Shown here one piece after another: positions 1 through 38,163 of a stretch of DNA of 38,163 nucleotides. Positions within the stretch are counted from its first letter, which is position 1, and each line of letters starts with the position of its first letter. Position numbers and translations under genes: made by a program. Under the pieces are notes generated by a model. The model was not told where the DNA came from, did no database searches, and saw nothing but the letters and a program-made list of their open reading frames with translations. The stretch lies in IMG/VR virus record IMGVR_UViG_3300045988_182321, positions 1-38,163 of that record. One strand, written 5' to 3'. Source of the DNA: a virus.

Positions 1-75
1 AGTTGCGTTGATTATAGAGTTTAAGGAGTAAAAAATGCGACAATTAACTGAAATAAAAAATTTGTCAAAAAAAAC
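1..75. repeat. Left copy of exact 75-bp terminal duplication
   Basis: Identical base for base to 38089-38163. Confidence 0.97.
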
Positions 76-238
76 ACCGCTGTTTCGTGAATTTTGCAAA
101 ATCAACGGCTTAAAAAACGGCGATTATTACAGCGCGATTGATTTTCTCGAATATTGCGATGACTTGTCTTGGGAACAAACAATAGAAATAACGCGTAAAT
201 ATGAACCTGATTTTAAGTTTGAAGATTGTAATTTATGA
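35..238 (+). CDS. Hypothetical protein (67 aa)
   Basis: ATG preceded by AAGGAG at 23-28. Start also present in the right terminal copy (38123). No recognisable motif. Confidence 0.6.
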   Translation: MRQLTEIKNLSKKTPLFREFCKINGLKNGDYYSAIDFLEYCDDLSWEQTIEITRKYEPDFKFEDCNL

Positions 239-262
239 TTTTCCGTTTTGAGGAGTAAAAAA

Positions 263-1297
263 ATGAAAACATACAGATTAACCGAAAAAGACATTGAAAA
301 TAAGCCTGTACTTGCGGTCGGATATAAGGCATTTGCACCCAAGTGGGAAACAAAGCATGGTGATTATTGCTATGCCGATGAAACAGGCAATGTATTGAAC
401 ACAATACACACTGTTGACGGGGATATTGCGGAATGTTGTTGGGGGTTGCATTTTTCTAAAAAGCCACAAGATTGCTTTAATTTTTACGAAAGCGTACAGT
501 GGAATAATTTTGCGAAAGTGGAAGCGTATGACGCATGCCTCGATAGCAGAAAGAAAAGCGTAGCAAAAACTTTGAAAATTGTTAAAATATATACTTTTGA
601 CGAATTTATCCGTCTTATTCAAGAAGATTTACAAGGCGACGGCGTGAATTGCAGTTTTGGCGTGAATGAGAGCAACGGTGTGCATGGTAGCAACGGCGTG
701 AGTTACAGCAACGGCGTGAATTGCAGTTTTAGCGTAAATGAGAGCAACGGTGTGAATCGGAGCAACGGTGTGAATCGGAGCAACGGCGTGAATTGCAGCA
801 ACGGTGTGCATGTCAGCAACGGTGTGCATGTCAGCAACGGTGTGAATCGGAGCAACGGTGTGAATCGGAGCAACGGCGTGAGTTACAGCGACGGCGTGAA
901 TTGCAGCAACGGTGTGCATGGTAGCAACGGCGTGAGTTACAGCAACGGCGTGAATTGCAGTTTTGGCGTAACAAAATGCAAAGCCGTTTCCCGGTGCATT
1001 TTTTGTCAAAATCAAGAGGGAGCAAGGCTTAAATTGTTTAATAAAAGAACAACAAGGGCAAGGTATGAAGCGGTTTTGTGCAAGATATTATCGTTCGATT
1101 GGTATCCGAAATTTAATAATGCCGAAGAGTTAAAAGGTTACCTTGAATGGTATGAAACGAACATTCCTGCAATAGTACGAGTGCCGAACGAAGTCGCATG
1201 GTCGTTTATGCCGAAAGAAATGAAAGAATATTTGCAATCGTTACCTGAATACGACGAAGCAGTATTCAAGAAAGTTACGGGAAAGATTGATGAGTAA
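263..1297 (+). CDS. Repeat protein: conserved N-terminal module (GYKAF...CxWGLHF), 18 tandem hexapeptides (G-V-x-x-S-N), C-terminal domain
   Basis: ATG 263 with GAGGAG at 250-255 (the track ORF starts at upstream TTG 248). I recall the N-terminal motif as a DUF7666-type phage module; this is unverified. The hexapeptide array is encoded by the 18-bp DNA repeat. Confidence 0.75.
   Translation: MKTYRLTEKDIENKPVLAVGYKAFAPKWETKHGDYCYADETGNVLNTIHTVDGDIAECCWGLHFSKKPQDCFNFYESVQWNNFAKVEAYDACLDSRKKSVAKTLKIVKIYTFDEFIRLIQEDLQGDGVNCSFGVNESNGVHGSNGVSYSNGVNCSFSVNESNGVNRSNGVNRSNGVNCSNGVHVSNGVHVSNGVNRSNGVNRSNGVSYSDGVNCSNGVHGSNGVSYSNGVNCSFGVTKCKAVSRCIFCQNQEGARLKLFNKRTTRARYEAVLCKILSFDWYPKFNNAEELKGYLEWYETNIPAIVRVPNEVAWSFMPKEMKEYLQSLPEYDEAVFKKVTGKIDE
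641..964 (+). repeat. 18 tandem copies of an 18-bp unit (consensus ggYgtgaatNNNagcaac), in frame
   Basis: Read directly. Units encode GVNCSF, GVNESN, GVHGSN, GVSYSN, GVNRSN, GVHVSN and similar variants; several adjacent units are identical. Confidence 0.95.
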
Positions 1298-1514
1298 GCG
1301 ATACATATACAAGGTCGTCGTAAAAAACGGCGATAAAGTGAGAACGGTTTTGTCTGTTCGGGCAATAGCGGATATACGGGCGGTCAAACGTTGGTATTAT
1401 CAGAAATACCAGCAAAAGGACGGCGACTTGTTCGTGATTTGCTCGGACGAAGAGGCTGTGTGGGAGGCAATGAGAGAGGCGCATGAAAATAAACAAAGTT
1501 CATTGCATGTTTGA
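1290..1514 (+). CDS. Hypothetical protein (74 aa)
   Basis: ATG overlaps the end of the upstream gene (coupled). No motif recognised. Confidence 0.5.
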   Translation: MSKRYIYKVVVKNGDKVRTVLSVRAIADIRAVKRWYYQKYQQKDGDLFVICSDEEAVWEAMREAHENKQSSLHV

Positions 1515-2157
1515 ACAGTCCGGGACATTTAAGCGGGCATTCCAAAAGCAAGGCATTACGGCTTTTGACTACGATATTCGTAATGATTTTGATGAAACGG
1601 ACAATGTGGTTGATTTGTTTCGTGAAATCGAAAGAGCGTATGCGGGGGAGCAATCCGTGTTCAATGAAATCGGAAGTGATGATTTGATAATCGCATTTTT
1701 CCCTTGCGTAAGATTTGAAGAGCAAATACAATTGGCTTTTCGTGGAACTCAATACCAGTTGAAAAACAAAAACGACGAGGAAAAGTTAGAATATGACTTG
1801 CGACTACATCGCCAATTAGCCGATTTTTATGAAAAAGTGACTAAATTAGTAATTGTATGTTTACGCAAAAAGTTAAGACTTATCATTGAAAATCCGTATT
1901 CATCAACACATTATTTGACCAAATATTGGGCGTTAAAGCCGAAGATTATCGACAAAGACCGCAGAAAGAATGGCGACTACTACACAAAACCTACGCAATA
2001 TTGGTTTGCAAATTGTGAACCAAACGCCGAGCCTTTGTTTGAAGCCCCGGTATGGCGAGCCGAAAGAAAAACCATTGCGCACGTGAGAAATCAGGTCGCG
2101 AGGTCGCTTATATCTAACGAATACGCTGAACGATTTATAAAGGAGTATATTCTATGA
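1483..2157 (+). CDS. C5-cytosine-methyltransferase-like catalytic core without an obvious target-recognition domain (224 aa)
   Basis: Motif I-like FEQSGTF (aa 10-16), motif IV-like FFPCVRF (PC at aa 74-75) and motif VI-like IIENP (aa 134-138), in canonical order and spacing. The protein ends about 55 aa after the motif VIII region. Confidence 0.5.
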   Translation: MKINKVHCMFEQSGTFKRAFQKQGITAFDYDIRNDFDETDNVVDLFREIERAYAGEQSVFNEIGSDDLIIAFFPCVRFEEQIQLAFRGTQYQLKNKNDEEKLEYDLRLHRQLADFYEKVTKLVIVCLRKKLRLIIENPYSSTHYLTKYWALKPKIIDKDRRKNGDYYTKPTQYWFANCEPNAEPLFEAPVWRAERKTIAHVRNQVARSLISNEYAERFIKEYIL

Positions 2158-3164
2158 ATAACCAGCGAACCAAAGAAGATTTGAGGGAATTGCAGGCGTT
2201 ACCGCTTGACTTAAAAATTCTCAAAACCAAAAATCGCATAAAAGAGTTCGTTAATTATTATGGCGGCATTGATTATTGCAGAGTTTCCACGAGCGGCGGT
2301 AAAGACAGTACGGTGCTATGGTATATCGTCAAAGAGTTATATCCCGAAGCGAAAGGCGTGTTTTGCGACACAGGACTTGAATATCCCGAAATACGGCAGT
2401 TTGTTAAAACATTAGGCGATATTGAGTTTGTTCGACCGAAAATGAGGTTTGACGAGGTTATAAAAACATACGGTTATCCCGTTATCGGCAAAGAAGTGGC
2501 GGACTGCGTTTACTGGGCGAAAAGAGGAAATCAAAGCAGAATTGAACGCTTGAACGGAACGTGGCGGGATAAGAACGGCGAACTGTCTATGTACAATGTT
2601 CCGAAGTACAAACCGTTGCTTGACGTTGATTTCAATATCAGCGGGAGGTGTTGCGGAATTATGAAAGAACAGTCCGTGTATCAACTTCATAAAGCAACAA
2701 TAACGGCTGTAATGGCAGAAGAAAGTCGTATGCGGTTGTCGGCGTGGCTGAAAACAGGTTGTAACGCTTTTAAGAAAAATAAGTCAAACCCGATGTCGTT
2801 TTGGACAAATCAAGACGTTTTGCAATTCTTAAAAAGTCGCAATATCCCGATAGCAAGCGTTTACGGCGACATTGTGTATAAAGGCGATGACGGGATGTTG
2901 TACGAAAACAGCATATGCGGAGGCAATCTCTGCACGACGGGCTGTCAACGCACAGGTTGTATGTTCTGCGCGTTCGGAGTGCATTTGGAAGAAGAGAGCC
3001 GTTTCGTACGCTTAAAGCAAACACACCCAAAGCATTACAAATACTGTATGGACGGTGGAGAGTATGTAGACGGGATATGGCAACCGAACAGCAAGGGCTT
3101 AGGTATGGCGCACGTATTAGACACGTTAAACCGCCTTTACGGGGAAGATTTTATTAAATATTGA
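2154..3164 (+). CDS. PP-loop ATP pyrophosphatase, PAPS-reductase-like family protein with C-terminal Cys cluster (336 aa)
   Basis: SGGKDS PP-loop at aa 47-52. CC dipeptide at aa 166-167. C-x4-C-x3-C-x4-C-x2-C at aa 255-272. ATGA overlap with the upstream ORF. Confidence 0.75.
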   Translation: MNNQRTKEDLRELQALPLDLKILKTKNRIKEFVNYYGGIDYCRVSTSGGKDSTVLWYIVKELYPEAKGVFCDTGLEYPEIRQFVKTLGDIEFVRPKMRFDEVIKTYGYPVIGKEVADCVYWAKRGNQSRIERLNGTWRDKNGELSMYNVPKYKPLLDVDFNISGRCCGIMKEQSVYQLHKATITAVMAEESRMRLSAWLKTGCNAFKKNKSNPMSFWTNQDVLQFLKSRNIPIASVYGDIVYKGDDGMLYENSICGGNLCTTGCQRTGCMFCAFGVHLEEESRFVRLKQTHPKHYKYCMDGGEYVDGIWQPNSKGLGMAHVLDTLNRLYGEDFIKY

Positions 3165-3173
3165 GGTGATAAA

Positions 3174-3749
3174 ATGAAAAGAGTAGCAATTACAGACATA
3201 GCGTTCGCAACGCTTATAGACGGAGTTAAGAACAGTTTGAGCAAAGACATGTATCGTCTTGATTTGTCTTGCATAAAACTTGTGGTAAAAAAGGACGAAA
3301 TCACGGCGTATTCGTGCGACGGATATTCGGCGGCAAAAGTCACCGTCCCGAACTTAAACCCGATAGACGAAGAATTTGAGTGCTTAATAAAGCCGATAGC
3401 GGTTAAGCCAAGTAAAGGTCGTCCGCAGGATATCATCGTGGAAGTAGTAGACGGCGATACATATGTGGAAGTGCCTGTTGAGTATGGAAAGCTAAAATAT
3501 TGCTTCACGCCGCCAAATGACAATTTTGTGAATATTGAAAAGATAATCGAAAGCACCGATAAAAACGACACGTATACTATCCACGTTCAGCCCGCTTTGC
3601 TTATAAAGGCGTTAAAAGCGGCACAAAAGACGAACAAGTATGTGAAAGTACAATTCGGGGATAAACTATCACCGTTTATTATCAAGGCAAAATGTGGCGA
3701 AACGAACAATTGGCAAATAGTGTTGCCGGCAAGAGGAGAGAAAGAATGA
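3174..3749 (+). CDS. Hypothetical protein, possibly a beta-sliding-clamp-like (DnaN-like) fold, 191 aa
   Basis: GAGGTG SD. Weak by-eye resemblance to DnaN segments (LSCIKLVVKKDEITAYSCDG; C-terminal WQIVLPAR). About half the size of DnaN. Confidence 0.3.
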   Translation: MKRVAITDIAFATLIDGVKNSLSKDMYRLDLSCIKLVVKKDEITAYSCDGYSAAKVTVPNLNPIDEEFECLIKPIAVKPSKGRPQDIIVEVVDGDTYVEVPVEYGKLKYCFTPPNDNFVNIEKIIESTDKNDTYTIHVQPALLIKALKAAQKTNKYVKVQFGDKLSPFIIKAKCGETNNWQIVLPARGEKE

Positions 3750-3991
3750 AACTACATAATCTTAAAATTAAGGCAGAATATGCGAGTGCAAAACTTCGAG
3801 GAGATAAACCTTTTGAAATACGATTAAATGACCGTGATTTCCAAGTCGGCGATATAGTGAATTACACTTGTATCGACAGTTCAATTTTTAATGAAAAAAT
3901 ATCGAAGAAGTTGTATTACATTACCTATATAACAAACTTCGAGCAGAAAGACGGGTATGTCGTGTTTGGAGATAGAGAGGTGGGAAAATGA
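3746..3991 (+). CDS. DUF3850-type ASCH/PUA-like domain protein (81 aa)
   Basis: HNLKIKAEYASAKLRGDKPFEIRLNDRDFQVGD matches the remembered DUF3850 signature (H-x-LK...F-E-x-R-x-NDR-x-F-x-x-GD). ATGA overlap with the upstream ORF. Confidence 0.7.
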   Translation: MKLHNLKIKAEYASAKLRGDKPFEIRLNDRDFQVGDIVNYTCIDSSIFNEKISKKLYYITYITNFEQKDGYVVFGDREVGK

Positions 3992-4551
3992 AAAGTATAA
4001 TGACATCTGTTTCACCATATTTGTGTGAGAAAATCGCAAGTGGGCAATGTAAAATTCTCGTCCGTAAGTCCGTGCCGAAAGAAGTCCCGTTTAAGGCGTA
4101 TATCTATTGTACGAAAGCAAAAAGTCAATGGCGATACAGCGATTATGAGGGGGCATACGAGAACAGCAAAGGCGAAATCGTATATGCGCAACAACATGTT
4201 ATCGGCGAGTTTATCTGCAATAAGGTTGATGAGTATAAATACGATTACGGGTGCGGCTATTATCCCGGTGACGGCGTGGACATTGATGACGATACGATAT
4301 TGGAAACGGCAATTGACAGAGAGGATATAAACATTTATGCAAAAGGCAAAACCCTTTACGGATGGCACATCTCCGACTTAAAGATTTACGATAAACCGAA
4401 AGAGTTGAGCGAGTTTAAGAAACCTTGTCCCACAAAAGAAAAAGGCGATTGCTTGGCTTGTGATTATTTGGCGGATAACGATTACGGGGGAATTTGCACG
4501 AACTTTGTAACTCGTCCGCCGCAGTCGTATATGTTTGTTGAGGAGATATGA
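3988..4551 (+). CDS. ASCH domain-like protein (187 aa)
   Basis: N-terminus SVSPYLCEKIASGQCKILVRKSVPKEVPFKAYIY resembles the ASCH beta-barrel start. ATGA overlap with the upstream ORF. Confidence 0.55.
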   Translation: MKSIMTSVSPYLCEKIASGQCKILVRKSVPKEVPFKAYIYCTKAKSQWRYSDYEGAYENSKGEIVYAQQHVIGEFICNKVDEYKYDYGCGYYPGDGVDIDDDTILETAIDREDINIYAKGKTLYGWHISDLKIYDKPKELSEFKKPCPTKEKGDCLACDYLADNDYGGICTNFVTRPPQSYMFVEEI

Positions 4552-5033
4552 TTATGAACAAAGAACAGCAGATAGAAGAAATAATGTTGACTATCCCGCA
4601 AAAAATAGTTGCTTACAACGGCGACCCCAAAGGGCAACACCTATACGGTGAACAAAGATTGCAAATAGCAGAAGTTCTTTATAATGCAGGCTATCGAAAA
4701 GTCCCCAAAGGTTCGTTTATTTGTTCCGCAGATAAAACAAATCTGGATGTAGAAGTTTGCAATAATTGTGGAATGAAACAAGCAAACGAGTTATTTGAAC
4801 GGGATAAAGAAATCAAACGCTTAAAAGCCGAGAACAAGCAGTTACAAGAGAAATTAAACTCCGATAATGCGGGTAACATAAATTGCAGTGGTTGCGGATT
4901 AGTGGAAACAAACGCCGTCAAAGAGTTTGCGGAAAAGTTGAAAAAGTACGCCATTAAGACAAATTCGCCCGCGTGGGGGCTTATGGAATTTGTGGAAGTT
5001 AGCGATATTGACAGATTATTGACGAACTATTAA
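4548..5033 (+). CDS. Hypothetical protein with coiled-coil segment (161 aa)
   Basis: GAGGAG SD, ATGA overlap. KEIKRLKAENKQLQEKL heptads. Confidence 0.65.
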   Translation: MIMNKEQQIEEIMLTIPQKIVAYNGDPKGQHLYGEQRLQIAEVLYNAGYRKVPKGSFICSADKTNLDVEVCNNCGMKQANELFERDKEIKRLKAENKQLQEKLNSDNAGNINCSGCGLVETNAVKEFAEKLKKYAIKTNSPAWGLMEFVEVSDIDRLLTNY

Positions 5034-5047
5034 AGGGCGCGAAAAAA

Positions 5048-5338
5048 ATGAGAAATAAAAGAACTATGGTGCTTGAAGAATTAGAGCCGATTGCAAAACC
5101 GCTTGGGATAAAACTTGATTATGTTATTGAAGAAACTCGTGAATATTTGCTCTGTAACGGGCAAGCAATTTGTTGTAATTGCACAAGCATTGAGGGTATA
5201 CGACAAGAGTTTTTCGGATATGTATTTCTGCGTGAATGGCGTGAACGTTATTTAGGGGCTTTCGATAAACAAACACGCAATCACATAAAACAATATTGGT
5301 ATGACAAAGATTTTAATCAACCGTATTTGAGAATATAG
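5048..5338 (+). CDS. Hypothetical protein (96 aa)
   Basis: ORF in the co-directional early operon. No motif recognised. Confidence 0.6.
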   Translation: MRNKRTMVLEELEPIAKPLGIKLDYVIEETREYLLCNGQAICCNCTSIEGIRQEFFGYVFLREWRERYLGAFDKQTRNHIKQYWYDKDFNQPYLRI

Positions 5339-5347
5339 GAGAGAAAA

Positions 5348-5740
5348 ATGAACGATTACAAGAGGTTGACAAAAAAAGACTGGGCGAATATGAACCTTGA
5401 AAAAGAGTATGGTGATTTGCACGTTTACAAACGCCTTGCGGAGTTAGAAAATAAAATCGAAGACGGATTGCTTATTGAACTCCCGTGTAAAATCGGCGAC
5501 ACAATATACGTCGTGCCGAGCGAAATAAATTTTAGGCTTAACAAACTTTTTCACGGCGGTGAGTTAAACTATGCGTATGAACAGCCTGTTTCGAGTATTT
5601 CTGTTTATCCGGATGACATAGTCATACACACTTGCGACGACGTAGAAATGGTGAGCATGAAGATGTACGGTGAAAGGTGGTTTTTGACCGAAGAGGAAGC
5701 GAAAAAAAGGTTGGAGGAATTGGAAAATGCAAATATGTGA
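5348..5740 (+). CDS. Hypothetical protein (130 aa)
   Basis: AGGAGAG SD 7 nt upstream. Confidence 0.65.
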   Translation: MNDYKRLTKKDWANMNLEKEYGDLHVYKRLAELENKIEDGLLIELPCKIGDTIYVVPSEINFRLNKLFHGGELNYAYEQPVSSISVYPDDIVIHTCDDVEMVSMKMYGERWFLTEEEAKKRLEELENANM

Positions 5741-5999
5741 AAACAACAAAGATTGTTATTATAAGCAAAAAACAGCCGATTTACTGCAAGAAGTGGATAT
5801 TACACGCTCGGAAGTCGAATTTCAACAAAGGCGATACGCGCGGTTAAAGAAAGCGTTACACACGAAAAACAAGAACGAGCGAATCGCCGGCGCGAGAAAG
5901 TTCGCGGACAGGCTCTGCTACGAGGTTGAAAACGATGTCGTTGCCGAGTACATTATGCAGGTTTTCTATAAATGGCTTAAAGAGGTCGAAAATGAATAA
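5727..5999 (+). CDS. Hypothetical protein (90 aa)
   Basis: GGAGGA SD at 5713-5718. Overlaps the upstream stop. Confidence 0.6.
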   Translation: MQICENNKDCYYKQKTADLLQEVDITRSEVEFQQRRYARLKKALHTKNKNERIAGARKFADRLCYEVENDVVAEYIMQVFYKWLKEVENE

Positions 6000-6177
6000 G
6001 CCGCATAGAAAAACGAGTTTCCGAAATTGCAACGAATGTACTTATCGATTGACAATACAATGCTTCAATTCGATAAGTGGCGGTACGTGTTATGAGGGAC
6101 ACAAACAATACAGCCGCATAAAAATGACGGCGGACGAATTAAAACGTTTACGGGAGGCGTTAAATGGACAACGGTAG
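5992..6177 (+). CDS. Hypothetical Cys-containing small protein (61 aa)
   Basis: Internal ATG of track ORF 5926-6177, chosen because it overlaps the upstream stop (ATGAATAA) and follows AGAGG. Confidence 0.45.
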   Translation: MNKPHRKTSFRNCNECTYRLTIQCFNSISGGTCYEGHKQYSRIKMTADELKRLREALNGQR

Positions 6178-6568
6178 AAGAAGAGAGCTTGAAAGGGCGT
6201 TCTATGATTATCAAAAAAACCGTATGGAAGCGGCGGAGTACATATCGGACTTATGCTCGACCAAATCCCCGGTGTTGGAGAATTTAGGTCACGGAAGCGG
6301 CATAAGCGACCCGACGGCGCTATCGGGAGTTAAGCTTGCCGAGTACAAAAAATACCTGTGGTGTGAAGTGGTTGAAAAGACCTGCACGACGTTTCGCTTC
6401 GAGTACGAATATAAACTCATCAAACTGCGATATTTCAATCACATATCCCGAAACAGCGTCATAAGTTACCTTAACGTGTCAGAGCGAACGTATTGCTATT
6501 GGCTTGACAGAGTTCTTATAACGGCGGAGCGTTGGGCGTACGAGTTGGGAGTGATTAAAGATGAATAG
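6164..6568 (+). CDS. Late-gene transcriptional activator, RinA/ArpU-like (134 aa)
   Basis: Size, position upstream of the packaging genes, and layout (N-terminal LERAFYDY, central SDPT, C-terminal HTH-like ISRNSVISYLNVSERTYCYWLDRV) resemble staphylococcal RinA-type regulators. Confidence 0.6.
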   Translation: MDNGRRRELERAFYDYQKNRMEAAEYISDLCSTKSPVLENLGHGSGISDPTALSGVKLAEYKKYLWCEVVEKTCTTFRFEYEYKLIKLRYFNHISRNSVISYLNVSERTYCYWLDRVLITAERWAYELGVIKDE

Positions 6569-6752
6569 TTCTATGTGGGAAGAATTTCTCAAAAAATATC
6601 AGCCCCTTTCACGAGAAGAATATCTACTCATTTCACGAGAAACGCGTAAAAATTGGGAAAGAGAATCAAAGGAAAGGGGAGATGTGTACATAAAGATAAC
6701 TTTACCGAAGCAGACGAACAAAAGGGAAGAAAAAACCTCGAAACCGCCTTAA
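6561..6752 (+). CDS. Hypothetical basic protein (63 aa)
   Basis: GGGAG SD. Overlaps the upstream gene end. Confidence 0.55.
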   Translation: MNSSMWEEFLKKYQPLSREEYLLISRETRKNWERESKERGDVYIKITLPKQTNKREEKTSKPP

Positions 6753-6757
6753 AACAT

Positions 6758-6785
6758 AAAAAGTGCAAAAAGTTTGCACTTTTTT
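6758..6785. terminator. Rho-independent, potentially bidirectional terminator
   Basis: aaaaAGTGCAAA-aag-TTTGCACTtttt: 12-bp perfect stem, 3-nt loop, A-tract 5' and T-tract 3'. Confidence 0.8.
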
Positions 6786-6797
6786 GGAGAAAATATG

Positions 6798-6806
6798 TGT
6801 TATAAT
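6798..6806 (+). promoter_or_regulatory. Extended -10 promoter candidate (TGtTATAAT)
   Basis: tgttataat read directly. No good -35. Confidence 0.4.
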
Positions 6807-6869
6807 GGTAGCGTGAAGAAATATAAAGCGACCGAAAGAGAAAAAGTCGCAAAAAGATAAGCGTTACCA

Positions 6870-6898
6870 TTGACACATAGCAAAATATGTGTTAAAAT
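6870..6898 (+). promoter_or_regulatory. Sigma-70-type promoter TTGACA-17-TAAAAT with TGt extension
   Basis: ttgaca catagcaaaatatgtgt taaaat, 38 nt upstream of ATG 6936. Confidence 0.65.
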
Positions 6899-6935
6899 AC
6901 AAAGGTAATGCTTTTTTTGTTATGGAGAAAGCATT

Positions 6936-7700
6936 ATGGCGGAAGAGTTTGTTAAGACCGGACTTATGGACGGCTTAGGTGAGAGCGACGAAATAGAACG
7001 TTGGATAACGGTCAAGGGCAATCACGTTCCGATAAAGAAAGGACAGTCGCAGGAAGAAGCAATCAAGCAGGCTTTCGGTGAAGCGGAAAAGACGCCCGAA
7101 ATGAAGAAAAGCGGGCATATGGACGGCTTGGGAGAGCATAGCGAAAAAACTTCGGATGACACCGCCGAATCGGGATATAAAAGTGTAGACACGAAAACGT
7201 TCGTAAACACGCTGGCGGAAGCAAAAGCGACGGTAGACCCTGCAAAAGCGTGGAGAGTTTCGTCCCCGAATAGCGCAGTGTTTGACGAAGAACATCCGAA
7301 CGCAAAGAAATACACCGCTCCCGGCGGAAGCACCGTTGCAATAACGCCCGACGGAGATATAGTGGCGGTTTGCAAAAACGAAAACGACAGTTTGCACGGC
7401 AGACAGTTAATGGAATTTGCGGTAAAGAACGGCGGCGTTAAACTCGATTCTTTTTCGGGTAATCATAAGTTTTACACGCGAAACGGCTTCGAGCCTGTTT
7501 CGTGGACACGTTTTGATAAAAAATATGCGCCGCCTGGATGGACGCCCGAATATGAAGAAGAACCCGTAGTATTTTACAAATATACAGGCAAAGCGACAAA
7601 CGAATCAATCGAAGATTTTAAAAACAGAGTGCCAGAGAGTAAAGATTACTTTGCGGCGCAGAAAATGAGAGATGACCAAATAGGAGGTAAAGAAGAATGA
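6936..7700 (+). CDS. Protein with repeated G-(L/H)-MDGLGE motif and C-terminal GNAT-like acyltransferase fold (254 aa)
   Basis: GGAGAAAG SD. C-terminal VAITPDGDIVAV...GRQLMEFAVKNGGVKLD...NHKFYTRNGFEPV resembles the GNAT beta4-alpha3-beta5-alpha4 core. Confidence 0.5.
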   Translation: MAEEFVKTGLMDGLGESDEIERWITVKGNHVPIKKGQSQEEAIKQAFGEAEKTPEMKKSGHMDGLGEHSEKTSDDTAESGYKSVDTKTFVNTLAEAKATVDPAKAWRVSSPNSAVFDEEHPNAKKYTAPGGSTVAITPDGDIVAVCKNENDSLHGRQLMEFAVKNGGVKLDSFSGNHKFYTRNGFEPVSWTRFDKKYAPPGWTPEYEEEPVVFYKYTGKATNESIEDFKNRVPESKDYFAAQKMRDDQIGGKEE

Positions 7701-7942
7701 AAGAAGTTGCTCCTACTTACGAAGAATTTTACAATGCAGTAAAAAAATATTTTTGGAGCGGGTGGAAGAAACTTTCCGAAAAGGAAGTTGATGACTATTT
7801 GCATTCGGAAGAAGCACAAGAAGAAATCAATGACAGATATAACGAAAAACTAAATAAATTCAAAAAAGGGATAATCAGCCGTAAAGTGTTTATGATAGGT
7901 GGCGCAAGCGCGGTTGGGAATTGTCTGATACTGATGTACTAA
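7697..7942 (+). CDS. Hypothetical protein (81 aa)
   Basis: AGGAGG SD, ATGA overlap. Confidence 0.6.
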   Translation: MKEVAPTYEEFYNAVKKYFWSGWKKLSEKEVDDYLHSEEAQEEINDRYNEKLNKFKKGIISRKVFMIGGASAVGNCLILMY

Positions 7943-7955
7943 GGAGAAAAAGGGA

Positions 7956-8105
7956 ATGAAAACATACTATGTATACGATTTTCAGACGGATGAGTTTCTT
8001 TGCGAGGTGCGTGCTTGGTCGGTGGTAGACGCCGAAATAAGAGCGTGCAAACAATTAAACAAAGGAAGCGACGATGTTTATGCGTTCACGGAGAAATTAG
8101 ACTAA
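7956..8105 (+). CDS. Hypothetical small protein (49 aa; below the ORF-track cutoff)
   Basis: AAGGAGAAAAAGGGA then ATG. Translated by hand as MKTYYVYDFQTDEFLCEVRAW...TEKLD. Followed by a terminator. Confidence 0.5.
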   Translation: MKTYYVYDFQTDEFLCEVRAWSVVDAEIRACKQLNKGSDDVYAFTEKLD

Positions 8106-8114
8106 CACAACCAT

Positions 8115-8145
8115 AAAGGAGCAGACAAAAAAATCTGCTCCTTTT
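8115..8145. terminator. Bidirectional rho-independent terminator between convergent genes
   Basis: AAAGGAGCAGA-caaaaaaa-TCTGCTCCTTTT: 11-bp perfect stem. Confidence 0.85.
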
Positions 8146-8149
8146 AATA

Positions 8150-8317
8150 TTACTTTTGCAAAGATTTAAGATACTGTTCAATTAGAAAGAGAATATATTC
8201 GGGCGGCTTGCGAATACCTTGTTCCCAATGACGGATTGTTCCCGCCGGGATATGTACAAGCGCGGCGAATTTGTCTTGACTAAGCCCGGTGCTTTCACGT
8301 AGTTGTTTAATGGTCAT
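8150..8317 (-). CDS. Mini XRE-family HTH protein (55 aa); Aca-like or antitoxin-like regulator
   Basis: Internal ATG of track ORF 8150-8539. MTIKQLRESTGLSQDKFAALVHIPAGTIRHWEQGIRKP is a canonical XRE HTH. Starts 5 nt after the stop of the upstream ORF. Confidence 0.75.
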   Translation of the reverse strand: MTIKQLRESTGLSQDKFAALVHIPAGTIRHWEQGIRKPPEYILFLIEQYLKSLQK

Positions 8318-8321
8318 AGCT

Positions 8322-8600
8322 TTATACCGATTGAATGAACTTATCGCCTTGTGCTTCTGCAACGGTGTTATATTCGGCGATGTCGCATATAGTGTCTGAT
8401 TGCTCATCTTCATCAAGCTCATTCCAATTTTCAGGAACTTCATATTCGCGAATTTCAACCTTACAGTCGAAATCGCCTTTGGGTATATAATCGGCGTAGA
8501 AGTTAAACGATTCTTTCGCTTTTTCAAGATTTGTACCATTGTACTTTACCCATTCATCATAAGTGCCTGTTCTCATTTCAACAACTTCATAATACTTCAT
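8322..8600 (-). CDS. Small strongly acidic protein (92 aa; about 23 D/E vs 9 K/R); anti-defence candidate
   Basis: GAGGAG SD 6 nt upstream of the ATG, downstream of a consensus promoter. No family recognised. Confidence 0.7.
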   Translation of the reverse strand: MKYYEVVEMRTGTYDEWVKYNGTNLEKAKESFNFYADYIPKGDFDCKVEIREYEVPENWNELDEDEQSDTICDIAEYNTVAEAQGDKFIQSV

Positions 8601-8648
8601 AAATTACTCCTCGGACGATTTATTCGTCCTTTTTGTTTATTTGTCTAT

Positions 8649-8678
8649 ATTATATACCATTGGAATATATTTGTCAAG
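8649..8678 (-). promoter_or_regulatory. Consensus promoter TTGACA-18-TATAAT on the minus strand
   Basis: Reverse complement reads ttgaca aatatattccaatggtat ataat-type, with TTGACA at 8678-8673 and TATAAT at 8654-8649. A GGACGA-N5-TCGTCC inverted repeat (8613-8629) lies between the promoter and the SD. Confidence 0.7.
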
Positions 8679-8716
8679 CATTTTTTAATAAAAATCTAAA
8701 AAAATTTAAAAAATAA

Positions 8717-8745
8717 AACAATCTCAAAAAAGAGGTTGTTTTTTT
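8717..8745. terminator. Hairpin with flanking A/T tracts (bidirectional terminator/insulator)
   Basis: AACAATCTC-aaaaaa-GAGGTTGTT followed by a T-tract: 9-bp stem with one G-T pair. Confidence 0.55.
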
Positions 8746-8759
8746 ATTTGGAGAAGCCT

Positions 8760-9407
8760 ATGGATGAATTTAAGAAAGTCGGCTTAATGGACGGAGCGGG
8801 CGAAAGTGAAGAAACGCACGAAACCGCGAATAAGTACCGTTTGCCGTTTGCGTTATGCGAACAAAAGGGAATAGCCACACAAAAAGGCTGGACACCTCGT
8901 GACGCGTGGGAGGCTTTGAAGAACGCCGGGCATATCGGAGAAGTAGAAAAGGAATACAAAGAGTTTTACGACAATTTGAAGAAAGACAAGACAACCGATA
9001 CGCAACCGGACAAGCAACCTCAAAAGGAAGCGGTACAAAACGAAGCACCGAAGAAAGAAACAATGTATTCAGTAGTTCAAAACAATGAAACTCATGCAAG
9101 AATACACAAAGATAAATGGAAAGCCGTAAAACCGTACAGCTTAAAAGAAGTGTGGGTCAATCCGTCTAAATACGGTATTGGCTATTACTTTACGGCAGAT
9201 ATCAACGGCAAACGCTTTTTTGTATCAATAGACAATAAAACCGCAAACGACCGGCATTGGTACGATATACAAGAAACAAAAGGCGGAGCTTTCAAAATCA
9301 ACGCAAACGGCTATTTGTATCTTGATGACAAAGGTTATGCAAGATACGCAATCAAAGACTTAACAGAGTATGAGCAATTAACTCATAAATACGTTTATAA
9401 GGAGTAA
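8760..9407 (+). CDS. Hypothetical protein sharing the N-terminal GLMDGxGES motif with ORF 6936 (215 aa)
   Basis: GGAG SD at 8751-8754. ATG 8760 preferred over track TTG 8736. Confidence 0.65.
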   Translation: MDEFKKVGLMDGAGESEETHETANKYRLPFALCEQKGIATQKGWTPRDAWEALKNAGHIGEVEKEYKEFYDNLKKDKTTDTQPDKQPQKEAVQNEAPKKETMYSVVQNNETHARIHKDKWKAVKPYSLKEVWVNPSKYGIGYYFTADINGKRFFVSIDNKTANDRHWYDIQETKGGAFKINANGYLYLDDKGYARYAIKDLTEYEQLTHKYVYKE

Positions 9408-9413
9408 AAAATT

Positions 9414-9734
9414 ATGGTAACAAATTTAACACGCGAAGATATGGAATGCATGATGAGTGCAAACCCGAGTATGCGAGAGCCGGAAGAAGAGTTAAAGGAG
9501 AAAGTCTATCCAAATACAGCGAAAGAGCGCGTAGAGCAAGAGTTAGACGAGTTACACGAAAAGATACTTAAATTGACTTGCTTTCTATACGGCAGAAAGA
9601 TACCGGAACGCGTCGTAACGCCTGAAATGCGAGAACTTATGAAACAACAGCTCAAACATATGCAAGCGTATGCAGGAACGCTTCAAGACCGTTTAATTAT
9701 ATGGGATTTATACAAGAACGAAGATAAGGAGTGA
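9414..9734 (+). CDS. Hypothetical helical protein (106 aa)
   Basis: AAGGAG SD. Confidence 0.65.
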   Translation: MVTNLTREDMECMMSANPSMREPEEELKEKVYPNTAKERVEQELDELHEKILKLTCFLYGRKIPERVVTPEMRELMKQQLKHMQAYAGTLQDRLIIWDLYKNEDKE

Positions 9735-9738
9735 GATT

Positions 9739-10197
9739 ATGTCTAAAAAGAAAAATTCAGAGCCGAAGGAGCGGTACAGAGCCGAATGGTTGGGACAGCC
9801 ATTAAGCACAGAAGTAGCACGAGAAAGAGGCTCAAAGGGCGGTATTGCTTCGGTAAAGGTTCGTAAAGAGAAAAAAACGCTAAGAGAAACGATGAAATTG
9901 CTTCTTAAAGAGCAGTTCAAATTCAACAATCCCGTAACGGACGAGTTCACAAGCGGTGACGGCTATGCGATGTGGTGTGCGCAAGTAACAGCGGGAGCTT
10001 TGAAAGGCGACAGAAAGTGCCTTGAATACCTGCGTGATATTATCGGGGAGAATCCGTCCACCAAAGTTGTTGGTGCGGAAGAAGAGCCGCTCCGTAAGGT
10101 GGAAATAGAGTTTGTAGACAAGAGCAAGCGTTCTAAAACGGAAAGCGACCCGAAAATAGTCGGAGAGCAAAGTCCGACCGTCAGCGATGAAAGTTGA
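9739..10197 (+). CDS. Putative terminase small subunit (152 aa)
   Basis: Lies immediately upstream of, and overlaps, the large terminase. Basic N-terminal RGSKGGIASVKVRKEKKTLRE segment is typical of small DNA-binding packaging proteins. Confidence 0.45.
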   Translation: MSKKKNSEPKERYRAEWLGQPLSTEVARERGSKGGIASVKVRKEKKTLRETMKLLLKEQFKFNNPVTDEFTSGDGYAMWCAQVTAGALKGDRKCLEYLRDIIGENPSTKVVGAEEEPLRKVEIEFVDKSKRSKTESDPKIVGEQSPTVSDES

Positions 10198-11623
10198 GAT
10201 TGCGGACGTATATGAACCTGCGTTCGATATGTCCACGCCGAAATGTTGCAAAAACTTATGGTATGCGCCGAGAGCGTGCGGCAAATCGTCGGCGTTAGGT
10301 CGTATCTTATGGCTGTATTATATTAACTTTCCCGATTATGACGTGGCAATAGGCGTAGACAGTCTTACAAACGCGGGCGATGGCGTATTGAGCGAGTTTC
10401 AGTCTTTCCTTGAAAGCGAGAACCTTGCGGACGATTGGATATTCAGTGCCAAATCGTGCTATATGAAAGGTGCGCGCAATCAGATACGCTCGTATGCTGT
10501 TCAGACGAATAAGTTAGACAACGTGAACGCAACGAAGTCGAAGAAACTCATACGTCCTGTTTCGTTGTTCGTAATGGACGAAGTACAGAAGTTACACAAC
10601 AAGGGCATTTTGGATAACTGTTTATCCACGTTCTTGCGACAGATGAAAGCAGGGCATAGCAAGGTTATCCTCGCAGGGAACCCCGACCGTGCGGCGATGT
10701 GGTTTGATGACTACTACAAAGTCAAGTCGGAAGATGACGAGTGGACGGTTATAAAACCGACATATCTCGATATCATAGCGTGGCTTCCCGACGCGCTCAT
10801 ACACGAAATCGAGATGATGAGAAAAACCGACCCCGTGTCGTACGCTCAAATATACTTAGGCGACCTCGATGTGGCAGGTTGGGAACAAACGTTCCATTCG
10901 TTTATCGAAAGAGAACATTATATACCGAGAGAAGAGTTGCTTGCCGCTCCGCAAAAAACGGGCGATATGCTTCACTCTATCGTTATCGGCATAGACGACG
11001 CGGAAAGTAAGGACGCAGTAGCGGGCGAATCCGTTATGGTGCAAAGAAACGGAATGATGAAAGTCAACGAGGGATTGTATATCTCTTGCAAGGAATTGCC
11101 CGTAAAGCCTGCATTAACGGAGCGGTGCGCTATCGTAGCGGAATATCTCGACTATATACAAGCGCACTTCAACCCCGAACGTGCTATACCGATAATAATG
11201 GTGTTCGACTGCGCGAGCGGTATGTATAGACAAATGGCGGTTATGAAACGAACAGACCGCAATTTTATGCGTTGGAGAAACGTGTTATTAAAGCCTTACA
11301 CAACCAAAGGCGAGAAAGAGGAACAATTGGACGAAGTAAACACGGCGTTTGCGAACGGGATATTGCAAGTCGTGAACGTAGACAGGTATTCGCCGAAATA
11401 TTCAAACGCTATGCTTGTCAAACAGATAAAAGCGTTGCGGTACTTGGATAACAAGAAGATAGACCCGACCATTCCGAACGACTGCACGGACGCATTACAG
11501 TACGCTGTTATGACAGTGCTTGCGAACCCGTATCGTTTGTCGTTCCCGGAAAGACGCGCTATTTACGACGCGGACAACGGAGCGGAAGCGTTCCTCGAAA
11601 AACTGAAATATGGAGAACTGTAA
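10187..11623 (+). CDS. terL: Terminase large subunit (478 aa)
   Basis: Walker A-like APRACGKSS near the N-terminus, Walker B-like SLFVMDE, size and position. Confidence 0.85.
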   Translation: MKVEIADVYEPAFDMSTPKCCKNLWYAPRACGKSSALGRILWLYYINFPDYDVAIGVDSLTNAGDGVLSEFQSFLESENLADDWIFSAKSCYMKGARNQIRSYAVQTNKLDNVNATKSKKLIRPVSLFVMDEVQKLHNKGILDNCLSTFLRQMKAGHSKVILAGNPDRAAMWFDDYYKVKSEDDEWTVIKPTYLDIIAWLPDALIHEIEMMRKTDPVSYAQIYLGDLDVAGWEQTFHSFIEREHYIPREELLAAPQKTGDMLHSIVIGIDDAESKDAVAGESVMVQRNGMMKVNEGLYISCKELPVKPALTERCAIVAEYLDYIQAHFNPERAIPIIMVFDCASGMYRQMAVMKRTDRNFMRWRNVLLKPYTTKGEKEEQLDEVNTAFANGILQVVNVDRYSPKYSNAMLVKQIKALRYLDNKKIDPTIPNDCTDALQYAVMTVLANPYRLSFPERRAIYDADNGAEAFLEKLKYGEL

Positions 11624-11976
11624 TGAGATTAAGAGAGTTTTTAAACGGCGACATAGCATACACGCGTGCGGAGAAAGAGATACGCGAATGGGTAGAAAAA
11701 GCATACCCGGGAATAAGCATAGAGTTCTATCCGCATTTGGAGCTTGTGCGAACGAATAAGCGTGCTATATCTGAAAGACGTTGCAGAAAGATAACCGAAG
11801 TGGTCAATATCAAGATAGGTGAGATATTGGAGAAACACTCGGAAGAAATCTATATCGGGGAGCGGTTAGACCGTATCTGGAAGAAACACCCCGAGTTTGA
11901 CGCGGAAGTCGAGAGTATAGACGACATAAAGAAAAACCCGCTCTTTCTCTCGTACCTGAAAGAGTTGATAATCTGA
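11623..11976 (+). CDS. Hypothetical protein (117 aa)
   Basis: TAATG stop-start overlap with the terminase. Confidence 0.6.
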   Translation: MRLREFLNGDIAYTRAEKEIREWVEKAYPGISIEFYPHLELVRTNKRAISERRCRKITEVVNIKIGEILEKHSEEIYIGERLDRIWKKHPEFDAEVESIDDIKKNPLFLSYLKELII

Positions 11977-11983
11977 GGTGCTT

Positions 11984-13684
11984 ATGGAAATTATAGACGA
12001 TAAAAATTTTATGCCGCTTGGAGTTGGGAGCGAACTATCCGCAGACAGTTTCAAGGTCGTGCAGTATTCAAACACGTACCTGCTTGCCGCTCCGCGTTAT
12101 TACACTTTTTACGCTTCGTATATTAAGCCGCTTGTCGGAATGTATACGGGCTGGATAGAGGGTTTCCACAATCTCGAATACGGCGTTATACCGACAAAAT
12201 TCTTGCAGAAGATAGGCAACGGAATAAAGAGCCTTTTGTTCTCGAATCCCGTCGTGCTTAACTCGTACAATCCCGACACGAACAACATAATCGATACGAA
12301 GTTCAAGAAAAAGAGCAATTTCGACAATGCAAAAGTCGAAGCGTACGATTTCTGCGAGGCAGGCGGTACGGGACTGTTAAAGCTCAATCGCGACGGTAAC
12401 GGTGATTTGCGATTTGAAGCAATACCAATGGACAAGTTCTTCATCGAAGTAGACGGCTACGGAGATATAGAGCGCGTTAAGTGCTTTATAGCGACTTATC
12501 ACGACACTGAATCGGCGACGACAGAGTATCACTTATGCGAGGAGCGGTTCTTCAAGTATACGACCATAGCAGGCGTTAAAAAGCGTTTCCCAATGGTGCA
12601 TTATACGGTTTATCAGACCACGACGAATATTACATACGACGCTGTTCCGACAGACCCCGTGCGTTGGGCAAACGTTCCGGGCGAAGTGCGTAACATCCTT
12701 AAACGCGATTACGGCGACATAACGCTCGATACCGATGACGCATACACGATGACGAATGATTCGTCAAGGCAGTACGCAACAATGTGGCAGAATTGCACGC
12801 TGTTGCCGTTCGACGACGATTTAGGCGTAAGGCTGATAAAATTCACTCGTAATATTCCGTCTTTTCCGAAAATGCCGTTCGGTATGCCGCTTGCGGACTT
12901 TCTGCAAAACGAACTGTATCAGTACGAGCAGTTAAAATTCTTCGAGCGTGTGGAAGTATATACGGCACGCGCAAGGGTAATGATGGACGACTGCAACAGC
13001 AATCCGAACGACCCCGAAGAAAGACGGCGTGCGCTTGACCCGATAATCTTCAATTACTACGAGAATTTACTTAACGGCGAGAAAGACGGCAAGCCGCTCC
13101 CGATACAGCCCGAACTACGAGCGGACGAGATAAAAACGCAAAAACAGAATATTTTGAACGACACGGCGGCGGCACTCGGGTTATCGAGTACTACGATAGC
13201 AAGTTGGCTATCCGACGGCACGACACAGAAATCCGCTACGGAAATCAAAGCGGGACGAAGCAACACCGAAACGTTCATCAAAGACAAGATAGGTATCATA
13301 TCACAGCCCTTGCAGGACTTGATTGATATCTATTTTCATTATTACGGGGTCGAGGCTCCCGAAATGCGCATTATGCCCGTAAGCCAAGAGATACAGGCGG
13401 AAGAGATACAGCAGTACGCAGAATTGTACGACGGCGGAAAGGTAACCGCTCGTATGCTTGCCGAAAAGATACTCGGCACTAACTCGTACAGGGAAACAAA
13501 AGACCTCGAAGAATTTATTATTTCTCACAGTAACAAAGCGCAAATGCCAATGGGCGGCGGTTTACCGCAAGAGAGCGGAGCGGCGGAGAACCCAAAACCG
13601 ACGACCCAAAACACAAATGCGACGTTAAATAAAACAGCACAAGGAGGGCTGGCTAATGGCACTGATAAAATCAATGTTGGATAA
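11984..13684 (+). CDS. Putative portal protein (566 aa)
   Basis: Size and position between the terminase and the scaffold. GAGG SD upstream. No motif verified. Confidence 0.6.
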   Translation: MEIIDDKNFMPLGVGSELSADSFKVVQYSNTYLLAAPRYYTFYASYIKPLVGMYTGWIEGFHNLEYGVIPTKFLQKIGNGIKSLLFSNPVVLNSYNPDTNNIIDTKFKKKSNFDNAKVEAYDFCEAGGTGLLKLNRDGNGDLRFEAIPMDKFFIEVDGYGDIERVKCFIATYHDTESATTEYHLCEERFFKYTTIAGVKKRFPMVHYTVYQTTTNITYDAVPTDPVRWANVPGEVRNILKRDYGDITLDTDDAYTMTNDSSRQYATMWQNCTLLPFDDDLGVRLIKFTRNIPSFPKMPFGMPLADFLQNELYQYEQLKFFERVEVYTARARVMMDDCNSNPNDPEERRRALDPIIFNYYENLLNGEKDGKPLPIQPELRADEIKTQKQNILNDTAAALGLSSTTIASWLSDGTTQKSATEIKAGRSNTETFIKDKIGIISQPLQDLIDIYFHYYGVEAPEMRIMPVSQEIQAEEIQQYAELYDGGKVTARMLAEKILGTNSYRETKDLEEFIISHSNKAQMPMGGGLPQESGAAENPKPTTQNTNATLNKTAQGGLANGTDKINVG

Positions 13685-14393
13685 ATTGATTGCCGAACTG
13701 AAAAAAGCACCTCCCGAGGTAAAGAGCGAACTTAAAAGCGCACTCGGCGAGGAAACCGTAACCGCTCCCGAAGTTAAGGAAGAACCTGAAAACAAGGTCG
13801 CAGACCCCGTACAGGAAACGGAAGTCAAGGACGAAGTTAAGGAAGAAGCCGAAACGGACGGAAACGGCGAAAACAGCGCAGAAAAGGAAGTTGCAACCGA
13901 CGAAACGCAAGCAACCGAGGAAACGACCGCAGAAGAAGAAACGCCCGAAAATGGCGAAAATACGGAGCCTGAGGAAGAAACCGAAGAAGTTACCGAAGAA
14001 GAGGAAACCGAAGAGGTCGGAACGGAAGCTCCCGAAACGGAAGAAGAACCGGTTATGCAGAAAGGCGTTGAAGCGGACGAGGGCGACGACACGGGCGACG
14101 GAGAAACCGAAGCGATAGCGGAAACCCCTCCCGAAGAAACCGAAGAAACCGAAGAGGTCGAGGGCGACATTCCCGAAATGCGCAACGAACCTGCCGTAGA
14201 AGAATCGGACATGCCTGCCGATTACGAGGCTATTATTGACGGCTTGAACGCAAAAATACTTGCGTTACAGGCTGAAAATCAGAAGTTAAAGGCAAAAACC
14301 GAGGGTGCGTTCGGGTATTCGTCCAAAATCGGCGGAGCGGTTAAACATAACTGCCTGTATGACGATTGCGACGGATTGAAAATGCACAAATAA
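13656..14393 (+). CDS. Putative scaffolding protein: extremely acidic E/T-rich with C-terminal coiled coil (245 aa)
   Basis: AGGAGGG SD, position directly upstream of the capsid gene. LNAKILALQAENQKLKAK heptads. Confidence 0.6.
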   Translation: MALIKSMLDKLIAELKKAPPEVKSELKSALGEETVTAPEVKEEPENKVADPVQETEVKDEVKEEAETDGNGENSAEKEVATDETQATEETTAEEETPENGENTEPEEETEEVTEEEETEEVGTEAPETEEEPVMQKGVEADEGDDTGDGETEAIAETPPEETEETEEVEGDIPEMRNEPAVEESDMPADYEAIIDGLNAKILALQAENQKLKAKTEGAFGYSSKIGGAVKHNCLYDDCDGLKMHK

Positions 14394-14414
14394 TTTTTCA
14401 GGAGAATAAAAAAT

Positions 14415-15692
14415 ATGTCACTTTTTAACCTTAGCAACCAGCAAGTATCGAGAAAGACTTCTAAAACCGTTTACAAGAATCTGTATCAGGATATCACCCA
14501 CAAGGACGGATTCGGTATTACCGACAGATTTATTACCCCCGACCAGACCAAAGCCGCAATGATTGATATTTTCGTCCCGATTCCTATCGGCGGCAGATTC
14601 CGTATGCGCGGCGCAAGCTCCAACGGCGAATGGGCTAACACCAACAACGCGCCCAATGAAAACAAACAGCGCAATCACGTTCTGTCAAGACGTTTCACTA
14701 TCGATATCCTCAAAAGATACGACTTCAACATTGCCGTTTCCGAGGATGAAATCGAAATGACCGGAGCGGCGAGCCTCGACGAATCGTTCGAGCAGATTTG
14801 CCGTGAACAGATTGAACAGGATATCGCTATCAACGTAAACGGTTATACGTTCGCGGCACAGCTGTTTGCGTTCTTCACCGAATCGTTCGCGGCGGCTTAT
14901 GCAAAAGGCTCTTCGGCGGCGGCGACGGATATTACCGATGCAGAAGTCAAAGCGGCACTCGAAAAGTACACTTACGATTCGACCAACAGAACGGGCGCAA
15001 TCCGTGCGTTCAAGATTTCCAACGCAAAAGTAAGCAAAGGCGACAGCAAACTGTACGCCGACTACTTCCCGGCAGACGCAAGACAGGCGTTCCTGTTCGA
15101 CCCGATTTACCTTGTAGACCTTTCCGAAACCGCTTCGATGTCTGCTTCCGACGTTGCAACCCGTATGCTTGCAGGCGGCGGAATGAACGCGTTCACTTCC
15201 GAGAAAAAGACCGTTGCGGACTTCCAGAAAGGCTATGTCGGTTGGCTCGACGGTATGCCTCTGTACGAAGTAAGCCAGCAGGTCAAAAATGCCACTTGGT
15301 ATTACTTGGGACTTGACGCGACCGATGACGCAACCGTTATAGGATATCTCAACGATATTCAGGCGATGATTGCGCCTGCAAACGCAACCATTCGCGGACT
15401 GCGTCCCACTTCGTTCAAAACCGTAGACGACCCCGATACTCAGGGCGTCATTATTCAGCCTAAGGTCAATATGGGCGTTCGTTGCCTTTCCGGTACCGCT
15501 CTTAAATGCGTCGTGTCCGGTACCGAGTGGACGGGTGCCACTTCCAACGTGGACAACGCAAAAACCACTATCGTTGCTATTCTCAAAGCAATCAATATGG
15601 TTCTGCCCAACCTCTCGTACGACAACGACAACAAGGTCGCACAGGCTTCCACTTTGACCTCTAAGGCAGACGGAACTCAGACCCTTGCGTAA
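14415..15692 (+). CDS. Putative major capsid protein (425 aa)
   Basis: AGGAGA SD, follows the scaffold, size typical, followed by stem-loops. Confidence 0.65.
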   Translation: MSLFNLSNQQVSRKTSKTVYKNLYQDITHKDGFGITDRFITPDQTKAAMIDIFVPIPIGGRFRMRGASSNGEWANTNNAPNENKQRNHVLSRRFTIDILKRYDFNIAVSEDEIEMTGAASLDESFEQICREQIEQDIAINVNGYTFAAQLFAFFTESFAAAYAKGSSAAATDITDAEVKAALEKYTYDSTNRTGAIRAFKISNAKVSKGDSKLYADYFPADARQAFLFDPIYLVDLSETASMSASDVATRMLAGGGMNAFTSEKKTVADFQKGYVGWLDGMPLYEVSQQVKNATWYYLGLDATDDATVIGYLNDIQAMIAPANATIRGLRPTSFKTVDDPDTQGVIIQPKVNMGVRCLSGTALKCVVSGTEWTGATSNVDNAKTTIVAILKAINMVLPNLSYDNDNKVAQASTLTSKADGTQTLA

Positions 15693-16038
15693 GTTAAACC
15701 TTTTCGGAGAAGATACAAGTCGGCTCGTCGGTGTGCTTTACGGGCATAACGGGAGCGGGAAAGTCTATAACTATTTAGGCAAAGAAACGCTCAGAACGGG
15801 CGACTTGGTTACTCCGGAAGTTACTCACCCGGTATCGGGTAAGACTTACAAAACGCTCGGCAGAATAGTGTACACGCGCGACGCGAACGGTGCGCCTGCC
15901 GAACAAACACTCGACAAATTATCCGACGAATTTGTTATGCTTAAAACATTAGGTTCGACCGACCAGCGGTCACTGCCCGGCTACTACCCCGGGTGGGGAG
16001 ATGACACAATGCACAAGCTTAACACGTTCGGCGAGTAA
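15685..16038 (+). CDS. Hypothetical head-associated protein (117 aa); start uncertain
   Basis: Only a TTG start, 5 nt before the capsid stop, with no SD. KLN-x-FGE occurs at both termini. Confidence 0.4.
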   Translation: MRKLNLFGEDTSRLVGVLYGHNGSGKVYNYLGKETLRTGDLVTPEVTHPVSGKTYKTLGRIVYTRDANGAPAEQTLDKLSDEFVMLKTLGSTDQRSLPGYYPGWGDDTMHKLNTFGE

Positions 16039-16064
16039 TTACTCTCCATTTTCCCCTATTAAAG

Positions 16065-16095
16065 GAGCGGCGGTTTCCCTCAATTCCCGTCGCTC
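16065..16095 (+). promoter_or_regulatory. Stem-loop downstream of the capsid region
   Basis: GAGCGGCGG-N13-CCGTCGCTC: 9 bp with one G-T pair, no U-tract. A second 6-bp hairpin lies at 16093-16110. Confidence 0.4.
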
Positions 16096-16158
16096 TTATG
16101 CCGTTAAGAGTATAGCCGTGCAACTCGGCAAAACGGCAACAACACACGGAGGTTTATT

Positions 16159-16620
16159 ATGTTAGATACTACATATCCGCTCAGCGACGACGCAATGGTG
16201 TACGACTACACCAAACACAGATACATACTCACGCCGCAGTACGTTCTTAACAATCTCGGCATAGACTTATACGAGAAAATGGGCGGCAAACGTACGGTCA
16301 ACACAACTACGGCTATAAACGTGCTTTTGGACAACCGAATTTCTTTCAAGATTTATTCGGCAATATACGCTCATCAGGACAAGCAACTTATGGAGTATAT
16401 CCTTGCAAAAAGTCCGTCGGCGCGTAAAGTCCTGCTCGAAGCAATGAGCAATCAACTTCTTGACCTTGTAACTTACGGCGAAAAAGAGAAAGAGCAGGTT
16501 TCCCAAACCACTTATAACGCGCTTTTACAGCCGATAGACGAAACGGGCAAGTCGGTGCTTTACCGCATATATCGCGGATTCTTGACCTATATTCCGACTT
16601 ACGAAGTGGGGCATTACTGA
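16159..16620 (+). CDS. Hypothetical virion protein (153 aa)
   Basis: GGAGG SD, position in the head-tail joining region. Confidence 0.65.
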   Translation: MLDTTYPLSDDAMVYDYTKHRYILTPQYVLNNLGIDLYEKMGGKRTVNTTTAINVLLDNRISFKIYSAIYAHQDKQLMEYILAKSPSARKVLLEAMSNQLLDLVTYGEKEKEQVSQTTYNALLQPIDETGKSVLYRIYRGFLTYIPTYEVGHY

Positions 16621-16621
16621 T

Positions 16622-16999
16622 ATGGATATAACGGATTTTCTCGCGCACGACCGCAAAAAAGAGTTTTTGGTCGGGTATTACAAAAACAGCGAATCCGCGC
16701 CCGAAGCGTATTTTGAGTACGGCATAGAAAGCGATAAAACAACGGCGTATAACATGCTTATCAAAAACGTTATGTCCGCAAGGTCGAATATGATTATTCA
16801 TACGACGTGGGATATGGGCTGGGACACGCTCGGTTTCGTCGAATTACAAGACGGCACCGATTGGCAGGTTGTAGACTATACTTCGAGATTGACAAAACAT
16901 AATCCTAACGTTTTACGCATTATAAAGAGCAATCCTGCAACGGAATACGTCTTGTCGCTCGTTGCGGTGGACAATCCGTTAAAGAATATACCGAAATAA
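16622..16999 (+). CDS. Hypothetical virion protein (125 aa)
   Basis: Start 2 nt after the upstream stop. Confidence 0.6.
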   Translation: MDITDFLAHDRKKEFLVGYYKNSESAPEAYFEYGIESDKTTAYNMLIKNVMSARSNMIIHTTWDMGWDTLGFVELQDGTDWQVVDYTSRLTKHNPNVLRIIKSNPATEYVLSLVAVDNPLKNIPK

Positions 17000-17043
17000 C
17001 GCCGAAAATCAGCCCGTAACGGGTTTTAAGGAGAAAAACGTGA

Positions 17044-17415
17044 ATGACAAGGGAACAATTCCAAAAAAGTTGCAACACGGCATTTTCCGCTTTTCAGGAC
17101 TATGTACCCAATCCGAAAACGAGAGGAAGCGGATATTATATAAACAAGTACGGACATAGGTGTAAATGCTCGACGGGCAATATGGCATTTAATGCGTCGA
17201 AGATAGAGTTCACCGACGACAGGACGTGCAATATTTACGTTGATGAAAACGTTGCACCGTATGTGCCGTACACCAATGAAAAGTGGATTTCGCCGAAATG
17301 GAAAGGAAAAAAGAACCCGAATGAGGGTTGGTTCGGTCGTGCAACTTATGTCGTTGCAAAGAACATCGGCAGACAATTCAGAGTAAGACCGGGGTCAATA
17401 AGGAGAATAAGATGA
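17044..17415 (+). CDS. Hypothetical virion protein, possibly HK97 gp10-like tail completion (123 aa)
   Basis: AAGGAG SD. TGNMAFNASKIEF...VAPYVPYTNE loosely resembles the gp10 family signature. Confidence 0.45.
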   Translation: MTREQFQKSCNTAFSAFQDYVPNPKTRGSGYYINKYGHRCKCSTGNMAFNASKIEFTDDRTCNIYVDENVAPYVPYTNEKWISPKWKGKKNPNEGWFGRATYVVAKNIGRQFRVRPGSIRRIR

Positions 17416-18314
17416 TTTCGATACAGACAATAGCAGAGAGATTGACAAGGGATTTAAACGCGCTTGCGCCCGAAAACGTAGAGTTTGTGATAATGGGCGA
17501 CGGCGGCAGCTATGTACCGTCGATAAGAAAGCCGCGCTCGAATATCGTCATACAGCGTGTAGACGGCGAAGCAGACATTATATCTTCGACAATTACGCCT
17601 GTTAATGGCATAATTGTTGCAACGCAAACGGTGGGTGTGTCGGTGTGCGTGCGTATCGATAAAAGCAAAGGCTTTGACGAAAGCGTGAGATATATCCGCG
17701 AAGCAATAGCAACATATATGAGTACGCCCGTCGTGTTCGACGATACCGTTACAGATGACAAGGGCAATGAACAGACTTACACCGTGACTATGTACGGCTC
17801 ACAGCCCGAAGCGGGTTCGAGAGAAGTACGGCAGAATTACGGCGACAGCATTGACTATAATTGGGTGTGCAATTTCTCGATTGTGCAGAACGGCGTAAAC
17901 AGTCAGAATCAGACGGTAATGTTTGAGGGACAGCCGATTCCGTTCACGAGCCTTGTATTAACGCGAGTACCCGTGACCGACGGCGGCGCGTTCAGCAATA
18001 CGAACGGCGTAGCGAAGTCGTGGCACTCGACTACGGCACTACAAGTGACCGTGACGGTGCCTGCGCTTACCAACAATAACCTTACCAAAGAACACGCCGA
18101 TTATGTGATAAACGGCACCGAAAAGGTGTATGACGTCGTGATTAAGTTCAGCGAACTTACTACGACCGACACATCCGGCAACACCGTCGTAAAAGAGAAC
18201 AAAAAACGAATGATATTCGACGTGGGAAGCATAACGGCGCAACAGATAAACAACGTCGGTATGGAAATAAACCTGTTGGAATACTTCGAGCCGAATGTTT
18301 CGGAGGGGGCGTGA
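17412..18314 (+). CDS. Putative major tail/tube-like structural protein (300 aa)
   Basis: AGGAGAATAAG then ATG 17412 (internal to track ORF 17328). Call rests on position only. Confidence 0.45.
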   Translation: MISIQTIAERLTRDLNALAPENVEFVIMGDGGSYVPSIRKPRSNIVIQRVDGEADIISSTITPVNGIIVATQTVGVSVCVRIDKSKGFDESVRYIREAIATYMSTPVVFDDTVTDDKGNEQTYTVTMYGSQPEAGSREVRQNYGDSIDYNWVCNFSIVQNGVNSQNQTVMFEGQPIPFTSLVLTRVPVTDGGAFSNTNGVAKSWHSTTALQVTVTVPALTNNNLTKEHADYVINGTEKVYDVVIKFSELTTTDTSGNTVVKENKKRMIFDVGSITAQQINNVGMEINLLEYFEPNVSEGA

Positions 18315-18315
18315 T

Positions 18316-18804
18316 ATGGCGGACGGCAGAGAATACACAATAACCATATACGACAAAACGACGGGGCAAGGCTCTCCGATAGCGGGGGAGCAAAACGACG
18401 GCAAGGACACGAAGAACGACAATTCCGCGCCCGATAAAGGCGAAGTCGCTTTCAATTGGATGTCGCTTAAACGCGTAGCGAACTACGCTAAACGCGCTAT
18501 ATCTTACGAAATATCTACCGTTAGTTTAAGAACGGGCGAGAACGAACGTCAACAGCGCATGCAGTTCACCTACGATATTTTAGGACAAACGAGCAGTGCT
18601 ATTACGAATATAGTCATCGGGGCAAAGGTCGGCGGAGTGTACGGAGCGATTGCCGCGGCGGCTTATACCGTTGTTGAAACGAGCATAAGCATAGGACAGA
18701 AAATAGACAGGTTCAATCTTCAAAAGAATTTGGAAAACGTTTCGCTCGGCTTTGCGAGAACGCGGAGCGGCGATTCGCTTGCTTACATAAACGGCGGAAG
18801 ATAA
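18316..18804 (+). CDS. Hypothetical structural protein with hydrophobic G/A-rich segment (162 aa)
   Basis: GGAGGGGG SD then ATG 18316. IGAKVGGVYGAIAAAAYTVV segment. Confidence 0.55.
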   Translation: MADGREYTITIYDKTTGQGSPIAGEQNDGKDTKNDNSAPDKGEVAFNWMSLKRVANYAKRAISYEISTVSLRTGENERQQRMQFTYDILGQTSSAITNIVIGAKVGGVYGAIAAAAYTVVETSISIGQKIDRFNLQKNLENVSLGFARTRSGDSLAYINGGR

Positions 18805-18819
18805 AAGGAGAAAAGGGTA

Positions 18820-19521
18820 ATGAAGAAAAAATCTTTGATAATTCTGTTTGCCGTCGTTATTGCGCTGATGATATTCCCGATACTATGGCAAATACAAATA
18901 GTCAAGGACTACAAGTACGAGTACGAATGGCGAAATGAGGCATATGAACAGGACGTTGCAAACGGCGTTGTTCAGGACGAAGAAAAGATGAACGCTTGGC
19001 TTGGCAAATATAAAACTAAATGGGTAATGCAAAGCGTTGTGCTTGCATTGCTCGTTGTGGGCGAATTTGCTTTAATATGTGTCGAAATAATAACCATATT
19101 CCCGAAAATACTTTTTCCGAAAACTACCGCTATAATACTGCTATGCGTAGGTGCTATGTGCGCTATATGTTTATTCCCGCAAGGCGGTAGAGCGAAACAA
19201 ACAAAGCAAGAGTATAACTCGTGGGCTAAACTCAACACCTGCGGACTTGCCAACGTCGAAAGAGATAAACAAACGATGATGAATATTTGGGGCAACACGC
19301 TCACGGGCGACATTATCGCCGAAATATCCTACGGTGTTCTGTGTCTTGGAACACTTGCAGGCGTGTGTATCGTGTACTCCGAACGACTTCTTTTCTACAA
19401 AAACGCAATCACGCACAAAAACTTCGTAAAAACGGAAGAAAAGCCGACATTTTACGAAGAATTACCCGATTTTGATGACGCATACAACGAAATTTTAAGA
19501 AAAAACGAAAAACAGGGCTAA
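18820..19521 (+). CDS. Polytopic membrane protein (233 aa, about 4 TM)
   Basis: AAGGAGAAAAG SD. Hydrophobic helices at approximately aa 5-25, 70-92, 100-120 and 165-187. Confidence 0.7.
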   Translation: MKKKSLIILFAVVIALMIFPILWQIQIVKDYKYEYEWRNEAYEQDVANGVVQDEEKMNAWLGKYKTKWVMQSVVLALLVVGEFALICVEIITIFPKILFPKTTAIILLCVGAMCAICLFPQGGRAKQTKQEYNSWAKLNTCGLANVERDKQTMMNIWGNTLTGDIIAEISYGVLCLGTLAGVCIVYSERLLFYKNAITHKNFVKTEEKPTFYEELPDFDDAYNEILRKNEKQG

Positions 19522-19526
19522 AACGC

Positions 19527-19566
19527 TTGACTGATAGCAAAATATGTTGTATTTATATGCTATAAT
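19527..19566 (+). promoter_or_regulatory. Promoter region: TTGACT-17-TATTTA plus downstream TGcTATAAT
   Basis: ttgactgatagcaaaatatgttgtattta shares 19 of 23 positions with the promoter at 6870. tgctataat lies at 19558-19566. Confidence 0.55.
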
Positions 19567-19593
19567 TTATTTTATAAAAGGAGAAAAGCAAGT

Positions 19594-20013
19594 ATGAAAA
19601 AGAGGGTAATTTCAGGCGTTATTGTGATAATAATAGCGATAGGCGGCACTATTGCCATGAATACTGTGGGGATATTCAAAGGCTCACCGTATGTTGCTGT
19701 GGATGAAACCGAGTATTTTAGCTATGTTTCTTATACCTTTTATGAAAATACATATAAGGAAGAGCATATATTTCGCACCGAAAACAATAAAATTTCATCG
19801 AGCAACGATTTTTACACAAAACAAGCAAATGAAATTAAATTCGGGACATATGAATCTGGCAAAGGGCGAATAAGTCCCTATAAGCTTGTCATAAATGATA
19901 CTAAATATATAAACAAAACCGCTATTTGGACACAAATTGGGTTAGTCGTAGTGCTTATATTCGGGGTTATAGAAATAGTAATTGCGAGAATATCTGAAAA
20001 GAAGCAAAATTAA
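19594..20013 (+). CDS. Bitopic membrane protein: N-terminal signal-anchor and C-terminal TM (139 aa); moron
   Basis: AAGGAGAAAAG SD, own promoter and terminator. Visibly AT-richer than its neighbours. Confidence 0.7.
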   Translation: MKKRVISGVIVIIIAIGGTIAMNTVGIFKGSPYVAVDETEYFSYVSYTFYENTYKEEHIFRTENNKISSSNDFYTKQANEIKFGTYESGKGRISPYKLVINDTKYINKTAIWTQIGLVVVLIFGVIEIVIARISEKKQN

Positions 20014-20019
20014 AAATAC

Positions 20020-20044
20020 AGCAAGCCGAAAGGCTTGCTTTTTT
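20020..20044 (+). terminator. Rho-independent terminator
   Basis: AGCAAGCC-gaaa-GGCTTGCT followed by ttttt. Confidence 0.85.
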
Positions 20045-20058
20045 AATAGGAGAAAAGA

Positions 20059-23000
20059 ATGGAACTACTAAAATTCAACAGATTAAAGGTCTTAATTGAC
20101 GGCACGGATTATACAAATCACGTGCCGTTTCCTTTTAAGTGGAGTGCGCTTTTAGATGAACAACTCGACGAAGCGGCACTCGAACTTATGCGCGTGCCGA
20201 TAGACAACTTTGAACCGCTTCTCGATGTCGTTGTAAAAGTATGGAACGATAGCGACGAAACAAGAGTTATAACGCATAATATGTTAGTCGCAAACGATGA
20301 GGCGCACGAAATCCCGCCGGGAAGCGGAAAGTACAATCATACGTTGTATCTGATAGAAGAAACAAAGTATTTGGAGGGATTTTACGTTCGGTCGCACGGC
20401 TATGTAAACACTCTCAATAATTATTACACCCCGATTTTGAAATCACCAACATTGCGAGCATATAGCGGAGATACAGCGTCGGGAACGGCAAGCGGTTCAA
20501 TTCGATATTACAATGTTGCTGACATCGGGTCACCGTTTCTTGAAACGGTAGTCCAAATTCCGACTTGCAGACAAATTTTAACGCAAAAAAACGATTATGC
20601 AATTACACTATACGATAAAGCGGTTGCACCGGTCGAGGATTATCAAAAAAATTACATCTTGGTAGAGCAAGGCGGCGAAATTGTCTTTGATTCAAGAACC
20701 GATACGGATATAGATGTAACTAAGCTCGGCACAATAACCGTCGATTTGTCGTTGGGTATGGTAAATCTCGTTTATAACCTATATGGAAGCGTAAACAACG
20801 GCACTACATCCTCGACAGCAAAGATAATATCGTGTGCTTATACCTATGCGCTAACAGTTGTTGATACAGCCGCTTTACCGAAAGCTTGGACTGCTCGTTC
20901 GGTAATAGAGCGGGCTTTGATTTTAGCTGAACCGCTCCGTGTGGGTGATTGCCCTCGTTTTTGGCTCAATCCAACGCAAGCCGCAGAGTTTGAAAAAATT
21001 GCAGTTCCCGAATTTCAGTTCACGCAATCCAATTTGCGCGAGATATTGCAAGGCGTAGGACAATATATACACGGTGAGCCGAGATTAAAAGGACACGAGA
21101 TTTACTACGATATGTACGGTAGTTCGGAGCAGACCGAGCCGTACAGCGTATACGCGGCAAAGGAAGTATCGCGCACTCTTGACAGATACACTACAAATAT
21201 CGACAGTAGTGTGGGAAATCTTGTTAATTCACTCGGATATGCAAAGGGCGTGTTTGTAGAGCCTTTTGCGGGTGCGGCACTGTCTATGCGTTGCGAAACG
21301 ATGTATGCGCGAGTAACCGAAGATAATATGATATTCCCAACGAAATTCGCGGTAAACAGCGTTGAGAAGTTTGAGTATTACGACGACACAAACAACAAAT
21401 TTTGGGATATCACGCCTTATGTTTTTGAAACGGCAGATTATAATCAGATGTCATCGTATGAGGACGCATACCCATATGCAAAAGCGTATGCTTTGTATTA
21501 CACAAGAGGCGGACGAGGAATAAAAGGTTTTAATTTCAAAGAAGAAAATGCAATTTCTCCTGTCTTTGAGAAATATTCCATAGTTAATATACTTACAGCT
21601 GTTATGGGAAGCAATCCGAATATTTCATTATACCCGAAAATGCAATTCCGCATAACCTATCAGGCGTTTATGCCGGCGAGAGTTCAGCAGAATAAGTCGC
21701 TTATTGTGGCGAAGAAGCATTTCACTACGGCGTATAATCAAGGGCAGAACGTTGTCGAAAGTAGATACTACGGAGAAAATCTCAAAGGCGTTGTCGCTCG
21801 TTTGGGTAATGTAGATAAGACTGTAACGGTGGTAAAGCAAGGGCTTCCTATTATCCCGAAAGTCGGCACGCTTTACGACGACGATTATTACATTTCTACC
21901 GTTGCCGTCGAGATACATCCGCAAACGACAAAAATAACACTTGCGCTTTCGCAAGACTTCAACAGATATTCGGCTTACGTTTCGCTCAATAGGCAAAAGC
22001 GACAGTACGAAATAAGCGAAAAGGCGGCATATGAAAGCACGGTTTCATATCGTGATTACTGTATAATCGGCGACAATGCTTCTGTATACGGTGACGCGCT
22101 TGCTTCCATTAGTAATGTTGTAAAGTTTATAAATAGCCCTGACGAATCAGATAAAAGTTTGACTTTGGCAATTTTTGAGGGTTTAAGCAAAAACGATAAG
22201 ACATGCGGTAAGCGTGCATTGGCTGTCCAAGCAGTCGCTTCCGGTAACGCCGCAGTGTTTTTAACCAAATATGCCGATAACTATTCTGCCGGCGATTCGG
22301 CACTTATGATTGATAATAAAGCCAAAGGCTATTTCCAACAAGGAGTTCAATATACCGACGCTCTCGGTGATATTGAAAAATTACGGCTTGATTATTATAC
22401 CGGAGGCACTCCGCTTGCAGACCATGAGTTCGACCTTGCAAGTTCGTTGCCGAGTACTAAATTTTTACAGCCCGACGGGTCGCCGCTTATAACTACGGGA
22501 AATAATCCGTTATGGGTTAAGAAAGGTTCGACGGAAAGTTTAGGGGTAAACTACCAAATAGATTTTGTAAGCAATCGCCGAAGTATTATTATCGGAAGCG
22601 GATTTGCAAAGTACTGCTCGCTCGTGAACGGATATGACGATTCGGCAATATGGTTGTGGATAAGCAAAAAACGGTTGAATAAATTCGAGAGCATATATGA
22701 TATTTCACAAAGCTTTCGCATAAGCTTCCCGGGCTTTGATATATCCGCTGACGGGCGCAGGGCTTTTTTCAAGCCGTTTGTACTTACGGATAATTACGGC
22801 GATATAAAATCGTGGGCATTGGTTAAAAACGGAGAAGTTATTTTCGGTGAAAACAAAACTTATATTGTAAATGAAAACATATTTGAGGGCTTGCAAATAA
22901 CAATGACACACGACTATTTACAGCCCGCCTATTTGCAAAAAACTACTGCAATCGTTTCGGTCACTCCTACAAGTGCCGGCAAAATGTTTGCGGTAGATTA

Positions 23001-23145
23001 CACCACCGCATATGACAATAGCGTTTGGATAAGTACGGATAAATTTTCGGCAAAACAAGACGAAAACGGTATATGGCATGTGGTCGGGAAAACCTATCAT
23101 CCAGATACAGTAAACGTAGAATTATCAATCTTTACATGGAGGTAA
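20059..23145 (+). CDS. Large tail/baseplate-associated structural protein (1028 aa)
   Basis: AGGAGAAAAG SD, size, position. Composition is not helix-rich or tape-measure-like. Confidence 0.6.
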   Translation: MELLKFNRLKVLIDGTDYTNHVPFPFKWSALLDEQLDEAALELMRVPIDNFEPLLDVVVKVWNDSDETRVITHNMLVANDEAHEIPPGSGKYNHTLYLIEETKYLEGFYVRSHGYVNTLNNYYTPILKSPTLRAYSGDTASGTASGSIRYYNVADIGSPFLETVVQIPTCRQILTQKNDYAITLYDKAVAPVEDYQKNYILVEQGGEIVFDSRTDTDIDVTKLGTITVDLSLGMVNLVYNLYGSVNNGTTSSTAKIISCAYTYALTVVDTAALPKAWTARSVIERALILAEPLRVGDCPRFWLNPTQAAEFEKIAVPEFQFTQSNLREILQGVGQYIHGEPRLKGHEIYYDMYGSSEQTEPYSVYAAKEVSRTLDRYTTNIDSSVGNLVNSLGYAKGVFVEPFAGAALSMRCETMYARVTEDNMIFPTKFAVNSVEKFEYYDDTNNKFWDITPYVFETADYNQMSSYEDAYPYAKAYALYYTRGGRGIKGFNFKEENAISPVFEKYSIVNILTAVMGSNPNISLYPKMQFRITYQAFMPARVQQNKSLIVAKKHFTTAYNQGQNVVESRYYGENLKGVVARLGNVDKTVTVVKQGLPIIPKVGTLYDDDYYISTVAVEIHPQTTKITLALSQDFNRYSAYVSLNRQKRQYEISEKAAYESTVSYRDYCIIGDNASVYGDALASISNVVKFINSPDESDKSLTLAIFEGLSKNDKTCGKRALAVQAVASGNAAVFLTKYADNYSAGDSALMIDNKAKGYFQQGVQYTDALGDIEKLRLDYYTGGTPLADHEFDLASSLPSTKFLQPDGSPLITTGNNPLWVKKGSTESLGVNYQIDFVSNRRSIIIGSGFAKYCSLVNGYDDSAIWLWISKKRLNKFESIYDISQSFRISFPGFDISADGRRAFFKPFVLTDNYGDIKSWALVKNGEVIFGENKTYIVNENIFEGLQITMTHDYLQPAYLQKTTAIVSVTPTSAGKMFAVDYTTAYDNSVWISTDKFSAKQDENGIWHVVGKTYHPDTVNVELSIFTWR

Positions 23146-23149
23146 AAAT

Positions 23150-23368
23150 ATGGACAAAGAGAAGATAGCACAGGCAATACTGGCGATTCGCGGAGCGCGT
23201 GACGAAGCGGACACGATAGCGGAATACCTTGCGCGATTAGCCGAGCAACCCGATACAAGCGAAATCGAGGACGAGTATACGGAGATTATCGGCGACGAGT
23301 TTAACCACATTATCAAATTCACGGAGTTAGCCTCGGAACTCTGCGGAATAGATATACCGGAGGATTGA
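23150..23368 (+). CDS. Small acidic helical protein (72 aa)
   Basis: GGAGG SD. Confidence 0.6.
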   Translation: MDKEKIAQAILAIRGARDEADTIAEYLARLAEQPDTSEIEDEYTEIIGDEFNHIIKFTELASELCGIDIPED

Positions 23369-23369
23369 T

Positions 23370-24263
23370 ATGCTTATAGTACTTGACCAAAATTACCGTC
23401 CGATAGCGACGAGCGATATGACCATAACGCAGGGTGACGCGGCACTCGGCAGACTGCTTGTCGTCGCTCCGCCTGCGGTCGGAATTGCGGCTTCGTTTCA
23501 ATTGCCCGATGAAACGATAACGCAAAAATATCCGTTGTTTATGAACCCGGCAAAAGTTCCTGACGAAGTGGATTACTATGTGTATTCGCTGAACGTAAAG
23601 AGCAATATTTTTTCGGGTGTTTCGGGTAAACTGCTGATACAACTTTGGATATCCATACCGTACGCAGACCCGAACCAAGACTTTACGTCTATTACAGGCG
23701 CGGCAGAAACGGCGCAAGAGTTTTCTGTTGACCCGATAGAAATGAACGTGCTTCGAGGCGCGGTAACCATTCCGCAGGTCGGCAAAGACATACCCTCGGA
23801 CGAAACGTGGACGGCTCTTTTGAACGGCATTGCTACTCTCAATTCGGTAGTGTCGGATATGTCAAAACATTCCGTCAAAGCAATTTCAGGCGTTGAGAAC
23901 ATGTGGACGCTCGGCACGGGTTATTACAAACTACTTGTCGGAGGGCTGATAAGACTTAAATTTTTAAGCACCACAGACGCGTTGTGGGACAAAAACGAAG
24001 ATATGCTCGTGTGGGTAGACAACAAAACGGGCAAGAACGCAACGTTTATCGCAATGAACGCTCCAAACAGGGACAGTACGGGAGGAATGCCGAGTAATCC
24101 GACATTTATCTACGGTTATTCATACAATAACGGTTCGGCTTATTCTCGTAAAACTTTCGAGCTTAAAACCTATGCTGAACCATACACGGCAGGCTATGGC
24201 ATAAATATAACCGGGCAAGAAATAAGCGTGTCGTTGCCGCTTGCGGAAACTCAAAGCGTATAA
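23370..24263 (+). CDS. Hypothetical tail-associated protein (297 aa)
   Basis: GGAGGA SD. Lies between the two large tail genes. Confidence 0.6.
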   Translation: MLIVLDQNYRPIATSDMTITQGDAALGRLLVVAPPAVGIAASFQLPDETITQKYPLFMNPAKVPDEVDYYVYSLNVKSNIFSGVSGKLLIQLWISIPYADPNQDFTSITGAAETAQEFSVDPIEMNVLRGAVTIPQVGKDIPSDETWTALLNGIATLNSVVSDMSKHSVKAISGVENMWTLGTGYYKLLVGGLIRLKFLSTTDALWDKNEDMLVWVDNKTGKNATFIAMNAPNRDSTGGMPSNPTFIYGYSYNNGSAYSRKTFELKTYAEPYTAGYGINITGQEISVSLPLAETQSV

Positions 24264-24273
24264 GGAGGCATAA

Positions 24274-27200
24274 ATGGCAGATTGGATAATCAAAGATACA
24301 ACGCTCCGAAGAATAGCGGATAAGGTACGAGGTCTTAACGATTCGGGCGCAAAAATGCTTGTTAAAAACATAGCAGATAATATACCCGAAAAGCAGGATA
24401 AGAACGTTTCTATAACCGAGAACGGCACGCAAACCATAAGACCTGATAACGGCAAGATTTTAGGCGACGTTATTATAGAAACCAATGTCGAGGGCGGCAA
24501 TAAACCCGAACAGGCAAAGACGATAAACGTCACGGCAAACGGCACGCAAACTGTCAAGCCTGATACGGGGAAAACATTATCGCAAGTAACTGTAATAACC
24601 AATGTCGAGGGGAGCGAAATTGTTTTGCAAGAAAAAACGGTAAGCCCGTCGGTGGAACAACAGCAAGTCCGCGCAGACCCCGGATATACGGCTTTAAGCC
24701 AAGTTACCGTTGAGCCTGTATTAACGGAAGAAAAAACCGTTACGCCTGCCGCAACGGAGTTTTATGTTTTGCCGACTACGGGTAAATACCTTACTCGTGT
24801 TAAGGTAAATGCCGTACCGGCAGAAGAGAAAACTATTACCGCGAACGGAGAATATATACCGGGGGACGGGGTTTTTTTCTCAAAAGTGACTGTCAACGTG
24901 CCGAAAGCCGAAACGCAGGTTAAGACGGTAGATATTACCGAGAACAATAAGACGGTATATATTTTCCCCGATTCGGGCAAAACATTAAGCCACGTTGTTG
25001 CAAACGTAAAAGTACCGGGTACGGATTTTGGGCAAGTCACGGCGGAAGCGGCAGATGTACGGCAAGGCAAGGTGTTTTTTGATAAAACCGGGTCAAAAAC
25101 ATATGGAGCTATGCCGACATACAACGGCGAGTTTTTTGCAGGGCTATACCCCCCGACGGTTTCCGTAGCGAGCAACACGCTTATGTGGTCGGCGGTTGAG
25201 GGCGCGGAGGGTTACAGGATATATAAGCAAGTATCTTCTTCCGAATGGGAGATGATAGCCGAACAAAGCGCAACAGAATACAACTTGCTTAATATGGCTG
25301 TCGGAAATTATACATTGTATGTAACAGCATATGCGGATATTCTTGAAAGCCCGAACAGCAATATCGTACAATGGGTAAAAGCTTCTTTGAAATACACATT
25401 AAGCAATATAAGCGTAAAAGACGCGCCCACGTACTTTACAACAAACACGCCTGCAACGATAACGTTTGAAAGGGCGTTCGGCTATGTTTTGCCGACAAGC
25501 GTAACGGTAGATACGGCGCAACAGAACTCTTATACAAACGGAGTACTTGTCATATCTCAACCGACGAGCGCAGAAGTCACGATAACGGCAAGCGGCGTAA
25601 AAGATACGAGCGCGACGATAGAGGCGGGCAGTTATCAGTTTGCGGCGAAAATTACCGCTATAAAAGAAACTCTCGAAGAAACGGTGAACTTCACCTATGC
25701 TTCTGCTGGCACAACGAATACTTATACGGCAATAGTCGCACAACAAAACGGGGCGATTGTATTTAAGAACGGCGATACAAACGAGCAAGTGTATAACGGC
25801 ACGACTTGGAATACAACTGCTCGGACTATCACAGTAACATCGACGGCGCATGTAAGTGCTGATTTCTTAGAATGGTTTAACAATGCCATGCAGAAAAAGC
25901 TTTCCGCGCCAGTTATACAAATTACTTCTGACGGGATTATATCGTGGAGCGCAGTGAGCAATGCTACTTCTTACGATATTCGTGACGGGGCGACTGTAAT
26001 TGCGACAACGACATATACAAACTTTGATATCAACCCGTATGGCAAAACAATGGGTGCCGGTGAACACAATATTACAGTCGTAGCAAAGGCTGATTACTTC
26101 TCCGACAGCGTACCGAGCAATACTGTTGTTTATACAGTATACAGTTTAACCACACCTGCAAACGTACAAATTCAAGCGCAAGGTTCAGACGAAGTTTTGT
26201 CTTGGGATTACACGGATAGTAACGCTACGGGAGCAGACATTTATGAAGAAACCACACAAGGCGTTTACACAAAGTTGGGTAGCGTAACAAGGGACGACAG
26301 TTCTCCGCAGTATGCAATTTCCTCAACGGAAAGTCTAAGTATAGGGTCACATAATTATGTCGTAAAAAGCACCAATTCTGTTGGAAAATATGCGGACAGC
26401 GCGTATAGTTCCCCGGCGACAGTCGGAATATACAAGCTTGCGTGGAACACTATCGGCATAGTAAAGCCGTCGAGGAATATTATCGCCAACAACGAAACTT
26501 ATACAACCACGATAGTTGCCGATAGCGGCTCGGAACTGCCCGAAACGATAGACGTGCAAGGTGCTTCGCACACGTGGAACGCTACGAGCGGACTGCTCCA
26601 AATATCCAATGTAACGGCTACATCGTATCAAACGGGCGTTACTGTAATTATTAACGCAGTCGCAAATGCTAAGATTGAGGCAGGCACATATTATTGGATA
26701 ACCGACCCGACGTTATCCTCAACTTATATAGAAGCGAATTTCACGTTCAAGAGCGGTGGCACGACATACACAAAGCTTTCTTCGGGTAACAGTGATTTTA
26801 TCAAGTACAACAATACTACCGTGTATTCGATGTCAGGCGGCGCGACTTGGGAGCCTGAAACCGCAAGAATTATTACAATATCTTCCGACCAATATATACC
26901 GCAGACGGCGTACGACTTTTTCTTTGCGAATAGCTTGAAAAAGCAATTAAGCACGCCGACCGTTAATGCGTATAATTACGAGATAACGTGGAGCAAATCG
27001 ACGGGCGCGACGGAATACGAAATATACGTAGACGGAACAAAATTCGGAAGCGTATACGACATTCACGATTTTTTAGCCGCTACGAAAGCTGGCTTTAATT
27101 TTGATAATACAACGTTGACCTTCACTCGAATGGATTATAATTATAGCGCAAGTCCAAGCATTTCTGGCAAGAATTACAAATTTGTTTTAAGTAGCGGTGC

Positions 27201-27420
27201 ATATTGGAAAGTGGATTGCGGTGCCGGCGCGCACGTGTACTACAATTCGGGTGGAATGATGAGCAGTGATGTCACGATGAACATAGGAACCGCATTTGCT
27301 GTTTCGGACGGTGGTACTATTACAAGCGTTTTAGTATCAACCAATAACGGCTCATCTTGGACGGAATTAACTGATTTAACCGAGTTGTCTAACGTGTATG
27401 TGGAATTTGATATTGCATAA
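24274..27420 (+). CDS. Tail fibre / receptor-binding protein with about 30-aa N-terminal repeats and four FN3-like modules (1048 aa)
   Basis: Repeats such as ITENGTQTIRPDNGKILGDVIIETNVEG and VTANGTQTVKPDTGKTLSQVTVITNVEG. FN3-like starts at PPTVSVASNTLMWSAVEGAEGYRIY, LSAPVIQITSDGIISWSAVSNATSYDI, LTTPANVQIQ...WDY and LSTPTVNAYNYEITWSKSTGATEYEIY. Confidence 0.75.
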   Translation: MADWIIKDTTLRRIADKVRGLNDSGAKMLVKNIADNIPEKQDKNVSITENGTQTIRPDNGKILGDVIIETNVEGGNKPEQAKTINVTANGTQTVKPDTGKTLSQVTVITNVEGSEIVLQEKTVSPSVEQQQVRADPGYTALSQVTVEPVLTEEKTVTPAATEFYVLPTTGKYLTRVKVNAVPAEEKTITANGEYIPGDGVFFSKVTVNVPKAETQVKTVDITENNKTVYIFPDSGKTLSHVVANVKVPGTDFGQVTAEAADVRQGKVFFDKTGSKTYGAMPTYNGEFFAGLYPPTVSVASNTLMWSAVEGAEGYRIYKQVSSSEWEMIAEQSATEYNLLNMAVGNYTLYVTAYADILESPNSNIVQWVKASLKYTLSNISVKDAPTYFTTNTPATITFERAFGYVLPTSVTVDTAQQNSYTNGVLVISQPTSAEVTITASGVKDTSATIEAGSYQFAAKITAIKETLEETVNFTYASAGTTNTYTAIVAQQNGAIVFKNGDTNEQVYNGTTWNTTARTITVTSTAHVSADFLEWFNNAMQKKLSAPVIQITSDGIISWSAVSNATSYDIRDGATVIATTTYTNFDINPYGKTMGAGEHNITVVAKADYFSDSVPSNTVVYTVYSLTTPANVQIQAQGSDEVLSWDYTDSNATGADIYEETTQGVYTKLGSVTRDDSSPQYAISSTESLSIGSHNYVVKSTNSVGKYADSAYSSPATVGIYKLAWNTIGIVKPSRNIIANNETYTTTIVADSGSELPETIDVQGASHTWNATSGLLQISNVTATSYQTGVTVIINAVANAKIEAGTYYWITDPTLSSTYIEANFTFKSGGTTYTKLSSGNSDFIKYNNTTVYSMSGGATWEPETARIITISSDQYIPQTAYDFFFANSLKKQLSTPTVNAYNYEITWSKSTGATEYEIYVDGTKFGSVYDIHDFLAATKAGFNFDNTTLTFTRMDYNYSASPSISGKNYKFVLSSGAYWKVDCGAGAHVYYNSGGMMSSDVTMNIGTAFAVSDGGTITSVLVSTNNGSSWTELTDLTELSNVYVEFDIA

Positions 27421-27432
27421 TCAGGAGGATTT

Positions 27433-27858
27433 ATGGCAAAATATGAAGTACCGTTGGAAAATCCGACGGGCGTAATCTTGCAAACAGAAAATAAGTATTG
27501 CGACGGAATAATAGTAGTAAAGCCAAAGCTTCAAACAAAAACAGTATCGCCGTCCGAGGGTTCGGTAAGAGCCGATGACGGGTACTGCGGATTGTTAGAA
27601 GTCATAATAAGCGGCGCAACGCGTGTGGCTGTCACACAAAAGGTTGTTGAACTCTCCGGGACTTCCGGGGAGTTTTCAATATCCGATTATGCCGATATTC
27701 TTACAAATACGAACATAGCCGTTGACGGCGTTGTATTTACTTATCTTGGCGGCGACGACGAAAACAAATGCTATGCCGCATATGACGTTGCTTCGTCAAC
27801 GTTGAAAGTCGTTAAAACTACGGGCAAAGCGTGGGTTTTAACTGCATATACGGTTTAA
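27433..27858 (+). CDS. Second fibre-like protein sharing the N-terminal repeat (141 aa)
   Basis: KTVSPSEGSVRADDGYCGLLEVIISG parallels EKTVSPSVEQQQVRADPGYTALSQVTVEP of the 1048-aa protein. Confidence 0.6.
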   Translation: MAKYEVPLENPTGVILQTENKYCDGIIVVKPKLQTKTVSPSEGSVRADDGYCGLLEVIISGATRVAVTQKVVELSGTSGEFSISDYADILTNTNIAVDGVVFTYLGGDDENKCYAAYDVASSTLKVVKTTGKAWVLTAYTV

Positions 27859-27868
27859 GGAGGAAATT

Positions 27869-28324
27869 ATGGCTGAATTATGGGCATTAAATGAAAATAT
27901 AGTAATTCGTAAAGACGCTATGACGCTGAGCGGGACAAATTTTTCTTTGGCGGCAAACACAAGTGAAGTTTTTACCGAAATAAGACTTTTAAGCCATAAA
28001 CTAAAATATGTCACAAGTGGAGGTCTTGAAATTGTTGTTGCAACACGAAGCACAGAGGGCAATTATATGACTAATCCTTTTGTCTGGGCAGATGATGTTT
28101 ACCGTGTACTTCAAATTAACAGTCATACGGCGAGCAGTAACGCTTACACATGGATTCAAAACAATGGTGCAAAAGTGGATTTCGCGGCAAGCTTGATTGC
28201 TATCGATGAAACGAAATATAATGCTTTATCTGTCGGTAATCATACCGTGACAATGAAAGCAAAAGGCGCAGGATATGCGGATAGCCCGTTGTCATTAGGT
28301 GCGGTGTTTAACAAAAAGGAGTAA
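27869..28324 (+). CDS. Hypothetical tail-distal protein (151 aa)
   Basis: AAGGAGG SD. Confidence 0.6.
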   Translation: MAELWALNENIVIRKDAMTLSGTNFSLAANTSEVFTEIRLLSHKLKYVTSGGLEIVVATRSTEGNYMTNPFVWADDVYRVLQINSHTASSNAYTWIQNNGAKVDFAASLIAIDETKYNALSVGNHTVTMKAKGAGYADSPLSLGAVFNKKE

Positions 28325-28327
28325 ATT

Positions 28328-28885
28328 ATGAAAATAGCAGTAAGAGATACGCAAGCGGTCATCGTGGATAATGCACCGCTTGTTGTCGATGTAAGAGAAA
28401 AAAATTACATAGATGTTGAACTTCCGGACGATAAAGCGTACTTTTTCGGCTTTCACGGAACAGTGAGCGAACGCAGAGAGGTTACAAACGGCGAAGTCGA
28501 ACTACCGCAAACGTTTTTCACCGAACAGACGATTCAGGTCGTTGTGTATCGCGCGGACGGGAACGGTTTAACCGCAATTCCGTGCGAGCCTATCAAAACC
28601 TATCGTGTAGGCAACAAAGAAATGTTTCTTATGCGCATAGAAAACGCAATAGGACAGGGCGACGTGAGGGACAAAGCGGAATCGGCAATGGCGCAGTGCT
28701 ATGCTATGGCGGAAGCCCTGACGTCGGCGTTACAAAAGGTATCGGAACTCGAAAACGAAGTCAAGACAACAAAGAACGACCTTGCAGACTTCCACAAACT
28801 CTATGACGAGAACGTTGCAAAGATAAACGACGTCATTCAGCGTGTAGAGAACATGGAAGCCGACTACGACATTTTAACAAAATAA
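28328..28885 (+). CDS. Hypothetical protein with C-terminal coiled coil (185 aa)
   Basis: AAGGAG SD. LQKVSELENEVKTTKNDLADF heptads. Confidence 0.6.
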   Translation: MKIAVRDTQAVIVDNAPLVVDVREKNYIDVELPDDKAYFFGFHGTVSERREVTNGEVELPQTFFTEQTIQVVVYRADGNGLTAIPCEPIKTYRVGNKEMFLMRIENAIGQGDVRDKAESAMAQCYAMAEALTSALQKVSELENEVKTTKNDLADFHKLYDENVAKINDVIQRVENMEADYDILTK

Positions 28886-28900
28886 CGGAGGTATAAAACA

Positions 28901-29713
28901 ATGAAAAAATTAACCATTATATTCGCTATCCTTGTGTGCTTGTGTTTTACTGCGGGCATTTCCGTCGCATACGCGGAAAATACGCCGAATTTGCAAGTTG
29001 CAACCGAAGAAACGGGACAAACCGAGGAAACGGACGGAAAGACCGAAAACGGCTCTACGGGCGAAATTTCGGGCGAAAACGAAGATATAAACAAGGGTGA
29101 AGAAACACCCGGCGACGGTTCGGGCGAAACTCCCGGGGATAAGCCGAAAGAGGACAAGCCCGTCGATAAAGACGCACTGCTCGAAGAACTCATTAAAAAG
29201 GTTGACGAGTTGATAGCGGAAAAGAACGACGAGGGGCTTGATAAACTATGGGAAGTAATCCGACCTTTTGTTATTTATGTTTTGTCGGCATTACTCAGCG
29301 GCACTATAATTGCAGGGTTTATAAGCAGAGCGATTGCGAAAAAATATGATACGAAAGCGATTGCGAAATCTGTTGTCGAAGATATAGCGAATAAGGATAT
29401 TTCCGTTGACCTCGAAACTATGACGAGAAAGGAAATAATGGCTATCGGCACGGCACTGAAAGCGAATTTACAGGACGGGCTTGCAGGCGTTGAGAATATG
29501 CGCCGTTCGCTTGCGCTTGTGTGCGGTGCTTTGTCGAAGTCAAAAACTCTGACACAGGAAGAGCGCGAAGAACTTGCCGCAGAAGCGAAGAAACTCGATG
29601 AAACTGTGCAGGCGGAAGCAAAAGAGAAAGTCGTCGTGCGGCTTGAAAAGTCCGAGCCTGACAAAGAAACGACCGGGGAAACGGGCGGATTGTTCGACAA
29701 CCTCGGCAAGTGA
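28901..29713 (+). CDS. Type I membrane protein: signal peptide, acidic low-complexity ectodomain, one TM, helical cytoplasmic tail (270 aa)
   Basis: MKKLTIIFAILVCLCFTAGISVAYA-E signal. TM segment VIRPFVIYVLSALLSGTIIAGFI. GGAGG SD. Confidence 0.7.
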   Translation: MKKLTIIFAILVCLCFTAGISVAYAENTPNLQVATEETGQTEETDGKTENGSTGEISGENEDINKGEETPGDGSGETPGDKPKEDKPVDKDALLEELIKKVDELIAEKNDEGLDKLWEVIRPFVIYVLSALLSGTIIAGFISRAIAKKYDTKAIAKSVVEDIANKDISVDLETMTRKEIMAIGTALKANLQDGLAGVENMRRSLALVCGALSKSKTLTQEEREELAAEAKKLDETVQAEAKEKVVVRLEKSEPDKETTGETGGLFDNLGK

Positions 29714-29721
29714 GGTGAAGT

Positions 29722-30189
29722 ATGAAAGGCGCAAAATTGATATTTACGCTTTTTGAAGTGCTGTTCGTGGCGGTTGTGCCTGTCGCATTGGTTATTTATC
29801 AATACGGCTATGTGCAACCGACTTCGGCGGCGTTCAAAATATCGCTTACGGGCATAATCTTAATCGCGCTCGTGTTCTACGGCGTAAAAAAGGTTATTCT
29901 CGACCGAAAACTTCGCAATTGGGAAGCGCAATATAACAACTATGTTTCGGCTTATAAAATCGAAACGGACTTAGAGAAAAAAGAGAGGGCAAAGCAGGAA
30001 ATGCAGAAATATCAGACTTGCATAGTGCTGATTCGGGCGTTTATTCCGATGTTGATATTCTGCATGATTCAGGTTTTGGCAAAAGCGTTAGAAGCGGAAA
30101 TGATAACCTTGTCCAGCCTTGCGGGGCTGATAACGGCAAGTTTCGCCGTCGGTATCGTATTTGCGGTACTTGCGGCAAGAGAGGTATAA
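29722..30189 (+). CDS. Four-TM membrane protein, holin-like by position only (155 aa)
   Basis: GAGGTG SD. Two hydrophobic hairpins flank a charged loop. Confidence 0.65.
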   Translation: MKGAKLIFTLFEVLFVAVVPVALVIYQYGYVQPTSAAFKISLTGIILIALVFYGVKKVILDRKLRNWEAQYNNYVSAYKIETDLEKKERAKQEMQKYQTCIVLIRAFIPMLIFCMIQVLAKALEAEMITLSSLAGLITASFAVGIVFAVLAAREV

Positions 30190-31149
30190 ATGACTTATGA
30201 GCAAATAGACAAAAAACGCAAGAATATCGGAAGCGTGGTTCTGTTCGATATAATAATGGGCATAATCACGCTTGCGTCGTTCTCGGTGAGTATCATATCC
30301 GACTATGTAAAAGTCGGGTTTGATTTTTCGTTCCTGATGTCTTTCTCGTATTGGGCGGGGCTTATCGCTAACAACATTATCAACATAGCAATGTGCGTGG
30401 CGTTCCGTTCGGTAATGAGGGACAGGGAATCAAGGCTTAACGGCGAACTCGTCAAGATGAAAGGCGATATAGAATCGGCAAAAAGATACATATATCAAAA
30501 CAACCACAACAAAGAGTTGAAACAATTCGTCGATGAAAGAAACGCCGAGCGAAAATTCAAAATGTACGTTGAGCAGATAAAGCGTAAAGCGGATAAATCG
30601 AAAGCACGAAAGAACGTAGATAAATACGCTACGAAATTGCAGTACGAAAAAGAAAGCAAGAATCCGCGTCCGTGGGTTATTGCGAAGTACGAGAAGATTA
30701 TCCTTAAAAACAAGTCGGAATACAACGGTATGCTTGCTAAATTGCAGACGGCGAAAGAGGACAGTGTTTGGAAGCGCGTTAAAGGTTATCGCCCGATAAG
30801 AACAGCGATATTGTTTTCAACAGCGGAAAAGATAGCCGACAATACTGCCGACAATTACGAAGTGAACAACGCGAAAGAGTTCGCTTACTTTTTTGTCAAA
30901 AAAATCGTATTTATGCTGTTGTTTACGACGTTCCTCGGAACGCTCGTGCCACAAGGCTTTGTTTTTGACTACACGCTTTTGTGGTCAACTGCCGTAAAAG
31001 TCTTTTGGGGTTCGATGTCGTTGTACGCGGGCGGCTCTTCGGGTATAGAATATATTCGTCAGGTGCTTGTCCCGGCGGTAAACGGACGTGTAGATTTCGT
31101 TCAGCAATTCCTTGAAACACTCCCGAAAAAATCGAGCGAACAGATGTAA
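30190..31149 (+). CDS. Membrane protein with 2 N-terminal and 2 C-terminal TM segments around a long basic coiled-coil region (319 aa)
   Basis: Starts immediately after the upstream TAA. Hydrophobicity pattern read from the translation. Confidence 0.65.
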   Translation: MTYEQIDKKRKNIGSVVLFDIIMGIITLASFSVSIISDYVKVGFDFSFLMSFSYWAGLIANNIINIAMCVAFRSVMRDRESRLNGELVKMKGDIESAKRYIYQNNHNKELKQFVDERNAERKFKMYVEQIKRKADKSKARKNVDKYATKLQYEKESKNPRPWVIAKYEKIILKNKSEYNGMLAKLQTAKEDSVWKRVKGYRPIRTAILFSTAEKIADNTADNYEVNNAKEFAYFFVKKIVFMLLFTTFLGTLVPQGFVFDYTLLWSTAVKVFWGSMSLYAGGSSGIEYIRQVLVPAVNGRVDFVQQFLETLPKKSSEQM

Positions 31150-31155
31150 AAAAAG

Positions 31156-31165
31156 TTTGGGTACT
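31156..31165 (+). repeat. Arm-type site TTTGGGTACT (P arm)
   Basis: Same 10-mer as in the triple repeat at 31365-31400. Followed by GAAAAATCAG (31181-31190), which recurs at 31406-31415. Confidence 0.6.
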
Positions 31166-31232
31166 GAAATGTTATTATCGGAAAAATCAGGAGTTTTTAG
31201 TAGATTTTAAGCGTTTTTCAGTACTTTTTGTT

Positions 31233-31279
31233 CCCTCTTAATCAGGGTGTCCAGGGTTCGAGCCCCTGATCGTCCACCA
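31233..31279 (+). other. attP core: 3' portion of a tRNA gene (T-arm, 3' acceptor strand, discriminator A, CCA)
   Basis: CAGGG-TTCGAGC-CCCTG T-arm at 31252-31268, then ATCGTCC-A-CCA to 31279. There is no complementary 5' acceptor strand or D-arm upstream, so this is a fragment. Confidence 0.7.
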
Positions 31280-31280
31280 A

Positions 31281-31316
31281 AATAAGTGGTTATGTAAACG
31301 ACTACTTATTTTTTTT
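31281..31316 (+). terminator. Rho-independent terminator after the tRNA fragment / membrane operon
   Basis: AATAAGTgGT-N10-ACtACTTATT followed by tttttt. Confidence 0.7.
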
Positions 31317-31317
31317 A

Positions 31318-31349
31318 GCCTGTTTTCTTATGTAAACGGGCTATTTTTT
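31318..31349 (+). terminator. Second hairpin with T-tract
   Basis: GCCTGTTT-N8-AAACGGGC, then tatttttta. Both hairpins contain TTATGTAAACG. Confidence 0.5.
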
Positions 31350-31364
31350 ATTTTAAAGGGAAAA

Positions 31365-31400
31365 CTTTGGGTACTACTTTGGGTACTACTTTGGGTACTA
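31365..31400 (+). repeat. Three perfect tandem copies of CTTTGGGTACTA (P' arm-type integrase sites)
   Basis: Read directly. Abuts the integrase stop codon. Confidence 0.85.
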
Positions 31401-31411
31401 ATTTAGAAAAA

Positions 31412-32650
31412 TCAGCCCTCAAAGCGTTTAAGTTTTACAAAATAATCAGTAAAAGGCGATTTTTCGCGTTTCATAAAATGCGTATAAACGTCTTTTGTCA
31501 TCGATAAAGTAGCGTGACCGAGCCATTTTTTGGTTAAAAGGTCGTCAATTTGTGTTAAATGGCACATTGTGGCAAAAGTATGGCGCGTAGAATGAACGGA
31601 AACGTCGGTAAAGCCTAATTTTACAAAAGTTCTGCCGAAAGCGAGTTTAACAGCGTTGTAGGTATAATTCTCCGAAACGCAGTAGTCGAGTTCTTCTCGT
31701 AAACTCTCGTCATAATTGATAAAACGTTGTGACGTGCGGTTTTTCGTGTCGTGTTCAATAATACCGTCGCGGTTCATCATCTTATTGACCCGTATTTCGT
31801 CATCACCTATATCGTCGGGCGTGAGAGCCAAAAATTCACTTATGCGCATACCCGTACAGCAAAGGACGGTAAAGAGCCGACTATACTTTTCGGGTAAAGC
31901 CGTAAGGATAGCCGTTTGTTCTTCCGCAGTAAAAGCGCGTTTATGCTCCGACTTAACTTTCGGGCGTTTCAAGAGTTCGCAAGGGTTTTTGCGTATTTTC
32001 TCCGAAATGACCGCTTGACGAAGAGCGGAATTAATAACGTCGAATACTTTGCGCCGTGAGTTTTCGCCGTTTATAGATATAAAGAATTGTTGCAGAATAT
32101 CGGGCGTAAGTTGTTCCATAGGCGTTGCGATTGTCTTTATCTTATTAAATGCGTCCATATAACCTCTTTTCGAGTTCGAGCGTAAGTACGGTTCTTTATA
32201 TGTTTCGTACCAATAATTAACCCATTCGATAAAAGACGAGCCTTTCTTTGTGACGCGTTCCGTTTTTTCCTTTTCTTTTAAAGGGATATTCTTTAATTTT
32301 TCAATAACCTCCTTTTGAGTTTTAGCCGTTACCGTGTGGCGTTGGAATCTACCCTCCCACCACGTGTAGCGGCTATTTTTGTTTTTCCGGGAACGTTTCC
32401 GAATAGACCCCGCCCCGAAAGGCAGATAAACAGACATTTTTTCCTCCGCCTGAATATCCGATAACAACCTGAAATTAACGTCAGGATAAGGGGACGGCTT
32501 TCCGCCCTCACTTACAATACGAAAAGGCGATTTGCGCGTAATCGGTTCATTTGCGAAATCGTCGTTTCCTATTATTTTGCCGCACAATAACGAGGCTTTT
32601 TGTAAAGCCTCCGCTAAAAGGTCGAGCAATCTCCTTGTATCATCTTCCAC
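31412..32650 (-). CDS. int: Tyrosine recombinase / phage integrase (412 aa from GTG; alternative ATG at 32437 gives 341 aa)
   Basis: HSTRHTFAT (H-x-x-R) and LGHATLSMTKDVYTH (catalytic Tyr) near the C-terminus. Arm-binding-like GSIRKRS...YTWWEGRF. Adjacent to attP. Confidence 0.9.
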   Translation of the reverse strand: MEDDTRRLLDLLAEALQKASLLCGKIIGNDDFANEPITRKSPFRIVSEGGKPSPYPDVNFRLLSDIQAEEKMSVYLPFGAGSIRKRSRKNKNSRYTWWEGRFQRHTVTAKTQKEVIEKLKNIPLKEKEKTERVTKKGSSFIEWVNYWYETYKEPYLRSNSKRGYMDAFNKIKTIATPMEQLTPDILQQFFISINGENSRRKVFDVINSALRQAVISEKIRKNPCELLKRPKVKSEHKRAFTAEEQTAILTALPEKYSRLFTVLCCTGMRISEFLALTPDDIGDDEIRVNKMMNRDGIIEHDTKNRTSQRFINYDESLREELDYCVSENYTYNAVKLAFGRTFVKLGFTDVSVHSTRHTFATMCHLTQIDDLLTKKWLGHATLSMTKDVYTHFMKREKSPFTDYFVKLKRFEG

Positions 32651-32674
32651 TCCATATACTCCTCCAAAAAATAT

Positions 32675-33025
32675 TTAACCTACATTGCTTTGGGAATTTT
32701 TGAGAAACGCTTCGGCATAGCCGAGAACTTTTCCTTGCTGTACTGCTGTCAGTTGCCTGAACAGAGCGAGCATTTCTATCTCTTGCGATGTTAAGTTACT
32801 TGATTGTGTACGAGTCGCTTTCGGAGCAGGCTCCGTGTAAAAATAATTCTCGGGCAAATCAAACGCTTCGGAAATTCTTGCAAGCGTGCGCCGAGAGGGG
32901 GCGGCTTTCCCTGTTTTCCAACTTTGTATAGAACCATTGGAAATTCCCACTTTAATCTCAAAGTTTCGAGCGTTAAGCCCTTTTTTCTCCATTAACTCAT
33001 AAATTTTATTCAAAATAATATCCAT
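32675..33025 (-). CDS. CI-like repressor, XRE-family HTH, no S24 peptidase domain (116 aa)
   Basis: KKGLNARNFEIKVGISNGSIQSWKTGKAAPS HTH. Divergent from the Cro-like gene and upstream of int. Confidence 0.8.
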   Translation of the reverse strand: MDIILNKIYELMEKKGLNARNFEIKVGISNGSIQSWKTGKAAPSRRTLARISEAFDLPENYFYTEPAPKATRTQSSNLTSQEIEMLALFRQLTAVQQGKVLGYAEAFLKNSQSNVG

Positions 33026-33038
33026 AATTTTTCTCCAT

Positions 33039-33102
33039 AGAAAAAATTCTTAAAAAAGTTCGGAAAAATTCCTAAAATCGCTTGACATTTAGGAAATTTT
33101 CC
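33039..33102. promoter_or_regulatory. Three operator-like palindromes (AGAAAAAATTCT, GGAAAAATTCC, GGAAATTTTCC)
   Basis: Located at 33039-33050, 33062-33072 and 33092-33102. The third lies in the spacer of the rightward promoter. Confidence 0.55.
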
Positions 33103-33110
33103 TATATAAT
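33082..33110 (+). promoter_or_regulatory. Rightward consensus promoter TTGACA-17-TATAAT (PR-like)
   Basis: ttgaca tttaggaaattttccta tataat. About 390 nt upstream of the cro-like ATG. Confidence 0.75.
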
Positions 33111-33213
33111 ATAAGTGTAAACAAGGTAAAGCAACTGCGTTACGGTCAAATTTGAAATAAAACACCTATATCGTATGGCTCCGACATAAGTGTTTACCCA
33201 AATTTGTTTACCC

Positions 33214-33228
33214 TGACAATTGCACTGT
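33214..33228. repeat. Left copy of 15-bp inverted repeat (TGACAATTGCACTGT)
   Basis: Reverse complement of 33446-33460 matches at 14 of 15 positions. The mismatch would be a G-U pair in RNA. Confidence 0.9.
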
Positions 33229-33431
33229 GTTCGGCTCTCCACCTATTAACAGACAAGTAACCATCCTTGCTTCTATTGTTGCGATATTACTTTTGCGGTT
33301 TTGGTTCCGCTGAGCGCATTAAGCCAATAAGAACCGTGAGCAATCATTCCGACGGGTCACGGATACAGGGAGCAGCGCGCTTATCAAGGCTTTCATAAAA
33401 GAAGTCCTCCAAGCGCAAGTTGCGCAAATTT

Positions 33432-33461
33432 ATTATATCGCAAAAACAGTGCAGTTGTCAA
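33432..33461 (-). promoter_or_regulatory. Leftward consensus promoter TTGACA-18-TATAAT facing the PR-like promoter
   Basis: Minus strand reads ttgaca actgcactgtttttgcga tataat. The -35 lies inside the right copy of the inverted repeat. Confidence 0.7.
33446..33460. repeat. Right copy of 15-bp inverted repeat (ACAGTGCAGTTGTCA)
   Basis: See 33214-33228. The copies are separated by 217 bp. Confidence 0.9.
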
Positions 33462-33509
33462 CTAATTTAACACATTGTTAACAAGATTTACAAAAAGGAG
33501 GTGGTAAAA

Positions 33510-33701
33510 ATGGACGCAAAGAGATTGGAAAAGTTAAGAGTTAAGAAAGGACTGTCGCAAGTAGAGTTTGCGGAACGAATCGGAGTAAGCCGTCAAGCCG
33601 TATGGAAAATGGAAAGCGGCTTTATGAATCCGTCGGTCGAAACGCTTAAACTCATAGCGAAACTTTTCAACGTCACGACCGATTATTTGCTCGGAATGTA
33701 A
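33510..33701 (+). CDS. Cro-like XRE-family HTH protein (63 aa)
   Basis: AAGGAGG SD at 33494-33500, ATG 33510. KKGLSQVEFAERIGVSRQAVWKMESG HTH. Confidence 0.8.
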   Translation: MDAKRLEKLRVKKGLSQVEFAERIGVSRQAVWKMESGFMNPSVETLKLIAKLFNVTTDYLLGM

Positions 33702-33732
33702 AACTTCAAAAAAGTCAATGGAGGATAGAATA

Positions 33733-33921
33733 ATGACTAACGAAGAATTTATCAAAAACTTAAAAACGGAAGAATTGGCGCGTGTGCTTAAATACGCAAC
33801 CGATTGTCGGCATTGTCCGATTCGCTCTTTCTGCAACAAAACCGATTGTGAAGATTGCGAAGAAACGTGGTTTCGTTGGCTGAAAGCAAAAAAGACGGCG
33901 GAGGACTTGAACAATGATTGA
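33733..33921 (+). CDS. Small Cys-rich protein (62 aa)
   Basis: GGAGGA SD then ATG 33733. CRHC...C...CEDC pattern. Confidence 0.6.
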   Translation: MTNEEFIKNLKTEELARVLKYATDCRHCPIRSFCNKTDCEDCEETWFRWLKAKKTAEDLNND

Positions 33922-34162
33922 CGTAAGCGATATATGCAGAATGACGCTCGAAGCGGAAGATATGCGCTCGAAACTCGATTGTTGGAAAAAGACCTGCAAA
34001 GAAAAAAGACTTGCTTTGGAGCAAAACGGAGCGTGGGACGGAAAAGCGTGGGAAACGGCGTACGACATCGGAAAAGCCGTTGAAAAGGTAGACTTCATTA
34101 TGACCGACTTGCTCGGAGAAATGGATAAACTCGTAGAACAAATAAAAAAGGAGAGTAAATAA
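33914..34162 (+). CDS. Hypothetical protein (82 aa)
   Basis: GGAGGA SD. Overlaps the upstream stop. Confidence 0.6.
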   Translation: MIDVSDICRMTLEAEDMRSKLDCWKKTCKEKRLALEQNGAWDGKAWETAYDIGKAVEKVDFIMTDLLGEMDKLVEQIKKESK

Positions 34163-34163
34163 A

Positions 34164-34331
34164 ATGTACATGGTAGTAATAAGACATGGGAAAGCATGCA
34201 ACGCTTACATAAAATTCGACGAAAAAACGGCGTTGGCTAAAATGAGGGAAATCGCCCTGACGAGGAACTTCGACAAAATCGTGTGTGTAAAAATGGAGGG
34301 GAGCAACATATGCGTAAACTCTTTGAGATAA
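34164..34331 (+). CDS. Hypothetical small protein (55 aa; below the track cutoff)
   Basis: AAGGAGAG SD 8 nt upstream. Translated by hand as MYMVVIRHGKACNAYIKFDEK... Confidence 0.4.
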   Translation: MYMVVIRHGKACNAYIKFDEKTALAKMREIALTRNFDKIVCVKMEGSNICVNSLR

Positions 34332-34819
34332 ACAGCGATATTGAAAAGTTGCTTGATAAAAACGCCGTCATCGTAATGGGCGAGAATGGCGTAGATACGG
34401 AAACGGGCGAGGTGTTCAACCTTGCGGAAAGACTGAACGCTTTGACGGTTGAGAAGAACGAGAAAATCAAAAGCGTTGTCGTGTATCTCGACGACCTGAA
34501 CGGCAAACTTGCAAGCATACGAGAGAAACTCGACAACTACAACAAAATCAAAAAGTCGCTCGAAAGAGAGATTACGGGCTTAACCGATTATCTTCTGTTT
34601 GCGACGGACAAGCAGGGTTTCAAAGACGACGAAATCGAAATGAAAGTCAAAAAGACTATGCGGTGCGTGCTTACGGACGAAACGCTTATCCCCGAACAAT
34701 TCATTAAGACAAAAACGGAAACGAGCATTTCCAAAACGGATATCACGAAAGCGATAAAAGCGGGCGAAACCGTACCGGGCGCAGAAATGCAAGCGAACTA
34801 CTCCGTGCAGATACTGTGA
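34310..34819 (+). CDS. Siphovirus Gp157-like protein (169 aa)
   Basis: MRKLFEINSDIEKLLDKN start, helical, about 160 aa, directly upstream of an annealase as is usual for Gp157-family genes. GGAGGGGAG SD. Confidence 0.55.
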   Translation: MRKLFEINSDIEKLLDKNAVIVMGENGVDTETGEVFNLAERLNALTVEKNEKIKSVVVYLDDLNGKLASIREKLDNYNKIKKSLEREITGLTDYLLFATDKQGFKDDEIEMKVKKTMRCVLTDETLIPEQFIKTKTETSISKTDITKAIKAGETVPGAEMQANYSVQIL

Positions 34820-34827
34820 GGTGACCT

Positions 34828-35472
34828 ATGGATAACTTGGAATTATACAAGAGTTGGGCAGAAGTCCCGAAAGAGGCACAAAAACCGTTCGATAACGGCA
34901 CTTTCAAAGGAACCGACATCAATACCATGTGGCGCATAAAAGTGCTTACGGAAAGGTTCGGAGCGTGCGGCGTAGGCTGGTACTACAATATCAAACGCGT
35001 ATGGAGCGAGAACCTCGGCGACCAATGCGGCGAAATCTTATCGTATGCGGAAATCGAACTTTTCATTAAACACGACGGAGAGTGGAGCAAACCTATCGCA
35101 GGTATCGGCGGCAATAAAATGCTGAAATACGTTCGTAAGAGCGAAGATTTCCGACCGAGCGACGAAGCGTACAAAATGGCAGTAACCGACGCTTTCGGAA
35201 ACGCTTGCAGAAATCTCGGAATCGGCGCAAATACGTATTGGGAGAACGACAAGACCAAATACACGGAAGAGCCGAAGAAAAGCAAAGAAGAGCTAATAAA
35301 AGACGACCGGGCAAAACTGATTGAGGCTAATAAGCCGCAGGATATGACGGTAGCGGAGTTAAAAGCACTTGCTGCCGAACATAACTGTCTTAAACTATCG
35401 GCGGCGGACGAAGCGGACTTCAAGGCGTTTATCAAGGAGTTGAAAGAATGGAAATCATCGACGGAAGAGTAA
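34828..35472 (+). CDS. Rad52-family single-strand annealing protein (Sak-like) (214 aa)
   Basis: WRIKVLTERFGACGVGWYY and SDEAYKMAVTDAFGNACRNLGIGANTYW resemble the Rad52/Sak conserved blocks. Confidence 0.65.
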   Translation: MDNLELYKSWAEVPKEAQKPFDNGTFKGTDINTMWRIKVLTERFGACGVGWYYNIKRVWSENLGDQCGEILSYAEIELFIKHDGEWSKPIAGIGGNKMLKYVRKSEDFRPSDEAYKMAVTDAFGNACRNLGIGANTYWENDKTKYTEEPKKSKEELIKDDRAKLIEANKPQDMTVAELKALAAEHNCLKLSAADEADFKAFIKELKEWKSSTEE

Positions 35473-36113
35473 AGGACTACGACGAGCGCGGAATACTCAC
35501 GGTCGTTGCAGATTACCCGAACGCCGAGCGGTTCATAAATCGCGACTTCAAAACGTGCCGAATTGTCTTAAACGATAGTCGGGAAATATCCGCCGAGCAG
35601 AGAAAAAAGGCATACGCGCTATTAAACGAAATATCCGAGTATATGGGCGAAATGCCCGAATACACGAAGAGATTGTTCAAACTTAAATTCATACACGACA
35701 CGATGAAAGGGCTTGCAGACGGCATATTTTCGCTTTCTGACTGCGACGTGACTACGGCAAAGGAATTTATCACCTATTTGATTGACTTCATAATAGCGCA
35801 CGAAATTCCGACGAGAGTGCCGCTTGCAGAACTGTGCGAAGATGTCCAAAAATACGTTTATGCTTGCGCAATGCAAAAAGTCTGTTGCGTATGCGGCAGG
35901 AAAGCCGACTTGCACCACTACGACGCTATCGGAAGCAAGTACGACCGAAGCAAAGCAGTGCATGAGGGTTTGCGAGCATTGCCGCTATGCCGTGAACATC
36001 ACACCGAAGCGCACAACGTCACAAAAGAAGTGTTTTTGAAAAAATACCATATCGAGCCGATTGTGCTTGATAAAAAACTGTGTAAAAAATGGAGGCTACC
36101 GTATGAATCTTAA
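35448..36113 (+). CDS. Putative HNH-type nuclease (HNHc_6-like) (221 aa)
   Basis: C-terminal CCVCGRKADLHHYDAIG...LPLCREHHTEAHN zinc/HNH-like motif. Confidence 0.6.
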   Translation: MEIIDGRVKDYDERGILTVVADYPNAERFINRDFKTCRIVLNDSREISAEQRKKAYALLNEISEYMGEMPEYTKRLFKLKFIHDTMKGLADGIFSLSDCDVTTAKEFITYLIDFIIAHEIPTRVPLAELCEDVQKYVYACAMQKVCCVCGRKADLHHYDAIGSKYDRSKAVHEGLRALPLCREHHTEAHNVTKEVFLKKYHIEPIVLDKKLCKKWRLPYES

Positions 36114-36621
36114 AGAATTGAGGAACAGCGTCGGCGTACGACAAAGCGAACTCGTAGCCGCGCTGAACAAAGAGGGACTGAAAGCAACCAAAGCGGACAT
36201 CTCCCGAATAGAGAACGGCATAATCGAAACGTACCTGTTTTTAGCGTTCAGAGCCGAGGAACTGCTCAAACGTAAAAGTGTACTCCCGAAAGCGAAAAAC
36301 GCAACAGAGGCGAAATTTGGAAGTTGCAACCGCATTACCGAGCGAGTTATGGAACGTATAGAGCAAAACGGCTTTACGAACTACGAAGATTTGGCGATGA
36401 CGCTTATGACGAGCAACAAGCGCGAAATACGAGCGGCTGTAATGGAAACACGTTGCACTTATCCGATAATCGACCGTGAGGGCGGCGGTTGGGCGTTGGC
36501 AACGACGATAGCCGACTGCGACAAACAGATTGGCATTTACGAGAAAAAGAAGCGCGTGTATTCGTATCAGGAAACGCCGCTTATTGCTAAAAAGTACGAA
36601 CTGCAAAAGGAGAGAGGTTAA
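36103..36621 (+). CDS. HTH DNA-binding protein with C-terminal domain (172 aa)
   Basis: GGAGG SD then ATG 36103. LKELRNSVGVRQSELVAALNKEGLKATKADISRIENG. Confidence 0.6.
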   Translation: MNLKELRNSVGVRQSELVAALNKEGLKATKADISRIENGIIETYLFLAFRAEELLKRKSVLPKAKNATEAKFGSCNRITERVMERIEQNGFTNYEDLAMTLMTSNKREIRAAVMETRCTYPIIDREGGGWALATTIADCDKQIGIYEKKKRVYSYQETPLIAKKYELQKERG

Positions 36622-37358
36622 TGGAAGATTTACAGCAAAGTTTTTATGCGGTGATACCTGCGGACGTGAGATACGACGCGCGGCTTACGGCAAACTCGAA
36701 ACTGCTCTACGGTGAGATAACCGCCCTCTGCAATATGCACGGTTTTTGCTGGGCTAAAAACGAGTATTTCGCCAAGCTTTACGGCACTTCCGAACGCAGT
36801 ATTCAACGCTGGATTGACACTCTCGTTTCGTGCGGTTACATCATCAAAAACTATCTTCACGACGAGCGCGGTTCTTCCTCGGAAAGGTGCATTTCGATAC
36901 AAACGTATCGATTGTCACCCGGTGACAAAAATGTCGTTTACCCCACGACAAAAATGTCGCCCCTTAATAAGGATGAATATTTTAAATATTATAATAATAC
37001 CCCCAAAAGCCCCCAAAGGGGGATTTCGAGTGAGAGAACATCTTTTTCAATCGATGATTACGAGTTATCCGAGGCTATGAAAAGCAAGGTCAGCGAGTGG
37101 GTCGAGTACAAGAAAGAACAGCACAAATTCAAGTATTCGGAGCAAGGCTTCAAGTCGTTTATAAAACAACTTCAAAACTACATAGAAAGTTGCGGAGAAA
37201 ACAACGTCATAAAGGCGATAGACGAAGCAATGGCTAACGGATATAAAGGCGTTGTGTGGGACGTCCTGAAACGCAAGAAAAAGGACAAGCCCGAAAAGAG
37301 TTACACAAGCGAGCAACTCAACGGAATGTTCAATAATCTTGATTACGAGGACTTGTGA
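36621..37358 (+). CDS. Replication initiator-like winged-HTH protein (245 aa)
   Basis: N-terminal LTANSKLLYGEITALCN...NEYFAKLYGTSERSIQRWIDTLVSCGYI resembles the HTH_36 / DnaD-type phage initiator N-terminus. An internal ori-like repeat cluster is present. Confidence 0.55.
   Translation: MEDLQQSFYAVIPADVRYDARLTANSKLLYGEITALCNMHGFCWAKNEYFAKLYGTSERSIQRWIDTLVSCGYIIKNYLHDERGSSSERCISIQTYRLSPGDKNVVYPTTKMSPLNKDEYFKYYNNTPKSPQRGISSERTSFSIDDYELSEAMKSKVSEWVEYKKEQHKFKYSEQGFKSFIKQLQNYIESCGENNVIKAIDEAMANGYKGVVWDVLKRKKKDKPEKSYTSEQLNGMFNNLDYEDL
36912..37022. promoter_or_regulatory. Candidate replication origin inside the initiator gene
   Basis: 17-bp palindrome TTGTCACCcGGTGACAA (36912-36928). Two copies of GACAAAAATGTCG (36924-36936, 36947-36959). 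AT-rich run at about 36968-36999. CCCCC-aaa-GGGGG (37010-37022). Confidence 0.5.
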
Positions 37359-37360
37359 TT

Positions 37361-37474
37361 ATGGAAGAATTAGCGTTCGTGTTGTTCTCCGAGGCGTTCA
37401 TCTTAACGCTTTACGGGATATGGAAAGCAGGCGAAAAAATAACGAATAAAATCGAGGAGAGAAAAAGAAAATGA
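37361..37474 (+). CDS. Possible 37-aa single-TM peptide
   Basis: GAGGAC 8 nt upstream. MEELAFVLFSEAFILTLYGIWKAGEK... Stop overlaps the ssb ATG (ATGA). Confidence 0.35.
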   Translation: MEELAFVLFSEAFILTLYGIWKAGEKITNKIEERKRK

Positions 37475-37896
37475 ACAAATGCGTTTTTATCGGGAATTTA
37501 ACCAAAGACCCCGAGGGCGGCTCGACTACAAGCGGGATATCGTATTCGCGCTTCACTATTGCGGTCAATCGCAGATATACCGATTCCAACGGCGACAGAA
37601 TAACGGATTTTATTCCGGTAACGGCGTGGCGAGGACTTGCCGACAACTGCAACAAATACCTTGTCAAAGGCAACAAAATAGCCGTCGAGGGTCAATTAAA
37701 CGTTTCGACTTACGAAAACGACAAAGGCGAAAGGCGAACAAAGTTTGACATATCCGCCGATACGGTCGAGTTCTTATCTCCGAGAAACGAGGATAAACAG
37801 CCTGCGGAAGATAAGCCTACTGCGACGGTTGCGGATAAGAGCGAAAACAAAAAGTTTACCGACCTGAAAGAAGCCGAGGATGATTTTCCGTTTTGA
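37471..37896 (+). CDS. ssb: Single-stranded DNA-binding protein (141 aa)
   Basis: OB-fold signature (VFIGNLTKDPE, RFTIAVNR, FIPVTAWRGLAD, KGNKIAVEGQL) and acidic C-terminal tip EDDFPF. Confidence 0.93.
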   Translation: MNKCVFIGNLTKDPEGGSTTSGISYSRFTIAVNRRYTDSNGDRITDFIPVTAWRGLADNCNKYLVKGNKIAVEGQLNVSTYENDKGERRTKFDISADTVEFLSPRNEDKQPAEDKPTATVADKSENKKFTDLKEAEDDFPF

Positions 37897-37905
37897 GGTA
37901 ATGTC

Positions 37906-38112
37906 ATGAGAATGCCATATTTGATAAGAACAGACCCGAAAGACCCGCGTGGTGAGCGTATGCAAATAATAATACTTGAAGAATCTACACCGGCACCTAA
38001 ACGCTATTTGCCTGAACGCTACTGCTTGTGTGACGGGTGCAAAAATTCTGATGGTTGCAATTGGAAACCGCTAAAACCACCATATACGAGTTGCGTTGAT
38101 TATAGAGTTTAA
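37906..38112 (+). CDS. Hypothetical Cys-containing protein (68 aa); runs into the terminal duplication
   Basis: GAGGT SD. The last 24 nt are also present at 1-24. Confidence 0.55.
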   Translation: MRMPYLIRTDPKDPRGERMQIIILEESTPAPKRYLPERYCLCDGCKNSDGCNWKPLKPPYTSCVDYRV

Positions 38113-38163
38113 GGAGTAAAAAATGCGACAATTAACTGAAATAAAAAATTTGTCAAAAAAAAC
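38089..38163. repeat. Right copy of exact 75-bp terminal duplication
   Basis: Identical to 1-75. Confidence 0.97.

What the first reader, a model, noticed from the sequence alone, without database searches (positions are those of the whole stretch)
1483..3164. Coupled TRD-less C5-methyltransferase-like ORF plus PP-loop/PAPS-reductase-like Cys-cluster protein: candidate nucleic-acid modification pair
- The 224-aa ORF has look-alikes of C5-MTase motifs I, IV (Pro-Cys) and VI (ENx) at canonical spacing. It stops too early to hold a normal target-recognition domain.
- It overlaps (ATGA) a 336-aa protein with an SGGKDS PP-loop, a CC dipeptide and a five-Cys cluster.
- PAPS-reductase-fold PP-loop proteins act in DNA phosphorothioation (DndC) and occur in type 4 BREX, but stand-alone phage versions have no assigned chemistry.
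- A covalent-Cys pyrimidine-C5 enzyme coupled to an adenylating enzyme could plausibly make a base hypermodification rather than simple 5mC.
Basis: partly seen in the sequence, partly recalled or inferred. Interest (0 to 1): 0.65.

Follow-up and report, generated by a model that had tools for sequence, protein, structure and literature searches.

The report
Two unlinked phage DNA-modification-type accessory genes
A small cytosine-methyltransferase-like gene and a "PAPS reductase"-type iron-sulfur ATPase gene sit side by side in this temperate gut phage, but sister phages carry either one without the other, so they are two independent accessory genes and not a coupled base-hypermodification pathway.

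Summary
ORF-A (1483-2157, 224 aa) and ORF-B (2154-3164, 336 aa) are real, conserved genes that overlap by ATGA. ORF-A is a distant, miniaturised C5-methyltransferase-like protein (PHROG 757). It keeps motif I, Pro-Cys, Glu-Asn-Pro, a conserved Arg and motif IX, but has no target-recognition domain and no motif X. ORF-B is a phage "PAPS reductase" (PF01507, PHROG 424). It has a canonical SGGKDS PP-loop and the CC...CxxC iron-sulfur signature, but lacks the ECGLH motif of true sulfonucleotide reductases.

Near-identical sister phages (90-97% nt, same flanks) carry B without A (L163, L246) or A with B deleted in frame (L243). B lies within 6 kb of A in only 10 of 162 ORF-A loci, and A appears in 0 of 80 ORF-B loci. 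Neighbours of both genes vary and are drawn from a methylase/anti-defence hot spot.

The most likely reading is two independent counter-defence cargo genes:
- ORF-A: an orphan DNA C5-methyltransferase of unknown, possibly relaxed, specificity.
- ORF-B: a DndC/SspD-like adenylating sulfur-transfer enzyme, possibly aimed at phosphorothioate-based defences.

The residual interest is that the widespread TRD-less C5-MTase-like family has, as far as I could find, not been characterised biochemically.

The parts
1483..2157 (+). ORF-A, 224 aa: stand-alone minimal C5-methyltransferase-like protein (PHROG 757). No TRD and no motif X.
   Evidence: There is no Pfam, NCBIfam or PDB sequence hit.
1510..1530 (+). 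Motif I-like FEQSGTF, the putative cofactor loop. It aligns to FAGLGGF of M.HhaI.
   Evidence: E11 is invariant; F10, Q12, S13, G14 and F16 are at least 90% conserved in 60 diverse members.
1702..1707 (+). Motif IV Pro-Cys (P74-C75), the putative catalytic nucleophile.
   Evidence: P74 is invariant and C75 is at least 90% conserved. The family consensus FFPCTYFS compares with GFPCQAFS in M.HhaI.
1888..1896 (+). Motif VI-like Glu-Asn-Pro (E136-N137-P138).
   Evidence: N137 is invariant.
2101..2127 (+). Motif IX-like RSLISNEYA (R-x-L-x-x-x-E-x-A, as in RKLHPRECA of M.HhaI). The protein ends 9 residues later.
   Evidence: The pattern comparison with M.HhaI is my own reading; that sequence was verified.
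2154..2157 (+). ATGA stop/start overlap between ORF-A and ORF-B.
   Evidence: In sister phage L163 the ORF-B start codon sits directly at the same junction without ORF-A.
2154..3164 (+). ORF-B, 336 aa: phage 'PAPS reductase'-family PP-loop ATP-pyrophosphatase-type protein with iron-sulfur-type cysteines (PF01507, PHROG 424).
2292..2309 (+). PP-loop SGGKDS.
   Evidence: present in 30/31 family members.
2649..2654 (+). Cys166-Cys167. They align with the CC pair of M. tuberculosis APS reductase.
   Evidence: alignment to 7lhr; 31/31 conserved.
2916..2969 (+). Cys-rich stretch C255-C272, including the invariant C269-x-x-C272.
1287..1514 (+). Upstream 75-aa ORF. It is the conserved left flank of the cassette slot and overlaps the start of ORF-A.
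3174..3749 (+). Downstream 191-aa ORF with weak sliding-clamp-like similarity. It is the conserved right flank of the slot.

Best explanation
These are two independently assorting accessory genes. They lie in the variable methylase/anti-defence slot between the replication module and the packaging module of a circular, roughly 38-kb temperate phage. Relatives of ORF-A occur in gut and rumen anaerobes, mainly Clostridia and Bacilli.

ORF-A is a miniaturised member of the C5-methyltransferase lineage. It keeps the cofactor loop, an acidic residue at the end of strand 2, the Pro-Cys nucleophile, Glu-Asn-Pro, a conserved Arg and motif IX. I infer that it is an active orphan enzyme that attacks C6 of cytosine in DNA and transfers a methyl group from SAM, protecting phage DNA from host restriction. 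Because it has no TRD, its sequence specificity is probably short or relaxed.

ORF-B is a PP-loop ATP pyrophosphatase with a CC...CxxC [4Fe-4S]-type site. It is mechanistically of the DndC/SspD/BrxP/TtuA kind (adenylate a substrate, then transfer sulfur) and is not a sulfonucleotide reductase. I infer that it works on its own with host factors as a counter-defence enzyme. The one tested precedent is a Vibrio-phage locus whose two specific genes include a PAPS-Dam fusion and which overcomes host Dnd.

The ATGA overlap is ordinary tight operon packing at a cassette junction and is not evidence of a shared pathway.

Shown here: gene reality, family membership, motif conservation, folds, and independent assortment. 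Inferred: substrates, chemistry and biological role.
For: Independence
- L163 and L246 (93-97% nt identity over the aligned flanks) lack window 1477-2163 precisely, and ORF-B starts at the same junction.
- L243 (89-96% nt identity) keeps ORF-A but has window 2192-3125 deleted in frame, leaving a 24-codon remnant.
- L244 and L245 carry an 88%-identical ORF-A in a podovirus-like context.
- HMM co-occurrence is 8/82, 0/80 and 2/80.
- No neighbour family dominates: at most 8/80 next to A and 6/77 next to B.
- Bacteroides phages B40-8 and C3_41T2LP have A without an adjacent B. phiCP34O and Tyrion have B with no methylase annotated in the stretch shown.

Hot spot
- The immediate neighbours include N6_N4, C5 and MT-A70 methylases, Tad3, Mom, RusA and YopX.
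- L163 has an MT-A70 methylase just upstream of the slot.

ORF-A is C5-MTase-like
-. The AF2 model has pLDDT 82 and the expected alternating strand-helix order.
- Canonical C5-MTases are absent from ORF-A loci (0/80 and 1/80) but present in 24/77 ORF-B loci, Fisher p 4e-9. This fits ORF-A filling the C5-MTase niche.

ORF-B
- (SGGKDS in 30/31; C166, C167, C269, C272 in 31/31; ECG[LI]H in 0/31).

Literature
- An anti-Dnd phage locus encoding a PAPS-Dam fusion: bioRxiv 10.1101/2021.05.05.442762, cited as Piel 2022 in PMC13551039.
- PAPS-domain proteins make phosphorothioate only together with an NTPase partner: PMC12914056.
Against: - No biochemical data exist for either family member, so the substrates (DNA, RNA or nucleotide) are inferred.
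- ORF-A matches no Pfam or NCBIfam C5-MTase model. Its link to C5-MTases is modest: P about 1e-4, and Foldseek against PDB gives only E 8.6e-3 to 0.04.
- Motif X contributes to SAM binding in M.HhaI (Asn304; PMC12783734), and it is missing here. SAM use is therefore not assured.
- ORF-B has no NTPase partner of the DndD/SspC/BrxC type nearby, so it probably cannot make phosphorothioate by itself.
- ORF-B genes lie near canonical C5-MTases in 31% of loci. Some facultative methylase-PAPS cooperation therefore cannot be excluded.
- The locus sets are the best 80 hits of larger hit lists and are not corrected for phylogeny.
Confidence: 0.68

Rival explanations
1. ORF-A and ORF-B form a two-step pathway: covalent C5 chemistry by A, then adenylation-dependent elaboration by B. 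The product would be a hypermodified pyrimidine in phage DNA, analogous to CmoX plus CmoY.
For: - The genes are adjacent with an ATGA overlap.
- A published pathway pairs a C5-MTase homologue with an AMP-forming ligase (PMC12783734).
- A few other loci have a PAPS-like gene within 0.2-0.6 kb downstream of an ORF-A homologue: L031-L033, L253, L266.
Against: - Sister phages keep one gene without the other as intact ORFs.
- Co-occurrence is 10/162 and 0/80.
- ORF-A has FFPC rather than SPPC and has no motif X, hence no equivalent of CmoX R350.
- No CmoA-like gene was found among the early ORFs scanned.
- ORF-B's Fe-S signature points to sulfur chemistry, not amide ligation.
Confidence: 0.05
2. 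Loose methylase-PAPS synergy. ORF-B-type proteins cooperate facultatively with whichever DNA methyltransferase is encoded nearby (C5, N6 or ORF-A type), as in the Vibrio-phage PAPS-Dam fusion. In this phage ORF-A would be the methylase partner.
For: - 24/77 ORF-B loci carry a canonical C5-MTase, 7 of them directly adjacent and 15 within two genes.
- Methylases are the most common Pfam class among ORF-B's immediate neighbours, about 15 of 150.
- A PAPS-Dam fusion lies in an anti-Dnd locus (10.1101/2021.05.05.442762).
- The sister phages have an MT-A70 methylase near ORF-B.
Against: - 53/77 ORF-B loci have no C5-MTase within 6 kb.
- Cultured phages phiCP34O and Tyrion have no methylase annotated in the stretch around ORF-B.
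- ORF-A's own neighbours are also enriched in N6_N4 methylases (8/150), so a shared insertion hot spot explains the pattern without any functional link.
Confidence: 0.14
3. RNA-directed enzymes. ORF-A would be a DNMT2-like tRNA m5C methyltransferase, ORF-B a TtcA/TtuA-like tRNA thiolase, or both. They would modify host or phage tRNA, for example to resist anticodon nucleases.
For: - ORF-A lacks a DNA-reading TRD.
- ORF-B's fold also matches the Fe-S tRNA sulfurtransferase TtuA at E about 2e-4.
- DNMT2 uses the DNA-MTase mechanism on tRNA (established knowledge).
Against: - The genomic company is DNA methylases and DNA-directed anti-defence genes.
- ORF-A is mutually exclusive with canonical DNA C5-MTases.
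- The best fold matches for ORF-B are APS/PAPS reductases, and its PADLOC hits are SspD and BrxP.
Confidence: 0.07
4. ORF-B is an auxiliary metabolic gene: a true CysH-type PAPS/APS reductase that boosts host sulfate assimilation.
For: - Pfam PF01507 hit and routine database annotation.
- Top fold matches are CysH and APS reductases.
- This reading is proposed for Bifidobacterium prophages (10.64898/2026.02.18.706556).
Against: - The C-terminal catalytic ECG[LI]H motif is absent in 31/31 members.
- The PP-loop is the canonical ATP-pyrophosphatase form SGGKDS, whereas CysH has a degenerate loop at that position (alignment to 6vpu).
- All curated CysH/APS NCBIfam scores are far below their cut-offs: 29.7 vs 154, and 21 vs 235.
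- There is an extra C-terminal Cys-rich domain.
Confidence: 0.03
5. ORF-A is a catalytically dead methyltransferase remnant acting as a decoy or inhibitor, for example of host methylation-dependent restriction.
For: - The TRD and motif X are lost.
- Among PDB fold hits is DNMT3B3, a chain of only 176 residues. That it is a truncated, inactive isoform is my own knowledge.
Against: The catalytic-type residues (E11, P74, C75, E136, N137, R160) are invariant or at least 90% conserved across members sharing only 32-54% identity. That pattern is expected for an active enzyme.
Confidence: 0.03

Closest known systems
DNA (cytosine-5)-methyltransferases (Pfam PF00145; M.HhaI as the structural reference)
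   Same: - Order and register of motif I, motif IV (Pro-Cys), motif VI (Glu-Asn-x), a conserved Arg in the motif VIII region, and motif IX (R-x-L-x3-E-x-A).
- Predicted alternating strand-helix core.
- Profile-profile P 9.4e-5.
   Different: - 224 aa against 327 or more.
- About 30 residues where the TRD should be, and no motif X.
- Motif I is E-Q-S-G-T rather than x-G-x-G-G.
- 23 extra residues between motifs IV and VI.
- No PF00145 hit for any of 60 diverse members.
PHROG 757 'DNA methyltransferase' (e.g. Bacteroides phage B40-8 gp19; similar-fold short proteins such as Lactococcus phage P087 'putative DNA methylase')
   Same: - Full-length match at E 4.6e-21.
- 40-44% identity to the Bacteroides phage proteins.
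- Same length class and same stand-alone architecture.
   Different: Nothing structural. The family name is an annotation only, and I found no paper testing its activity.
CmoX / CmoA / CmoY 5-carboxymethylcytosine hypermodification pathway (PMC12783734)
   Same: The concept is the same: a C5-MTase-fold enzyme plus an AMP-forming enzyme encoded together in a phage.
   Different: - CmoX is full length (372-residue chain 8yf3) with an SPPC motif and motif-X Arg350 that binds carboxy-SAM.
- It co-occurs with CmoA.
- CmoY is an amide ligase with no Fe-S site reported.
- None of these features is present here, and A and B are not co-conserved.
DndC / SspD / BrxP (PAPS-reductase-domain proteins of phosphorothioate systems)
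   Same: - Canonical PP-loop and Fe-S-type cysteines.
- PADLOC SspD at E 9e-11 and BrxP at E 1.5e-7 over the PP-loop region.
   Different: - The matches cover only about 60 residues, and no DndC model hit at E 0.01 or better.
- No DndD/SspC/BrxC NTPase, DndE, SspB or DUF4007 partner in the window or in related loci.
- ORF-B is a free-standing gene in phages.
Vibrio phage 44E38.1 p0018, a PAPS-domain plus Dam-methylase fusion in an anti-Dnd locus (bioRxiv 10.1101/2021.05.05.442762)
   Same: A phage PAPS-reductase-domain protein physically linked to a DNA methyltransferase in a variable anti-defence region.
   Different: - There the two are fused in one polypeptide, and the partner is an N6-adenine methylase.
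- Here they are separate genes, the partner is C5-like, and the linkage is not conserved.
- I did not compare the sequences directly.
Assimilatory APS/PAPS reductases (CysH; PDB 1sur, 2goy, 7lhr)
   Same: - Fold (Foldseek E 2.4e-6).
- The CC pair aligns with that of M. tuberculosis APS reductase.
   Different: - No ECG[LI]H catalytic motif.
- Intact ATP-type PP-loop.
- About 100 extra C-terminal residues with further conserved cysteines.
- Scores far below curated cut-offs.

Membership tests
DNA cytosine-5 methyltransferase (PF00145) | Scores above the curated family HMM threshold | tested here: not met
   No Pfam hit at E<=1 for ORF-A. 0 of 60 diverse relatives hit PF00145 at E<=0.1. No NCBIfam hit. 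No PDB sequence or profile hit to any C5-MTase.
DNA cytosine-5 methyltransferase (PF00145) | Motif IV Pro-Cys nucleophile and motif VI Glu-Asn-x | tested here: met
   P74 and N137 are invariant; C75 and E136 are at least 90% conserved. Pro-Cys aligns in register with M.HhaI PCQ.
DNA cytosine-5 methyltransferase (PF00145) | Motif I F-x-G-x-G cofactor loop | tested here: inconclusive
   FEQSGTF aligns with FAGLGGF, but only one Gly is kept. Cofactor binding was not tested.
DNA cytosine-5 methyltransferase (PF00145) | Target-recognition domain between motifs VIII and IX | tested here: not met
   Median of 30 residues between the PTxYW segment and RSL. That stretch has low pLDDT.
DNA cytosine-5 methyltransferase (PF00145) | Motif X (GNxV), part of the SAM pocket | tested here: not met
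   GN.[VI] found in the last 60 residues of only 1 of 60 members. ORF-A ends 9 residues after motif IX.
DNA cytosine-5 methyltransferase (PF00145) | SAM-dependent methylation of cytosine C5 in DNA | not testable with these tools
   Needs expression plus bisulfite/EM-seq, nanopore or LC-MS.
PHROG 757 (phage 'DNA methyltransferase') | Full-length match to the family profile | tested here: met
   E 4.6e-21, residues 2-220 on profile positions 13-216 of 247.
Split C5-methyltransferase (M.AquI type; recalled from memory) | A conserved adjacent gene supplying TRD plus motifs IX-X | tested here: not met
   The neighbours of ORF-A vary: the most frequent downstream family occurs in 7 of 80 loci. None of the 150 immediate neighbours hit PF00145 among the listed families.
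CmoX/CmoA/CmoY carboxymethylcytosine pathway | SPPC motif and motif-X Arg (R350) in the C5 enzyme | tested here: not met
   The motif is FFPC and motif X is absent. The criteria are from PMC12783734.
CmoX/CmoA/CmoY carboxymethylcytosine pathway | Co-encoded CmoA (Cx-SAM synthase) | tested here: not met
   No methyltransferase-fold Pfam hit among 17 early-region ORFs scanned. The late structural genes were not scanned.
PAPS_reduct superfamily (PF01507) / PHROG 424 | Above the curated threshold, with the matching fold | tested here: met
   PF01507 at 53.6 bits against a cut-off of 22.5. PHROG 424 at E 1.5e-38. Foldseek 1sur/2goy at E 2.4e-6.
CysH sulfonucleotide reductase | C-terminal ECG[LI]H catalytic cysteine, and score above the equivalog cut-off | tested here: not met
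   Motif present in 0 of 31 members. NF002537 scores 29.7 against 154; TIGR02055 scores 21 against 235.
DndC (Dnd phosphorothioation) | DndC profile match and dndD/dndE (plus dndA/iscS) partners in the locus | tested here: not met
   No PADLOC DndC hit at E<=0.01. No such partners appear among the neighbour families.
SspD / BrxP | Full-length profile match and SspB/SspC or BrxC/BrxZ/BrxL partners (DUF4007 in BrxP) | tested here: not met
   The hits cover residues 45-107 (SspD) and 28-86 (BrxP) only. No partners are present.
PP-loop ATP pyrophosphatase with [4Fe-4S] (mechanistic class) | SGGxDS loop plus conserved CC...CxxC cysteines | tested here: met
   SGGKDS in 30/31; C166, C167, C269 and C272 in 31/31. 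The CC pair aligns to APS reductase 7lhr. Cluster binding itself cannot be tested here.
Obligate two-gene system (A+B) | Co-conservation and conserved adjacency across relatives | tested here: not met
   8/82, 0/80 and 2/80. Sister phages are A-only or B-only.

The most novel reading that the evidence does not exclude
PHROG-757-type proteins such as ORF-A are a distinct, widespread clade of minimal C5-pyrimidine enzymes, with at least 802 clusters at 50% identity across gut and rumen Clostridia, Bacilli, Bacteroidales, spirochaetes and others. They would work without a TRD and without motif X. That implies one of three things: a non-specific or very short-motif DNA cytosine-C5 methyltransferase (a C5 counterpart of the non-specific adenine methylase M.EcoGII), an enzyme using a cofactor other than SAM, or one that reads DNA in a new way. 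They would take the place of canonical Dcm-type methylases in these phages (canonical C5-MTase in 1/160 ORF-A loci against 24/77 ORF-B loci).
Probability: 0.2. Interest if true: 0.6.

Novelty: new member of a known kind. Interest (0 to 1): 0.28.

Why it matters
The proposed hypermodification pair is not there, so it should not be followed up as a two-gene pathway. Two narrower points remain useful.

First, ORF-A belongs to a large family of TRD-less, motif-X-less C5-methyltransferase-like proteins. Pfam and NCBIfam have no model for it, and the papers I searched do not test it. Its specificity and cofactor are open questions, and a non-specific C5 methylase would be a useful reagent.

Second, the natural set of near-isogenic phages (A+B, A only, B only) is a ready-made experiment. 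It could show what each gene does to virion DNA and to host range. That includes the still-debated role of phage "PAPS reductases", which are often reported as sulfur-metabolism genes even though this one lacks the reductase catalytic motif.

Tried and rejected
- Sequence and profile searches of ORF-A against PDB found only chance-level hits.
- Pfam and NCBIfam gave nothing for ORF-A or for 60 diverse relatives.
- Foldseek against PDB gave only weak Rossmann/methyltransferase matches: KijD1 at 8.6e-3 and DNMT3B3 at 0.036. This does not establish a C5-MTase fold on its own.
- hhalign against the single M.HhaI sequence was weak, with probability 3-14%. It became informative only with a family profile and negative controls.
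- Longer relatives, including a 482-aa protein, showed no Pfam domain in their extra regions, so fusions gave no clue.
- A split-enzyme partner was looked for and not found.
- I tested whether B40-8 gp20, just downstream of the ORF-A homologue, is a PAPS reductase. It is not.
- Megablast of the first 25 kb of the window against cultured phages found no match.
- Literature searches for a characterised TRD-less phage C5-methylase found none.
- The AMG (CysH) reading of ORF-B was rejected on motif and score grounds.
- Model coordinates could not be read in the scripting environment, so active-site geometry was not inspected.


Full report
1. WHAT IS IN THE SEQUENCE

They share ATGA at 2154-2157. 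The quoted motifs translate as stated.
- ORF-A: FEQSGTF, Pro-Cys and Glu-Asn-Pro.
- ORF-B: SGGKDS, Cys-Cys and CGGNLCTTGCQRTGCMFC.

Both are real genes.
- ORF-A has 6,929 homologous 90%-identity clusters, almost all 213-249 aa, and 802 clusters at 50% identity.
- ORF-B saturated its search at 8,000 candidates, all listed ones carrying PF01507.
- Against sister phages, synonymous differences outnumber non-synonymous ones: 37 vs 26 codons for A, and 42 vs 7 for B.

The window itself is a complete circular assembly. Its first and last 75 bases are identical, and relatives read straight across the junction. It is a temperate phage, with the following genes:
- integrase at 31412-32650 (- strand) and repressor at 32675-33025 (- strand);
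- Gam, an exonuclease, a replication initiator and SSB at 34283-37896.

The two ORFs lie just after this replication module and before the packaging genes.

2. WHAT ORF-A IS

ORF-A has no Pfam, NCBIfam, PADLOC or PDB sequence match, either alone or as a profile. None of 60 diverse relatives hits PF00145. It does match PHROG 757, labelled "DNA methyltransferase", over its full length at E 4.6e-21. It is 40-44% identical to proteins of Bacteroides phages, one of which (B40-8 gp19) RefSeq calls "DNA methyltransferase".

Across relatives sharing only 32-54% identity with ORF-A:
- invariant positions are E11, F72, P74, F78, N137, R160 and S208;
- nearly invariant positions include F10, Q12, S13, G14, F16, D31, D40, D44, C75, E136, P138 and R207.

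The family consensus around the cysteine is FFPCTYFS. M.HhaI has GFPCQAFS; I verified that reference sequence against the PDB.

Profile-profile alignment against an M.HhaI-like family places motif I and Pro-Cys in register.
- P is 9.4e-5, and 4.1e-4 with a more diverse C5 profile.
- Nine unrelated families and a reversed C5 profile give P of 0.018-0.74.
- An N6/N4 methylase family gives 0.03, over its own SAM loop only.

The AF2 model (pLDDT 82) has the strand-helix order expected of the C5-MTase large domain.
- Foldseek against viral models finds short phage "DNA methylase" proteins of 200-250 aa at E 6e-8 to 6e-6, then genuine C5-MTases at 2e-4 to 1e-2.
- Foldseek against PDB is weak: KijD1 at 8.6e-3 and DNMT3B3 at 0.036.

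By my reading, RSLISNEYA follows the motif IX pattern R-x-L-x3-E-x-A, as in RKLHPRECA of M.HhaI.

What is missing is clear.
- Only about 30 poorly predicted residues separate the motif VIII-like segment from motif IX.
- The protein ends 9 residues after motif IX.
- 59 of 60 relatives lack a GNxV motif X.
- The gap from Pro-Cys to Glu-Asn-Pro is 62 residues against 39 in M.HhaI, so "canonical spacing" holds only for motifs I to IV.

ORF-A is therefore a distant, miniaturised relative of C5-methyltransferases. Its catalytic-type residues are under selection. It is not a member of PF00145 by that family's own criteria.

3. WHAT ORF-B IS

ORF-B passes the curated cut-off for PF01507 (53.6 bits against 22.5) and matches PHROG 424 at E 1.5e-38. 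The model (pLDDT 82.5) best matches PAPS and APS reductases (1sur and 2goy at E 2.4e-6). Next come the Fe-S tRNA sulfurtransferase TtuA, LarE and GMP synthetase.

Several features argue that it is not a sulfonucleotide reductase.
- SGGKDS is present in 30 of 31 relatives. C166, C167, C203, C269, C272 and C298 are present in all 31.
- The CC pair aligns with the CC of M. tuberculosis APS reductase. In that enzyme family CC...CxxC binds a [4Fe-4S] cluster (established knowledge).
- The ECG[LI]H catalytic motif of true reductases is absent from all 31 relatives.
- The CysH and APS equivalog scores are far below their cut-offs.
- CysH has a degenerate loop where ORF-B has the ATP-type PP-loop (alignment to 6vpu).

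PADLOC finds SspD (9e-11) and BrxP (1.5e-7) over the PP-loop region only, and no DndC.

ORF-B is therefore an adenylating enzyme, probably sulfur-transferring, of the DndC/SspD/TtuA mechanistic class. It belongs to the large phage family routinely annotated "PAPS reductase", for example in C. perfringens phages phiCP34O and phiCP13O and in Enterobacter phage Tyrion.

4. ARE THEY A PAIR?

This is the decisive test, and the answer is no. Three close relatives share the same flanking genes but differ at this slot.
- L163 (IMG/VR) and L246 (a 38,350-bp contig whose ORF-B is 98% identical in protein) jump from window 1476 to 2164. ORF-A is precisely absent, and the ORF-B start codon sits at the same ribosome-binding site.
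- L243 has an 88%-identical ORF-A but lacks window 2192-3125. This is an in-frame deletion that leaves a 24-codon remnant of ORF-B.
- The same ORF-A (88% identity) also occurs in a podovirus-like contig next to an encapsidation gene.

Family HMM searches agree.
- A PAPS-like gene lies within 6 kb in 8 of 82 viral ORF-A loci and 2 of 80 ORF-A loci from bacterial genomes.
- ORF-A occurs in 0 of 80 ORF-B loci.

Neither gene has a dominant neighbour: at most 8 of 80 loci for A and 6 of 77 for B. Cultured phages carry one gene without the other.

5. THE NEIGHBOURHOOD

The immediate neighbours of both genes come from a recurring set.
- This set includes N6/N4, C5 and MT-A70 methylases, RusA, YopX, DUF1064, Tad3 (anti-Thoeris), Mom-family proteins, and replication loaders.
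- In L163 an MT-A70 methylase sits just upstream of the slot.

This is a methylase/anti-defence cargo hot spot.

One asymmetry stands out. Canonical C5-methylases are in 24 of 77 ORF-B loci, 7 of them adjacent and 15 within two genes. They are in 0 of 80 viral and 1 of 80 genomic ORF-A loci (Fisher p 4e-9). I read the exclusion as support for ORF-A filling the C5-methylase role. The enrichment around ORF-B may be a hot-spot effect or a loose methylase-PAPS affinity. The data do not separate these.

6. MECHANISM

For ORF-A the residues needed for Michael addition at pyrimidine C6 and for protonation of the ring are conserved. The cofactor loop resembles both the C5 and the N6/N4 SAM loops. I infer an active SAM-dependent DNA cytosine-C5 methyltransferase that protects phage DNA. 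Its specificity is probably short or relaxed because there is no TRD. The loss of motix X leaves cofactor use uncertain. In M.HhaI, Asn304 of that motif lies at the cofactor site, and in CmoX an Arg at that position selects carboxy-SAM (PMC12783734).

For ORF-B I infer ATP-dependent adenylation followed by sulfur transfer from an Fe-S-bound or persulfide sulfur.
- In the known phosphorothioate systems a PAPS-domain protein needs an NTPase partner (PMC12914056). None is present here, so autonomous phosphorothioation is unlikely.
- The only functional precedent is a Vibrio phage locus. Its two specific genes, one of which encodes a PAPS-domain-Dam fusion, let the phage overcome host Dnd (bioRxiv 10.1101/2021.05.05.442762; cited in PMC13551039).

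7. COMPARISON WITH KNOWN SYSTEMS AND NOVELTY

CmoX (a C5-MTase homologue using carboxy-SAM) works with CmoA and the AMP-forming ligase CmoY to make 5-carboxymethylcytosine and its glycine amide (PMC12783734). This locus fails every defining feature of that system that I could test:
- it has FFPC, not SPPC;
- it has no motif-X arginine;
- no CmoA-like gene was found among 17 early ORFs scanned;
- the two genes are not co-conserved.

Both genes are new members of catalogued families (PHROG 757; PF01507 and PHROG 424). Neither family has, to my knowledge, been characterised biochemically. My searches found nothing for the short C5-like family. Papers still debate whether phage PAPS reductases are metabolic or DNA-directed (10.64898/2026.02.18.706556; PMC13551039).

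8. VERDICT

- The domain-level interpretation is right.
- The coupled-pair and hypermodification interpretation is not supported.
- Interest is low to moderate (0.28).

The remaining value lies in the uncharacterised TRD-less C5-MTase-like family and in the natural A+B / A-only / B-only phage set.

Noticed in passing
window 1-75 and 38089-38163: The first and last 75 bases are identical, and relatives (L243) read continuously across the window ends. The window is therefore a circular or circularly permuted complete phage genome of about 38,088 unique bases.
   Followed up: partly
window 248-1297 (+), repeats about 629-1015: A DUF7666 protein carries a long run of SNGV-type hexapeptide repeats. 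It hits collagen-like and tail-fibre PHROGs only through the repeats. The whole gene (window 253-1290) is absent from sister phages L163, L243 and L246, so it is another swappable cassette in the same slot.
   Followed up: partly
L243:2363-2444 (corresponds to window 2154-2191 joined to 3126-3164): In-frame deletion scar of ORF-B: a 24-codon remnant, MNNKRTKEDLREL|NRLYGKDFIKY, with 2-3 nt of microhomology at the junction. This indicates a recent loss of the PAPS-reductase gene in a phage that keeps ORF-A.
   Followed up: yes
L163:5252-5803; L246:6637-7185: The sister phages that lack ORF-A each carry an MT-A70-family N6-adenine methyltransferase near ORF-B. No MT-A70 hit appeared among the window ORFs I scanned, which suggests methylase swapping at this hot spot.
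   Followed up: partly
ORF-B loci L169-L241 compared with ORF-A loci L003-L082 and L247-L326: Canonical C5-methyltransferase genes lie within 6 kb of ORF-B homologues in 24/77 loci, 7 of them adjacent. They are almost never near ORF-A homologues (0/80 and 1/80; Fisher p 4e-9). This could mean mutual exclusion of ORF-A with canonical Dcm-type genes, a PAPS-methylase affinity, or both. It is unresolved.
   Followed up: partly
window 3174-3749 (+) and 3692-3991 (+): A 191-aa ORF has weak similarity to DNA polymerase III beta / sliding clamp (PHROG 947 at E 5.8e-5; the Pfam hits are below threshold), at about half the clamp length. It overlaps by 58 nt the start of a DUF3850/ASCH-like ORF, so one of the two starts is probably mis-set.
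   Followed up: no
immediate neighbours of ORF-A homologues among loci L001-L078 (alignment A6): Immediate neighbours of ORF-A homologues include one Tad3 (type I Thoeris inhibitor) gene and one Mom-family gene. This supports the view that the slot collects anti-defence genes.
   Followed up: no
L001 (Bacteroides phage B40-8) 5989-6702 and L002 (C3_41T2LP) 5989-6720: Annotation of the same family is inconsistent across deposited phage genomes: "DNA methyltransferase" in RefSeq B40-8 and UZM3, but "hypothetical protein" in nine of the twelve records listed. NCBI names a bacterial copy hypothetical.
   Followed up: no
L253:7103-8017 and L266:6861-7997: In two bacterial-genome contigs (a Christensenella MAG and a Lachnospiraceae MAG), a distant PAPS-reductase-like ORF (E 2e-7 and 2e-14 against the ORF-B family HMM) lies 0.2-0.4 kb downstream of an ORF-A homologue. 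This is a rare recurrence of the juxtaposition with a different PAPS subfamily.
   Followed up: no
window 9414-9734 (+): A small ORF matches the crAss001_48-related protein family (PF21825, E 7e-13), just upstream of the presumed terminase region.
   Followed up: no

Follow-up and report, generated by a model that had tools for sequence, protein, structure and literature searches.

By formal definition, an Aca protein is the neighbour of a validated Acr. The acr-aca operons governed by regulators such as Aca1, Aca2, Aca10 and Aca12 are carried by mobile elements and comprise a gene encoding a small helix-turn-helix (HTH) protein, preceded in the same orientation by at least one small gene; the regulator is conserved and the genes located upstream of it vary among related phages. 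In the published operons, a very strong promoter is overlapped by a DNA inverted repeat and followed by an RNA hairpin in the 5'-UTR (PMC13551039), and for Aca1 and Aca2 an action on RNA has been shown. Depending on the locus, the cargo is either separate from the regulator or fused to it, as exemplified by the validated Acrs AcrIIA24, AcrIIA29, AcrIIA31 and AcrIIA32, which occur both beside an Aca and fused to an Aca (PMC8934645). Among the regulators, Aca10 from Pseudomonas citronellolis (7XI5) consists of a 65-aa HTH protein which, as a dimer, binds to a 21-bp palindrome in its own promoter and represses it (PMC9410881). A similar gene order, together with an HTH of the 'WExGxR' subtype, is also encountered in the toxin-antitoxin pairs HigB2-HigA2 and MqsR-MqsA.

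The window, i.e., the whole stretch of 38,163 nucleotides that was analysed, belongs to a temperate siphovirus-like phage of gut Clostridia, which encodes an integrase, a terminase and a portal protein. Its minus strand contains, at 8745-8115, a two-gene cassette insulated by strong flanking hairpin terminators, in which the gene for an acidic protein of 92 aa precedes the gene for an HTH protein of 55 aa (Table 1). The original prediction considered this cassette as matching the layout of an anti-defence operon of the acr-aca type, with a toxin-antitoxin system as the alternative. All of the elements it described were found, apart from small corrections, and its overall interpretation is partly supported: the acr-aca-like layout holds, with small gene(s) followed by a co-oriented small HTH, a conserved regulator and a variable cargo, and both the placement of the cassette and the assignment of its operator have to be revised. 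Thus, the cassette is the sole reverse-strand unit within the forward block 248-31149, but the lysogeny module located elsewhere in the window is also in reverse orientation. Its assignment to a late region was imprecise, the cassette separating the early/accessory genes from the packaging genes, among which the large terminase occupies 10187-11623. The gap between the two genes comprises 4 nt (AGCT), instead of the 5 nt previously given. The host is resolved to the class level only (Clostridia), so that no particular defence system can be named.

Table 1. Features of the cassette and of the lysogeny module, with their positions in the window.
Feature	Position	Strand	Basis or remark
Bidirectional intrinsic terminator	8120-8145	both	folding energy; conserved in sister contigs
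55-aa minimal Xre-type HTH, putative autorepressor (Aca-like)	8150-8317 (stop codon included)	-	Pfam HTH_3
92-aa acidic cargo protein	8322-8600 (stop codon included)	-	ORF; family alignment
Ribosome-binding site GAGGAG of the 92-aa gene	8607-8612	-	sequence
5'-UTR stem-loop GGACGA-AUAAA-UCGUCC	8613-8629	-	6-bp GC hairpin; abuts the ribosome-binding site
Promoter TTGACA-17 nt-TATAAT, sigma-70/SigA-type consensus	8649-8677	-	12/12 matches
19-bp near-perfect palindrome, candidate HTH operator	8651-8669	both	TATATTCCA-A-TGGTATATA, centre 8660
A/T-rich tract, putative UP-like element	8678-8714	-	sequence TTTTATTTTTTAAATTTTTTTAGATTTTTATTAAAAAATGC, upstream of the -35 box
Bidirectional hairpin upstream of the cassette	8715-8742	both	A/T runs on either side
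Integrase	31412-32650	reverse	lysogeny module
Xre repressor	32675-33025	reverse	lysogeny module

The anatomy of the cassette and the conservation of its elements are directly observed. The bracketing by two bidirectional terminators is borne out by the folding energies and z-scores calculated for both strands, the upstream hairpin reaching -13.8 kcal/mol on the plus strand (z = -4.5) and -8.4 kcal/mol on the minus strand (z = -3.2), and the downstream terminator -19.1 kcal/mol on the minus strand (z = -5.9) and -16.3 kcal/mol on the plus strand (z = -8.1). The upstream hairpin is kept with the cassette in all of the sister contigs (homology over window positions 8751-8607) and insulates it from the plus-strand gene starting at 8760. 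The downstream terminator acts in both directions, ending minus-strand transcription of the cassette as well as plus-strand transcription of the early genes. An Rfam search of positions 7900-8900 returned sub-threshold terminator-like matches only, and a megablast of positions 7000-10000 against GenBank phages gave no match.

The perfect TTGACA/TATAAT promoter of the original prediction was recovered at all positions, with the -35 box at 8677-8672 and the -10 box at 8654-8649. Shuffles predict 0.01 occurrence of this exact pattern in the 38-kb window, which actually contains two, the other copy being at 33082-33110. Of 13 related cassettes that were examined, 11 are preceded by a promoter matching 11 or 12 of the 12 consensus positions, the exceptions being the cassette of L017 and an operon-internal gene in L001. 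A palindrome with 8 of 9 pairs lies within the promoter spacer and overlaps the -10 box. At the corresponding position, perfect palindromes of different sequence occur in related cassettes, e.g., ATATCACTCA-A-TGAGTGATAT in L066, GCACTCA-A-TGAGTGC in L038, TACGCTA-N-TAGCGTA in L013/L014 and CACCA-T-TGGTG in L012, and the spacer sequence varies in step with the recognition helix of the HTH. The putative operator is more likely this spacer palindrome (8669-8651) than the repeat located at 8613-8629, to which the original prediction assigned this role; the window palindrome is AT-rich and imperfect, and could thus partly reflect the composition of the promoter. Another candidate, the 18-bp repeat TTGACA-N6-TGTCAA, which has no mismatch in L008, L025, L026 and L028 (type-B cassettes), was discarded as the operator of the window since only 4 of its 6 pairs are retained there.

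The inverted repeat GGACGA-N5-TCGTCC is indeed present at 8629-8613, between the promoter and GAGGAG, and folds as RNA at -8.7 kcal/mol (z = -2.8). Its use as a DNA operator for the HTH is unlikely, since cassettes with near-identical recognition helices possess different hairpin sequences at this place. Moreover, the variants of L008 (GGGCGA/TCGTCC) and L026 (GGACGA/TCGTTC) pair via G-U only, which works in the sense RNA and not in DNA, and argues against such a role. In L009, L015, L019, L021 and L010, this place is taken by hairpins whose sequences are unrelated, and the cassette of L019, although devoid of any HTH, still possesses its hairpin, which tells against the repeat as an HTH operator. 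Judging from these comparisons, the repeat looks like an RNA leader hairpin with a putative role in RNA. A leader hairpin is missing from the main IMG/VR group of the HTH family, and is accordingly not a family-wide feature. The succession of a candidate operator palindrome in the promoter and a putative leader hairpin in the cassette matches the order published for the acr-aca operons, in which a very strong promoter overlapped by a palindrome is similarly combined with a hairpin in the 5'-UTR (PMC13551039).

The 55-aa protein was confirmed as a minimal XRE HTH by its Pfam HTH_3 match (E = 1.5e-10). Its gene starts 4 nt past the stop codon of the cargo and, for want of a dedicated ribosome-binding site, is probably translationally coupled to the upstream gene. 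Compared to the sister-contig copies, it displays synonymous differences only (7 synonymous and 0 nonsynonymous versus L004), and the dN/dS values of 0.11-0.17 obtained with more distant copies indicate purifying selection. By comparison, the cargo gene evolves faster (5 synonymous and 11 nonsynonymous changes versus L008). With the HTH under purifying selection and the 92-aa gene endowed with relatives, both genes of the cassette are real.

Among solved structures, Atu1735, HigA-2 and Aca10 (7XI5; E = 4e-4) come closest to the HTH, and in NCBIfam the MqsA family scores best (2.7e-6) while staying well under its cutoff. Aca10, the closest Aca with a solved structure, is also a minimal HTH and aligns over nearly the full length, i.e., residues 5-51 of the window HTH (23 bits), with R36 of the latter facing the critical, DNA-contacting R44 of Aca10; this match is no stronger than those obtained with HigA-2 or Atu1735. 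A candidate 19-bp palindrome in the cassette would correspond to the 21-bp palindrome through which Aca10 represses its own promoter, but the two systems differ by the sequence of the operator, the phylum of the host and the cargo, which consists of AcrIC6/AcrIC7 in the case of Aca10. Since no anti-defence cargo is recognisable, the HTH family has no validated Acr neighbour; it fits none of the named families Aca1-Aca14, the sequence comparison having reached Aca10 only.

The exchange of cargo around this regulator is observed directly. Four sister phages (L024, L025, L026 and L028) retain the segments corresponding to 8751-8607, with the terminator, promoter and leader, and to 8322-8115, with the HTH and terminator, and in all of them the segment 8606-8323 is swapped for a 106-aa gene and a 117-aa acidic gene, to which L024 adds a 71-aa gene. 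A survey of the HTH family in IMG/VR found 207 relatives, 80 of which were read. At 54 of these 80 loci, a promoter with 11 or more of the 12 positions matched occurs within 1.6 kb upstream of the HTH, and 49 of the 54 have one ORF or more between this promoter and the HTH that ends the operon. Cargo genes upstream of the HTH family fall into about 14 unrelated clusters, mostly of small and acidic proteins (net charge -4 to -24), and the promoters of these operons have palindromes in their spacers. The guilt-by-association survey proposed along with the original prediction thus came out positive: HTH, promoter and leader are fixed in the sister phages and the cargo is exchanged, the HTH family ends operons with about 14 cargo families, and the 92-aa family associates with several HTH types. 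Searched against Pfam, PHROGs, NCBIfam and PADLOC, the neighbouring cargo proteins scored in their HTH parts only, and sequence-profile searches of the PDB with three other cargo proteins found nothing.

The acidity attributed to the 92-aa protein was verified, with 23 D/E versus 9 K/R residues, a net charge of about -14 (-14.5) and a pI of 4.1. The protein has relatives at 88%, 59% and 55% identity and belongs to an apparently undescribed family of small proteins, a rare one with about 45 sequences, every one from gut metagenomes. Its AlphaFold2 model (pLDDT 89.8) displays a b-b-a-b-a-b topology. Neither this family nor the other cargo proteins match known anti-defence proteins by sequence or fold, and no homology of the 92-aa protein to characterised anti-CRISPR or anti-defence inhibitors emerged from the databases or from Foldseek. 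With the 92-aa protein and 44 relatives as queries, only the HTH parts of fusions scored in Pfam, PHROGs, NCBIfam and PADLOC, and a PDB sequence-profile search with the family found nothing. When two models were run through Foldseek against the PDB, the best E-values were 0.15 and 0.34, neither of them significant, AcrIIC3 (E about 1, TM 0.45) being no exception; against BFVD, only uncharacterised small phage proteins, some of them of the DUF7336 type, were retrieved. No match resulted from tblastn against GenBank phages and PLSDB plasmids, nothing was found by close-family scans (alignment A1) of IMG/VR and GTDB genomes, and the supplementary material of the AcrIIA24-32 paper contained neither the family nor the HTH motifs. 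A 'G-T-x-x-E-A' helix brought a split HicB-like antitoxin to mind, an idea that received no support from fold or profile.

The association of the 92-aa family with HTH proteins is also a direct observation. Members adjoin small HTH genes of differing types in L009, L013, L015, L021, L124 and L112, so that at least four unrelated HTH types serve as partners, whereas L001, L019 and L125 contain members devoid of an HTH partner, and a few members stand alone in early operons of phages. In other members, the 92-aa domain is fused to an HTH, namely P0011, P0032, P0039, P0045 and P0046, all joined to the same 'NWEQGxR' HTH, and P0041; Pfam HTH_3 scored in four of the fused members, and P0023 and P0044 possess a fused HTH-like tail that no library scored. 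The union of a 92-aa domain and an HTH in a single polypeptide resembles the Acr-Aca fusions known for AcrIIA24/29/31/32 orthologues and AcrIF24 (PMC8934645, PMC9638941), although the Acr domains of the latter share neither sequence nor fold similarity with the 92-aa domain, and the two parts are separate genes in the window. As for acr-aca operons (PMC8934645), cargo both separate from the regulator and fused to it is thus encountered. A 61-aa basic protein encoded upstream of the family in L115-L123 was considered as a ribbon-helix-helix regulator and found no support in Pfam.

These data bear on the reading of the locus as a toxin-first type II toxin-antitoxin system of the HigBA/MqsRA type, with the 92-aa protein as the toxin and the HTH as the antitoxin. 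The order of a small protein followed by an Xre HTH, the likeness of this HTH to the HTH domains of HigA-2 and MqsA, and the putative autoregulation of the locus are consistent with it. Toxins of the RelE/ParE, MqsR and HicA type, however, are typically basic. The strongly acidic 92-aa protein, modelled at a pLDDT of 90, displays no RelE/ParE, HigB, MqsR or HicA-like fold (best Foldseek 0.34), is not obligately paired with an HTH, and is even fused to one in several proteins. In addition, the sister phages retain the supposed antitoxin and exchange the supposed toxin for unrelated genes, and the 55-aa HTH, unlike HigA2 and MqsA, is devoid of any toxin-neutralising extension. A toxin-antitoxin system, already held as less likely by the original prediction, appears highly improbable in view of the modelled fold, the fusions and the members without HTH.

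The acidic domain could instead be a decoy or orphan antitoxin which neutralises a host toxin in the manner of the toxin-binding domain of MqsA or HigA-2, split from its HTH, a reading which is a special case of counter-defence. The fusions do possess the architecture of an antitoxin, with a neutralising domain followed by a C-terminal 'WEQGxR' HTH, the MqsA and HigA-2 matches of the HTH point in the same direction, and the cassette contains no toxin gene. Nevertheless, the acidic domain resembles no antitoxin domain in the PDB profile search or in Foldseek, the likeness of the HTH is generic to the Xre class, and the remaining cargo families are mutually unrelated, so that one class of targets is not implied; we consider this reading improbable.

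Similarly doubtful is the proposal that the acidic protein and the HTH form one regulator, the former acting as a partner, a sensor, an oligomerisation module or a DNA mimic titrating the HTH, which would make the unit a regulatory switch instead of a payload with its regulator. In its favour, the same fusions recur, the 55 aa of the HTH include no evident domain for dimerisation or sensing, and a small HExxH peptidase (ImmA/IrrE- or DUF6782-like) occurs near two independent members of the family (L014 and L112), as in the switches of the ImmR/ImmA type. Yet, the sister phages combine the same HTH, promoter and leader with unrelated cargo and have no 92-aa gene. A specific partnership between two proteins should also co-evolve with one partner, and the variety of the HTH partners, or their lack in some members, tells against it. 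A related proposal, which we regard as rather unlikely, is that the acidic b-b-a-b-a-b domain represents a new module that physically works with small DNA-binding domains, counter-defence being involved either way. Such a cooperation would explain the recurrent fusions. The module might be a DNA mimic that titrates its own repressor and times expression, or a decoy 'antitoxin', in which the HTH would tether or regulate an acidic domain that captures a toxin or nuclease of the host.

The genomic positions occupied by the family are relevant to a further possibility, namely other accessory cargo of prophages, expressed from the lysogen for the good of host or prophage and involved, e.g., in superinfection exclusion, defence against other phages or the modulation of host processes, or else a host-takeover inhibitor of an essential host protein, which the HTH would restrain on account of its harmfulness. 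The cassette, with a promoter and terminators of its own, runs counter to the direction of phage transcription, and members of the family occupy usual accessory slots of prophages, beside the integrase (L013 and L021) or after the holin (L010). A harmful product would fit with such a strong promoter being tightly autorepressed, and the L001 homologue is found directly upstream of a phage sigma factor. Against this, most of the known proteins for exclusion or defence are enzymes or reside in the membrane, and the 92-aa cargo is soluble, acidic and devoid of any catalytic motif. In an unrelated phage that encodes its own polymerase, the homologue P0003 comes third in an early operon, ahead of sigma factor, SSB and PolA genes, a position which fits a function at the time of infection. 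Finally, one regulator is preceded by about 14 unrelated types of small acidic cargo, an arrangement so far described, to our knowledge, for counter-defence loci. We therefore hold accessory cargo of this other kind as unlikely, while giving it some weight; the same layout could also serve other payloads, for superinfection exclusion or host takeover.

Taking all of this into account, we propose, with moderate confidence, that the unit represents a self-regulating accessory operon of the acr-aca type, the 92-aa payload of which most likely counters host immunity. The typical accessory slots in which cassettes are found, next to an integrase (L013 and L021), after a holin (L010) or, in an unrelated phage with a P22-type portal (L015), at the early/packaging junction, are consistent with this, as is the early-operon position of P0003. 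Guilt by association is what points to the counter-defence function and its presumed target, and the cassette departs from the known acr-aca operons by a cargo in which no Acr or anti-defence protein is recognisable and by hosts belonging to the gut Clostridia. According to this proposal, the host RNA polymerase would fire from the consensus promoter, with its A/T-rich tract upstream, once the DNA becomes accessible. The leader of about 45 nt would present its GC stem-loop right next to the ribosome-binding site, translation of the 92-aa protein would be efficient, and the HTH would be made via translational coupling and thus at a lower rate. Transcription would stop at the 8145-8120 terminator, which would keep antisense transcription out of the early genes. 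As it accumulates, the HTH would bind as a dimer to the 8669-8651 palindrome and shut the promoter off, a putative autorepression to which an action on the leader hairpin as RNA, like that of Aca1 and Aca2, may be added. The 92-aa protein would be an exchangeable payload, most probably a stoichiometric inhibitor that binds a host protein, and the protein targeted would most likely be part of an immune system directed against phages.

Replacement of the cargo between a fixed promoter and a fixed repressor may be viewed, by analogy, as a hallmark of phage genes that disarm bacterial immunity. Catalogues of anti-defence genes are mostly devoted to systems from Pseudomonas, Listeria, Streptococcus and enterobacteria, and gut Clostridia and their phages are poorly covered. 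If the present proposal is true, the 55-aa 'WEQGxR' HTH, together with a consensus promoter bearing a palindrome, would constitute a new Aca-like marker, pointing to about 14 uncharacterised and mostly acidic families in more than 200 IMG/VR contigs, in addition to the 92-aa family with its confidently predicted fold devoid of any solved relative. It would also provide a compact set of regulatory parts, consisting of a promoter, an operator, a leader and a repressor, and a prioritised list of candidate immune inhibitors for abundant phages of the human and animal gut.

The cassette carried by the minus strand represents one complete and compact transcription unit, the elements of which are listed in the table with the other features discussed here (L and P handles designate loci or contigs of relatives and protein members of the 92-aa family, respectively). 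Promoter, inverted repeat, both ORFs and flanking terminators are all present as originally described, with a gap between the ORFs of 4 nt instead of 5 nt. The unit had also been presented as the only reverse-strand unit inside a long forward late region; the reverse-strand cassette itself is confirmed, but the window also holds a reverse-strand lysogeny module, and the cassette occupies the early/accessory-packaging junction rather than the late region. The exact promoter pattern occurs in two copies in the window, vs 0.01 expected by chance. The second copy adjoins the Xre repressor and integrase genes and therefore probably serves the lysogeny switch as its main early promoter and operator; the palindrome of its spacer is built like that of the cassette promoter. 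The 55-aa product matches Pfam HTH_3 (E = 1.5e-10), and no ribosome-binding site of its own occurs in the sequence upstream of its gene, which suggests translational coupling to the 92-aa gene.

Features of the window and of related loci
Sequence	Feature	Position	Strand	Details
Window	PAPS-reductase-like gene	2154-3164	+	early region
Window	254-aa gene	6936-7700	+	N-terminal motif at 6960; second copy GHMDGLGE at 7113
Window	Cassette	8745-8115	-	
Window	Terminator	8145-8120		strong, bidirectional; -19.1 and -16.3 kcal/mol
Window	55-aa ORF	8317-8150	-	
Window	92-aa ORF	8600-8322	-	
Window	Ribosome-binding site	8612-8607		GAGGAG; stem-loop directly abuts
Window	Leader stem-loop	8629-8613		6-bp GC stem, sole structure of ~45-nt leader; -8.7 kcal/mol, z = -2.8
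Window	Promoter -10	8654-8649	-	TATAAT, perfect; 17 nt from -35
Window	Promoter -35	8677-8672	-	TTGACA, perfect
Window	Spacer palindrome, candidate operator	8669-8651		19 bp, 8/9 pairs, overlaps -10
Window	Hairpin	8742-8715		flanking A/T runs; A/T-rich tract next
Window	Kept in sister phages	8751-8607		terminator, promoter, leader to ribosome-binding site
Window	Swapped in sister phages	8606-8323		exactly the 92-aa gene
Window	Kept in sister phages	8322-8115		HTH, terminator
Window	215-aa gene	8760-9407	+	N-terminal motif at 8781; starts 15 nt past 8715-8742 hairpin and its T-run
Window	106-aa PF21825 gene	9414-9734	+	E = 7e-13; just ahead of small terminase
Window	Large terminase	10187-11623		packaging module
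Window	Integrase	31412-32650	-	lysogeny module
Window	Xre repressor gene	32675-33025	-	lysogeny module
Window	Second promoter	33082-33110	+	TTGACA-17-TATAAT, perfect; spacer AGGAAA-T-TTTCCT, perfect palindrome
L002-L007	55-aa HTH gene	~6284-6451		
L001	~100-107-aa companion	5688-5990		
L010	~100-107-aa companion	5572-5895		
L025	~100-107-aa companion	127-447		
L013	56-57-aa acidic companion	6310-6480		
L116	56-57-aa acidic companion	2295-2468		
L014	HExxH metallopeptidase	19-453	-	
L112	HExxH metallopeptidase	3122-3541	+	

Judging from sequence comparison, both cassette genes are real. The cassette is contained in six near-identical contigs (L002-L007), in all of which the HTH gene has been missed by public gene callers, yet is intact. 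Compared to the window, these HTH copies differ by synonymous changes only (7 synonymous and 0 nonsynonymous vs L004), dN/dS vs more distant copies is 0.11-0.17, and the substitution pattern is that of a gene under purifying selection. Relatives of the 92-aa gene show 88%, 59% and 55% identity, the closest one differing by 5 synonymous and 11 nonsynonymous changes (dN/dS ~0.5, from small numbers).

The 92-aa product is acidic (23 acidic and 9 basic residues, pI 4.1) and has no family match in Pfam, PHROGs, NCBIfam or PADLOC. When 1.84 billion representative proteins were searched exhaustively with an HMMER profile, 42 relatives of 64-241 aa were retrieved, with the common pattern YY.V...DE[WF]..Y.G.D.E.A...E.R.Y..PD...D.DE...A.C..GYD; none was found in GenBank phages and PLSDB plasmids. 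The AlphaFold2 model built from the family alignment is confident (pLDDT 89.8, pTM 0.78), with the topology b1-b2-a1-b3-a2-b4. Foldseek comparison of two models with the PDB gave nothing significant (best E-values 0.15 and 0.34), so that the predicted structure is not similar to that of any toxin, antitoxin, anti-CRISPR or other anti-defence protein solved to date, and only uncharacterised small phage proteins were matched in a viral structure library. Both the family and its predicted fold appear undescribed so far. Another accessory payload, devoted to exclusion or host takeover, is a lesser possibility for such a protein.

HTH relatives of 82-84% identity sit at the same slot in the sister phages L024, L025, L026 and L028, where both flanks of the cassette are kept according to blastn and the 92-aa gene is swapped for a 106-aa gene and a 117-aa acidic gene, with an additional 71-aa acidic gene in L024. 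The 106-aa protein is a recurrent companion, homologues of which precede the L001 family member and the L010 fused protein; this companion family (~100-107 aa, pattern KATxF..QI.VIY.KAK..ELKVEKW), which comes first among the cargo genes of the sister-phage cassettes, has no match in the libraries or PDB. An acidic protein of 56-57 aa (MKIYTAD...YEEEDRK..YT..FYDIVNE) accompanies the 92-aa family with two distinct arrangements of the genes, which suggests a second recurrent companion cargo. More broadly, an HTH-alignment scan of IMG/VR identified 207 relatives, 80 of which were read. A promoter with at least 11 of 12 positions lies within 1.6 kb upstream in 54 of these 80 loci, and one to four ORFs separate it from the terminal HTH in 49 of the 54. 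The intervening ORFs belong to ~14 unrelated clusters, mostly small and acidic, e.g., 77 aa (charge -14), 71 aa (-7 to -12), 95-100 aa (-2 to -14), 94 aa (-24), 106 aa (-14) and 179 aa (-12), and no cluster has a match in Pfam, PHROG or PDB. Such a combination, one small conserved regulator with exchangeable small acidic genes in front of it, has served as the operational signature for the discovery of anti-CRISPR and other anti-defence loci. The best-supported reading, for which the chances are about even, takes the cassette for an accessory operon of acr-aca type that regulates itself.

Six members of the 92-aa family consist of the acidic domain followed by an HTH in one polypeptide, Pfam HTH_3 being scored in four of the six. 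The fused HTH is of the window type ('NWEQGxR..P.Y') in P0011, P0032, P0039, P0045 and P0046 and of another type in P0041, and an HTH-like tail, read from the sequence and scored by no library, occurs in P0023 and P0044. Unfused members directly adjoin small HTH genes of several types: a 57-aa HTH ~76% identical to that of the window, with a perfect promoter before and a terminator after (L009); a 58-aa HTH behind the family gene and a 56-aa acidic gene, directly after a prophage integrase (L013); a 68-aa HTH of another type behind an 86-aa acidic gene and the family gene, in a reverse-oriented unit between early genes and terminase of an unrelated phage whose portal is of the P22 type (L015); a 171-aa protein following the family gene, its C-terminus being of the P0041 type (L021); a 63-aa HTH_3 protein (L124/L126); and an 80-aa HTH directly upstream of the family gene (L112). 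Similarly, validated Acrs occur both beside their Aca and fused to it (PMC8934645). Members devoid of HTH neighbour are found in third position of an early operon, upstream of sigma factor, SSB and PolA (L001), directly ahead of an 87-aa acidic gene (L019) or alone (L125). A small HExxH metallopeptidase, with weak Peptidase_M78/IrrE-like and DUF6782-like matches, occurs near two independent members (L014, L112) and recalls the ImmR/ImmA or CapH/CapP repressor-protease pairs. That the two products build a genuine two-part regulator is improbable. Even less credit can be given to a toxin-antitoxin module, the alternative of the original prediction, taking into account the acidic character of the 92-aa protein, the lack of a toxin fold in its model, the members without partner, the fusions, and the replacement of the 'toxin' in sister phages that keep the 'antitoxin'. 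A decoy-antitoxin form of counter-defence is also doubtful.

With respect to regulation, the original prediction located the DNA operator at 8613-8629, and three lines of evidence speak against this assignment. Near-identical recognition helices occur with different repeats (AGTIRH with GGACGA/TCGTCC in the window, AGTIRN with GGGC/GCCC in L009). In L008 (GGGCGA/TCGTCC) and L026 (GGACGA/TCGTTC), the stem is kept solely through a G-U pair of the sense RNA. Finally, unrelated hairpins occupy the same position with other HTH types (GACCGC/GCGGTC in L015, GGGGG/CCCCC in L021), and the L019 cassette, without any HTH, also has a hairpin there. The repeat is therefore best read as a putative leader RNA element. 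Aca1 and Aca2 bind 5'UTR hairpins of their own operons, and hairpins are predicted in the Aca10 and Aca12 operons (PMC13551039). The leader hairpin is missing from the largest IMG/VR HTH group. A better candidate operator is the palindrome TATATTCCA-A-TGGTATATA of the promoter spacer. Perfect spacer palindromes occur in L066 (21 bp, ATATCACTCA-A-TGAGTGATAT), L038 (GCACTCA-A-TGAGTGC), L013/L014 (TACGCTA-N-TAGCGTA) and L012 (CACCA-T-TGGTG). Within the window's group, spacer and recognition helix change together, AGTIRH being associated to the spacer ..T(T/C)CCAATGGTA and -10 TATAAT, and VATIQT to ..TGTCAATGT(G/A)G and TACAAT. Solved structures matching the HTH are Atu1735, the HigA-2 antitoxin and Aca10 (7XI5), the latter with E = 4e-4 over residues 5-51 and its critical R44 aligned with R36. 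Aca10 is a 65-aa dimer whose binding site is a 21-bp palindrome of the Aca10 promoter (PMC9410881). The HTH resembles Aca10 only weakly and not more closely than it does antitoxin HTHs, and no cargo is a known inhibitor, so that the cassette cannot be assigned to any named Aca or Acr family.

Relatives of the large terminase are found in metagenome-assembled Clostridia/Bacillota genomes, and the cassette-bearing contigs come from gut metagenomes. The forward genes flanking the cassette encode proteins of 254 and 215 aa without convincing match in Pfam, which have the N-terminal motif EFxKxGLMDGxGES in common. Sister contigs differ in the presence or absence of the 215-aa gene, which places the cassette in a hypervariable stretch. 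The PF21825 protein (crAss001_48-related, 'Sequestin' in precomputed annotations) is kept beside the cassette in all sister contigs. Inspection of the plus strand from one terminator to the other (8145-8760) gave no sigma-70-like promoter; the packaging and late genes consequently need read-through, antitermination or another promoter type. The PAPS-reductase gene class has been flagged as a possible phage counter-defence via DNA modification in a recent survey (PMC13551039).

As a candidate, the cassette would work like the acr-aca operons. The regulatory half of this scheme is well supported by the comparison of related loci: from a strong promoter, the HTH would repress its own transcription at the spacer palindrome, and the terminators would insulate the unit by blocking antisense read-through. 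The 92-aa protein would stoichiometrically inhibit some component of host immunity, a role proposed through guilt by association only. Surveys using public gene calls would overlook this family of 55-aa HTH regulators, which seems suited as a new marker to single out anti-defence candidates of gut Clostridia phages.

Follow-up and report, generated by a model that had tools for sequence, protein, structure and literature searches.

Coliphages 186 (pR/pL) and P2 (Pe/Pc) have a lytic and a lysogenic promoter pointed at each other in the interval from the repressor gene to the first lytic gene, and in 186 the lytic promoter is strong and the lysogenic promoter weak. In P22 (sar/ant), lambda (OOP/cII), and the plasmid pCF10 (Anti-Q), a regulatory or lytic transcript is opposed by a small RNA that comes with a constitutive-looking promoter and a terminator of its own. 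These RNAs are lineage specific and act via complementarity, and we know of none that is conserved as a structured motif across unrelated elements. Morons, a concept that comes from the lambdoid phages, are independent promoter-gene-terminator units in prophages. For convergent promoters, interference by the sitting-duck mechanism, by occlusion, and by collision is established, and a longer overlap results in more collisions (PMC4519249, PMC5001618). The convergent promoters of pCF10 prgQ/prgX overlap by a few hundred base pairs, which results in both interference and antisense pairing (PMC4519249). FuFi-1 (RF02986) was described as an orphan RNA of Firmicutes or Fusobacteria, or their phages, with features of a "sophisticated" function; it is not self-cleaving, is not a riboswitch, and has a Rho-independent terminator at its 3' end (Weinberg et al. 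2017, PMC5737381). The main text of that paper, the only one found on FuFi-1, does not mention its function, cassette behavior, or a fixed orientation in phage immunity regions.

The window analyzed here is the whole 38,163-nt stretch of IMG/VR record IMGVR_UViG_3300045988_182321. It carries an integrase, a cI-like gene, and a cro-like gene (Table 1) and, judged by its gene content and layout, is a temperate phage genome with a convergent-type switch. The original prediction had placed two facing consensus promoters between cI and cro, and both are present there, 309 bp apart, with a perfect match each. A regex scan of both strands found such 12/12 sites only at 33082 (+), 33461 (-), and 8677 (-), and a base-composition model predicts 0.03 of them by chance per window and 0.001 per 500 nt of the local composition. 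The site at 33082 is the only strong rightward promoter 5' of cro in the sequence scan; a low-threshold scan for plus-strand candidates of at least 8/12 at 33380-33520 found none. The operator-like palindromes noticed earlier over this promoter were found again, and the evidence supports its reading as a putative operator-controlled early lytic promoter, the only strong one for cro. At the leftward promoter, the mismatch scan found no operator-like site. The spacer also has the other features described for it, namely, the absence of any ORF of at least 60 aa between the promoters in the ORF list, a GC-richer core (0.47 to 0.50 at about 33300-33450, versus 0.21 to 0.35 in the flanks), and the TGTTTACCC direct repeats at 33191 and 33205 with an inverted copy (33114-33124). 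No tRNA or tmRNA was found in the window, a blastn search with 32600-33800 gave no match among 50,697 GenBank phages, and a window-specific 24-mer had no match in IMG/VR. A search of the GTDB genomes with cI gave only distant matches, in one Lachnospiraceae and one Gemmiger MAG, at 23 to 27% identity. The relatives discussed below are IMG/VR viral contigs.

Table 1. Features of the region between integrase and cro, in window coordinates
Feature	Position	Strand	Basis or remark
Tyrosine integrase gene, lysogeny module	31412..32650	-	Strand shared with cI and FuFi-1
cI-like repressor gene, 116 aa	32675-33025	-	HTH_3/HTH_19, without peptidase domain
Operator-like palindromes	33089-33105 (within P_R spacer), 33059-33075, weaker 33037-33053		Repeat search and mismatch scan
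Putative early lytic P_R-like promoter, TTGACA-17-TATAAT	33082..33110	+	12/12 consensus match; predicted start ~33117
Leftward promoter candidate, TTGCTT-17-TATTAT	33134-33106	-	8/12, low-threshold scan; overlaps P_R -10 box
FuFi-1 cassette, 334 bp	33142-33475	-	Absent from phages 94-97% identical on both flanks
Predicted intrinsic terminator	33155..33195	-	14-bp stem (33195-33182 with 33173-33160), 8-nt loop, then UUUUAUUU
Conserved FuFi-1 16-mer GGGUAAACAAAUUUGG (the TGTTTACCC repeat at 33205)	33213-33198	-	Exact match
Short 5' domain outside the Rfam model	33335..33425	-	Hairpin GCGCAACUUGCGC, GGAGGA, then AAGCGCGCUGCUCCC
Putative FuFi-1 promoter, TTGACA-18-TATAAT	33461-33432	-	12/12 consensus match; predicted start ~33425
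Remnant -35 box of the putative ancestral lysogenic promoter, TTAACA	33476..33481	-	Junction sequences; TTGACA in relatives
cro-like gene, 63 aa	33510-33701	+	HTH_3

A structured regulatory RNA had been one of the options considered for the spacer, with an Rfam search as a check, and this search identified FuFi-1 (RF02986) there above the gathering score. The match extends from 33334 to 33159 on the minus strand only, covers model positions 1 to 175 of 175, and reaches 79.8 bits, where 59.6 is the gathering score (E = 5e-17 for the region and 1.6e-15 for the whole window); no further Rfam family reached its gathering score in the window. Like other members, the window RNA has, besides this full-length match, an intact conserved hairpin GAACCAAAAC, the GGGUAAACAAAUUUGG stretch, and a 3' terminator. 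The 16-mer occurs at a single site in the window at up to 3 mismatches and in the alignment falls on the model's most conserved stretch. The conserved hairpin GCnGAACCAAAACnGC inside the outer P1 stem corresponds to GCGGAACCAAAACCGC in the window, aligned at high posterior probability, and the P1 stem forms with two non-canonical pairs. The fourth model hairpin (8 bp) is marked as non-canonical or absent in the window, with an insertion in its place, and the score is far below that of most phage copies (105 to 148 bits). Judged by the covariance model, the window RNA is a new, divergent member of this known orphan RNA family.

The transcript extends 5' of the Rfam model by about 90 nt in the window and by about 200 nt in most phages, so that the model covers only the 3' half of the RNA. 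The 5' domain of the window is homologous to the start of the ~200-nt conserved 5' domain at the other loci and is much shorter; in its hairpin, the consensus GGCAAA/UUUGCC is replaced by GCGCUU/AAGCGC. Given the short 5' domain, the low score, and the model hairpin that does not form, the window FuFi-1 could be a decaying copy. The terminator, with a predicted minimum free energy of about -17.6 kcal/mol, matches the 3' hairpin of the Rfam model. These data support the view that the leftward promoter makes the FuFi-1 RNA, with a predicted length of about 275 nt and full complementarity to the leader from the rightward promoter to cro. This leader would be about 393 nt long, about 275 nt of it antisense to FuFi-1, and the rightward transcript would have to cross the whole FuFi-1 gene in antisense, a prediction supported by the layout. 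With its predicted start at about 33425, the FuFi-1 transcript does not include the SD sequence and ATG of cro (about 33495-33512), and there is no overlap with the ribosome binding site.

The leftward promoter had been taken as a cI promoter about 400 nt upstream of the gene. This assignment fails, as a predicted terminator follows about 270 nt after the start, before the rightward promoter is reached. By its sequence, this promoter is part of an inserted RNA cassette and is not a cI promoter. Of the proposed long mutually antisense leaders, the part concerning the rightward (cro) transcript stands in full; the leftward RNA is predicted to end at its own terminator. The odd promoter spacing of about 320 bp is present because a known RNA gene was inserted. 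Similarly, the TGTTTACCC repeats are not free-standing operator-like elements, as one is the FuFi-1 16-mer and the other is the 5' arm of the terminator. The inverted copy near 33115 was also rejected as an operator; it is ancestral leader sequence, is present in cassette-less relatives as well, and is therefore not part of the cassette.

Four phages (L120, L121, L122, and L124) lack the 334 bp and are 94 to 97% identical to the window on both flanks. The blastn breakpoints in the window are 33141 and 33476 against L120, L121, and L124 and 33134 and 33476 against L122, and an Rfam search found no FuFi-1 in L120-L124. In the four cassette-less phages, two 12/12 promoters oppose each other, with 39 bp between their -10 boxes and about 26 bp between their start sites; the lysogenic one adjoins cro and the lytic one adjoins cI, and the sequence at 33082-33110 is identical in L120-L122. 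The comparison with coliphages 186 and P2 made in the original prediction fits these relatives, which have exactly that layout. In L120-L122 and L124 the leftward promoter is that of the repressor mRNA. The window differs in this point: its leftward promoter has its homologue in the FuFi-1 promoter, not in the lysogenic promoter of the relatives. The hexamer at 33476 has as its counterpart in the relatives a part of a 12/12 TTGACA-17-TATAAT promoter (L121 2847-2875), whose spacer and -10 box are replaced by the cassette in the window. The cassette thus appears to have replaced the core of the lysogenic promoter; that it was gained by the window phage rather than lost by the relatives we infer by parsimony only. 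The window differs from 186 and P2 in its overlap of about 309 bp, in the RNA gene and terminator between the promoters, and in the replaced lysogenic promoter. It also differs from 186 in that both promoters are perfect consensus, and from both phages in that the repressors are unrelated XRE-type HTH proteins and that interference in the window is predicted from the layout. In a further relative, L123, an unrelated gene of 153 aa occupies the same slot, and its product matched no Pfam or PHROG family. As phages of such high identity exist without the cassette, it cannot be essential to the switch, and it may lie where it does because the slot tolerates insertions and not because the cassette has a part in regulation.

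With the conserved exact 16-mer we retrieved 19 other phage clusters, which together with the window give a set of 20. All 19 were confirmed as FuFi-1 (78 to 148 bits), and in all 19 a TTGnnn-17-TAnnnT promoter lies directly upstream of the conserved 5' hairpin, at the same distance from it; the window promoter and the first 60 nt or so of the RNA align with this promoter and hairpin. In 20 of 20 clusters the RNA has a 3' hairpin of -15 to -29 kcal/mol with U-rich sequence after it. The whole block from promoter to terminator, about 432 bp, is seen again with flanks that are unrelated to each other. Four independent phage pairs (L015/L032, L048/L092, L021/L102, and L054/L109) have in common only the segment from -360 to +70 relative to the 16-mer, which runs from the -35 box through the end of the terminator, at 87 to 97% identity. 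A same-strand repressor-like HTH gene lies downstream of FuFi-1 in 17 of the 20 clusters, and a small opposite-strand HTH gene lies upstream in 11 and immediately downstream in 7. An antisense promoter of at least 10/12 is found within 350 nt downstream in 15 of 20 clusters versus 6.7% of background windows (binomial P of about 3e-14, a value that is optimistic since the clusters share ancestry and were all found by one exact 16-mer). Taken together, FuFi-1 appears to move between phages as a promoter-to-terminator block that is placed antisense to the early lytic transcript. For the L011/L073 lineage no breakpoints can be defined, since those relatives that have no FuFi-1 show a mosaic sequence upstream of cI. 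In a lineage other than that of the window, L171 carries a FuFi-1 copy with a 64-nt 3' deletion.

Several other candidate elements in the spacer were considered and rejected. A 25-aa ORF (33396-33319, minus strand) with GGAGG 9 nt upstream is not regarded as a gene, as this GGAGG aligns with a conserved AAGGAG element of the RNA. Nearly all loci have this SD-like AAGGAG, followed 7 to 10 nt later by TTG, GTG, or ATG, and ribosomes may be loaded there. The corresponding "MTKLLxLPxP" mini-ORF at the other loci has changes at codon positions 1 and 2, uses TTG, GTG, or ATG starts, and stops after 12 to 39 codons, and the window has the conserved CUGCUCCC motif in another reading frame; together, this makes selection on a peptide unlikely. 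An 18-nt inverted repeat, with one arm in the promoter (33443-33460) and the other in the RNA body (33214-33231), has no counterpart in the 19 other clusters and was treated as chance, as 14/16 was also reached by shuffles. RNAalifold predicted a long-range helix of CCAAAcUUUUGanUUUGCC in the 5' domain with the 16-mer, for which the variant 16-mers give no covariation support: C8 to A (L275) and G15 to A (six loci, three sequence types) are uncompensated, and C8 to U (L293) keeps a G-U pair.

The reading that we prefer, with a probability of roughly 0.7, is that of a convergent switch into which a self-contained 334-bp FuFi-1 cassette was inserted, replacing the core of the lysogenic promoter, with the regulatory consequences proposed below. 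One could instead see a pure convergent-promoter switch, in which the two promoters are there to interfere and to give cI and cro long, mutually antisense leaders, with only a spacer between the promoters. The promoter geometry is real, and facing consensus promoters serve the close relatives without any RNA gene between them; face-to-face pairs are also present in L115, L119, and L054, in these cases downstream of the FuFi-1 terminator. Against this view, which we consider quite unlikely, the spacer scores as a conserved, self-terminating RNA, the block recurs between unrelated flanks, as a passive spacer would not, and the leftward promoter is a homologue of the FuFi-1 promoter. Somewhat less improbable, though still unlikely, is a role of FuFi-1 as a cis-acting leader or attenuator of the repressor gene, where a signal, or a ribosome at the AAGGAG element, would set the terminator and hence cI transcription. 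This would fit the repressor-like gene downstream in 17 of 20 clusters, the SD-like element and start codon in an RNA that ends in a terminator, and the lack of a strong cI promoter in the window. Against it, an opposite-strand gene separates FuFi-1 from the repressor gene in 7 clusters, and seven other loci (L011, L073, L109, L115, L119, L054, and L014) have a separate strong promoter in the repressor direction after the terminator, with a co-directional repressor-like gene close downstream. The mini-ORF, moreover, is unlikely to be under peptide selection, and a riboswitch role was judged improbable because the motifs are rarely found in 5' UTRs (PMC5737381).

The plus-strand transcript could also be the functional one, as a structured cro leader with, for example, an antitermination or processing site, the minus-strand promoter then being incidental. 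This leader indeed folds better than shuffles (z = -2.9), but the complement of any structured RNA also folds, and the covariance model matches the minus strand only, on which the promoter and the U-tract terminator are conserved. As FuFi-1 lies 3' of the cro-like gene, outside its leader, in 7 clusters, and as the long closing helix (33214-33231 with 33443-33460) is not conserved and is within the shuffle range, we find this explanation extremely improbable. A decaying, divergent, shortened passenger in a permissive slot, functionless in the window phage, would agree with the low score and the truncated 5' domain, with the relatives that lack the cassette, and with the 3' deletion in L171. 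Nevertheless, the promoter still has its full 12/12 match, nothing is missing from the terminator, the 16-mer, or the GAACCAAAAC hairpin, and every phage of the L011 lineage whose repressor is at least 73% identical has kept FuFi-1, which suggests selection in general. A functionless passenger seems very unlikely to us.

If a FuFi-1 cassette was indeed inserted into a convergent switch, the following model can be proposed, in which promoter activity, terminator efficiency, and read-through in the window are all predictions. In the lysogen, the repressor would shut the rightward promoter, and the FuFi-1 promoter, having no operator-like site, would probably stay on, so that FuFi-1 would be a prophage-expressed accessory (moron-like) RNA. 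The cI gene, now without a strong promoter of its own, would probably be fed by read-through of the AU-rich FuFi-1 terminator and perhaps also by the weak promoter at 33134-33106, the only leftward candidate left between the terminator and cI; another 8/12 site (33053-33024, minus strand) extends into the start codon of cI (33025) and is unusable. An efficient terminator would leave cI starved, and this would argue against so simple a model, or else for a defective lysogen. Once the lytic promoter is active, head-on collisions of polymerases would occur over about 309 bp, and the perfect complementarity of about 275 nt may result in mutual damping of both transcripts. The overlap with FuFi-1 would thereby lengthen an interference already present in the ancestral 26-bp arrangement.

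Like sar, OOP, and Anti-Q, FuFi-1 in the window is predicted to be a small RNA with its own promoter and terminator that runs against a lytic transcript. Unlike for these RNAs, its sequence and structure are conserved across unrelated flanks, and it does not overlap the ribosome binding site of cro. This conservation suggests that FuFi-1 also acts on some partner in trans, beyond its role as an antisense transcript. There is also a clear likeness to morons, as the cassette is a discrete promoter-terminator unit between core genes, present or absent among near-identical phages, in a slot where L123 has a protein-coding insert. Its orientation would suit expression from a prophage, given the consensus promoter, the lack of an operator-like site, and the strand shared with cI and int. 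It differs from morons in that its cargo is a non-coding structured RNA, which lies consistently in the immunity region and antisense to the early lytic transcript. It is possible, although we put this forward only tentatively, that FuFi-1 is an RNA "moron": an autonomous module exchanged among gut Firmicutes phages and installed in the immunity region, always in the direction of the repressor gene and opposite to the early lytic operon. As a structured RNA expressed from the prophage, it might then act in trans, as a second layer, made of RNA, of immunity or lytic braking, in defense, or in host manipulation and, in the window phage, would also supply repressor transcription by terminator read-through.

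FuFi-1 was singled out by its discoverers as likely to be biochemically complex (PMC5737381). Here it is predicted to be a self-contained transcription unit of about twice the length of the Rfam model, and its setting is newly described: it lies in the control region of lysis and lysogeny, where it keeps the same direction with respect to the repressor gene and to the early lytic promoter. The relatives also indicate that 186-like facing consensus promoters occur in uncultured, metagenome-derived phages. Natural phages that are 94 to 97% identical on both flanks exist with and without FuFi-1, and as the cassette appears to have replaced the promoter of the repressor in the window phage, a phenotype should be measurable. 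If the reading as an RNA moron is true, this orphan RNA would gain a biological role, and natural isogenic pairs with and without it would be at hand.

The spacer between the cI-like and cro-like genes of this temperate phage carries, on the minus strand, a member of the orphan structured RNA family FuFi-1 (RF02986). It was the one significant Rfam match in 32600-33900 (33334 to 33159), and it spans model positions 1 to 175 of 175 at 79.8 bits (gathering score, 59.6; E = 5e-17). No other Rfam family reached its gathering threshold in the whole window. By Rfam's own criterion the window RNA is a FuFi-1 member, a new and divergent copy of a known family. The TGTTTACCC copy at 33205 falls within the most conserved stretch of the family, GGGUAAACAAAUUUGG, and the one at 33191 makes up the 5' arm of the 3' hairpin, which by its sequence would be the Rho-independent terminator described by the discoverers of FuFi-1 (PMC5737381). 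This terminator is AU-rich, with four G-C pairs; in the plus-strand direction its tail is UUUACCC, a poor terminator. On both strands, folding is better than in shuffled sequences (z = -3.1 and -2.9), as expected of a structured RNA and its complement.

Features of the cI-cro region of the window
Feature	Position	Strand	Remarks
Tyrosine integrase	31412-32650	-	beside cI-like gene
Repressor-like (cI) gene, HTH_3/HTH_19, 116 aa	32675-33025	-	adjoins tyrosine integrase
Rightward promoter TTGACA-17-TATAAT	33082-33110	+	12/12 consensus match
Terminator hairpin	stem 14 bp, 33195-33182 with 33173-33160; 8-nt loop; then UUUUAUUU	-	Rfam 3' hairpin and fold
Leftward promoter TTGACA-18-TATAAT	33461-33432	-	12/12 consensus match
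Cro-like gene, HTH_3, 63 aa	33510-33701	+	first gene of rightward operon

The original prediction had read two face-to-face consensus promoters as the sources of long, mutually antisense cI and cro leaders, pointing to interference, an antisense switch or a structured RNA. Its description of the DNA held on re-scanning: both promoters and the flanking repressor-like and cro-like genes are as described, no ORF of at least 60 aa lies between the two promoters, and the TGTTTACCC repeats with their inverted copy (33114-33124), the GC-richer core and the operator-like palindromes overlapping the rightward promoter were all found. A regular-expression scan detected three perfect 12/12 promoters on either strand of the whole window, at 33082(+), 33461(-) and 8677(-), compared with 0.03 expected under a composition model, so the facing pair is not a chance product of AT-rich DNA. 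The third site (8649-8677, minus strand) is located upstream of a two-gene unit on the strand opposite to its neighbours, encoding a 92-aa acidic protein without a Pfam family (8600-8322) and a 55-aa HTH_3 protein (8317-8150), perhaps a further moron or a pair resembling a toxin-antitoxin system. No plus-strand candidate matching at least 8/12 positions is present in 33380-33520, which leaves the rightward promoter as the sole candidate for cro; the resulting leader of about 393 nt crosses the entire FuFi-1 gene and its promoter in antisense. No operator-like site is present at the leftward promoter, and the sole usable leftward candidate between the terminator and cI is TTGCUU-17-TATTAT (8/12), which overlaps the rightward -10 box.

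Searching IMG/VR with the 16-mer that is most conserved in FuFi-1 gave 119 loci, which group into 32 clusters at 90% identity. Of the cluster representatives, 19 were confirmed as FuFi-1 by Rfam (78-148 bits), and the remaining clusters are chance matches. Alignment revealed an upstream promoter in 19/19 clusters (TTGnnn, 17-nt spacer, TAnnnT, frequently with an extended -10 TG), followed after 6-8 nt by a conserved hairpin (GCC-loop-GGC) and then by conserved sequence outside the Rfam model, namely (A)GAAAGGAG, UGGUC-loop-GACCA and CUUUUGAnUUUGCCUGCUCCCUU, with about 130 nt more in most loci. Predicted FuFi-1 transcripts are 297-392 nt long, and the Rfam motif is their 3' half only. The window promoter and first ~60 nt align with this conserved upstream region, the counterparts being the hairpin GCGCAACUUGCGC, GGAGGA and AAGCGCGCUGCUCCC, with the consensus GGCAAA...UUUGCC changed to GCGCUU...AAGCGC; the window copy is a short form, predicted at ~276 nt. 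Because of this alignment with promoter and 5' region in 19 clusters, the leftward promoter is the conserved promoter of FuFi-1 and would primarily yield a terminated RNA from ~33425 to ~33155 rather than the start of the cI mRNA. The original interpretation is therefore partly supported: the promoter geometry and the structured RNA stand, and the leftward cI leader does not.

The conserved 5' domain of ~200 nt comprises the first hairpin, AAGGAG, UGGUC/GACCA, CUUUUGAnUUUGCCUGCUCCC and a second, ACCAAAG-loop hairpin, and is seen in L117, L109, L015, L115, L054, L007, L028, L104, L027, L060, L056, L014 and other FuFi-1 loci (alignments A1 and A3). One helix (A3 columns 134-143 with 204-214) shows compensatory changes, and the domain is shortened in the window (33335-33425) and in the L011/L073/L119 group. 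Hairpins with ACCAAA(A/G) loops recur in the 5' domain (GUGGnACCAAAGCAC, A3 columns 89-104) and in the Rfam part (GCAGAACCAAAACUGC, columns 251-268), with apparent extra copies in L030 (5773-6217) and L095 (5976-6420), where the Rfam matches are 225 and 290 nt, a pattern suggestive of duplicated modules or of binding sites in several copies. In most FuFi-1 loci (e.g., L011, L119 and L104) an A-rich run precedes the 3' hairpin and a U-rich run follows it, so the hairpin could act as a bidirectional terminator. For the seven clusters with a cro-like gene reading into FuFi-1, its place would be directly behind that gene's stop codon, the position that tR1 occupies after cro in lambda. A 64-nt deletion at L171 ~2371 (compared with L167 2306-2369) removes the 16-mer end and terminator in a lineage that otherwise keeps FuFi-1. 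Phage contigs of this set also carry skipping-rope RNA (RF02924; L095 1486-1565, plus strand, and L086 1769-1846, minus strand), a further orphan motif with terminator that comes from the 2017 FuFi-1 paper (PMC5737381); in L095 it shares the contig with FuFi-1.

A search with the cI protein identified five close relatives in IMG/VR (L120-L124, 83-98% amino acid identity), and Rfam found FuFi-1 in none of the five. According to blastn, L120, L121, L122 and L124 are 94-97% identical to the window on both sides of the cassette, the promoter-to-terminator unit at 33142-33475, with breakpoints at 33141 and 33476 (33134 and 33476 for L122), and ~30 bp replace the window's 334 bp. The relatives' cI-cro intergenic region of ~165 bp has two 12/12 promoters facing each other. 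The one toward cro is identical to window 33082-33110, spacer palindrome included, and the one toward cI is TTGACA-17-TATAAT, its -35 box abutting the cro ribosome-binding site. A distance of 39 bp between the two -10 boxes places the start sites ~26 bp apart, a layout that corresponds, in sequence terms, to a 186/P2-type convergent switch. The window lacks this cI-direction promoter: its -35 box is now TTAACA (33481-33476), and the cassette has taken the place of its spacer and -10 box.

In L123 the corresponding slot, which lies between cro and the convergent promoters, is filled by another insert, of ~714 bp (2187-2900), with the lysogenic promoter kept, so the slot accepts accessory cargo. 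The insert looks like a protein-coding moron: besides an additional cI-direction promoter (2181-2209) it carries a 153-aa ORF (2233-2694) that has a hydrophobic N-terminus and no match in Pfam or PHROG. Six tRNA genes (4755-5266) directly past the integrase end of L123 may be host DNA beside the prophage attachment site. L124 and L123 (cI 83-84% identical) keep both consensus promoters, but in their operator region (window 33037-33105) the palindromes are TTAATTAAAATAATGA instead of TTAGGAAATTTTCCTA, apparently giving the shared switch scaffold a different immunity specificity.

Four independent pairs of loci (L015/L032, L048/L092, L021/L102 and L054/L109) share the segment between -360 and +70 (counted from the 16-mer), a block of ~432 bp from -35 box to terminator end with 87-97% identity, and otherwise only short scattered matches within +/-2.5 kb. 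By these boundaries the FuFi-1 unit is a discrete mosaic block, and the window cassette has boundaries of the same kind. In the L011 lineage FuFi-1 is kept in every relative with a repressor at least 73% identical, which argues for selection over transient insertion.

According to secondary sources, FuFi-1 has earlier been noted near XRE-like genes. Based on an iterated HTH profile with Pfam spot checks (the downstream gene of L117 is HTH plus Peptidase_S24), a repressor-like HTH gene lies downstream on the same strand in 17 of 20 clusters (the window and the 19 others). In 11 clusters a small opposite-strand HTH gene lies upstream with FuFi-1 in its leader, as in the window, and in 7 such a gene is immediately downstream and reads into FuFi-1. 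In both arrangements FuFi-1 would be antisense to the early lytic transcript. An opposite-strand promoter of at least 10/12 occurs within 350 nt downstream in 15/20 clusters, compared with 6.7% among 875 background windows taken from these loci (P ~3e-14), and at 11/12 or better in 12/20 compared with 2.1%; the effect is large, and the P values are optimistic because the clusters are related and were all found via one 16-mer. Near-consensus promoters 75-100 bp apart also face each other between terminator and repressor gene in several unrelated FuFi-1 phages (L115, L119 and L054; +80 to +315 from the 16-mer), and L011, L073 and L014 have a classical back-to-back pair instead; convergent switches may be common among these uncultured phages.

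A switch based on interference alone, in which the spacer is passive, is contradicted by the match to the FuFi-1 family, by the terminator and by the block being mobile. That the functional RNA is the plus-strand leader is likewise contradicted, as the model matches are specific to the minus strand, where promoter and terminator are conserved, and seven clusters have the element 3' of the cro-like gene. For the window, it is attractive to consider FuFi-1 a cis attenuator for cI, given the matching orientation, an SD-like element and a cI gene without a strong promoter. This does not generalise: an opposite-strand gene separates FuFi-1 from the repressor gene in seven clusters, and seven of the remaining ones (L011, L073, L109, L115, L119, L054 and L014) have a strong repressor-direction promoter past the terminator. 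The window cassette could be a decaying passenger, as its score is low and its 5' domain short, but it has kept promoter, 16-mer, GAACCAAAAC hairpin and terminator intact. The observation is confirmed and its explanation is for the most part ordinary: a known RNA gene has been inserted in between the promoters of a convergent switch.

In a lysogen of the window phage, the rightward promoter would be repressed and FuFi-1 made constitutively. cI would be fed mainly by read-through of the AU-rich terminator, perhaps with the weak 8/12 promoter, and read-through polymerases would pass the operators, giving negative autoregulation of cI as in the relatives. Upon induction, two consensus promoters would fire head-on across ~309 bp, with ~275 nt of perfect RNA complementarity. 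Interference mechanisms of convergent promoters have been described (PMC5001618); collision interference rises with overlap length in models and experiments, and truncated antisense RNAs are a second control layer in pCF10 prgQ/prgX (PMC4519249). FuFi-1 sequence and structure are conserved across phages with unrelated flanks, which an antisense role would not need, so FuFi-1 probably also has a partner in trans.

The promoter geometry resembles the 186/P2 switch, but one defining feature of that switch is missing from the window, where the leftward promoter is not that of the repressor. The layout is like that of the cis-antisense RNAs sar, OOP and Anti-Q, although FuFi-1 does not overlap the cro ribosome-binding site. 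The cassette behaves like a moron whose cargo is RNA. FuFi-1 was listed among motifs with 'properties suggestive of sophisticated biochemical function'; motifs of this type were judged improbable riboswitches, no self-cleavage was reported, and the main text gives FuFi-1 no function and no phage context (PMC5737381). Relative to that paper, the ~200-nt conserved 5' extension with a fixed promoter, the mobility of FuFi-1 as a promoter-to-terminator unit, the rule for its orientation in phage immunity regions and the natural plus/minus pairs, including the window phage with its lysogenic promoter displaced by the cassette, appear new. Through this locus, the biology of an orphan RNA becomes directly testable.

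Follow-up and report, generated by a model that had tools for sequence, protein, structure and literature searches.

The immunity region described here belongs to a viral DNA stretch of 38,163 nucleotides (IMG/VR record IMGVR_UViG_3300045988_182321), which in its entirety is referred to as the window. On the minus strand, a tyrosine integrase gene of 412 aa (31412..32650; PF00589) with an adjoining attP and a CI-like helix-turn-helix (HTH) repressor gene of 116 aa (32675..33025) are followed, across an intergenic region at 33026-33509, by a plus-strand Cro-like HTH gene of 63 aa (33510..33701; HTH_3, HTH_19 and HTH_31). Two promoters, each a 12/12 consensus match, face each other in this region across ~310 nt. 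The rightward promoter, P_R (33082..33110, plus strand), consists of TTGACA, 17 nt and TATAAT; it adjoins the start of the CI-like gene, lies ~390-400 nt upstream of cro and is conserved in relatives. The leftward promoter, P_FuFi (33432..33461, minus strand), consists of TTGACA (33461..33456), 18 nt and TATAAT (33437..33432). A sequence-only reading of this DNA had annotated the leftward promoter, cro, the CI-like repressor and the tyrosine recombinase in agreement with our results, but had overlooked both the rightward promoter at 33082-33110 and the RNA gene that lies between the two promoters. Beside the integrase, an attP-like region (31157-31400) has a tRNA 3'-end-like core at ~31240-31280, including the tRNA 3'-end-like stretch GGTTCGAGCCCCTGATCGTCCACCA at ~31255-31280, and four copies of (T)TTGGGTACT, at 31157 and 31366-31400, that are probably arm-type integrase sites.

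An Rfam scan returned a single family in the window, FuFi-1 (RF02986), as a minus-strand RNA gene at 33159..33334 whose match is full-length (model positions 1-175) and scores 79.8 bits (gathering score 59.6; E = 1.6e-15). In the main text of the paper that described it, FuFi-1 is an orphan RNA motif of unknown function, highly conserved in Fusobacteria and Firmicutes, that ends in a terminator; self-cleavage was not detected, and its discoverers considered a sophisticated function likely (Weinberg et al. 2017, PMC5737381). Like the class as a whole, the window copy has, besides the full-length match, the invariant core (GGGTAAACAAATTTGGG, 33197..33213, minus strand), a 3' terminator and the synteny of other members. 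Both sequence features of membership are present, namely the invariant core GGGUAAACAAAUUUGG and the hairpin loop GAACCAAAAC. The terminator hairpin (33155..33195, minus strand) comprises a 12-13-bp stem and an 8-nt loop followed by UUUUAUUU; it is evident from the Rfam alignment and the fold and was absent from the output of a simple terminator scan. Compared with other members the window copy is divergent (79.8 bits versus 76-141 elsewhere), and its hairpin before the core is enlarged. P_FuFi occupies the same position as the promoter at other FuFi-1 loci, and we infer from it a FuFi-1 transcription start at ~33425. The CI-like gene lies downstream of FuFi-1 on the same strand. A search between the FuFi-1 terminator and cI for a separate cI promoter found just one weak candidate, TTGCTT-17-TATTAT; expression of cI here probably depends on read-through from P_FuFi, judging from the sequence. 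With the order P_R, FuFi-1 unit, cro, rightward transcripts would have to cross the whole FuFi-1 unit antisense.

Promoter, leader, RNA and terminator form a cassette at 33139..33475. Its leader contains a micro-ORF (33319..33396, minus strand; GGAGGA, 7 nt, ATG; MKALISALLPVSVTRRNDCSRFLLA) that includes MKALISALLPVSV and has a conserved counterpart in other FuFi-1 loci. Several smaller elements accompany the cassette. The palindrome CAAATTTG lies within the FuFi-1 core (33199-33206), and further full or partial copies or complements of it occur just past the terminator (33146-33154) and at or near the promoter or start (33423-33431), as they do in several other lineages (L002, L013 and L061); these copies could pair with the core or could constitute a DNA site. 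A perfect 6+3+6 palindrome at the cassette's right edge (33467-33481), TTAACAATGTGTTAA in the minus-strand reading, is situated after the FuFi-1 -35 and before the cro ribosome-binding site in plus-strand order and could be a binding site. On the rightward strand, a weak terminator-like site at 33413-33425, the complement of the first leader hairpin, reads GCGCAAGTTGCGC and then AAATTTATTA.

Superimposed on the promoter and RNA gene is an inverted repeat (IR), reported by the sequence-only reading and confirmed here: the 15-mers TGACAATTGCACTGT (33214-33228) and ACAGTGCAGTTGTCA (33446-33460) are reverse-complementary at 14/15 positions, with 217 nt between them, and the match extends to 16/18 over 33214-33231 and 33443-33460. 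As also noted in that reading, the right arm overlaps the -35 of the leftward promoter and the TATAAT lies within the bracketed segment. Read on the minus strand, the right arm holds 5/6 of the -35 bases and the first 10 nt of the P_FuFi spacer; because it is upstream of the transcription start deduced above, it is outside the FuFi-1 RNA. The left arm, by contrast, is part of the RNA gene. On the minus strand it takes in, according to the Rfam alignment, the 3' strands of a hairpin and of the multiloop-closing stem, as well as the conserved UGCA junction; it is directly 5' of the FuFi-1 core GGGUAAAC and ends where the invariant core GGGUAAACAAAUUUGGG starts. The IR thus brackets the 5' two-thirds of the FuFi-1 gene together with the -10 of its promoter. 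Across the whole window, IRs of at least 14/15 with a gap of 20-400 nt numbered 2, versus 0.35 expected from first-order Markov sequences, and about one-third of random 38-kb windows contain at least one IR of such quality. The other (24847-24861 and 24953-24967; GGAGAATATATACCG and CGGTATATATTTTCC) is inside an ORF of 1048 aa. In a local test restricted to the RNA gene and the 190 nt upstream of it, none of 30 shuffles attained 14/15 (the best reached 13), and we estimate from base composition a local chance of p ~0.004 for such a match. Taken alone the IR is suggestive and not decisive; its significance derives from comparative data.

The closest phages by CI protein (83-98% identity) are without 33139-33475. 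In its place they have 34 bp that include a leftward TTGACA-17-TATAAT of their own, facing the same rightward promoter. The cassette therefore took the place of 34 bp, which is not a clean insertion, and in the window it substitutes for the conserved leftward promoter. Ten contigs encoding a 100% identical Cro lack the cassette and both arms and hold either the short region or other cargo genes that this leftward promoter drives; in loci L148-L157 the cargo consists of unrelated genes of 129, 145 or 154 aa or of extra HTH genes. This alternation of short region and cargo marks the cI-cro space as an insertion hotspot of varying content. In three independent assemblies that encode the exact CI protein, the 484-bp intergenic region was 100% identical to that of the window and had the same orientation. 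Diverged copies of the window's cassette type gave no match in genome scans or in the viral scan, the metagenome scan for such copies returned another FuFi-1 type only, and a distant blastn of 32600-33800 against GenBank phages found no match.

The sequence-only reading had put forward an inversion toggle, in which 33229-33445 would be turned around by a site-specific recombinase so that its TATAAT faces cro. The geometry proposed for it is correct: inversion would yield a rightward CTGACA-18-TATAAT, and GTTTACCCTGACAATTGCACTGTTTTTGCGATATAAT is the inverted left junction expected after the flip. IR-flanked invertible promoter segments of similar size exist in Firmicutes, such as the cwpV and flgB switches of Clostridioides difficile, and with the fimS, hin and cwpV switches the locus shares a short IR around a few hundred base pairs with promoter elements. 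It differs from them in that one orientation was found, no dedicated invertase was found and inversion would destroy a conserved RNA gene. Because the bracketed segment is the 5' two-thirds of that gene, the flip would split FuFi-1, parting positions 1 to ~105 from the core and terminator, and a 12/12 rightward promoter is already present. The three assemblies have a single orientation, scans of viral and genome sequences with an interior-only pattern returned no inverted copy of the bracketed segment, and in the L030 group of FuFi-1 loci, whose cassettes are bracketed by IRs of 16-18 bp, 0/19 distinct cassette sequences (~31 contigs) were inverted relative to their flanks. The only recombinase found is the PF00589 integrase, which has its own tRNA-type attP with arm-type repeats (ACTTTGGGTACT) unrelated to the IR arms; ten other mid-size ORFs examined had no recombinase domain, although an enzyme of the host could still act on the IR. 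Together with the absence of the arms from the closest relatives and a mismatch pattern, described below, that points to selection on RNA, these results make inversion a most improbable explanation.

A second possibility raised in that reading was that the arms are paired operators for repressor looping. Operators were located elsewhere. Two palindromes, TAGGAAATTTTCCTA in the P_R spacer (33090-33104) and TCGGAAAAATTCCTA beside P_R (33060-33074), have the form TAGGAA-N3-TTCCTA and co-vary with the CI allele among relatives, which identifies them as CI operators. Across the window and relatives L025-L029 and L151-L155, the operator types by CI allele are TAGGAAATTTTCCTA, TAGCCAAAATCTCTA, TAGTTAAAAAAACTA and TTAACTAAA, and the P_R hexamers and initial transcribed sequence are fixed while the operators vary. 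On sequence grounds the P_R palindromes look like immunity-specific operators. In the looping scenario, CI, Cro or a host factor would bind both arms, loop 232 bp and regulate P_FuFi. That distance, centre to centre, is ~22 helical turns by our arithmetic, and in another FuFi-1 lineage, L120, the repeat on the promoter side clearly belongs to a set of at least five TAGAA-N4-TTCTA operators. At least five such palindromes occupy the L120 stretch from the FuFi-1 terminator to the next gene (~150-330 nt downstream of the GAACCAAAAC loop), and one more overlaps the FuFi-1 promoter, which appears from these sites to be under repressor control. The arms in the window, however, bear no resemblance to the CI operators of this phage family, have poor internal dyad symmetry (4/6 positions in either arm) and are both missing from the ten contigs with identical Cro. 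Moreover, arm sequences that are unrelated across lineages, with strand-specific G.U mismatches, fit base pairing and not a shared protein. We consider looping improbable.

We surveyed FuFi-1 in viral and metagenome contigs and recovered 103 loci in 30 sequence clusters; 9/9 loci tested were confirmed with Rfam. The immediate downstream same-strand genes in independent lineages encode a CI-type repressor and a tyrosine integrase, in some cases with an ImmA-type peptidase as well. This synteny, with the same-strand CI-type repressor, with or without ImmA, and integrase downstream, was present in six other lineages as well as the window. Upstream genes, which are cro-like or early lytic, lie on the opposite strand and start 0-35 nt from the FuFi-1 promoter or promoter-side arm; their own promoter must therefore lie beyond the cassette. 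Candidates are a minus-strand TTGAAA-17-TATACT in L089, with its start abutting the downstream arm, and a minus-strand TTGACT-17-TATCAT in L061. The arrangement of genes and promoters suggests that FuFi-1 units, that of the window included, generally lie antisense within the path of the lytic transcript.

Most FuFi-1 loci (L003, L030, L122, L132 and others) share a conserved 5' extension of ~250 nt, located between ~270 and 30 nt ahead of the Rfam FuFi-1 start, with the promoter, a hairpin, a micro-ORF and further conserved blocks; it is outside the Rfam FuFi-1 model and gave no match to another Rfam family. The leader in the window, in contrast, is only ~90 nt long, and it shares the hairpin, GGAGGA and CUGCUCCCU with the longer leaders. 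The micro-ORF is conserved in L003, L030, L144, L083, L013, L002 and others, ~190-230 nt upstream of the GAACCAAAAC loop, with the pattern GGAG, 8-9 nt, an ATG, GTG or TTG start and M-T-K-L-L-x-L-P-(A/V/C)-(P/S). Synonymous changes among its Leu codons (TTG/CTG) and Pro codons (CCT/CCC/CCG/CCA) suggest a translated leader peptide, possibly part of an attenuation-type leader for the repressor operon.

Long IRs of 16-29 bp, with sequences unrelated between lineages, were found in at least five further lineages: the L030 group (16-18 bp), L013/L017 (24/24), L159 (27/27), L164 (27/29) and L089 (24/25). The promoter-side arm overlaps the FuFi-1 -35 or immediately precedes it, and its partner is 0 to ~100 nt past the terminator, with the exception that the promoter-side arm of L164 is ~25 nt further upstream than in the other four lineages. 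In 1.6 Mb of fetched loci, 28/60 perfect IRs (at least 14 bp, gap 200-700 bp) bracketed a FuFi-1 gene. The best inverted 15-mer match between upstream and downstream sequence reached at least 13 in 12/22 lineages versus 45/462 mismatched lineage pairs; direct repeats, used as a control, reached this level in 6/22 lineages. About three-quarters of FuFi-1 lineages are without a strong IR. RNA duplex energies between promoter and downstream sequences, compared across lineages, gave no discrimination, the long sequences forming loop-ridden duplexes.

At 7/7 mismatches within the IRs, the window's included, the strand that is antisense to FuFi-1 has a G.U pair and the sense strand has A.C; three of these seven events come from one supergroup. 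All are transitions; 0/7 run in the opposite direction and 0/7 are transversions. Such strand specificity is as predicted if selection acts on an RNA helix in the lytic-direction transcript, and protein-binding sites, transposon ends or recombination sites would not be expected to give it. Compensatory changes in homologues, which the sequence-only reading had proposed to look for, were evident in other FuFi-1 lineages, both in this wobble pattern and in L030-group covariation; the window's own lineage is represented by three identical copies. When the L030 group alignment was read as the antisense strand, 97.6% of cells paired, and three pairs had changes in both partners, with G-C, G.U and A-U all represented at one of them. 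Its pairing and covariation scores were reached by 0/500 shuffles. A MITE-like mobile element with terminal repeats was also considered and rejected on the basis of unrelated arm sequences, no target duplications and strand-specific wobbles. Likewise rejected was a second promoter on the downstream arm, because the arm lacks a downstream -10 in the window, L013 and L030.

A rival account is coincidence, namely that the FuFi-1 gene and its promoter are the real features and that the 14/15 complementarity of the arms is without a function of its own in this phage. The frequency of comparable IRs in random 38-kb windows is in keeping with coincidence, as are the invariance of the three assemblies of the window lineage and the scarcity of strong IRs among FuFi-1 lineages; a weak 13/15 IR in L099 is not retained in its relative L035. 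Furthermore, the downstream arm in the window is placed differently from that of lineages with long bracketing IRs. Against these points, the match exceeded all shuffles in the local test, the promoter-side arm is exactly where 4/5 other lineages have theirs, over or just upstream of the -35, and the one mismatch between the window's arms is a G.U whose strand agrees with that of the six others. We regard coincidence as a serious but less probable account.

The reading we lean toward, with modest confidence and largely by analogy with the other lineages, is that the two arms act as RNA and not as DNA, pairing with each other in the rightward lytic transcript to give a functional helix of 15 bp, one of them G.U. 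A helix of this kind was the remaining alternative in the sequence-only reading and proved the best fit, given analogous IRs of unrelated sequence elsewhere whose mismatches are all G.U antisense to FuFi-1. In a predicted transcript from P_R to cro, the left arm (33214..33228, plus strand) supplies the 5' strand and the right arm (33446..33460, plus strand) the 3' strand, 36 nt upstream of the cro Shine-Dalgarno. The plus-strand duplex energy of the arms is -22.8 kcal/mol; in a plus-strand fold of 33117-33515, all 15 helix pairs had probabilities of 0.81-1.0, and the helix was present in both MFE and centroid structures. We infer that the helix forms in vivo. The 3' arm, over the FuFi-1 -35, is in the same place as in most other IR lineages. 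The 5' arm is inside the RNA gene, just past the antisense core, whereas elsewhere the downstream arm is past the terminator; consequently the helix encloses 217 nt and not the whole cassette. Because the window lineage is without sequence variation, we assign the helix by analogy and by the direction of its one wobble.

According to this RNA-helix model, the lytic transcript would start at P_R, cross the inserted FuFi-1 cassette antisense and reach cro, as suggested by the consensus matches and by a sequence scan that found no strong plus-strand terminator before cro. The cassette's own consensus promoter would fire leftward to cI and int, head-on against P_R. The predicted helix would isolate 217 nt of antisense FuFi-1 sequence in a cro-leader domain of its own; the weak terminator-like site at 33413-33425 is located in this domain. 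Our best guess at its role is a clamp or an RNase III-type processing site. Acting as either, it would insulate the antisense FuFi-1 portion from the remainder of the cro leader or detach it, and would thereby set the response of the lytic mRNA to the countertranscript. The helix might alternatively serve as protection from the countertranscript.

More broadly, we tentatively propose that FuFi-1 cassettes are self-contained countertranscript modules of temperate Firmicute phages that sit beside cro, within the lytic leader or early operon but in antisense orientation, and are transcribed toward cI, immA and int. A sequence-independent clamp helix of the lytic mRNA would be a recurrent working part of these modules and may gate cro expression or RNase III processing according to the presence of FuFi-1 RNA. 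Should this proposal, which we advance as a possibility and not as the probable outcome, be true, it would provide a first biological role and a testable mechanism for an orphan RNA class. FuFi-1 has been without function or defined context since 2017, and the main text of PMC5737381 mentions neither an IR from promoter to downstream region nor antisense placement in a lytic leader. Here it emerges as a constant part of the immunity regions of phages, where it precedes the repressor-integrase module in the same orientation and lies antisense to lytic transcription. The recurrent IR in FuFi-1 loci, in turn, behaves in sequence comparisons as an RNA helix of the lytic strand. The question of FuFi-1 function can now be approached via the lysis-lysogeny decision of gut and oral Firmicute phages. 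The locus also calls for caution with PhaseFinder-type inverton finders, in that IRs flanking a promoter can be RNA structures of the opposite-strand transcript.

Elements of the proposed module have counterparts in known systems. Neisseria Correia elements and the lambda sib site are co-transcribed IR elements that form RNase III-sensitive hairpins in mRNA. FuFi-1 IR units resemble them in that an inserted unit lies between the arms, promoter hexamers are part of the arms, and the arms pair only when a transcript spans the insert. They differ in that their arms are unrelated between lineages and no target-site duplication was seen; thus, FuFi-1 IR units are not one transposable family. Face-to-face promoter switches with countertranscripts include pR/pL of coliphage 186, Pe/Pc of P2, prgQ/prgX with Anti-Q RNA of pCF10, lambda OOP and P22 sar. 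With these switches, the FuFi-1 locus shares two strong opposed promoters across a region that decides between two programmes, and a small structured RNA, from the leftward unit, with full complementarity to the rightward operon's leader. What sets the window apart is an overlap of ~310 nt, a putative countertranscript belonging to a widespread, highly structured RNA class, and a rightward leader with a predicted long-range helix around its antisense part.
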